Under the pieces are notes generated by a model. The model saw nothing but the letters and a program-made list of their open reading frames with translations. It ran no database searches and was not told where the DNA came from. DNA of 64,000 nt from Tubulanus polymorphus. Its lineage: Eukaryota; Animalia; Nemertea. Location of the stretch: positions 14,726,485-14,790,484 of the forward strand of contig NC_134027.1 of NCBI RefSeq assembly GCF_964204645.1. Reading direction: 5' to 3'. This document shows, piece by piece, positions 1-64,000 of this stretch (positions within the stretch are counted from its first letter, which is position 1; each line of letters opens with the position of its first letter). The translations under genes and the position numbers were made by a program.

Positions 1-25
1 ATGTTTTTATGACTCAACATGTCTA

Positions 26-1260
26 TCATAATTCATTTTTCTGATAGGCGGCATCATGGCCTAACCACCACTTGAACTCTGCATCTATTTTGACCAGTTC
101 ACGCATTGCTGACGTTTGGCTTGACATTTTGGGTTCGAATGGGCTCATATACGTAACCATCCATAAGAACGACTGGAAGACTTTTACGTTCTTTGGAGCT
201 TTCATCAATAAGATGGCTCAAACTTTCTCAGGGTCTGGGCGTGCCCCATCGCCGTCGAATATTACTCCGAAAAAGCCTACACTAGACTGTCCTATTGCGG
301 TCTTATCGAAATTAAATATTAGTCCTTCTTTTCGTGCTACCCTCATCATGTGATGTAGATTCCTATCATGTGTCTTCTTGATACCGACCAAACGGGCTAT
401 TGAAAGTCGTGAGAAAACTTGTAAACTCTCGTCCGGCATGACGGACCAGTACCCATGTTTGGTATCTAGTTTAGAAAATACCTTGCTGCCAGAAAGTCTT
501 AGCCTCAACTCTTCCAGAGTGGGTGTGACGTGGTGGCATCTTCTTATCGCCTTATTCTAATCCTTAGGGTCAAGGCAAATCCTTAGATTCCTATTTGATT
601 TTCTTCTTTACGCGGGGGACCTTACCCATTCAGTCGGTTCGGTGACCTTCGTTATAACCCCTTGGTTTTTCATGCCGTCTAGCGTTTCTTTCATCTCCTC
701 ACGAAGTCTTATTGGTTGACGACGGAAAGGGTTTATCACTGGAGTTGCGTCTTTGCCAATAACGATGCTATACTCGCCCTCAAACTCGCCGATTCCTTCG
801 AATCTGTTGGGATTCAACTTCCGTAAGTCATTCCTGTTATTTATCGGTGGGTCTATGACCTGTCGACTTGTGAATAGGTCGTCTTTTCGTACCTCGCATT
901 GGGGCGTCACCAGCTTCATATCACGACATGTAGGAAGTCCTAAAATGGCTGGTCCATCAGTCACATAAAAGTTTGTAGGGACTGTAATCGCTTCCCGCGT
1001 ACATAGTATCAAGCATATACCGTATCATATCAGTCTAGTGCCTCCATAAGCTGTTAAAACCGTACCATTATTCTTCAAGCCCTTAGGCAGTCAATTGGCG
1101 TGTACTTTCGTCGGAAACATGCGTCTATATAGTCGCATGGGAAGCAGGTGACCTTGTGCTCCGGTGTCCACCTTTGCAGTCAAAGTCGTACCACTGTTTC
1201 TTCCGATGCTGATGCTGATAGTGGCATAAACCTCATCGCGGTTGCCTGACGGTCGTCTTT
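26..1260 (-). pseudogene. Degenerate Ty3/Gypsy pol fragment (protease, RT, start of RNase H/connection), frameshifted
   Basis: KVDTGAQGHLLP protease motif near 1140-1175; ORFs 608-1012 (PVINPFRRQPIRLREEMK...EPTEWVRSP), 218-508 (FSKLDTKHGYW) and 26-208 (PKNVKVFQSFLWMVTYMSPF) are collinear Gypsy RT pieces. Confidence 0.85.
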
Positions 1261-2255
1261 CTGTTACCTAGTTAAAGTTCAGTGTTTCAAACTCGTCGTA
1301 TTCTGTGTTTTCTAGTGCATGTACTGTCTGTGATGTAATGGTACTACGATTTCCACCACTTGTAATGGGACAACCACCTCTACCACTGTTATGTCACCTC
1401 TCACTAAATGGTGTGCCGCTGGATCTTCTATGTAACTGGATCCAATCGCCGACCTGCCTCTTCCTTATGTAGATATTAACTACTTACACTTCTATCTGGT
1501 ATGATCAAGCTTTTCTTTGTTTTCTCTCTACTGCTTACGCCATCTATTCAGCTTTATCTCCCCAACTCTCTTTTAGTACTCTCTCTCATATAGTCTCTTT
1601 TTTACTGTCTTTTGTACTCCCTTTTGTGCTCTCTTTTGTACTCTCTTTTGTACTCCCCTGGACCAAGAACCTTATATACTATTTGGTTCATTCTTTACAT
1701 TCCTATACCATGACCATACCCGCTTCTACAATCACCCTATTTGGTATTATCAATCCCTGCTACTTCCATTCTACTCCCTCCTGTACTATACTAACCATCC
1801 CTTAAAAAACCTTACATATTAAGTATAGTTACTCATTGCTGTTCTTACTTGTCAATATACTCCCTCCTTGTAATTCGAGCCATTTGCCTTCAGTGTGCGC
1901 ACCAGCACATATCTAGTGTGCGCTATCGTGCTCACACACTATCTTTTCCATACATTTAAAACCCTATAACTATTGCTTCTACAGTGACCTCTGAAATATT
2001 TGTTGTGATTTTTTATCGGGCTTGCGTGAGCGGCATACCATTTATTTTACCACATGTGTTGCATTTTGTGTCTTTGGCAGGATATCATATATATGCTTGC
2101 TGCCGCAGAAGCTGCAATCTTTATAACTGGGTCGATGTTTGTGGTTTCTTCTACTGGGAATACTGCAATCTTCATAACTAGGTCGATTTCTATGGTGATT
2201 ACCGTTTTTTTTCTTTGATGCTGTTGACTTCGGTGTGGCATGGCATACTTTTCTT

Positions 2256-2523
2256 CAACTTCTGACACCAAGTAACGATTTTATGCCCAGCAATCAACAA
2301 AGAGACGATTATCATGGATTGTATCAGAACTTTTATTCAACATGACTGTACACAATAGCTGCAGTACCGGAAGAGGCTGCAGTACTCGAGAGCCCTTATC
2401 AGGCTACGATAACGATTCGATAACCACGGGGGACCGTATCCCAATACACGTCTACTAATAACATTGCAAAATCCATAGGTATCAAGGCCAGGGATCGTGG
2501 AAACCTGTCATAACTCATGACTT
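2256..2523 (-). mobile_element. Probable PBS and 5' LTR of the upstream Gypsy relic
   Basis: Minus strand TGGTGTCAGAAGT at 2258-2270 is a typical Gypsy primer-binding site, directly abutting a ~250-bp block that carries a minus-strand AATAAA; the far LTR boundary is approximate. Confidence 0.55.
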
Positions 2524-2920
2524 TATGGATTCCCCACACACAGAATGAATGATCCGAACGAAATAAACTTATAAAATACTACTTACTCAAATTTATACAA
2601 CTTTTATTTCACAATGAAAAGATAATGGAGATATCTTATGTAAATTCAATGGTAATTTCATTATTTATTATTTACGGTTTACAAACATGAATAGGTAAAA
2701 CATATTTGCATTGTACATATTCATAGATAAACGCTTCATTTCATCTAATATGCCGAGTAGAGTATCGTGATGGAGAAGAGTATCGGAGTATGATGGATTC
2801 AGTCGATTGCAATCTGAAACTCTCACGACTCCCAATCACTTATGTTGATAGCAAATTAAGTTGTACTAGTTTCGTGCACATAAACACATGTAATATGTTT
2901 TAACAAACACCTTAAAACTA

Positions 2921-3730
2921 TCAAATAAATTGCCCATGGGCAACTTGTGGTTTACCTTGAAAGCTAGATGTTTGGAGTTAGGGCATTGCTTGAAAAATCT
3001 TTTTAATTCGTGACTTCAAAGTTCTACAAGTTTATATTGTATTTTTTATTTTTTCTAAGAATTATTTTATAGTCAGATAAGACCAAAGATATACATACGT
3101 TTATGGTCCACGTACAACATTTCATAAGGTAAGGCGCGGCAGGGAAAGTATTTTATATTTTCAAAAAAACATTTTTCACAATATGAATAAATGTTCAAAT
3201 AAAGTTCATATGATGTCACATATCAGAGGGTGGCTGAATACTGGACTTGTAAACCTCTTCCAATGTATGGCCGGGGAAGCTAAAATACCGGTACAGCTCA
3301 GAAATGGGCGTATTAGATCGTTTTAAATCCTGGAATTTACCACTACAATATTCGGACCTCGACCTAAACCCATATTTTCCGCTTAGTATTTTCAGGTCAC
3401 AAGAAATTACAATATATTACATTCTACAATCTATCTTTATTCTATCAAACAGAAAACACAGCGCTCATCTACTGCCTCGATTATTCAGCCTATTTTCATG
3501 TCAAACGTGCACGGACCAAGCAGCGTTACAGCATCACTACGCAAGAGCTAAGAATTTTCCCGCCAAAAACAGTTTTTCGCAGAATATTAACCAAGTTGAC
3601 CATTGTCATCGAACGTAGGTTCGCCATGTCTTCAATCGCATCGATTATACGTTGTTTAAGCCGAGAACCAATGAAACAAATGCTCACATGAAAAAACTTA
3701 CCGCAATTTAAATGAATTGGCTCAATGCCA
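2921..3730. repeat. Dispersed repeat, probably a non-autonomous DNA element; inverted homolog at about 40540-41590
   Basis: aaataaattgcccatgggcaacttgtggtttaccttgaaa is the reverse complement of tttcaaggtaaaccacactttgcccatgcgcaatttattt (41549-41588); similarity continues over several hundred bp. Confidence 0.7.
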
Positions 3731-3785
3731 ACTTCATATCGCTGACAATGGTAAACCAAAAACGTAATCGTTAAACGGGAGATCA

Positions 3786-4990
3786 AGATTGGAGTCCGGG
3801 AGTTTTCTTCTTAAGAAATTGAGAGTTGGTTCCAATGGTATATTTGTACACAAGGAAACAGCGGCGAAAGATATAAAACCTAACTTTTGGATTTGATATG
3901 TTGATGACATTCTGTGCTTAGTTTCTAATGATTTTGATCTTACCTCTTTTATCGACTTCATCAACTCCCAATATCCCTCTTTGAAATTCACTTTTGAATG
4001 GGAACAAAGTGACCAAATTCCGTTTTTAGATGTTCTAATTCACAATAAATATTCTCATTTGATTTTCTCAGTTTACCGTAAACATATCAACGTCGAGGCA
4101 TACCTTCACTTCTTTTCGTTTACTGCTAAATAAATCAAAATTGGTCTCGCTCAAGGCCTCTTTCTCCGTGCATTACGGACCTTCATGGAAACCTTCCTTT
4201 CGGCTGAATTTGACATATATCTAACTCACTCAGAAAATTGGTTTACCCTGATCACATTTTGAAAATCGCTATTTCTAAGGCTAAACGAACTTTCTTCAAT
4301 TCTAAACCCCCAGAAAATAAAAAACACATTTCAGAAATAATTGTAGTTCCGTATGTACCTGTTTTGGAAAAGTTTCGTCACTCTCTCCCTTTATTGAAAA
4401 AACAAATTATTTTCACGTATGAAAACAAAATTAGTAAGACTTTTGTAAAAAACAATCAATCTAAACCTTTGGACTGCGGAGTTTACAAAATTCCTTGTTT
4501 TGGCTGTGATAAAATTTACTTTGGAGAAACTGGTCGTGAATTAAAAACTCGAATTTCGGCACAAAAAGGATATTATAAATCAAAAACCGGCTAGTGGCGT
4601 AGCCAATCACGTTTGGAACACTGGTCATCGTTTTAATTTTGATAAAGCCGAAATCATTTATACTTCCAGCAATTACACTAAACGCCATATTGTTGAGTCT
4701 GCCCTTATTACTCGTCACTCAGATATAAGTACCAATTTAGATAATGGCTTTTCTCCACACAATACCCTTCTTCCTAAGTATATAACTTCATGCCTTGCCA
4801 AACATTAAATTACTTACTCACTCACCAATTTACTCAATTAACCTGTTCTCCTCTGTATATATACCCCTGTTTTTAGTCTATATCTTACACCTGACGATGA
4901 TCTCTAGGGTGAGATCGAAACGTCGTGTTTATTATATATTTTAGATTGTTCGAATAAATAAATTCTTGATTTTAAATTCTTTTAATCTGT
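3786..4990 (+). mobile_element. Penelope-like retroelement fragment (RT C-terminus and GIY-YIG endonuclease) with a 5' inverted piece and a 3' pseudo-LTR
   Basis: LKFTFEWEQSDQIPFLDVLI at ~3980-4040; ORF 4238-4594 GVYKIPCFGCDKIYFGETGRELKTRI (GIY-YIG); minus-strand piece ISFAAVSLCTNIPLE at 3786-3900; hammerhead core downstream. Confidence 0.85.
4887..4928 (+). ncRNA. Minimal type I hammerhead ribozyme of the Penelope-like element
   Basis: acac-CTGACGA-t-gatctc-tagggt-gagatc-GAAA-cgtc-gtgt: intact CUGANGA and GAAA core, stem I acac/gtgt, 6-bp stem II, palindromic ACGT stem III, GUC cleavage triplet. Confidence 0.8.
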
Positions 4991-5079
4991 AGATAGTGGG
5001 TTTTGATATAAAAATCTTTATTTGTAGTTTCCCAAGTAGATATCTTCGTATTAAATTATTGAGTTAGTTCGCGAAAGCC

Positions 5080-5565
5080 TTACGTTAATTTCTGCGAAAT
5101 CCCTCAGTCAGGCCCGTGCTATCTCGAATTGACTATTGTAACAGTCTGCTTGCTGGCATTTCTAATGATGACATGCAGAGTCTTCAAAGGCTTCAAAACT
5201 GTGCTGACTCGTTCCTTTACCAACACGTTCTCACATTACTCCCCCACTGCGAGAATTACACTGGTTGCCGGTTAAAGTATCGACCTCAAAGTTCTCATGT
5301 TGATTTTTAAGGCCCTCACAGATCGTGCTCCAGTGTGAGCTTTTCGAGTATTACAAACCAGCATCTTCTCTTGGATCCTCTGAACAATCCGAACTGGTTG
5401 AACCATCCTTCTCGCAAATTTTGAAAGAGCTTTTACGAGTGAAGCACAGAACTCCATGAGTTCTACATCCGCTGTTCTCAAATTTACGATGAATGAATTT
5501 GAATCCATTATTATTATCATGATTATGATTATAATGATTTTCATGAATCATCATTGTTATTATTT
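5080..5565 (+). mobile_element. L2/CR1-like LINE 3' fragment (RT C-terminus, ATT-type tail)
   Basis: LSRIDYCNSLLAGI...LQRLQN and LHWLP-like motifs; attattattatcatgattatg tail. Confidence 0.75.
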
Positions 5566-5985
5566 CTCATTTAGAAGCTGCAGCATCAAGCAGTGTCTGA
5601 GTTCACATTTAATTACTTTTCGTACTGCATCTTTTCACAAATTAAAATCCAATATTGATAAAATTGAGTCCTGTGTTTTAAAAAACATGGCAAAAGGTTT
5701 TAAAGACTTTGAACCTGTCGGCGATAGATATACGCGCTGCGTCACTGTATCTCACTGTATCTCACTTTAGGTTATGGTTCTGAATATGGTTGAGGTCTAG
5801 TCACGTAGCAAACAGAATCACAAGATCTTTCTCTTACTCGTAACCTGAAGACGATTCGTCCAAATCATGACACGAATGATTCAGTCACTGTCAATGTTCT
5901 GAATCAAGAAGAGAATTTCCAGTAAATAAAACTTTTTGAATAATAACCAGTTATCATAAACAGTGTAACGGTTTTGTGTACTTAC

Positions 5986-6156
5986 TATCATCACTTCTGG
6001 AATTTATGGCAGGGATTAGTAATTTCTTTAGGCCAAGTGAAATGGGAAATTCCATTCTAAGATCCTTTGCAGTTGACAATATGAGCGCTTTCCTGCTGTC
6101 TAGGTCTTCACGTTCTAAATATTCAATAAATGCATCCTTCCGTTGTTCGATTCGTA
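5986..6156 (-). CDS. Possible internal exon of an unidentified host gene
   Basis: Polypyrimidine tract and CAG acceptor, 171-nt open frame (RIEQRKDAFIEYLEREDLDSRKALILSTAKDLRMEFPISLGLKKLL...), GTAAGT donor; no homolog recognised. Confidence 0.3.
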
Positions 6157-6657
6157 CTGAAAAAGCAACAACAAAAATATTTCTTAAAAAGGAGTCGACG
6201 TGAGTCAGCGTGATATTCTAATGAAACTGCTTGAATAACATCTTCGAAAGATTGATGATTAGAATTTTAAGTCTCAACACATAAATATTCGAATACACAA
6301 GTTTAGAAACTAAAAGTTTAATAATTCCATTATTTCTAAGAATTTATTTAAGAATTTACGTTGATCGATTTTGCCCCTAGAGGATATTGGAACTAAGAAT
6401 ACTTTTGAAAGGATCCATTTTAAAAGGTATATATGAAACATTCTCTTTAATTGACCAAAATTTATTGAGGACTTAATCACTGACTTTCTATAGATAATGA
6501 ACTATCCAAAGATTAACGCGATAAAATTCGTTGGCTCGTTATTATCAGCCTGCTTTTTTACCAAGCTTCGCGAATATAAACGATAATGTTGCCCTTTTTA
6601 CAGAAATCTTGACGTATCAAACCATAGATAAATAATACTGAAAAAATTCCTACATTA

Positions 6658-7256
6658 GGCCACCAAATAGAATCCTGTTTCTCGAGCGGGGCAATCACCA
6701 GTGAGGTAGGGAATTATCTTTATTTATAATAAAAATACATTTTGGGTATACTTGAGAAAATGGGTAGGTTGCCGTAAATACTTTTTACTAGACTAAATTT
6801 TTAGTCGGGAATATGATTAACAGCTAGTAAACCACAATAATAAAAGGACATTGATGGGTTTATACAATTGATTATAGAAAAAACTATGTTTTGAACATAT
6901 TTCAGGGATTTCCTGGAATTTTACAATCAAAGGTCACCATCAATGTCCGATTAGCAAAGTTGTCTGAGCATGGCTGCACCACTTCCAGAATCAAATTGTT
7001 AATCCGATGTAATAATATATCTTTTTATGATGTTGATCTCAGTGCCGACATCACGATTTGATTAAAAAGAAAAAAATATTTACGAGAATGGAGAGTTTTG
7101 TCGGTCGGCCGCATATTTTTGAAAAAAAGTTATTTCACTCAAAATTTTGAAAAAGGGTCCGTAGGCAATTATATTTTATTCTGAAAATTATTATTTGAAA
7201 CGACGAAATATCGGGTCGGTCGGGCCCGAGAAACAGGATTTTCTTTTGCTACAGCC
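6658..7256. mobile_element. MITE-like element with imperfect TIRs
   Basis: ggccaccaaatagaatcctgtttctcg ... cgagaaacaggattttcttttgctacagcc, both ends flanked by TTA. Confidence 0.5.
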
Positions 7257-8262
7257 TTACTTTTCTCTATAATCAAACGGTTTTCCATCGAAACAGTGTT
7301 TCATTGGAATTGTAATAGTTAACATAAGCTAAAAAAAATTGGACTTTGTTTCTCCACCTGCTCTACCCACCCAGAAGTGACCGGGCAGGTGTTTTTTCAT
7401 TTATTTAAAAAAAAACACAGATTTGTGGAAATACTGCACCTGACAGGCAGGATTTCGTTTTTATTAAAAACAAATTGATGTAACTATTATTGAATGAAGA
7501 AGATGGCAGGGAAAGATCCGAGTCATGACCAACTGACTGCATATTAATGTTTTCAAATGACATATTGTCACCGGTACCACTATTAGTGAACACTATTAGT
7601 GAATTTAGTCACGGAGACGGAGTGGGCGTTCCCCCTCATTTAACTGTGTTTCTATTTTATGCAAATACGTTTGTACGAGGCAAAATAGTTCGATGCTATC
7701 AGTCTTTAGTAAAAAAATAACCCAACACTCAACTCCGTGGCCACAAGTGTGAAAACGAAGTTCCAACATACATGGTAAACCAAAGTATATTTTTCTAACA
7801 TGAAATACGTTACGGGAAACCAATAGGGTCCTAAAGATTTTGTGTGGACTCAACAGCATTATGTTCAATTCAATCACAGTGAATAATAACGGCCTTGAAC
7901 CTTCACTCCATAAACTATGGCTACTATCGCGTGTCTCTCCGATGGATTTTTCCCAATTCATGTACAATGGATAATAAATATCAGCTCAAATTAAGTTTTA
8001 TATTCACCCGGCAGCCCGGATTTTATTCTTAAATTCAATTCACACCTGCTTTTCGAAGGGACCCGGATTTATCATTTGTGATTAGCATTATAAAGCTGCA
8101 TATTGAAGTTAATTAATGTTAGTTGAGTATACACGTGGTTAAGTTTGGTTTCAAAGTTGTTATAAGTCCATAATTATTCGTGCAATATGCAAGTTATAGT
8201 AAATTCTTGCTGATACACTCTCGCTCAACTTAATCGGCGAACCGTAGGTTTGCCTATGCAAA

Positions 8263-10631
8263 CGGTTCCTGAACTTCGCTGAAAAAGCTGAATCACTGAA
8301 ACGCTGAAACGCTGAAATAAAAACGCTGAAATTTCAGGGAATTTCCGAAAAACGCCGAAATTTCAGGGAATTCCCGAAAAACGCTGAAATCGTGCTAGGT
8401 ACCAACAATACACGTTTTGAAATATTTTCCGGGCCGGTGTCCGCTGCCGAGTCCTGAACCGTGTTTTAGTCTCTACCTTCGGTTACAGAGACATGCATGG
8501 ACAGTATGTGTGGAGTATACTTCTAGAGGCCACTTGTTGGACAAATTAATTCGCTTGAAATCCGGATTTTTAATGCATACAGGCAGCATAATGAGGAAAA
8601 CCCATTCACAAACCGTGCAAGCTAACTTAAACACTATGCTCAATATTCCCTGCAAGACGCAAAATATCTTATTTGAACGTTCATGTATAAAACATGGAGC
8701 AACTTTTCTTTTGTCAACACGTTGATGGGCGACGGACTATGTCACTATGGTATTCTCTGAAGGAGGTAAATTAAATTTGACAGCTAGTTATATAAATGAT
8801 GCAGCTTTTGGACAAAAGGGATCTAACTAAATTTCTTTTTAATTCACTGTGGAATGGAATGGAATGGATTGACGCCAATGGCATGCAGTAGGCCCCTACA
8901 TATGGGTCATACTGATTAGCGTCAACCAATTAATCTAAATCGGGCTAACCATTCAACAACTGTGAATAATTTATTTGCTGTGGCGTGATAATAATTAGTT
9001 TTTTTGAAGAAATGACATACCAACTGTTAGAAAAATGTACCGATTCTTATTTTTAGACTACTACTGAATCTATAAAAGGAGGAGTCATAGATAAAGTTGA
9101 TTTGCTTAGCTGGTGACACTTCTTGTCAAGTACATCATCTCAAGTACTGGGTGTTTTGTAAGTTTAATTTCAGTATTTATTTACTAAGTGCTGTTCTCTC
9201 GGACCTCAGTGCTTTCAAACTAGGCCCACCCCATAGGCTATATAGTCCAGGGTGCATTAGCCACTATTCTTTTATATCCCACTAAAATGCACCTTTTTCT
9301 ATTTTTAGATTCAGGCTTAGAATGTGCAAATTTTTTGAGATACTGAGAAATCAGATGGCACCAGTAAACTTCAACTGCGAAATTTGCAGCAGGATAGCTA
9401 ACCGACACAATTTTTAAAAATAAAATGGCTATTCGAATGCTATTTCAATAATAACTTGATTCAACCAGAGAGAAATAAGTCAATTGCGGATGTACAGTAC
9501 ACCCACTTTTCTTCCCTGTTTCCTGGTACCAAATTTTTAGTCTTAAGCTAAGCGATATTCTAAGGTATACTAGTGGATTTCATTAGAATATGAAGCAATG
9601 GAACCAGAATTCTAGCCAGAGTTAAGCGAACTATTGATTCTGATATAATGTAAGAACTGATTTCCTTTGTATACTCTTGCAGAATGTGTTATGTTTTATT
9701 TCAAGCTGTTAAATAATATAGTTAGACAAATGTCCAATTATTGGATCTTTCTTGTTGACTCGTTTAATTTTGTGAGTTAAGAGTTCCAGTCAATCCACAA
9801 TGTGCAGTGCCTAGCCTTCATCTACACTAAAGCCAAGCCTGTGTATGGGAAAAAAATATCGTTCGACTCCTATAGGCCAGACACATCAAAGCATGCAATA
9901 CATTGCAGATAGTAGTCTCCGGCAAGTCGAAAGAGAAAGTAAACCAGGTTTTACCCCGTACCCTACCCGGGAACAAAGACACTTAAAGATTCCTTCCTCC
10001 TTGTAGAAATTGTAGAAATATGGCACCCAATTGTAGCAATGCTAAGTACAGTATACTATGACGGTTGAACCTTTATTAACGAATTTCAATGACACCGAAA
10101 ATAGAATCAAAATAATCATTAGTTCCATGCTAGCACTTAATTTGGGTTATCAGGTTCAGCCTAACTGTACTTTCATTCAGCTACAACTTGCATGAGACTT
10201 GGCAATGATAAGTTGCAAGAAATCACCAAACATAAGAAAAAATATTGTGAATTAATATTACTGTGATTAAGAATTTATTCAAATGAAGTGATAACTTCAT
10301 TGTTAGATCGTACCGGTATATGCACATAAAACTATGGCAAAAAACACATCTAACAATCTACGCAATCGATCAAGTCGATCATGACGACGACCTTAAGGCA
10401 TGTCTCTGTAACCGAAGGTAGAGCATAAAACACGGTTCAGGACTCGTCAGCGGACACCGGCCCGGAAAAAATTTCAAAACGTGTATTGTCGGTACCTAGC
10501 ACGATTTCAGCGTTTTTCGGGAATTCCCTGAAATTTCGGCGTTTTTCGGAAATTCCCTGAAATTTCAGCGTTTTTATTTCAGCGTTTCAGCTTTTCAGTG
10601 TTTCAGCTTTTTCAGCGAAGTTCAGGAACCG
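8263..10631. mobile_element. Non-autonomous DNA transposon with long (~230-bp) TIRs and 9-bp TSD, MULE-like
   Basis: TIR cggttcctgaacttcgctgaaaaagctga... with internal gctgaaa repeats; exact TSD ctatgcaaa at 8254-8262 and 10632-10640. Confidence 0.9.
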
Positions 10632-11014
10632 CTATGCAAACGGTCTGGTGAAGCAGTTTTCATTGAAAATTAGTGTATCGGTGTGTCCGCAAGGCACAAA
10701 CATTGGCTGTTGGACCAATAGTGTTGATATTCGGTGTCAATATATGTATTATATTGTTTTCTTCTAATCCGCTGTTCATTGACGATCATGTCATGTGATT
10801 ATAATGAATAAACAAACTTGAAACTTGAAACTTGGTTTGGCTTAATGAGTTCTCACATTTCACAGTGATCGAGTAATTTTTATGGGACTTATTCTTGAAA
10901 AACACGTAAAAACCCTGCTTTGGCACTAAGTAATGGCACGTTTTCACATATTAGAATTTGCATACTTGGAATTGAAATATATAAAAGTTCAATCCTTTCT
11001 GGAAGTGTTGCCGT

Positions 11015-12484
11015 TATAGCACCCCGATGTTCAGCGCTAAAAAGGGAGCTAGGGAACTAGATCTGAGGTAGAGCGCAAGCGAGGTACCTTAAAATGAAAG
11101 TAGAAACAGTTCCAATATAATATCCGTAAAACGACATTTATTTTTCAGATCAGGAAGCAGAATGTGTATAATATGATATGTGATTATAATAATATATGAT
11201 AGTGATTATGATAAGTAATAATATTAAAATGTAGTAAGGCCTATAATAAAGAATGATCAGCTTTAGAATTATTTACAACCGGTTGGTTTCACATTTCAGA
11301 CTATTCTTATACGTTTTAGAAATATCTATAGACAAATATAACCCGTGCACGGTTAGTACCACTAAATTTCTAAGACTTAAACTGACAATCGTTAATGTCC
11401 GAGAAGTACCTAGTTAAATCTATTTCACAGGACACTTCGTGATAGTTATCAGAGATATCCATTTCTAGCTGACGAATGCTAAATATAAAAAGTCTTAGAA
11501 TTGATAACTGTTTAATTACGATTTACACTAATGGACGAATATTGATAGTAATCTTAACTAATAATCACGGACCGGTGACTCGGCAGTTAAAGCCAGTCAG
11601 GTCATAAAAGATTCAGATTCTCAAGAGATAACAGAATTATTCCATAATACTAGCGGACAAGTGCTGAGTATACTGCTATCTAATTTGTAACATTTTGATT
11701 AGAAATTCAACATAAAGACCGATTTCAATCTAACTCCAAATGAAATACAATAATAAAATCATGTTTATAAAAATAGCTAGCTGACAAAGGCTAGGAAAGA
11801 ATAGACAAAAATATAGTAATATTGATAATAGATGTGTAACTATATAGGAATATTGTTGATTAATCTTATACGGCATGTAGATCTATGAGGTTTGAGCTAT
11901 ATACACATTCAAATACTCTAAAAGAAAAATACAAAATTTCTTACCTTAAAATGAAATTAGAAACAGTTTCTAAATATAATATAATATAAATATAAATATA
12001 ATATCCGTAAAACGACATTTATTTTTCAGATCAGGAAGCGGAATGTGTTGCCTTCCTGTCTGTTACTCATTTTATATATTTTGTTATAATGAGGGCGGAC
12101 CCAGGCTGATGATTGATCCCTCAGAGAAATACCCAATAAATTGACCCTTGATACAGCCAAAATCTCACACCTAGCAGGTTGGCACCTTAATGAGTTAATC
12201 AATGAAATAGCTTTTTGGCAGGCAAACAGTGAGATAATCGCCTGGGTAGGCAGCTGTCCAGCAGCTCGCCCAAAATCACTATCAAAACCAAAGTGGGTCT
12301 TATTTTATTTTTCGCAGGATGTTTGTACAAAGTTAACAACCTAGCCAATGGGTTGTTATTGTTATGCCAACTAAGAGCAGGCTCTTGTAACCATGCAGCA
12401 AACTCAGAAACTATGATGATTTCAAGTCAAAATCAAAGTATTTAGAAGAAAAAACTATTTTTCGAATATTAACTAGAAATTCAA
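11015..12484 (-). repeat. 3' LTR of the Gypsy element
   Basis: Near-identical to 18991-20428; similarity stops after agaaattca. Confidence 0.9.
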
Positions 12485-12987
12485 CAAGTAAACAAATCAG
12501 ACTCGATAGCGATGTAATGAATGTAGCGATATAATGAACCTCCAAGTTTGAACAGTGTTTCAGGGGGTTCATTTGGCAATAATGCCTAGTAATCAAACCC
12601 AAAGGCCTAAGCCTCAGCAGGTGGAGAGCTATGGTAAAAGGGTAGTTAGAATGGCGTCAATGCGCCTGAGACGCAACCAAAAGCGAGTCAAACCAAAAAA
12701 AAGAGAGGTGATACCGGTACTTGTCAACCCGATACTGCAGATGACCAAAAGAATGGACTGCCAGAAAAAGTGTCCTGAAGAGAAATGAAGATGAAAGGGA
12801 GAAGTGATTTTTGTCTACAGAAGAAAAGCCTTAAATTGGGAATTTGGCCAAAACTCCCTAGCACAGAAAGCTCCTATCCAAACCCCTGTAAACGCAAACA
12901 CCATGGATATTTGATGGAATGACACTTTTTCTTAAGTCCGTGACTGACAACTTTGAAACCATAAATAGGGCTGCGAAATCCGCTGGG

Positions 12988-15387
12988 CTAAAATCCCAAT
13001 TCGAAACTTCTATACCGATGGTCTATGGAAACAGCGTAATGGCTGTCGCCTTTTCCTTCCTCGAGTGTGCGTGTTCTATGAAATTCATTTCTCGCAAATT
13101 CAGTTATGTTCTCTGCTGGTTCCCATGTGCGCTCCTTGTAATTTCTCCACTTTACCAGGTATTCCTTTACACCATTTCGACGGCGTAATTTCAGTAATCG
13201 TTCTACTTCGTAGAAGCTCCTGTCATCTGGTGGCAAGCTTTGAGTATCCAGATCCGTAGGATCCTGGTCGTCCAGTACCGATGGTTCCTTATTTGTTGGT
13301 GGTGATCCTGGAATAAGACGTGGGTGTTCGGCACGATCGTGGAGTGGTTTCAGTCGCTTGGCGTTCACTGCTCCGGGATGTACTTCATCATCAGAGCACC
13401 TGCGAAGGCGATAAGTAAAATTTGGACCAAGTAGGGTGATGTAGTATGGTCCAAGGAATCTTGATTCCAGTTTCTTTGATTTACCCTTGCGTCGACGGTG
13501 GTTGCGCATCATTACCCGATCACCTAGTTTATATGGTGGTTCCTTTGCATGGTTCTTGTCATCGTAGGCTTTCTTGTTCTTATCTTGGAGAGCCTTCATG
13601 TTTTTCTCGGCTACCTTTTTCACTATCTCAAGATATTCCTTCATATTGGCGACATGGTCTGCTACCTTTCTGGGCAGACATCCTTTGGGAATGAGCGCTG
13701 TGTCAATAGGCAAGTTCATCTCTTTTGCAAATACTATATGGAATGGAGAAAAACCCGTGGCTTGAACGCTTGGAGTGGATCGTATAGCCATGAGCACAGT
13801 CGGCAGTATTTCGTGCCAATTGTCCTGATTGGTGTTGCCGTATGAACGCAATATCTGCGCAATAGTTCTATTCTGTCGTTCACAGGTGGCGTTGGTCATT
13901 GGATGGTAACTGCTTGTCATATGTCGGGTAACTTGGAACATTTCACAGACGGCGGCTACCAGCTTGAACATGAAGTTCTTCCCTCGGTCACTGATTAACG
14001 ATCTCGGTGCACCGTAGCGAGCAATAATTTCTCCAAATAAAACCTTGGCTACTTCCGGTGCGTCCTGTGTTTTCAATGGAAAAGCCTCAACCCAGCGTGA
14101 GTAGCTATCAACGAAGAGAAGAATATACTTATGGCCCTCCGTGGTGGGTGTTAAAGGTCCTAATATATCCATGTGCCATCTCACGAATGTGTCGGCAATT
14201 GCCATGTTAGTCAGAGGCGGCGGCCTTGCACCAGGAGCTTCTTTGTTTTCTTGGCAGGGTCCACAGGTCTTCACGTAGTCGTGTACATCCTGATTCATGG
14301 TCTTCCAATGATACTTCTGTAACAGAGCTTCATAGGTCTTGTCTTCACCTAAATGCCCTCCTCCAGCTGCTGAATCGTGGTAAGATGCAAGGAGGTCCAC
14401 TCTCAGCTCCGTGGGGACCACTACTTGGTTAACTGTTCTAAGATGCGGTTCCAAATTTCTTCCTCGTCTCTGGTACTCCCGAAATAAGATGTTGTTTTTC
14501 ATGTGATGCTGGCATGCTGCATGCGTTATTGCCCGTGCCATTTTCGGATCTATGATGGGCTTAGCATCCGGACAGCTGTGCTGTAGCTCGCTGATTTGAT
14601 CAAAGGAGTTTCTTACTGTTGCAGGCTTGGTGGCAAATACCTGAGCTACCTTATCATAGAGGAACTCATACTCAGTTTGTTCATTGTGGAAATCGGTGGA
14701 GACCAGGGAGACTAATTGTTCATTTACTCTACTGACGTTGCCGACCATAGATTCATCGTCCCAGGCAGCATCATCTTCATCACTGGAGGTCTGGACCTCA
14801 GTGTCACTGCCCTCGGTGCCAAGTGGAACTGGCGGTAATCTGGTCGATATATCTGTGTCATTTTTTTCACTTGCCTGTTCATGTCGCTCACTGATGATCA
14901 TTGTCTTACCGGGCTGATATTCATCTGAGGTGTTCCCTTCAGGGGCAGGAATGGTACATATATCTGTTGTTTCCGTCTCCCAGTCCGCCTCGATAGAGAG
15001 GTGATCAGTAACTCCAGATAGTTCATTCGGGATATCTGGTAGCCCTACAGGTTCCGTAGTACTATTTGGGCGTACTAAGGAAAGTATGAGTAACAGGAAT
15101 TGAAACATCTTGCTTCCTAGAAACCGTATCCCAGCACCTGACGATAAGATTGCCTCCCAGGCATGCTGCGTGTATGAATGTTTGACCACATTAACAATTT
15201 CATCTAGGGTAGGAAAAGCATCGCAGTCATCCTCCTCTTCAGTATCCTCATATTTTCGTCGGGACAGGCAATCTGCTGGTCCGTTATTTAACCCAGATCG
15301 CCACTTAGTCTTAAAATCGTATCCCTGAAGTTTTGAAGACCAACGTGCTACCCGACTATTCACATCTTTTGAATTCATCCATGCCAA
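12988..15387 (-). CDS. pol: Gypsy pol C-terminal part: end of RNase H, acidic linker, integrase (HHCC, DDE), chromodomain
   Basis: YHDSAAGGGHLG...CGPC zinc finger, WHMDILGP, LISDRG, YHPMTNATCERQNRT, FYEVERLLKLRRRNGVKEYLVKWRNYKERTWEP chromodomain. Confidence 0.92.
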   Translation of the reverse strand: MAWMNSKDVNSRVARWSSKLQGYDFKTKWRSGLNNGPADCLSRRKYEDTEEEDDCDAFPTLDEIVNVVKHSYTQHAWEAILSSGAGIRFLGSKMFQFLLLILSLVRPNSTTEPVGLPDIPNELSGVTDHLSIEADWETETTDICTIPAPEGNTSDEYQPGKTMIISERHEQASEKNDTDISTRLPPVPLGTEGSDTEVQTSSDEDDAAWDDESMVGNVSRVNEQLVSLVSTDFHNEQTEYEFLYDKVAQVFATKPATVRNSFDQISELQHSCPDAKPIIDPKMARAITHAACQHHMKNNILFREYQRRGRNLEPHLRTVNQVVVPTELRVDLLASYHDSAAGGGHLGEDKTYEALLQKYHWKTMNQDVHDYVKTCGPCQENKEAPGARPPPLTNMAIADTFVRWHMDILGPLTPTTEGHKYILLFVDSYSRWVEAFPLKTQDAPEVAKVLFGEIIARYGAPRSLISDRGKNFMFKLVAAVCEMFQVTRHMTSSYHPMTNATCERQNRTIAQILRSYGNTNQDNWHEILPTVLMAIRSTPSVQATGFSPFHIVFAKEMNLPIDTALIPKGCLPRKVADHVANMKEYLEIVKKVAEKNMKALQDKNKKAYDDKNHAKEPPYKLGDRVMMRNHRRRKGKSKKLESRFLGPYYITLLGPNFTYRLRRCSDDEVHPGAVNAKRLKPLHDRAEHPRLIPGSPPTNKEPSVLDDQDPTDLDTQSLPPDDRSFYEVERLLKLRRRNGVKEYLVKWRNYKERTWEPAENITEFARNEFHRTRTLEEGKGDSHYAVSIDHRYRSFELGF

Positions 15388-15435
15388 TGACTGGTGATCC
15401 GTGAAGACGGTAAACCTCTTGGGGATTAGATACTC

Positions 15436-15860
15436 TCAGAAGTTGTCTATCCCGGCGACAATGGCATAGCACTCCTTATCCCTAGTAGACCACTTCCTTT
15501 GTTGTTGAGATAGTGATTTGCCTCCATAACAAATAACACGGTCGTGACCTTCTTCGTCCAACTGAGACAAAACAAATCCCACGGCCGTATCACTAGTATC
15601 ACAAGACAGAAAAATTTCCTTGTTTGGGTCCAATACTGGTGGGGATGTAAGTGCAACTTTCAGTTTCTCAAACGCCTCATCACAGTCAGAAGTCCAATTA
15701 AACCGAGAATCCTTTCTCAACAAGAAATTGAATGGTGCAGTGATTTTAGCATAGTCTGGTACAAACCTACGGTAAAAGTTAGCTAAACCCAACAAGGATC
15801 GTACTTCTTTCTTGGTTTTTGGAGTGGGGAAATCTCGAATCGCCTCAGATTTACTAGGAT
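15436..15860 (-). pseudogene. pol: Gypsy pol RT thumb/RNase H segment, separated from its neighbours by stops or frameshifts
   Basis: LGLANFYRRFVPDYAKITAP; LSCDTSDTAVGFVLSQ; RDKECYAIV. Confidence 0.88.
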
Positions 15861-15864
15861 CCGC

Positions 15865-17694
15865 TTAAATACCGTCGCTGGTGAATATGAAGCCTGGATA
15901 AGGGACGCTATTGACTGCAAATTTACATTTGGACAACTTTAATGTCAGATTAGCCTGTCTCAAACGATCGAAAACCATCCGAAGATGTTGCAAATGTTCC
16001 TCAAAACTCCAAGAATATATTAAAACATCGTCGATATAAACCAGAGCAAACTTACAGTGAAAACCTTCGAGAACCTTATTCACAGTCAGTTGGAATGACA
16101 TGGGTGCATTTTGAAGACCAAAGGGCATGCGAGTAAACATATAGCTGCCATTTTGCGTCACAAAAGTGGTTTTCGGCATGCTATCGGGATGTAATGGAAT
16201 CTGCCAAAACCCAGAGTTCATGTCCAGATTGGTAAATATCTTAGCCTGCGCCTCGCCCACTGAATCAATGACGTCCGCAAAACGCGGTAACGGGAAATTG
16301 ATTGGTTTAGTAACGCTGTTCAGCGCCCTAAAGTCAATCGCAAACCGATAAGCACCATTGTGAACACCATTGGTCTTTTTCTTAACCATGACCACTGGTG
16401 AGCTCCATGGTGAAGACGAAGGAACAATCACTCCATTGTCCAACATTTCCTGTACCTGTCTGTCCTGTTCCTCGCGCACTGGCTGCGCTTGTCGATACGG
16501 TTGTTGCCGAATAGGAGGCGCATCACCTGTATCAATGTAATGAGATTGCAGAGTGGTGGCCCCTATGTCTTGAAGACTGGTTGCAAATCGATCCGAATAT
16601 TCATATAATAAGTTTCGGAGGCGTTCCTTTTGTTTATCATCCAAGTCTGAACCTTCCAGACTAAAATTTAAATCTGTCTTGGCTGGTTGGACCTTCGGTT
16701 TTTGAGCTGCGGTGTCGCGTTGTGTTGCATTATAACCATCACTTGACAGACTGATGGAAACTGCAGTCTCGTTGGGTGTGGCTGATGCAACTGACGGCGT
16801 TGATCCGTTATCCTTATGATCCTTGTTATCCTGAGACAACCCTGCATGACCTAGGGGACTGATAGCTATTCCAGTCTCGCTTGATAAAGCTGGTGCCTTC
16901 AGATAGCTAGTATCATTTGGAGTATCCTTGTCCGTATCCTCGGTAATCGGGTCTCCCACGGTACCCTCAATATCCATACCCAGTGCGACTACGGTGTTTT
17001 TGGGGAGAGATATTACAACATCTGTAGGATTTAGTATCCTATAAGCTGCACGTCCATTAAGAGGCCGTACAAGACAACGAGCACCAGCAATACTTGAGGG
17101 TGGAAGTCCCTGAGCTGGTTCTAACAGAAGATCTTCACCCTCAAGTTCGCCCTTGACCTTAACCGGGATGATTGACTCCGATTGTGGGGGAAGTTTGACA
17201 TGCTTAGCTGTCCTCGCTGTACAGACACTTGAATCCAGATGGAAAAGAAAAGCATCATCCATAATTGTGAAACATCGATCATGTACATAGATATTGACCC
17301 TATTTGCTTTCATGAAGTCCATTCCCAAGATAAGTGGATGCTGCAGCTTGGTAAAAACATGAAATTTTTGATCCACAGTTATAGAACTAAAAGTTATAGG
17401 AAGTACAATAGTGCCTAGAACCTCGTGCCGTTCTCCTCCAACACCGGCTACACTGTATATATCTGGAGTTTGATTGAGAGATTGATTAGCAAATGGTGTC
17501 CGTTTTAAGGTATTCAAATTTATGCAACTGATGGTTGCACCAGTGTCTATACTGTTCACTTTAACATGATCGATTTTGGCAAGAGTTGTATTTTTGACTA
17601 ATGGCACTGTTAAATTTACACTTATATCATTTCTTGACTTATCGCTATCCATCTGATTATCATTTGTTGGCTTATTTACAAGGGGCCTGTCCAA
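15865..17694 (-). CDS. pol: Gypsy pol N-terminal part: aspartic protease and reverse transcriptase
   Basis: IDTGATISC and ILGMDF protease motifs; RFAIDFRALN, LDMNSGFWQIPL, RMPFGLQNAP, VYIDDVLIYS. Confidence 0.93.
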   Translation of the reverse strand: MDRPLVNKPTNDNQMDSDKSRNDISVNLTVPLVKNTTLAKIDHVKVNSIDTGATISCINLNTLKRTPFANQSLNQTPDIYSVAGVGGERHEVLGTIVLPITFSSITVDQKFHVFTKLQHPLILGMDFMKANRVNIYVHDRCFTIMDDAFLFHLDSSVCTARTAKHVKLPPQSESIIPVKVKGELEGEDLLLEPAQGLPPSSIAGARCLVRPLNGRAAYRILNPTDVVISLPKNTVVALGMDIEGTVGDPITEDTDKDTPNDTSYLKAPALSSETGIAISPLGHAGLSQDNKDHKDNGSTPSVASATPNETAVSISLSSDGYNATQRDTAAQKPKVQPAKTDLNFSLEGSDLDDKQKERLRNLLYEYSDRFATSLQDIGATTLQSHYIDTGDAPPIRQQPYRQAQPVREEQDRQVQEMLDNGVIVPSSSPWSSPVVMVKKKTNGVHNGAYRFAIDFRALNSVTKPINFPLPRFADVIDSVGEAQAKIFTNLDMNSGFWQIPLHPDSMPKTTFVTQNGSYMFTRMPFGLQNAPMSFQLTVNKVLEGFHCKFALVYIDDVLIYSWSFEEHLQHLRMVFDRLRQANLTLKLSKCKFAVNSVPYPGFIFTSDGI

Positions 17695-18982
17695 TGTCGG
17701 GTGACTCTGAACAGGCGCAAACCTTCAATTCGAACTATTTCGATTCTGAGACCAATTTTGGAAATGACCTTGTTGTGGCGGCCCATGTTGAAATTGAGGT
17801 TGCCTGGAATCGATTTGGTTTTGATTTTGGAACTGGCTTTGTTGAGACAGCCCTTGATGATATTTTCTTGAATCATTTTGACCGTGAAATTGAAATTTTG
17901 ATTTCGAGATTGATAGCCATAGGGTGCCCTAGTACCACGCCTGTCAGATCGACAGACACTTTGAAAATGATTCGGTTTACCACAAGCCTTACATGTTTTA
18001 CCCTGTGCTGGACAGTAATCATAAGGAAAATGATTCTTACCACAGTTCCCACACGTTGGTTGTCTGTTATCGCGGTATGCCGGATGTACTGCATTGACGT
18101 CTGTGGTTGTCATCCCCATCATCATTTGAAACATAGTTTGTAGTTGGTTTTCTATTCGGTCGAATCGGTTATCATCGTTTGTGGTTTTAGCAACGGACAC
18201 TTCCTCCTGGACAGATCTCGTAGCTGCCTCGAACGTCATAGCGAAGTCTCGAAGTTCCGAAATGTTTGCGGGCTCCTTGCCCACAACGGCCATCTTTAAT
18301 TCCGGTCTAAGGCCATGAATTGCGATGCTCAATCTCGTCGAGTCGTTGAGTCCATTATCCACGGTCGTCTGCTCCACACGGAACAGATAGTCTCGGACGC
18401 ATTCTCCAGGATTCTGCCGTAAATTGAAAACGCGTTGATCCAGGAATTTAGATTGTTTCTGACCAAAATTGAAGTTCAAAGTCTTGACAATGGTTCCGTA
18501 TCAGCGATTTGTGCTGGCGATAATGCATAAATTGCATTCAAAGCATTGCCACTTAAACTGAATAACAACACCTCTCGTGCTACGTGCACGTCCCATCCAT
18601 GTATGGCGCAAGCTCGCCTCCATCGGTGGAGGTGGTCCCGAATGGAGCCAGTGCCATCAAACTTATCATTGAATGGCAGTTTTATGGATTGTCTCTGTCC
18701 GAGGCCAGTTGTTGGCAACGGATTTGGTTCTTGGTTTGGTACAGCTTGCCTGTGATCTGTAATTGACGTCTCTGGTGTCGTCTGCGGAGTATTTGCTATT
18801 ACCCGCATATCGATGAGAGCACCACCTGTCGCTATTTGGTCCTGCAGGTCCCTAATGCTGGTGACGCTTGGATTCTTGTCTCCGCTAGCGCTACTTGTTT
18901 TATCCTCCTTTCCCATGGTGGTTCTCCCTCTATTGTTGTAGTTAGTGGGTCTATGCGTCATTGATCTAGTGCCCGGGTCCAA
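17676..18982 (-). pseudogene. gag: Gypsy gag, frameshifted near 18476, with zinc knuckles
   Basis: KFDGTG...W, LRQNPGECVRDY major-homology-like region, CGNCGKNH and CKACGKPNHFQSVC knuckles. Confidence 0.8.
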
Positions 18983-18990
18983 CCAACAGC

Positions 18991-20531
18991 TATAGCACCC
19001 CGATATTCAGCGCTAAAAAGGGAGCTAGCGAACTAGATCTGAGGTAGAGCACAAGCGAGGTACCTTAAAATGAAAGTAGAAACAGTTCCAATATAATATC
19101 CGTAAAACGACATTTATTTTTCAGATCAGGAAGCAGAATGTGTATAATATGATATGTGATCATAATAATATATGATAGTGATTATGATAAGTAATAATAT
19201 TAAAACGTAGTAAGGCCTATAATTAAGAATGATCAGCTTTAGAATTATTTACAACCGGTTGGTTTCACATTTCAGACTATTCTTATACGTTTTAGAAATA
19301 TCTATAGACAAATATAACCCGTGCACGGTTAGTACCACTAAATTTCTTAGACTTAAACTGACTAACGTTAATGTCCGAGTAGTACATAGTTAAATCTATT
19401 TCACAGGACACTTCGTAATAGTTATCAGAGATATCCATTTCTAGCTGACGAATGCTAAATATAAAAAGTCTCAGAATTGACAACTCTTTAATTACGATTT
19501 ACACTAATGGACGAATATTGATAGTAATTAATAATCACGGACCGGTGACTCGGCAGTTAAAGCCAGTCAGGTCATAAAAGATTCAGATTCTCAAGAGATA
19601 ACAGAATTATTCCGTAATACTAGCGGACAAGTGCTGAGTATACTGCTATCTAATGTGTAACATTTTGATTAGAAATTCAACATAAAGACCGATTTCAATC
19701 TAACTCCAAATGAAATACAATAATAAAATAATGTTTATAAAAATAGCTAGCGGACAAAGGCTAGGAAAGAATAGACAAAAATATAGTAATATTGATAATA
19801 GATGTGTACTATATAGGAATATTGTTGATTAATCTTATACGGCATGTAGATCTATGAGGTTTGAGCTAGATACACATTCAAATACTCTAAAAGAAAAATA
19901 CAAAATTTCTTACCTTAAAATGAAAGTAGAAACAGTTCCAATATAATATCCGTAAAACGACATTTATTTTTCAGATCAGGAAGCAGAATGTGTTGCCTTC
20001 CTGTCTGTAACTCATTTTATATATTTTGTTATAATGAGGGCGGACCCAGGCTGATGATTGATCCCTCTGAGAAATACCCAATAAATTGACCCTTGACACA
20101 GCCAAAATCTCACACCTGGCAGGTTGGCACCTTAATGAGTTAATCAATGAAATAGCTTTTTGGCAGGCAAACAGTGAGATAATCGACTGGGTAGGCAGCT
20201 GTCCAGCAGCTCGCCCAAAATCACTATCAACACCAAAGTGGGTCTTATTTTATTTTTTGCAGGATGTTTGTACAAAGTTAACAACCTAGCTAATGGGTTG
20301 TTATTGTTATGCCATCTAAGAGCAGGCTCTTGTAACCATGCAGCAAACACAGAAACTATGATGATTTCAAGTCAAAATCAAAGTATTTAGAAGAAAAAAC
20401 TATTTTTCGAATATTAACAAGAAATTCAGAATAATCATGATATTACGATCCGAGGGATACCAAATAAGCCTGGGTACCTTGACTACAAAATAAAACATTA
20501 AAAAGGTGGCTTAAGGGGTTAAACTACTATA
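18991..20531 (-). repeat. 5' LTR of the Gypsy element
   Basis: Starts tatagcaccccga like 11015; ends ctactata next to the ccgt TSD. Confidence 0.88.
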
Positions 20532-21227
20532 CCGTTTTTGTGCGACTCATCTGGATGTACTTTTCGACCTACAGCCCTCACTTTATAAACCCCCTAAATT
20601 TTCTCGCATCTATTTATCTGAGTTGACCTCGTTACCTGAGCTTCATTGAATGTGATATGCTGTTTGTTGGATTTACGGGAAATTCCGGGATCTTCTGATG
20701 TAATTGGAAAGCCCATTGGGAAAACCCAATGTGGAACACAAAAAATGGCGAGCATTTCATTCGACTAGGTATCGTATGTTCGCTTATAATTTGTTCGGTT
20801 TTACGAATATAACCGAGTAGGCTATTCAATTCAGTCTTTAAACTAGCAAGTATGGCGATACCAATGGAGTTTTGGCTCAGATTTGTCTTGTCAATACCTT
20901 AAAGACCTGCTAACCCTTACGGTTTAACCGCGGCCGTCGGCTCTTTGTGAACCGTGTTACTGCTCTACTCTATTAAATTTCAGTACGTTCTTAGGTAGAA
21001 TTTTGAGCGGTAATAAATTAACATTGGACTAAATAGTCTGTAGACAATAGCGAGCAGTGGAATGCTCTCAGCTTTTCATCTAATCAACAGTCAGTTTTTT
21101 TAACTGATTTAGAGGTAGGAGCTAGTCTACACACATATACCCTTATATACAGGGTGTCTCAAAAATGTGTTACCGTTGCTTTGCGATTAATTATTCATTA
21201 ACTATAATTGTAATTAATTTCGTGGAG

Positions 21228-22965
21228 AGTAAATAGGATAATAGGGGTTCATACCAAAAGGTCGAAGGGTCGAGCTCATAAAAAATGAAAAAATAAATTC
21301 TCGCACGCTCGAATATATTGAAAATTGAGTTTTTATTATTCGAAATCTATATTTGATCTTATTTTTCTAGATTATGCTAACACTTTACTCACACTTTTTA
21401 AATATGAATATTTTAAGAGTAAAAAGGATAATAGGGGTTCATATCAAAGGTTGAAGGGGCGAGTGAGTAAAAAATGAAAAATAAATTCGAGCGAGCGAGA
21501 ATTTATTTTTTCATTTTTTATGAGCTCGACCCTTCGACTTTTGGTATGAACCCCTATTATCCTACGGAGTTGTCATATCGCTGAAAGACGGAATCGCGGA
21601 ATTTTCCAAAAACGCGGAATTTCTTCATTTTTACTTTAAATAGTAAACGGGTTTTCCCACGGGGATACCCACTGTCGGACAGGGCACCGGACCGATCGAT
21701 GCAACGAGTTAGGTTCGAATCCCATTATTTGCAGGCAATTTTATATGGAATTATTATATTACGATACCGTTGACCGGGCCAACTTCGGTTTTCGTAGCTA
21801 GTCGACTAGTGGTCGGAACTAATAACCGAACACACTATAGTTCAGTCACAACGTATTTCACAGTGTCGGCCATCTTTAACCTGGGTTCGAACTGTAGCGA
21901 CCGTGCTCAATTGCGTGGTCGACCATTTCCGGACCATAGTTCCGACTAATGGACATTCGGTTTCATGTAGTTCGACTATAGTCGACTAACTCCGATAACC
22001 GAAGTTGGCCCAGGCTGCCACCTGTAGAAGAAGTCAGAATCAAGTGGGGTGAAAGAGACCAGGCACCTAATGTCTATTTCTACTAGGCAAACTTCGGTTA
22101 TCGAAGTTCATCGACTTTTTGAGAACTTCAGAAACGAATATTATCAGATAAATATTGAGCACGTTCGCGGTGTCGGACCGTAGTTGTAGATGGTTGCAAA
22201 CATGAAATCCTACGACCAAACAAGTACCGGTTCAAATTCCTTTGAAATTATTACAATTTTACGGCCGTCCAGTACCGGTACCAATAAGATCTTTTTGATC
22301 CAAATAATCAGCATAGGAACATATATGTTATAGCAGTCACAAAGTAAACATTAAAAAAAACGAAACCATTTTATAATCTTTCATATCATTTAATTCTAAA
22401 AGATAAACCACATTCGCTTATAACAACAATGTAGACACACAACACGCATGAACAATCCTAAGCCAGAATTAAATAAACATAATGTCTATTTATTTTCGTC
22501 TGACATCGATCCAGTTCCACAGTTGTGAGTTAACTCTGAGTTACTTAGAATCAATTCATTTCCAATGTTTTAAATCCAGAGACCAGAGTCAAATCTTAAC
22601 TCGGAACTGAGTCCAGGAGAATGACCCATGGTGTCATCACAAATCCTACGTTTACGTACCATCGATTTGTATTCCTTCAGTTAATGCAGCGATACTCTGT
22701 ATCACTGAATTCGCAAAGCACGTATTGCCTAGGTTCTACATTATTTGGAACAGTATCGTTAAGTTGTTGACTGGCGATATAATAAATTATCAAATACTAA
22801 TTCCCGGTGTTGAAAACCTGGGTCCGATGCCCTGTCCGACAGTGGGTATCCCCGTGGGAAAACCCGTTTACTATTTATAGTCAAAAATGAAGAAATTCCG
22901 CGTTTTTGGAAAATTCCGCGATTCCGTCTTTCCGCGATATGACAACACCGATTATCCTATTTACT
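21228..22965. mobile_element. Non-autonomous Polinton-end mini-element (343 bp once the nested insertion is removed)
   Basis: AGTaaataggataatagggg...attatcctatttACT termini, 6-bp TSD gtggag (21222-21227, 22966-22971); ends clearly related to the TIR at 43052. Confidence 0.85.
21565..22950. mobile_element. Non-autonomous DNA transposon with ~125-bp TIRs and 9-bp TSD (MULE-like), nested in the mini-Polinton end
   Basis: cggagttgtcatatcgc...gcgatatgacaacaccg; TSD attatccta at 21556-21564 and 22951-22959. Confidence 0.9.
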
Positions 22966-23229
22966 GTGGAGGGTAAGTTTGATTGACCTGGGTGTTAACT
23001 CGAGGATAAAATGTTGAAATGTATGGCTGAGCACTACCCTGTTTTCGAATGGTACTAATAATCGAGTCGAACAAACATAAAATTAAGGATTATTGCACTG
23101 TTTCCGTTTATTAATAAATGACCAGCTGCCATTTGACATGATTTATTGAAATTGAATAATCTGAGACATTGAAATGAATTAAATAATCTGACAGATTTCG
23201 CCTTGATAGAATTGTTGGTCCTCTTGACT

Positions 23230-23395
23230 AATTAAGCTGCTCCGGAACGTCCTTCAATTTGGTAACCATTCTTATCAATACACAGTTGAGCTCGACGTCT
23301 CATTGTTCTCAGAGAATTTTGACACATTTCATTCGGTATTTCCTTGAAAGCTGTTACAATCCTAGCTCTTAAGTCAGCGAGTGATGACGGTGGTA
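23230..23395 (-). pseudogene. Tc1/mariner-superfamily transposase C-terminal fragment
   Basis: Translates as PPSSLADLRARIVTAFKEIPNEMCQNSLRTMRRRAQLCIDKNGYQIE; a TA-CAGGGTG TIR-like start lies at ~21148. Confidence 0.65.
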
Positions 23396-23703
23396 AATAA
23401 TTAATGAAGTGATTAGATTTAGAATAAAAGATTGTTGTTTGAAGAGTTTGTTCAGCATATCGTCAGTGATGGTTCTAATTTGGTAATCTAATTAACATTC
23501 GATTGCAATCCAAATTAATTTAAATCTTTGTACGCTTCCCAGAGCGGCATTTGAACCAGTTAGGCAGAAACCCATTATCGCTGCTTTGTAGCTATATTTT
23601 TCAGTTTGTTTTTCGCGGGAATCCGAGCCAAATACCTCCGCCAAAACATTCCATCCTCGTGAAACGATTTAATGAATCCGAAATATATCCAGGAGGAAAA
23701 TAA

Positions 23704-26580
23704 CCCAGTAAACATGTCAATGTTATTACAATGTTAATGAAATGTTAAATCCTGATATTGAATTAAAGTTGATTTTTGGGTGTATAAGTAAGTTGTGACA
23801 ACCAACATTACTACAACATTCATCAATTCGCACATCGATTCAATGTCGACATGGTAACCATCTCCTCATGATGTAGATTCAACATTCATACACCAACATT
23901 AAACAAACGTTACTCCGACATCAATACAAAGTATTAAGATTCATATGAACTAAAATTAAAATTTATTGTTGAAAACCTGTAAAAATAAAATCATATAAAA
24001 GACATACTGTCTGATTACAATATTGACTGATCACAGAACTATGGGCCAACAATTCAGTGGCTTTCAGTGCTAATTCACTTCCATACCCCCTAATTCTACA
24101 GTTATCAGTGCAAAATTAGTCTGAAACATAAGCCTTGTCTATAGCCTACTAGCGCGTAAACCTGTGTTTGAATGCGGGTTTCCTCGGACCGGGGTTCTGC
24201 TTATAATCCGTGTTTGAATGCTGTATCATCCACACCATCACTAGAAAGAGGTTCAGTTTCATCATTACCAGATAACACGACATTCTGATCTAACAAATCA
24301 GGTTCATTAAACTCTATTTCATGATCAGAGTATTCCTCAGTATCAGAATCAATTGATGATAACTGTAACTCCCCCTCACTATGAGATAATAAGTTCTCAA
24401 GCTGTCTGTCAACAAATCGCCAGCGTCTTTGGCGTCCTGAGGCCATTGAATCAGGATTACTGTAAGAAAATTAAGAACAAGAAAGTAAATTCTTTACATT
24501 GATTTGATATGATTGATAATCCTATAATAAGGACTGAAAGATCTAATCCCAACGAGAGGGATTATATCTTTCGAGCTTTATTGTATGATTGATTATCATA
24601 TCTAAGACACTGATAATTGCGTCTAATCAAGGACATATTGACTTCCAGACTGTCAATTTTGCAGAATGGTGTACTTCAGTGTGGCTGTAGACTTAAATCG
24701 GGGAAGGTTGGTGTTAATTCACTTCCATACCCCCTAATTCTACAGTTATCAGTGCAAAATTAGTCTGAAACATAAGCCTTGTCTATAGCCTACTAGCGCG
24801 TAAACCTGTGTTTGAATGCGGGTTTCCTCGGACCGGGGTTCTGCTTATAATCCGTGTTTGAATGCTGTAGCGTCTACACACGAGATATCTTACACCTCCA
24901 TTAGAGTGTATAATAATAGACATTGTTTATTTTGATAACGGCATCCCACATACAGTTCACACGCTTCACATGCAAAGCCGTGTTTGAACGCGGGTTCCAC
25001 CATCTACACACAATAAAATCGCAGAGCTCGGTTCGAACGCGGGTTCAAACCCTTCTTTAATTGCAAGGTTTTCAAAACCCGTCTTTTCGGTAAAATGGCG
25101 TGTTTGAAAATAACAAGATTTTATGAAAACTGGGGACGCTGCACGGGCCGCGATTCAAACACTTCAACAACCCTAACTATGTTGCAATGATACGCATAGA
25201 CGAGAGCATGGTACAAATTATTGATTGTTGGAAATTACTCAACTGCACGAGTGTTTTCATATTCAAAAACATTTAATGCATAAAAAGAATTACAACAAGG
25301 ATTTTAAATTGTGCAGATATAGTGAAAATTACCCATAAACCTGAAAGAAATCTGGGACTGAGTGACATGGGCAGATAAGGAGTCGCTCTGCATGGGACGA
25401 TGATGAAATACCGGTAGAACATTACGAAACCACAAAGTTTTAAAACCCAGAATAGGTAAACAAAAATATCAACGGGATGTTTATGAAGGGGTAACCGGGA
25501 CAACCAGTAAATGTCTGTGACAAATGAATCCGTCATTGTACCGGCGAATCCAGGACGGTTAGTGTTGGCGCAGCTTTGGACTTCAGGCTTCTAGTAATTT
25601 TTTAAGTCAAAGCATGCCCAGAATGAATCATATAGCCTACTCATAACAAACTGAATTGAATAGTAGGCCTACGGTCACGTGCGGGTACACAGCGTGACAA
25701 TTGTCAATTATTAGGCCTATAATTTTCAGTAGGCCTATAATTTTTGATTCGCGTTTATAATTCAAATTCAATAAAATAGATTTTAATTGATATTGAAAAA
25801 ATTATCAAAAATTTTGATTTACTTAAACCTTGATAGGCCTAAATCTTACGATGAAATAAAAAAATTCATGTGGGGTTACTAAACACCGGAAACCGCATTA
25901 CTAGCGCCGCCTTTTTAATTTTGGCGTGGCAAATATAAATAAATCCGCATGGGATGGCATGCACTGCTGAACGGCATAGGCCCTAGAGTTGAGGAAACTC
26001 AAAATAGGCTCGAACGTTAATCTCCCAATCATTTATAAAAACTGTGTATTAATATTAATTCTTGAACGCCGGGATGGCGGTGGATTAACTTACTGTCCTT
26101 GATGAGCAAGAAACGTCGCTGTTAGACGCCATATTGGATGATCAGCTTATTGCAAGGTGTGGTATAATTCAGATCTCTCAGTTTCACCTCGAAGACGGCA
26201 TGTTCTAGATGGGTTCGAATCCTGCTTAAGCTTTTCAAAAAAACTACCAGCATGCTATTTTCTAGCAAATATTATACACACAAAATACTCGCACGGTAAA
26301 GTAGACACGAAAATAAACAACATAAACTATTTATATGTAGAAAATAAACAAATTTTGAATTACATTGAATCGACATTTAAAAAGCAATGTTTAATCTAGG
26401 TTGAATTTTGATCAAAGTGGCAACGGTTGCAAATTGGGACATTGATTCATCATCGTTATCTCAAATATCATAATAAAATATGGAATAAACATTGAAATAG
26501 AGCTGGTGTCATGGAATCAACGTTGATATCTCAACATGAACATTGAATCAACATTGATTTCAGGTCGCGTGTTTACTGGG
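23704..26580. mobile_element. Non-autonomous CACTA/EnSpm-like element
   Basis: cccagtaaaca...tgtttactggg TIRs, 2-bp TSD aa, subterminal caacatt/gttga repeats; internal ~155-bp direct repeat (24070-24225, 24715-24868). Confidence 0.7.
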
Positions 26581-26780
26581 AAGTTTATGTTGAAGGAAAA
26601 AACCTACCTGAATGTCTCAGTAATATAATTTTCAGAAATAACAGTTCAGACTCATCGTTAGGACCGACCACAGTTCTGTAGTAATTTGATTGCAGGTATA
26701 ATCAATTGAGCAGAACTAAGTATATTTTTCGTTTTTGTGTACATGTATTGTTAAGACCATTATTCAAAGTTACCAAAGTA

Positions 26781-27480
26781 CCATATTGCAGTCATAATCA
26801 CACAGTTTTTCTACCTTTAATCAATGAAACATGCCCTAATTTCCATCGCACGATTAGAATCCAATTTTAAGATATGGGTAATTGCGGACCATCGGTTTAA
26901 TATAATCAATCATCCTGTGAGTTCGGTAGCGGAACCTGATTTCTGTTTACAAGTCGTTTTTATTTAATTTTGATTAGGTTTGATTATAGTTCCGTTATAT
27001 GAGCCTGATGTATGATTGCCAATATTCGCGGTGCTCTTTACATCTTTGTACACATAATGGGGACACTTAATCAGGTGCATGGTTTTCTTACGGAAACTGA
27101 CTTTTCTCATCGATCATTCGCTACGATATGTATTACATATCACACGAATCCTATACGTTTGCCATATTGCAGTCATAATCACACAATTTTCTACCTTTAA
27201 TCAATAAAACATGCCCTAATTTCCATCGCACGATTAGAATCCAATTTTAAGATATGGGTAATTGCAGACCATCGGTTTAATATAATCAATCATCCAGGTT
27301 TGATTATAGTTCCGTTATATGAGCCTGATGTATGATTGCCAATATTCGCGGTGCTCTTTACATCTTTGTACACATCATGGGGACACTTAATCAGGTGCAT
27401 GGTTTTCTTGCGGAAACTGACTTTTCTCATCGATCATTCGCTACGATACGTATTACATATCACACGAATCCTATACGTTT
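26781..27480 (+). repeat. Imperfect tandem duplication, unit about 320-380 bp
   Basis: ccatattgcagtcataatcacaca... at 26781 and 27162; aggtttgattatagttccg...cctatacgtttgc at 26976 and 27296. Confidence 0.85.
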
Positions 27481-27801
27481 GCATTTATACTGTTAGCAAA
27501 TATCATGAAATATTGCAATTTGCTCATTTTGTTATAATTTTGAAAATTTTCAAATTTAATTGCAGAGATTCCCCGATATATCACGAGTAATGAAACAGAT
27601 ATCTCAATTAATTTTTTGATTTTTATTTTATTTTGAAATCAATGTAGCAAATATAGGAACCAATGTTATTGATCATAAAGCCCCCAAAACTGCCTGCATT
27701 AATCTTTTTCCTTATTGGGGAGAGACGGGAATAACCCCTTCCTAATGAATCGTTATTCAATATATTTATGCTGAAATGCGTTTATCATCAATATTTTACA
27801 G

Positions 27802-30800
27802 TACTTGAAAGTGATAAGTCGAACCCAGTTACTGGTCCAGCTGAAGTGAAATTCATCCCAGAGCAAGTGTATCCCTTTATCGACCACTATATATCTAATA
27901 TGAATATTGGCGATTGTTCTTGAAGTAATCCAAAATCATTTTCCGTGTTGACAGTTTCGACGTTCTCTAAGGTCGTCTTGCGCAGAACTTGCGCAGTTGG
28001 CTGCTCTGGTGGGCCCTCTGACCATCCAGCATTATTCATGCCTTGCCAATCTGGCACACAGTTTCCAAAACGTGATCCGCAAAAGGCAAACTGTGTAAGA
28101 TGCTCCGGGTGGAGAATCGGAGCGCACTGTAATGACGTCAGATTTGTCCACGTCCCTTTTATGTTCATTCAGGCGGATCCCGAACTGGTTTCTCCACTGT
28201 AAACATGTCTCATAGGCTGATATTTACTTTAACCCGGGGCTTGCTCAATTCATTTCAATAAAGTTAGCCCCTGGGTTAGAAGTTAATACCGGTCTATAAA
28301 GCTGAGTACAGAATGTTACGTAATGTCGTGTGCGATTGGAAACTAGTGCCTTCTCCACGACTTCGCAGCAATCGGGGAAAACAAAATTCTCAGACCTGTA
28401 ATAAATGGGATGAGCATTTGGCTTATATTCCTATTCGGATTTGTTTTCCGGTGCATCTCTTTTCCTTTTGATTTTCTTCGTGTATCTAAAGGTCCATTTC
28501 GGGTATCTGTACGCAGTCAGTGCATCGCTAATGGTGGTTTCTTCAGCACATTTATCTTCTTCATTTCTCACGATATTGTCAGCTCGATCTAGTAGGGTCC
28601 TCGATCCAAGCCAAGTTTCAATGGGTGATGTGACGAGAAATTCAAGTATTGGTCACTGTGTGTCTTGGTTTATAAACATGCGTCTCAGCGACTCATCCGG
28701 TTAGCGTATTATGGACACATCAAAGAACGGAATCTTGCCGTTAAAGTCTCGACGGGACCAGACTTTTTCAGATGGCTATCTAGTTCTTCTAGTTTCCTGG
28801 TCAACGCCATGATTGATATATTCCTTCCAAAACGGTAGATTAATGCAGTCTGGTGCACTATCAATGGCCGTTTGCTCAATAAACTCTATAAACTCTTTAT
28901 ATAGATTCGGTGCGATGAGAGATATTGGGATTTCCATTACAGTACCAAATTTCTGTTGATAGATATGATCGTTGAATCTAAAATACGTGGTGGCGGATTG
29001 TCGTGTGTTGGTGAACAACGACACGCCATCCAACGTCTGATGCAGCTAACTTCATAGTTAGTTTCTCCAGTCGTCATGAATTACCATCTGGTGGTGACAA
29101 ACTTTACGCAGTTCTGAGGAAGACGTCACGAGAGAAAGTCGAAATTGTCAACACGGTAAATGATTTTGGATTATTCCGAGAAAAATTTCCGTTATAGAAG
29201 TCAAGATAATCCGATGAGTTTCTTTGGAGAACACTCAATATCAGTCAGCCTATTCAGCAATATGTAAGAAATTCTTAACTTGCAGCAGACCAAATAAATC
29301 AAAACCTCCTTCCGATGTAAGATTTGTAAAACCCCGTAGATATGATATAACTTAAATACGGTAAGCAAAACAATTTTCAAGATCTTCAAAATATTTCAGG
29401 CAATAGCACTGGATGGATGCAGTTTAACCCCCGAAGATTTGGTTAACCTTGGAAAAGGTTTATATAAAATAAAGGTAGGTTTGAATACATGTAGGCGTGC
29501 GTGTCCTCAGCTTTTGGGGTAAAATGGTACTGTACGAATTCTTACATTTATTTCAGCTAACTTCTGAGTCACAGAATAAAGTAACCAAGGCCAGACAGTT
29601 AGTAGATGACATAGTCAGAGAAAATAAAAGTAAGCTTATTTTGTGATGATAACATTACACGTAGATCTGGATTGTGAATAATTGCTTCAAATTATCTCAT
29701 GAAACATCCTTTTAGCTGTTTATGGAATTACAACTGGATTTGGTAAATTCGCACGAATAACTATTCCCCCTGAAAGAATAGAGTGAGTTATACTTACTTA
29801 AAATTGGGCGCATAAAATGTGTTGGCACCATTTTGTATCGAAATATATTGCATATGTACTCTTCTGCGATGGATTGTGTGTGATTTTGTTCCAGAGAGTT
29901 ACAAGAAAATTTGATTAGATCTCATGCATCAGGAGTTGGGCAACCTCTTGATCCGCAGAAGACACGCATGTTATTAGCGTTGAGGATTAATGTGTTAGCT
30001 AAAGGGCACAGTGGAATTTCATTAGAGACACTATTACAATATATCGATGCTTTTAACGGTATGTATTACATCCATCAATTACCTGCCCGTATCCTCGGAT
30101 ACGAGTCAACCCATATATTGTTCTTATGTTATTTCTATAGACTTTCGCTCCAGGAGTCCGGTATCACTTCCGAACGCACTTCCACCAGCCCCTCCCCCCC
30201 CCTGGCCTCACGACGCGTGATTTCATTGCTGGTGATTTCGCGCATGACATCAGATATCAACTTGCGAAACACTTCCTTGTTCGCTAAATGTTCTCTGATT
30301 GGTCCATTTAACAGGCAATTCCGTGTCGCCTAAAGTCGTGTTACAAGCGCTGTGATGACCCGACTGGTTTTTGGTCGATGGTAACGAATCCAACGATTCC
30401 TGAGGTCAAGGGGTTAAGATGTCATACTTGCTTCCTGTAATGGAAAGAGTCTTAGCTTTTGGTTAAGTTGCAAAAGATATTACGCAATATTAGTAATGGT
30501 AACTCAAAACCATCCTACAAGCATGCCATAGAATTACCTACTTGCGAATATCCTGTTTGCGAGCTATTTTCCTGAATGCATACGCACATTTTGGTCACGA
30601 ATTGGCTATATTGGGTGCGTAAAGTCATCCTCCCCGGCAAGATTCGAACCTGTAGCATCGAGAGTGCCACGGTACGAAACCCTGCCACACTAGACCGAGC
30701 TGCACATATACCTGCGCGCCTGGTCTACTGTCGAAGGGGTTCTTGCCATGGCTGAGTGTAGCGATTCCATCAGGTTCGAATCCCTGCCGTGGGAAGATGG

Positions 30801-33800
30801 TGTATAGTTTGAAGTACGTAAATCAATATAGCAGGTACTGTTACAGTAGTAATTCACGTAAGATCCTATTTTCACAAAAAAGTATTAGTGGCCTTTCCAC
30901 CACCAATCAGATTATGTAATCATCGGAATAAATGTCAGAGGCTGGGACTCAATAGAAATTATCATAATCAATTCATGGAATGTCTGTATTCAGGGGCCGG
31001 TCTACGGACACTCAACGATTTCTAACTTTAAGTATCTTCAGTAATTGAAAAGAAACCGACTTTTTGTAGACTCCTTGTCCCGCAGTGCGCGGACCAGCGG
31101 TTGTGTGCCCGACGGTAGCTTACTATACGTGCGTGGTCCTTCCTCTTTCATGTTGAGCGGTTCCTGAACTTCGCTGAAAAAGCTGAAGCACTGAAACGCT
31201 GAAACGCTGAAATACAAATGCTGAAATTTCAGGGAATTTCCGAAAACGCCGAAATTTCAGGGAATTCCCGAAAAACGCTGAAATCGTGCTAGGTACCGAC
31301 AAAACATGTTTTGAAATTTTTTCCGCGCCGGTGTCTGCTGCCGAGTCCTGAACCGTGTTTTAGTCTCTACCTTCGGTTACAGAGACATGCATGGACAGTA
31401 TGTGTTAAGTATACTTCTAGATGGCCATTTGTTGGACAAATTAATTTGCTTGAAATCCGGATGTTTGAATGCATACAGGCAGCATAATGAGGTGCGTGCG
31501 TGCGGGTGTGAATACAAAACTGAACGAAGGGGGCGGCCGATCGCATTTGCGATCATTTGAACGCTTTGCGACTATTTCTTTAATCAGATCCCCCAAGAGT
31601 TGAAATATTTGAATGTCTTACGTGGGAAAAAATGAACATGATAAAATTTTTCATATGTTCAAAGATCCCTCTAACCACCGTGGCTTAATCACAGCAATCC
31701 CTTTTCTGTAGTGCTGGACCTCATGAAAAAGCAAGACGATGTTACGACATACTTTATAACTTACGTAGCCTACATTCTACGTGTGTGTCTGCGTGCGTGC
31801 GTGCGACTTCTATCCAGTTACGGCGCCCGATAATATGACTTAAATATAGGAATTTAACTTATTTCCACATATCTAAATATCAATTGCAACGACAAGTGGT
31901 ACGCTATAGATCGTTAAACACATGTCTATGTCCCCATTATCTCAATGGTGGGGGGGGGGCGCTATCAAATGAGAGGGCATAATTACTGAGCATATAGGCA
32001 AATCATTATCTGCATGATGCATAATGTTAAAATCATTAATCATGTTACATACTAGTGGGTAGAATATATTTAACATTCAGGTCGGTTGGCGCATTTTTGG
32101 TCTTCAATGCAGCCAATAAAACCCTTTCAAGAATGTATTACACAAGCTTCTTTGTTGTTATCAACCTGCTGTCTGTAGACATCCCTCCACATAGACATCC
32201 CCTCCAGACGTTCGATAGACATTCAACAGTTTCCAAAACCATGGTCATCGTCGATGCGTCAAAACGCCCTGCGGCAGTACTCCAGACATTTTTCTTCGAA
32301 AGGTGTTTGTGTGAACCATCAACTTTACACGGTTATTCACTATTTGTAAAATGAACCTAAGCCTTATCAATTTACCTGGCTCTAGTCCCCGATAAAAGGC
32401 CTACCTGAATAGCCTATTATATAGTGTCGAAAAGGTAGCACTCCTCACGTTATTTAAACGTTTTGGGACTTATGGTTGACATGGTACACGTTACTGAGAA
32501 TGGCCAAATACCGACAAGTGGAGCCCAGCAAACACGTTGAAACGTATGGCACTTAAAAAGTCTGGAACAACGACTCTTACCTCTGAATCTGATCCTTTTT
32601 TCGGCCTGAAACCTTTGCCCCATACTTCCTTAAAATATCATTTAGATCTTTAAAGACATCTGATTGACAGCTGCAGAAATTTTGCGCATTGAACACTCGA
32701 CTTTTTTACCGTACACCTTCGATCTGCGAAAAATACCATTCATACTTGAAACTCATTTCAAGCTGATTTTAATTTCGAACCGCTAGATTTGGCAGAGTTT
32801 ATTACGAAACAAAAATGTTTTCAAAAAATATCCAGTTCTCAGACTTCTAGACGGTCTAATACGCTTCCCTACAATGAAATAGGATGTTTCCGGTGGTTCC
32901 TGATGATCTTGAAATTATGGGGGTCGTAAGGGCCCCCCAAATGTCAAAAAATAATTTTGTACCTTAGACCGGGGCCATTAGCAGCTTTAAATTTTATAAT
33001 CTATATATCTTCGTAGTATCTACTGAATAGCATAGAGCAAACTAGCTGCCTGGTCTATTTATAAAGCATTCAATTTTGCCCTACTTTTGATTATACAAGC
33101 TGACCTCAATTTATCGATAACGATCGTCGTGACCTGTATCGAATTTATTTATACATCTGCCAGCGAAGTCAACAACCAGAAAATTAAATTATTTGACGCC
33201 TGCAAAAAAATGTAGAATTTCTGGGATAATCTAATGTGGAATTGCGAATTTGAAATCGAAGTTTTAAAAAATTTGGGGGATTATGAGATTTGGCGATTGG
33301 GTAGATGATACAGGTCTTCGATTGTACTGAGTAGTGGTTTAATTTTTTTATTGAAAATTGTCAATCCAACTTCATTTCCTCAATGATTGAAGAAAGAGCT
33401 CTTCTGATGTCTGCTTCATCATGACGTTGAGCATATCTTGTGGCCTAGCCAGGTTTAGTGGCTGTCACTCGATATCCTATCTTGATGTGGGTGTTGAAGT
33501 AGACATTGTCATTCAAAATAACTTGTTTATGTTATTCTGTATGAATTACCCGCGTGTCTTGTATGTTAAATTTTCTTATTCTAAAATTTGTAACTTTATT
33601 GAATTAGGGAATTTTATCCCGGAATTTCAATGTAATAAGGATCAATAAAGAATTGAATTGAATTGTCACCTAATACACATGCCATCAGAGGACGCGGAGC
33701 CGTATATGCAACTATGCTATTATACATTGCTAATCTCATGAAACCTGCATACCCCTAATATCGAACATATTTTCTAAAACATTTGAATATTGAAATCATA

Positions 33801-36800
33801 TATTCACACATTTTTATATGGACCACTTGTAGCCGCTGATGAAATTCACGCCGGCCCTACACAGATCGTAGATAGCTTCGTCATTCCACCAGCATCCCCA
33901 CGTCAGGGTCTGACTTTTATATCAAACTTCTGTATCGTGTATACATCCGCCATTCAACCGAATAATCCGATTTACTTATCATTTCTATTTATGCCTGCCG
34001 CTACTGATATAATCATACATCCTGTACTACTACAATACGTCTTCTAATGATATTCAATGCAATATAACATTTCGACGTTCAAATAGAGGTCATTATATTA
34101 TCACAGGAAGCCATTCTACATCTAAGTCTACTATATTTTGCCAAATAGCTTGTATGTGTACACATAGACCTGTGACGTTTTACACATCGATTTACGGTTG
34201 TCGTTTGTAAAATGACGCTGAATTGTTTAGGTTTCACAATGCTAACGTTTTATAAGGCGCAAAAAACCAGTGCCTGGGGTTGCCAAGATTACCAGGCATA
34301 CATACAAGCAGTATAAGCTTCATTCATAGGCATTTAGATAGTACATGGGGTACACGTTAACCCACTGTGAACGGACGACACAGTTTGTATCCACACAAAG
34401 AATGCATACTGTGTCCTCCGGTCACAGTTAGCTTGAATAGAGTTTTAAGTTCGGTAGTAATGTTTCAGATCAAAGGTTGTGAGGTCGAGGTCCGCTCAAC
34501 CTCTCTCCCTTAAATCTAGAAACGTAATCATACAATTAATTTATATAATATCATATTTTGATTCTACAATATATTAATTCTAATATATATAATAATGTAA
34601 CATTTCTAATTATTATATTACAAATAAATATTACAAAAATTAAAAAATAATGTAATTACGAATATAGATATAATTTGGTATAATAGAATGATTCAATTTT
34701 AATAGAAAATATGTTTAATAAATGGAGAGCAATAACAAACAATCAAAATGATATAAACTTTATCAAAAGGATAAAAGATTACTGTTGCTAAAAGTAGATT
34801 ATGAATGTAAGAACTAATTAATACTAGATGAAATGTATTTATTCACAGGTATTGAAATAATTCCAACTGAATATGGAAATATATTTGTAGCACATTTAGA
34901 ATATGAAGGTTTAACAAATAAATATAACTTGTTTACATATTTATCAGATAGATTTAACAGATTATCAAAGATATTGATAATTTAAAATCAGGTATATTTT
35001 ATTCAATTTATCAAGGTGTCGCATAACAGAGGCGACAGTAGTCAACCAGGATCAGAAAGCATGTCATCGATTTAACTGTTACATTTATTAGCGGATTGCA
35101 CAACACACCATATAACATATAGCACATAGGACACTGCGTAACGTTAACTACAAAATACAAAGCGTATATGTATTGAATAATTTGCTAACGGAATCAAGTG
35201 AATCTGGAAAACCAATTTGATACTGCGTAAATATAATGACATTTGACTTACAACTTTGTAGACTAGCTGCGACTCTATGAAATCCCTTGGGCGAATGCCC
35301 AGAGAAAATCCTAGAGGAGAACAATATACAGCTGGGAACTGTGAACGTGTAATAGTGGTTAAGAACCGAAATAGCTAGTTCCAAATTAAATTGATTTAAT
35401 GAATACAAAAAATAATCCTCTTGTGCATTTCTGATACAACCTATACAACATGAAATCCAAATCCACATCAAATCTATATACATTGAAACATTAGACACGC
35501 TGAAATAAACATACACAATAAACAAAGACAAAAATATTTAACACCACACATAAAGACAAAAAGGATTCAATCGCAAACACCAGGAAAAGATGAAAAAGGG
35601 CATCATATTATAGATTTTGAATGAAAAATATGTGAAATAAATAAATGGTAGAATTAAAAGAATATAGATTATATATCGATTCTAGGGAACTTTCAAATCA
35701 AAGATAATAAAAATCTCATCATCTAATAATACAATTAGACAAACAATACAAACAGAGAGTTTAAGAATTGTGACGATATACAATTAGTGAATGTAACTTC
35801 TAATTCTTTTCATCGTATATGGAATAAAACTCTTAAAATGGATTTTATTTGATTTCTTTTTGGGAACTTGATAAATAGAATCACATATTTCTAAAATCAG
35901 GATTATATAATTTAGAAACATAAACGCAAGAAATTAATAGAAAAGCTCAGTTAAAAATGGGTGGTGCTGTCGGATTCGGAATTAAATCTATTAAAAGTGA
36001 TACTACTAATATAATTTGGATAAAGTTAGCTTATGATGATCAAATACATTTATGGTAAAAAAAAAACCTTTAGCCAAAATTTTGGGAATAATTCTACATA
36101 CAATTTTTGCTAATATAAGTGCTACACCAAATTTACTAATCTTAAACATTTCTATAATTATTGCAATTAAATAGCCCCAAAAACATATGAATTGATAGCA
36201 TTTCCTTGTATATTAACTATTCTACCATTAAAAATGTTAAAGAATTTGGAACACAAATTATATATCAATAATCAGAATGTGATTATAAACCTTGTAATAA
36301 TTTCAGGTTAGAAATAAGAAATCGAAATGGATACTTAATTAATTTAAATGATTTTCCTGTAATTTATGAATTAGTTACAAGATGTAAAACATTTTTCATA
36401 ATATAAATATGAATATTACTGTAGGACCGAGTATTTGTATTGGATTTGATTTCAAAAGAAAAACAGCCAAAAGTTAAACTCGATAATGTTATCATATTTT
36501 CTAAAAGTAGATCATTTGATAATGAAACAACGATAGATAAATACACTTATATTGTAGAAGAAATAATTGTTTTCATCAAAAAATCTTTAGAATATTATGA
36601 TTTAAATAAAAAATAATTATTGATGATATCAAAGAAAATAATTGAAATATATGATAATCACAAAATCGTAATGTTATAGATATTTAAATAGTTTTAACTT
36701 AACAACAGCTTGAGCTACCCTGAGTCTGCCCTAAGTCTCTTGTTCCTTTTCCCAAATCGTTTAGGATTTGCGATATGGACCTTTTGTACTATGTTTTGTT

Positions 36801-39800
36801 CTAAGTTTCTTCTCTGAGGCATTAACAAATCTAACCTATGATTTGACCAGGGAAAGTTTCCGACAATATTTTTAAACAACCTTTTTTGGAATAAGCCCTA
36901 AAACAATCAACTCAAAATTCCGTATTAAGTTATTTGAACATTTTTTTGCTTGTTAGCGTCATGTTTACCATGGATACCCGAGAAAGGAACAGTGGGAGCC
37001 AGTGGAGATTTAGCCCCGTTGTCACATTTGGCATTAGGAATGATGGGCGAAGGAAAGATGTGGAGCCCTGAAAGTGGTTGGGGAGAGGCTCGCTATGTAA
37101 GTATATCCCAAGGACGTAGTAGAGCAAAATAAACATGTATTTTACAAGGGAGCTGTTGTTGAGACGGAGAAAAGTTGTATGCGTAGGTCTGGCTTTCCTC
37201 GAGTAATAGCTTATTGAAAGGAAATGGAATGTAAACTTGCTTAAGTTTTATAGGTATTAGAAGCACACAATTTACATCCAATAAAATTAAGAGCTAAAGA
37301 AGGTCTAGCATTGATCAACGGGACGCAACTGATCACATCAATGGGAGCTGAAGGTATTATCAAATAATTTTTTTTGATATGATAATTGATACACAATAAA
37401 ATATTGAATATATATTTTCTCGTCTATAATTGAAGCTGTTGAACGTTCATCTTCGATCGCAAGACAAAGTGATATTGTCGCTGCAATAACGCTAGACGTA
37501 CTGAAAGGAACTACAAAAGCATTCGATACGGGTAAACTTTCCTGTCACCGATATCATATATCAGCAAAATGTACCAAGTCAAATAAAACGATGCTTTGAA
37601 TACTATTACAGATATCCAAAATGTTCGGCCCCACAAGGGACAAAAGGAAGTCGCGCGTAGATTTAGGTCAATTTTACACTCGGAAACTCATCCGTCTGAA
37701 ATTGCAAATAGCCATCGTTTTTGTAATAGAGTACAAGATGCTTATACAATACGGTGCTGTCCACAGGTATTAGTGATAAGCACTTCAGGAATACGCCATA
37801 AATCCTTAAATCTTGTTGTCAGGTAGCCACGGGACTCAAATTTAATCTTTCCTATCTATTTTTAGGTTCACGGTATTGTGAATGATACAATCGAGTTTGC
37901 CAGAGGAATTATAACAACAGAAATGAATAGCGCTACGGATAATCCTGTATCTTTTTATTCTAGTTGGGATTGTCCACGAGTCAGGATAAGCTACTTGTAT
38001 GTATACTATTTTCATCGAGTTTTTACCTGAGCACACAAGTTGGCATTAACAGCAAGAAGTTAAAAAGAAGCCGGTGGTGCCCTAGTTCGCAAATAACCAT
38101 TTGGGCTCCAAGGGGTCAAATATGTATCTCCAAAAGTGCCACCTACAAAATGCTTCAAACTCATTTCCAGCTATATCTATTTAAATGATTAAGGGATTGC
38201 TATGAAATGATACACATGTACATGATATTAAAATACAGCACACCACTTACACAAATAGACGATAATCTTGAAAACCCCATTTCAGCATCAGGTTTTCGCG
38301 TGTAATGTCATCGGCAATTAATCGCGAGGGGTCAAGAAATCGCTAAACATGAGCTAAAATACATTCGGGAAAGCTATTATGCATGGAATACCGGACCCTA
38401 CTTGATTGTTTGAAGATGCATGGTGATAATTATTACTATTGCAGTCATCAATTTAACCACGTATACGCAGCACCGATGGGAGAATCCAGTAACATGGCCT
38501 CGTAGTGTGGCTTGGATTTCACTTCCGAAATCTCGCCAGTCTTGCACTAAATTAAGACTGCACGTAATTTCAGAATATTTCAGAATGAAATACCTTACCG
38601 CTCCTTGTTCACGTTTCAACATTTGCTTTTTTTGTCCTGCATCGACTGCATGAGGGTCCTTCTAGACTCTTCTCATTCTCGTGGTGATGTGCATTTCTTA
38701 CTTGGCATTGGCTTTTTGGTTGATCGTCTCTGACGGAACTGCTCATACATTTACACACTGTAAAAATTCGGTACACTTTTAGTACGCCTATACAGCACGT
38801 TTTTGGACGATATTTTGTCCGTTTTTTGGCACACCTTTGGAACGGGTATGTAACGATCTCGGCATAATTAGTGGCATGCAATATATAACAATTCTGGACA
38901 CATCTTTGGGTCAGCCTCGTCACACAAAAAGAACACATATAGTTTCCATGGAAATTTAAAATTTATTATATTATAATTAAATAAAATAGAAAACGCTAGT
39001 AAAGATCAAGATGCCCGGCTGGAAGATGATCCACGAGGGCACTTTTCTTTGTATCTGGTCTCTGAATTGTACAGATCTTATATTGCCTAGCCTAATCCGG
39101 CAGGGATACTCTGGATAAATCGACAATTTTGTCTTCTTAAGTGACTACGTATTTCTGATTGTTTTGGGTAATTTTTTTCTTGAATAGCAAGATAGTGGTA
39201 GGCTGTATACTTTTAGTTTAGTATAGCGAGTCTGAAAAGCGATAAATGGTTTTCTAGTCTGATATCTATATAAATGTATCCCATAAACTGGTCATCATTT
39301 GGTTTTAGAAGTGAATCAATTTTCAAATTAAATGACTTCGACTTAATGGGCTAATCTATTATAAATTGATTGATTGAAGCAAATGATTAAAATATCCCGA
39401 AAAACCAAGAAAAAAATTCCGGGGCTAGGCATATTCTTGTGTGCGGAGCGATTTTCCATGTTTGAGAGATTTTTTTTAGGATCGACGACAATCATATCCA
39501 TAAAAATATTACCTTCGATGAACAGAATTACACCCGCGAATAAACCAGCAAGTGGCACGGTACCGACGCGGTCTGTAGTGTACCTAAACAAATGGGGCAT
39601 TTACAAATGTAACCAGAGACAAACTCGAATCCATCGACCTGCTAGTTAGAAATAAAATGCTTCGGTTGTGGCATATTTTTGATTATTTCACCACAAGAAA
39701 AAATGATTTTGAAATTACTGTATAAGTAATTTTCAGATCGTAAAATAGACACTATGTGAAACCTCTATTGAAAAAAATAATAGATTCAGGACCTTACAGA

Positions 39801-42235
39801 TAAAAAATGTTCCAATCGTATTACGGAAATTTTTGCAATAGACGAATGATTTGGAATTAATTCAATTCAATTCAAATGACTCTTTGTTGTATTTAAGATC
39901 CATACGGATTGAGTCGTACAGAGTATAAAAATAAAGTATAATTAATAGGTAAACAATAGTAATAGACAAATTTAGGTAGAAAAAAACACGATAAGCTTTT
40001 ATGTACGCTTACTACAAACACCTGAATGATTATACATTGGTAATAAACAAATTTAAGCAAAAGTTATTACATAGACTTAAGACAAATACTTGCACGATTA
40101 TAAATTATCAAAACCTTCAGATTTATTCGGAGACTTTGATTGTGGATGGAAAAGTAGTAGATTGTCAAGGATTGGTTGGTTAAGTGGGAGAAACGTTCAC
40201 ATTCCATGACAAAATTAAATTCGTCTTCAATTTTCCGACATTGGTGGCGTAGTCTTTGTTACGTAAGGGTATTGGTATAGCATCTTCTCTTCATATGTAG
40301 TCCATGACTACTAGTTCGTAGCTACATAATGCTGGATTTGTATTTGGGGGTAATGTAGTATCCTGCAGGTAGGGAGACATTGACAATAGCTAGTGAATGC
40401 AAAAACTAACCAAAGTTAAGATACCAGGATAGTAGAAATTTATATATCTATCACAACTGATTTTTGGTTTTCCTTTGTTAGCAATATTGAAGTTGGCATT
40501 GAGCCAATTATGTATCGCTACATACTTATGTACATCGCTTATGGTAAGTTTTTTATGTGAGCATTTGTTTCATTGGTTCTCGGCCTAAACGACGTATTAT
40601 CGATGCGATCCAAGACATGGGGAACATCCGTCGATGACATGGTCAACTTTGTTAAAATTCTACGAAAAACTGTTTTGGCGGGAAAATTCTTAGCTCTGCG
40701 TATAAAATTGCAATGACCTCGATTGGGGGCGTCGTCTCTAAGAACGAATGTGATTGGCTCTTTTTGGGGTATACGGGGAATTCCGGTGATACTTCAATAA
40801 TTATGGGAAAGCCAAAATGGCGAACGTTTCATTTGACTAGGTGCCTGTACGAATTACATATGCTCATTACTTGTAAGAATATAATTATTTCACACATTCG
40901 CCATAGGTATTGTTTCATTTTAATACCCGGTGATTGTTTTGATTGACATTGAAGTATAAGCGAACATTCACACGGCCTCCACGTGCGCGCTGAGTGCTTA
41001 TCATTTAGCCTACTGTTGCACGCACATACACGCGGTCGCTCGTGCTTCTACAGTATACACTGCTATAGTGATACTGTAACGCTGCTTGCTGGGGCGCGCA
41101 CGTTTGACATTTCATCAGCAGAAGATGAGCGCTGTGTTTTCTGTTTGATAGAATTTGTAATAAATTGTAATTTCTTGTGACCTGAAAATACTTAGCAGCA
41201 AACTATAGGTACTAGGTCGAGGTCTGAATATTTTAGTGGTAAAATCCAGGATTCAAAACGATCTACTTACATACGCCGTAATTTTTATTACGGTACTGGT
41301 ATGTTTCGTAGCTTCCGCGGCCATACATTGGAAAAATTTTGTGAAAAATATTTTATTCCAAATATAAAATAGTTTTCCTGTCTACCTGTACCCTACGAAA
41401 TTTTGGACCTGCACCTGAAACAGATGTATTTTTGTCCTTGTTTGACTACAAAATAATTATTTCACAAAGATAAAATAAAATAATAACTTTGAATTCACGA
41501 ATTAAAACGATTTTTCGTAAGCAATGCCCTTGCCAAATAGGCTCCAGTTTTCAAGGTAAACCACACTTTGCCCATGCGCAATTTATTTCACAACAATTTT
41601 ATGTAGATGTAATCAGTCATAGGTAATTATGTTATGCTACGTATATTCTGTCTAACCCACATTTCAAGCCACTCAAATTATACTGCCCTAATCCTCAGAA
41701 TTGCGCGTACAGCAGATTGAGTTATCAGGAAAGTCAGCGTACAAAATGCATTCACATTTTACACCTTAATCCGGTACTGTTATGTATATAGATGGTGTTT
41801 GCTGATAGAAAAGAGATTATATCTGCTGGGAACTTCCACGGTGAATACCCTGCCAAGGTAAATGGTTTTTCAGGGTTATTCATTCCAATCTTATCTTACC
41901 GTTTGAGTGCATAATAACATTGTCTATTGAAGGTATTGGATTATCTAGCTATAGGGATAAGTGAGTTAGCTAGCATTAGCGAGAGACGAATAGAAAGACT
42001 TGTAAATCCAGGTAATGTATACGTTAAGCGACGCTATTACCATCAAATCAATGTTGTAATCAAAAATATAAATTTCTGTAGTAGATATTCATATTGGTGA
42101 TACGTTATTCTTCCGCATCTTACGTATTATCACAATTTTCTGTACTAGCTTACAGTGAACTACCAGCTTTCTTGGTTAAAGATGGAGGAATAAACTCGGG
42201 ATTCATGGTTGCTCATTGCACCGCTGCAGCCTTAG
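27802..42235 (+). CDS. HAL: Histidine ammonia-lyase (histidase), partial, spliced. Exons: 27802-27868, 29289-29316, 29400-29474, 29557-29629, 29716-29782, 29895-30058, 36957-37096, 37254-37353, 37436-37531, 37612-37766, 37866-37946, 41792-41857, 41933-42011, 42149-42235
   Basis: Exons join in frame with GT-AG sites and give [33 protein letters not shown] (MIO-forming ASG), [67 protein letters not shown]. Confidence 0.97.
27905..29195 (-). mobile_element. Degenerate Penelope-like element with inverted pseudo-LTRs, inside a HAL intron
   Basis: DGVSLFTN and [19 protein letters not shown] (RT); YSGET GIY-YIG remnant near 28190; 27910-27995 is an inverted copy of 29100-29190. Confidence 0.75.
29111..29152 (+). 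ncRNA. Hammerhead ribozyme motif of the Penelope pseudo-LTR, in HAL sense orientation
   Basis: gtt-CTGAGGA-a-gac...gtc-GAAA-ttgtc-aac: core intact, stems short and weak. Confidence 0.55.
31158..31495. mobile_element. Truncated single end of the MULE-like family seen at 8263-10631
   Basis: Near-identical to 8263-8597. Confidence 0.85.
34700..36680 (+). pseudogene. Decayed fragment of a second Polinton-like element of the same family as 43052-60140
   Basis: Collinear remnants: MESNNK...[10 protein letters not shown]...TYLSDRF...[12 protein letters not shown] (matches 54488-54841), [14 protein letters not shown] (matches the minor capsid gene at 54470), [18 protein letters not shown] (matches 53339-53695). 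Confidence 0.9.
35017..35579. mobile_element. Probable solo LTR interrupting the Polinton relic
   Basis: TG...CA ends, flanks caagg/ccagg (5-bp TSD with one mismatch); splits a reading frame that resumes right after it. Confidence 0.6.
40540..41590. repeat. Second, inverted and longer copy of the 2921-3730 repeat
   Basis: Reverse-complement similarity, e.g. aaaaactgttttggcgggaaaattcttagctc versus gagctaagaattttcccgccaaaaacagtttttc. Confidence 0.7.
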
Positions 42236-43051
42236 GTAAGTTCATACAAAAATGAGCATCGCAATTCCAGCACCAGAGCGTGAATTGCGGTTCAAATGGT
42301 CTGTATCAGTTCATTTGAATGAACTTGGAATTGAAATCATAGAAATCCAAATACATGTGTTATATTCAAGGTCCATTCATTTTCGGGAAAAAACCTGGTA
42401 GATCCTCATAGAAATACCTATTGTTAAAGTAGTGTTAGCGGGTAACGTAGGCTCCAAACAGAAGAAAAATTCATTGCAAGGTACTTAATAGAAAAGTTGT
42501 GGTATTTATCCTTAGGGTGGTATTTAAGAAGAACATGTGATTATAACCGATGTATGTATTGCTGTTATGGGGTGAAATTCAACTTAAAAATAAATATCAT
42601 AGGGTTTAAATGTGTTTAAAATCAGAACCATGTGTTTAAAATCAGAAGCAATGAGATTAATTGGGATAAATTCTCAGCGGTAGAATACGTATTTCTAGAG
42701 CAGTGGAACGTTAGACCTACTCATGACTGAAACCCGTATAGGTAAGTTATGTGATCGTGCGGGAACGCCTTTACTAAAGTTAAAACCATTTCATGATGAC
42801 ACGAAACATTAAACACAACTAGGCTACCATCCATGATATCACAAATCAAAAAAGATCATTTTTATATTCAATTTTACCAGAGTTGTTTATTGGAGGAAAA
42901 TATGATCGTTAAGTACGCTGAGACCAATCATGTTGTATCATCAATAAGTTGACTGACAGTATTATTATTAAGATTCCATCGGTTCGGTCATATTCTGAGA
43001 TACGTTTTCGCTTTAAGATGCCCTACCCGCCTGGTGCGCACTTACGAGGTG

Positions 43052-43430
43052 AGTAATAGGGATAATAGGCTTTCAAGCCAAAGGTAGAACGGTCGAGTTC
43101 ATTAAAAACAAAACATTAAAAGTAATCTAAAACTATAATATATTTTCATAACCATGTGTATTTTATATTATAACTAAATATTTATTCTAAGATATCAATA
43201 ATTTAAAAAGCATATAATCAAATATATTTTAATAATAATAATTATTCTATTATTCAACTGAAATACACACGGTTATGAAAATATATTATAGTTTTAAATT
43301 ACTTTTAATATTTGTTTTTAATGAACACGACCATTCAACCTTTAACCTGAAAGCCTATTATCCCTATTACTCTTAAAATATTCATATAAATGAATAACAT
43401 TTAAATTGACAGATTATTCAATATAAAAGT
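43052..43430. repeat. Left TIR, containing an internal palindrome (arms 43052-43163 and 43261-43371)
   Basis: Reverse complement of 59762-60140; agtaatagggataataggctttca recurs inverted as tgaaagcctattatccctattact ending at 43371. Confidence 0.95.
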
Positions 43431-43461
43431 GTAAGCTCTTATAGAATAGATATATAAATAG

Positions 43462-44073
43462 TTATTTTATAAACTTATATTCATAGGGAAATTGTAGTCT
43501 CAGTAATATTTTTGAACCTTTATTATTCTTTAATTTATTCATATATTCATCATGTAATTCAGTAGGTATAATTTGATTTTCTTCCAATGATTGTTGCATA
43601 GATTTTTTATCTTTGTTATAAAATAAAACTAGAAATCTTATATTCCCCCTAAAGTCTTTAACAATTGAATTATATTTTTGATTTAAAACTCATGTTGTTA
43701 TCCCAAAATGTCTCCCAGAGAAAGCTAAATAACATAACTCACTTTCTCTAACTTTTGAATCATGTAAATTAGCGCAATCATCTACAATGAATAATGTATT
43801 TGATCCTTTATAAGTATCAATTGCTATTTTAAAACAATTATCTAAATTTTCTTTTACTGTTTTAGGGTCTAATATAATAAACTTTTTCATCTTAACTATA
43901 TCTCTATTATATGTTTTATTCATTTCATAAGTAGGGCAGAATAATATTATATTATCAAAATGATTCTTATAAATAGTTTCTAACAAATCAAATATGAAAT
44001 GTGTTTTACCACAGTTTGTTACACCAGTAACTAACATATTATGCGGTTCAAATATAAATAAATCTTTATTCAT
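43462..44073 (-). pseudogene. A32/FtsK-like genome-packaging ATPase with an in-frame stop at 43690-43692
   Basis: Walker A GVTNCGKT, Walker B LFIVDD, SGRH motif; frame continues past TGA as VLNQKYNSIVKDFRGNI to a stop at 43462. Confidence 0.88.
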
Positions 44074-45196
44074 TTATTCTTTTAATTTTACTAGATAAAA
44101 TCCATTCATTAAATTTATCATCATATCCTTTATATTTCACCAAAGAATACTTTTTTCCTTTAAGAGTTTTTGATTTCAATACTTTTTCTATTTTGTATTC
44201 TATTTCATCTGGATTTGGTACAAGTGATAATTCTTGTTCATAGAAATAACCTAATATTTCTTCATCTTTTAGATCTTCTAGTTTATAAACAAAAGGTTTA
44301 GTTAATATTATCTTTTTAATCTTGAATATTTCTTCAGTAAAATTTGGAGTATAACCTTTATAAAATGTTTTTCTATATTTAGATATTCTTACGTGTTGTC
44401 CAATTTTGAATCTAGGTTCACCAAAATCATGTGTAACAAACGCGCCATATAAATTATTCCAAACTATTTCCGAATTATCTTCTTTTCTAGCTTGTATAGG
44501 TTTCATATTTATAGAACTATGTTTAGAATTATTATAACCTTTCACTAAATCATCTAATATATTTATAGACTCATCGATATATTTATATGTTTCATTAGCA
44601 GTAAAATATTTCCACATTCTAGTTTTCAATGTTTTATTAAATCTTTCTATAATAGATGCTTTTTTATCTGAGTGTGTTGAAAAATAATCTACATCGTTAT
44701 CAGATAATAGTTTTTTGAAATGTTTGTTATAAAATTCCTTACCTTCATCAAATTGTATCTTATCTGGAATAGCTTCTTTAAATATAGATTTAAAAGCATT
44801 TGTCACTTCTTTTCCAGTTTTATTTTTGATTGGAATTGACCATGCGTATCTACTGAATATGTCTATAACATTCAGTATCCAGAAATATCCTTTGTTGTGT
44901 TCTTCTAAGTTCTTCATGTCAATTAAATCTGCTTGCCATTGTTGATCGATATATGAAACCATAACTTTTCTTGTTAAATAAGTTTTATCCATTTTCTTGT
45001 GGATTTGATATGTTGGTTGATTTTGTAACCATGATTTCAATTCACTATATTTTATATCACCATGTGGGTGCCGTACGGCACCATCACCATTTTCCTTATC
45101 AGATTTAATTTTATTCCATAATTCTGTAACGTTAGAATATGATACTTCACTTTCTGGATTATAATATAAATCTCTTAAATATTGTTCTTTTTTCAT
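44066..45196 (-). CDS. Retroviral-type (c-int) integrase with C-terminal chromo-like domain
   Basis: WQADLIDM, IDIFSRYAW, IQFDEGKEF, ASIIERFNKTLK; YKIEKVLK...LVKYKGYDDKFNEW. Confidence 0.95.
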   Translation of the reverse strand: MKKEQYLRDLYYNPESEVSYSNVTELWNKIKSDKENGDGAVRHPHGDIKYSELKSWLQNQPTYQIHKKMDKTYLTRKVMVSYIDQQWQADLIDMKNLEEHNKGYFWILNVIDIFSRYAWSIPIKNKTGKEVTNAFKSIFKEAIPDKIQFDEGKEFYNKHFKKLLSDNDVDYFSTHSDKKASIIERFNKTLKTRMWKYFTANETYKYIDESINILDDLVKGYNNSKHSSINMKPIQARKEDNSEIVWNNLYGAFVTHDFGEPRFKIGQHVRISKYRKTFYKGYTPNFTEEIFKIKKIILTKPFVYKLEDLKDEEILGYFYEQELSLVPNPDEIEYKIEKVLKSKTLKGKKYSLVKYKGYDDKFNEWILSSKIKRINE

Positions 45197-45202
45197 CTTA
45201 TT

Positions 45203-45553
45203 TTAATCCATTAATAATAATTTAGATTTAGTTTCAATGACTTTATGATTTGACTTATTTTCTGGTATGATAGGTTTATTGTCATTGGAATCATCTTTAT
45301 CATCAGATTTGAATTTTGATTTATATATTACACCGGATAATATAATAACTGTTACTAATCCAATTGTAATATATAATTTATAATTACTTCCAGCATTAGA
45401 AGAATTAGATGGATTATTATTTGAATCAATATCAGGTGATTCATTTATATCAGTTAATTTCTTTTTCTTAGCTTTTTTTAATTCTGCAGATCATTTACCT
45501 AATTCTCTTGCCCATATAATTTGTTTCTCGGATCTAGCCTTTTTCTTAACTCC
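45203..45553 (-). pseudogene. Disrupted small single-pass membrane protein
   Basis: KARSEKQIIWARELGK*SAELKK...YKLYITIGLVTVIILSGVIYK hydrophobic stretch; internal stop; boundaries approximate. Confidence 0.5.
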
Positions 45554-45554
45554 A

Positions 45555-46163
45555 TCACTCATTTATTTTAGTTAATTTTTGTTCTGATTCATTTTCTGTT
45601 TCGACGTTTGGTTGTAGTACAGCGTCATCTGTTTCGTTCTTACCTGATTTATATTCCATAGGCTTGATGTTCGAAAACGTAATGACGCCAGTAGAAATTA
45701 ATGTCATAACCGATCCTAATTGAAATGAAGCATAGCCGACCCATTTTTGTAATTCAGTCATAACTAAATAGTCATTTTTCAAATCACTATATAATTTATT
45801 TTCATCATCAATTGGTATTAACTGGTTACATAATTTTGAATAACATTTGACAATACCATCTGAAATAGAATCATTTATTCGGGATAATCTTGCTTCTTCA
45901 TAAATCTTAAAATATTTTATTACTTTATCTGGTTTCATAGCATCTAATTCTTGAAAAGTAATAGTCTTAGTTAAAAACTCTTTAGTTTTTCCACCGGCAA
46001 TCAATAGTTCTAGATGATGCTTACAATATAAATAGTATTCATAATCTATATTACAATTAACTTGAGCACAATTAGTTACAACTGTATCTTTATTATCACT
46101 TATACCCAAATCATCTAATGTTTTTTCAATATCAATACTATTCTTATTAGATTTCTTTGACAT
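45555..46163 (-). CDS. Uncharacterised Polinton protein, 202 aa, with a hydrophobic segment near the C-terminus
   Basis: Long ORF, same strand and codon bias as its neighbours, T7-N8-TAAATG start. Confidence 0.7.
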   Translation of the reverse strand: MSKKSNKNSIDIEKTLDDLGISDNKDTVVTNCAQVNCNIDYEYYLYCKHHLELLIAGGKTKEFLTKTITFQELDAMKPDKVIKYFKIYEEARLSRINDSISDGIVKCYSKLCNQLIPIDDENKLYSDLKNDYLVMTELQKWVGYASFQLGSVMTLISTGVITFSNIKPMEYKSGKNETDDAVLQPNVETENESEQKLTKINE

Positions 46164-46572
46164 TTATATTAGAGAAAAAAAGCAAAAAAAATGTTATAAA
46201 TATTCTTCAAATGATACTAGAGTTAAAGAAGTCTAGTATTGATACTAGCTATTTGAATTTAAAGAATTTCTATTTGAATCTATTCAAAATATTAAGTATT
46301 CTCTTTTGAAAAGAAAGTATTAAAAATATAATAGAATTCACTAGCTAGTTGAAGTTATTGTTTTTTTATTATATTTTATTTAAATTAGGATTTAGATTAT
46401 CTCACTACTATTGTTTATCTATAGGAGCAGTAATTATAACTGTCCAGATAAGTCATTTCGGATTCTCGATAATAAATCCTCAAACTGAAAATAAATTCAA
46501 AGAAACGACTGGTGGAAATACTATTTCATAAACACACATATATTTTATTCTACAATCATTATCGATTTCCAC

Positions 46573-47298
46573 ATTCCAAGCCGCTCGGCAGCCGAGCGGT
46601 AAGGTATGCGTGTAATGCAGGAATCAATAAAGTATAATACAACATCTGTCACTGTGTGTAACATTAACAACAGCTGAATGACGCAATTGAAATTCCGACA
46701 AACGTAATGCATTGGAAGCCTATACAGTATGGCTAAACTGCTACAGTCTCATGAGTTGAAATATCCATAATTTCTGATTCCACATCCATCTATCTTCACT
46801 TTCTTGATTCAATGGCCTTCATTTTGTTATCTAAAAGATAAATATCTAACGTAGAATAAAACTAACTTGAAGTTGTAGTTGTAAAATATTAATTACAACA
46901 CTTAAACATGACCATTTTGTGGCGCATCTTACCAGGATAAGTTTTACATGTTTAGCGTTTTCCAACGCCTTAATAAGAACAAAAACAGTACTTACATTTA
47001 TAACTGTAAACTCCTAAAATTGTGTTTATAGAGAGAATATCCTAAACGTTCCTATGCTTATGTGCTGCGCGTTTATAACTGGCAGTTATTCACTAGCTAA
47101 ACACTGTCTGTGCAACAGATGTTACTTTGTAATATAATTGATTAATCCTTTTCAACTGAAATAGCACATTCGATCAATATTCAAATGAGATACGCCCTAT
47201 TCAACTGAATATGAAATACGGCACAGATGTTTTTGTAAACAACCTAATACAATTACATACAGGCGGTTTGACATATATCGAGAGTAACCGGTTTTCTA
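46573..47298 (+). mobile_element. Probable Helentron-type non-autonomous insertion within the Polinton
   Basis: GC-richer island; 5' hairpin ccgctcggc-a-gccgagcgg; 3' aggcggttt...aaccggtt-ttcta end; boundaries approximate. Confidence 0.45.
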
Positions 47299-47303
47299 AG
47301 CGT

Positions 47304-47957
47304 TTAAGCTTCAACGTATTTTTCATTATGTGTTGAATTCCATAATTCAACAAATGTCTTTGCTTTATCCAGTTGATCTAAATATAACTGTATATCTAGT
47401 TTATTAGATTTAATTATGTTTTCCTTCTTTTCTAAAGGTCTTAAATTTCTCCAGTTCCAGATTAGCTTCTTATTACAATCATCACTCATGTCAAATTTAG
47501 ATATTGGTAACACGTGATCAATATGGTAATAATCCCCATAATTATCTATATTCATTTTATCATCGAATTGAAATATAATCCATGATTTGAGAAATTCATC
47601 TGAACAACCCAATAGATTAGATAGTGTTTCTGAATGTGTTTCTTTGTTGAATAATTGTGTTAATCTAGATCTTAAGCATTGATTCAATCTAAAATTAAGA
47701 TCTGTTTTGTATCTTTCTCTCATATATTCTGCCATATAATAATTATAATAATCTATATTATCTTCTCGGTATTGTTTGGTATATAGTTTAAAACAAGTTT
47801 TACAGCAATATTGAAAACCATCTTTGCTAATCTTACGCTTACTAAATTCTGTTATAGCTAATTTATCTAATTCACATTTAGAACACTTCTTGTAGTATAT
47901 GTTTATAACGCCAGTGTTATTTGTAATATTTATAGTTTGTGGTTGTTCTGGTTCCAT
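47304..47957 (-). CDS. HNH/endonuclease VII-like nuclease with N-terminal zinc ribbon
   Basis: KKCSKC...CCKTC; YHIDHVLPIS...WNWRNLRPLEKKENIIKSNK, a signature seen in phage and large DNA virus HNH nucleases. Confidence 0.85.
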   Translation of the reverse strand: MEPEQPQTINITNNTGVINIYYKKCSKCELDKLAITEFSKRKISKDGFQYCCKTCFKLYTKQYREDNIDYYNYYMAEYMRERYKTDLNFRLNQCLRSRLTQLFNKETHSETLSNLLGCSDEFLKSWIIFQFDDKMNIDNYGDYYHIDHVLPISKFDMSDDCNKKLIWNWRNLRPLEKKENIIKSNKLDIQLYLDQLDKAKTFVELWNSTHNEKYVEA

Positions 47958-48024
47958 TTATTATACATATTTTTTTACTAAATTGATTTTAGAAGTTATT
48001 CATTTATATGTTATTCATGAATAC

Positions 48025-48385
48025 CTATGTATTAGATACCCTATTAGATACCCTATTAGATACCCTAATACCTGATACCCTATTAGATACCTTAAATACT
48101 TAAAACCCCCTTTTTTAAAATAAATATTATTTATACAATTTTCAACCAATTTATTTTTATTTTTTCAACTAATATATGAATAAGTTTGAAAATAATAAAG
48201 GTTATTTATTATTACTGAGGTTTCAATTTCCATATGAATATCAGTTTATAAAATAAGATATTTTATGTATTAGATTGTATTAGATTGTATTAGATATGTA
48301 TTAGATACGTATTAGATACCTTAAATACTTAAAACCCCCTTTTTTATTTACTATTATTTTATACAATTTTCAACCAATATTATTA
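48025..48385. repeat. Duplicated intergenic block with (attagatacc)-type microrepeats
   Basis: tattagataccttaaatacttaaaaccccctttttt...tatacaattttcaaccaat at ~48080-48150 and ~48310-48380, each preceded by short repeats. Confidence 0.8.
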
Positions 48386-48409
48386 TTTGAGTTAAATATA
48401 ATTAATAAC

Positions 48410-64000: not shown

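Follow-up and report, generated by a model that had tools for sequence, protein, structure and literature searches.

Each end of a Polinton/Maverick element in the 64,000-nucleotide stretch of Tubulanus polymorphus DNA analysed here (the window) holds, on its inner side, a second and inverted copy of the terminal sequence, which is therefore present four times per element (outer and inner copies at both ends). Where the arms of the resulting hairpins differ, the strand whose 3' end is the element terminus is left predominantly with G·T pairs, and A·C mismatches are absent from its stems. The same polarity occurs in a second family in the window, the arms co-vary in genomic reads, and other inverted repeats nearby show no such bias. 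Folding of the 3'-terminal strand, as DNA or as RNA, has therefore probably been under selection; the polarity itself is demonstrated for two families, in one host only. Such a signature, carried in cis, tells which strand is single-stranded and folded, and its presence in a high-copy family makes the problem of first-round priming testable.

The AT-rich element (43052..60140, 17,089 bp) is a Polinton/Maverick on the basis of its terminal inverted repeats (TIRs) with AG...CT ends, a 6-bp target-site duplication (GAGGTG on the + strand at 43046..43051 and 60141..60146), an integrase, a packaging ATPase and pPolB. The TIRs (43052-43433 and 59759-60140) are 382 nt each and 98% complementary. The large ORFs, all of them on the - strand and directed toward the left TIR, include a 127-aa A32-like packaging ATPase ORF (43690..44073; PF04665, E 7.9e-8), a retroviral-type integrase with a chromodomain (44066..45196; PF00665, E 2.3e-10, and PF00385), a conserved 352-aa ORF (49273..50331) that has 1687 unnamed homologs and no Pfam match and is, by inference, probably the major capsid protein, and a pPolB frame (55071..57635; PF03175, E 7.6e-12). 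The last comprises a terminal-protein-like and vOTU-like N-terminal part and an endonuclease VII/HNH-like insert. Genes are interrupted in the window copy: the pPolB frame stops early, and a GC-richer insert of ~1.5 kb (57636..59119) splits it from its zinc-finger-bearing N-terminal part (59120..59653, - strand), which is contiguous with the remainder in a relative, L005. Those homologs of the integrase and capsid-like proteins that have names include animal ones. A Pfam scan of 13 ORFs gave no match to a double jelly-roll capsid or a maturation protease, nor to the Rep/NS1 HUH nickase family. The 217-aa ORF at 47304-47957 contains what we take to be an HNH-like motif; an HNH-type Pfam match is absent from it.

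Short AT-rich intergenic repeats recur inside the element (43462-43547, 48171-48256, 47949-48009, 59606-59667 and 48081-48346), several of them immediately upstream of ORFs, and may be shared promoter or terminator motifs. The element is flanked by LTR and MITE-type repeats. Elsewhere in the window, an LTR retrotransposon (11015-20239) has LTRs of ~1.25 kb that are 96-98% alike and encodes a protease, a reverse transcriptase and a chromodomain integrase; a decayed fragment of a related Polinton (34695-36690) lies in the opposite orientation to 53393-54867, with which it shares ~70% identity.

Within each TIR, positions 1-112 (p1-112) pair with 210-320 around a 97-nt AT-rich loop to give a 111-bp stem, as described in the earlier note on this DNA, which had reported a ~320-nt hairpin in each TIR with the terminus in four copies. 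At the left end, where the - strand is the 3'-terminal strand, the outer arm (43052..43163) is followed by the loop (43164..43260), the inner inverted copy (43261..43371, - strand) and a 62-nt tail (43372..43433), of which the 18 nt adjoining the inner copy are common to both families in the window. At the right end, where the + strand is 3'-terminal, the order is tail (59759..59820), inner inverted copy (59821..59931, + strand), loop (59932..60028) and an outer arm (60029..60140, + strand) finishing at the 3' terminus. Folding of both strands, a check that the earlier note had suggested, gave z scores of about -21 against shuffled sequence for each, with the 3'-terminal strand the more stable (-104.9 against -98.2 kcal/mol); in the predicted fold, base pairing extends to the last base of the element, leaving its 3'-OH paired. 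Some 600-700 reads per side depart from the loop at 43211-43215 and 59977-59981 with different letters and in high agreement with each other, which implies that the loop is longer in many copies and that 97 nt is not the family norm. Part of the tail beside the inner copy (59788-59820) is itself an imperfect palindrome, ending in the 18 shared bases, and may be a promoter or a site of nicking or protein binding.

On the 3'-terminal strand, the 111 pairs of the right stem include 6 G·T, 1 C·T and one 1-nt bulge, with no A·C. The claim that six arm differences at this end all give G·T pairs is thus correct in its counts, although it omitted the transversion and the bulge, and the polarity is reversed at p113, the first pair beyond the stem. 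The left stem has 7 G·T and 2 T·T on its 3'-terminal strand, the same pattern as was claimed for it; however, five of these seven G·T pairs are at the right end's sites and two are particular to the left TIR, so that the left end largely duplicates the evidence of the right. Taken alone, six of six G·T at the right end gives p=0.031, and the case for selection on the fold draws on more than this, including a control in which five other inverted repeats in the window show no polarity (9 G·T, 8 A·C). When sites are counted once across families and reads, 10 point in one direction and one (p113) in the other (p=0.012). Two of the six right-end differences, p35 and p39, are at CpG, as had been pointed out with the suggestion of plain deamination; however, CpG decay in duplex DNA is equally likely to yield TpG and CpA, sets no direction and thus cannot account for the polarity.

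The second family is represented by a non-autonomous mini-element (21228..22965, 6-bp duplication GTGGAG). Its left end has an outer arm only; its right end has an inner copy (21418-21491), a loop of ~10 nt and an outer arm that is interrupted by a MITE (21565-22950, 9-bp duplication), the arms being ~70 bp. The 64 aligned pairs include, on the 3'-terminal strand, 5 G·T and 3 G·A with no A·C or C·T, and one A·A-type mismatch lies outside them at p7. Over the first 60 columns, seven family-diagnostic states are common to the inner and outer arms, whereas p27 and p35 have C in the outer arm and T in the inner arm in both families; the arms thus evolve in concert yet retain certain differences. 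The arms also differ C/T at p47 in the mini-element, and a 1-nt difference in arm length is found in both families. It had been noted before that the mini-element shows some of the same C>T changes, which holds for p27 and p35, although it does so as a diverged second family with its own arm and loop lengths. The hairpin has been retained with loops as different as ~10 nt (mini-element) and 97 nt (17.1-kb element), and all three hairpin ends in the window have the same arm orientation. The tip of the mini-element hairpin (21490-21500) has GAGC repeats, which we presume to resemble the AAV Rep-binding element, probably by chance.

Raw genomic reads (run X6, of which about 12/100 was used; 10,015 and 7,708 reads aligned) cover the TIR at 1,200- to 3,000-fold depth, which indicates a high-copy family. 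Read frequencies are unphased and mix families within p1-60, and the variants are the best 40 of 82. With these limits, paired sites change together in the inner and outer arms at p11 (67/54%), p16 (55/50%), p77 (29/21%, a transversion) and p104 (21/20%). At p108 the frequencies (26/54%) imply that at least 28% of copies have T·G, a wobble step between T-A and C-G. At p47, 90% of outer-arm reads differ from the window copy with no inner change among the variants listed, giving G·T, and p26 (19/38%) points in the same direction. At p50 an outer change in 28%, with none in the inner arm among those listed, would at face value be A·C; we attribute it, without proof, to mini-like families. As both arms change at p11, this site was rejected as an additional G·T site.

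The reads also bear on orientation. Host junctions are found at the outer end (1147 reads in one alignment, 1458+298 in another), whereas the inner boundary is absent from the six largest loose ends and the drop in depth across it is 3.7%. Inner-copy host junctions therefore make up at most about 4% among integrated copies, and both flop isomers and solo hairpin units are rare among them, although a flop isomer could be hidden if integration takes only one form. Three reads connect 60140 to 59788 and may represent a bridge junction or mis-assigned inner-arm reads.

To place these ends in a wider context, we examined 95 integrase loci (80 of 344 metagenome hits, 14 from genomes and 1 viral), of which four passed a terminal-hairpin screen (L009, L059, L071 and L095); this fraction gives no estimate of frequency since a recognisable end is present only in L071 and most contigs stop short of one. 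L071 is a Polinton with pPolB, ATPase and an integrase 40% identical to that of the window, and its end (ACTACT) has a 39-bp stem with the last six bases unpaired, no G·T, 1 C·T and 1 T·T. L009 (3 G·T, 4 A·C) and L095 (7 and 8) have uncertain ends and no polarity. Tabulation of mismatches across copies and families thus extends the polarity to the mini-element but not to these three distant loci. L059 was set aside, its arms being oriented the other way; downstream of its Polinton-type integrase, short repeats make up a 740-nt inverted structure (1733-2476) whose two strands differ by -60 kcal/mol when folded as RNA. In a two-ended element on contig C47 of genome G001, the TIRs consist of tandem repeats and form no hairpin (score 24, against 144). 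Polinton-type integrase matches in 14 bacterial MAG contigs (L082-L095) probably reflect eukaryotic contamination. In searches of viral contigs, the integrase and capsid-like queries gave 0, 1 and 0 relatives; the terminal DNA pattern had no matches in viral or prokaryote contigs, a 17-base TIR-tail pattern had 32 viral loci, each with no more than a short TIR match, and the phage collection gave no match.

The pPolB of the family bears on how the hairpin might be used. Its N-terminal part was modelled from the relative L005 (75% identical to the window copy; mean pLDDT 70, 10 sequences). The best structural matches are Y-family polymerases, including an isolated little-finger/PAD domain (probability 1.0; E 1.3e-3 to 6e-3, short of 0.001), which is the match reported for Polinton terminal-protein domains (PMC11071308), and the vOTU-like part has an invariant Cys217 and His315. 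On this model the family's pPolB is predicted to retain a terminal-protein domain, and a priming hairpin would work alongside protein priming, not instead of it as the earlier note had allowed. Nor do we retain the proposal that the endonuclease VII-like domain in pPolB (PF02945, E 1.7e-5) resolves cruciforms: by sequence it fits the HNH-type insertion known in pPolB2 (PMC10748475), interpreted as homing-nuclease invasion (PMC10748475, PMC11071308), and the hairpin-bearing L071 lacks an endonuclease VII-like match.

We tentatively favour a cycle in which the 3'-terminal strand folds back and primes its own DNA synthesis and only the outer copy is cut or integrated, in the manner of the left-end hairpin of minute virus of mice (MVM). 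The hairpin, its polarity, the co-variation of its arms and the single orientation among integrated copies are the observed parts of this model; neither hairpin-closed nor dimer forms were seen. A displaced or excised single strand would snap back at its 3' end, and extension of the paired 3' end by a polymerase would give a duplex closed at one end, in a round that uses no terminal protein. Protein-primed copying from the open end would then give a dimer joined through one inner-loop-outer unit; this bridge would be opened at the outer copy only, such that orientation never flips, and the partner lacking the unit could be restored by panhandle copying via the 62-nt TIR tail. Fixed differences between the inner and outer copies would restrict cutting and integration to the outer one, G·T being perhaps the least costly means of making the inner copy distinct as a duplex site yet able to pair when single-stranded.

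By analogy with the phi29 system, it is biochemically plausible that the paired 3' end could prime synthesis: in phi29, a 3' end that is paired and recessed is described as a good primer, and a displaced-strand 5' overhang weakens protein-primed initiation and origin use (PMC4150772). On that behaviour, the default fate of the fold described here would be extension. In the MVM dimer bridge a 1-nt asymmetry renders one arm inactive (PMC1185569). A cycle that uses one arm asymmetrically is consistent with the polarity and with the differences fixed between the arms, and also with the single orientation and the TIR tail, whereas symmetric terminal resolution would swap the arms, make flop ends and cancel the polarity. 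The element proteins yielded no candidate for a nuclease specific for the outer end. Nucleases of the VSR family nick at T·G mismatches. A VSR domain is reported in some marine pPolB2 proteins (PMC10748475).

The main rival to fold-back priming, which we consider unlikely, is that the hairpin acts as RNA, with read-through transcripts folding into a 110-bp stem that serves in termination or as a Dicer substrate or decoy. The - strand ORFs point at the left TIR, and there it is the - strand that is compatible with G·U pairing; the hairpin on the right TIR could be explained by homogenisation of the TIRs. The advantage of the 3'-terminal strand is about -20 to -28 kcal/mol as RNA, i.e. ~3-fold larger than as DNA (-6.5 to -9.1 kcal/mol), and conserved G·U and G·A pairs are typical of RNA stems. 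However, the interval from the last ORF to the inner arm holds two A(A/T)TAAA signals, the hairpin has no Rfam match at E <= 1, and the stem finishes exactly at the last base of the element, which an RNA role does not need.

It is improbable, in our view, that the fold acts merely as a local mini-panhandle, restoring a duplex origin or shielding the 3' end for protein-primed initiation on the displaced strand, with the 3' end left unextended. Panhandles are the standing model for such a step (PMC11886824), the single orientation would need no nuclease, and a predicted terminal protein is retained; phi29, moreover, prefers a duplex origin with six unpaired terminal bases (PMC4150772), the state in which L071 is found. 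Yet the same phi29 work has recessed paired 3' ends extended and origin use lowered by displaced-strand 5' overhangs, and here the overhang would be the whole genome and the stem is paired to its last base.

It is similarly improbable that the hairpin has no function, being an old copy-back duplication whose arms are kept alike by conversion and whose polarity reflects either deamination biased to one strand or a repair process that eliminates A·C but lets G·T pass. C>T and A>G mutation biased to one strand would always produce G·T on that strand, both transitions specific to the left TIR do likewise, two sites are CpG, and 64 reads that connect the inner arm to outer-type sequence at p59 are consistent with conversion. 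We nevertheless prefer selection over mutation, since the three transversions of the mini-element yield G·A and not C·T on the same strand and since strand displacement should keep the 5'-terminal strand single for longest, from which the opposite polarity would be expected. Besides the lack of direction in CpG decay, the persistence of identical arm differences in two families amid shared changes, and the retention of hairpins with such different loops, also speak against a structure without function. Symmetric, flip-flop resolution of the parvovirus or poxvirus type, with the endonuclease VII-like domain resolving the cruciform and protein priming replaced, is very improbable: although the stem is paired to its last base and the PF02945 match exists, one orientation prevails in the three window hairpin ends and in the reads, both strands would need to fold and the polarity would cancel, a terminal-protein fold is predicted in pPolB, HNH insertions there have the precedents cited above, L071 has a hairpin without the domain, and the scanned ORFs include no Rep/HUH nickase.

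More speculative than fold-back priming itself, and on balance doubtful, is its fullest version, a hybrid protein-primed and hairpin-primed cycle in an animal Polinton lineage in which the conserved G·T wobbles act as a code that leaves the inner copy able to pair when single-stranded but spares it, as a duplex, from cutting and integration. If true, it would join two end strategies in one replicon, give a protein-primed dsDNA virus-transposon an asymmetric telomere like that of MVM, and explain how an excised Polinton starts its first round without terminal protein. Excision and the start of replication in Polintons are at present models only, as drawn in bioRxiv 10.64898/2026.07.28.741278.

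With other Polintons, as described in PMC10748475 and PMC11071308 (pPolB2-like), the element shares a size of 13-25 kb, TIRs of 100-1,500 bp, a 5-8-bp duplication, and an integrase, ATPase and pPolB with a TP-vOTU front end and an inserted nuclease domain. It is set apart by the inverted terminal copy deeper in each TIR, whose mismatches are polarised by strand, the element on G001:C47 being without a hairpin. The word 'hairpin' does not occur in the available text of PMC10748475 and PMC8502044, and we found no earlier description, in open-access full text, of pPolB Polintons whose ends hold inner terminal copies with strand-polarised wobbles. That palindromic TIRs prime as hairpins has already been proposed for protist virophages and PLVs: those of Halocafeteria have palindromes in their TIRs beside the target duplication, put forward as hairpin primers (bioRxiv 10.64898/2026.07.28.741278). 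These are tight, 52-nt palindromes in elements of a protist host with mostly non-pPolB replicases, whereas the arms described here are 70-110 bp with a loop and accompany a pPolB with a predicted terminal protein; by comparison with that preprint's section on the palindromes, wobble polarity and arm co-variation are reported only here. The left-end hairpin of MVM (PMC1185569) is alike in having a fixed arm asymmetry and in the use of one arm via asymmetric resolution, as proposed here, but MVM, an ssDNA virus, has an NS1 nickase and primes exclusively by hairpin, whereas in the window element no Rep was found, the two ends are alike and the element integrates. In the panhandle model for adenovirus and PRD1 (PMC11886824), a duplex end is restored to the displaced strand when its inverted repeats pair end to end over the whole genome, and the TIRs of bidnaviruses are stated not to form hairpins (PMC4061559). 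Unlike these systems, the ends of the window element pair locally, within 320 nt, leaving a recessed 3' end.
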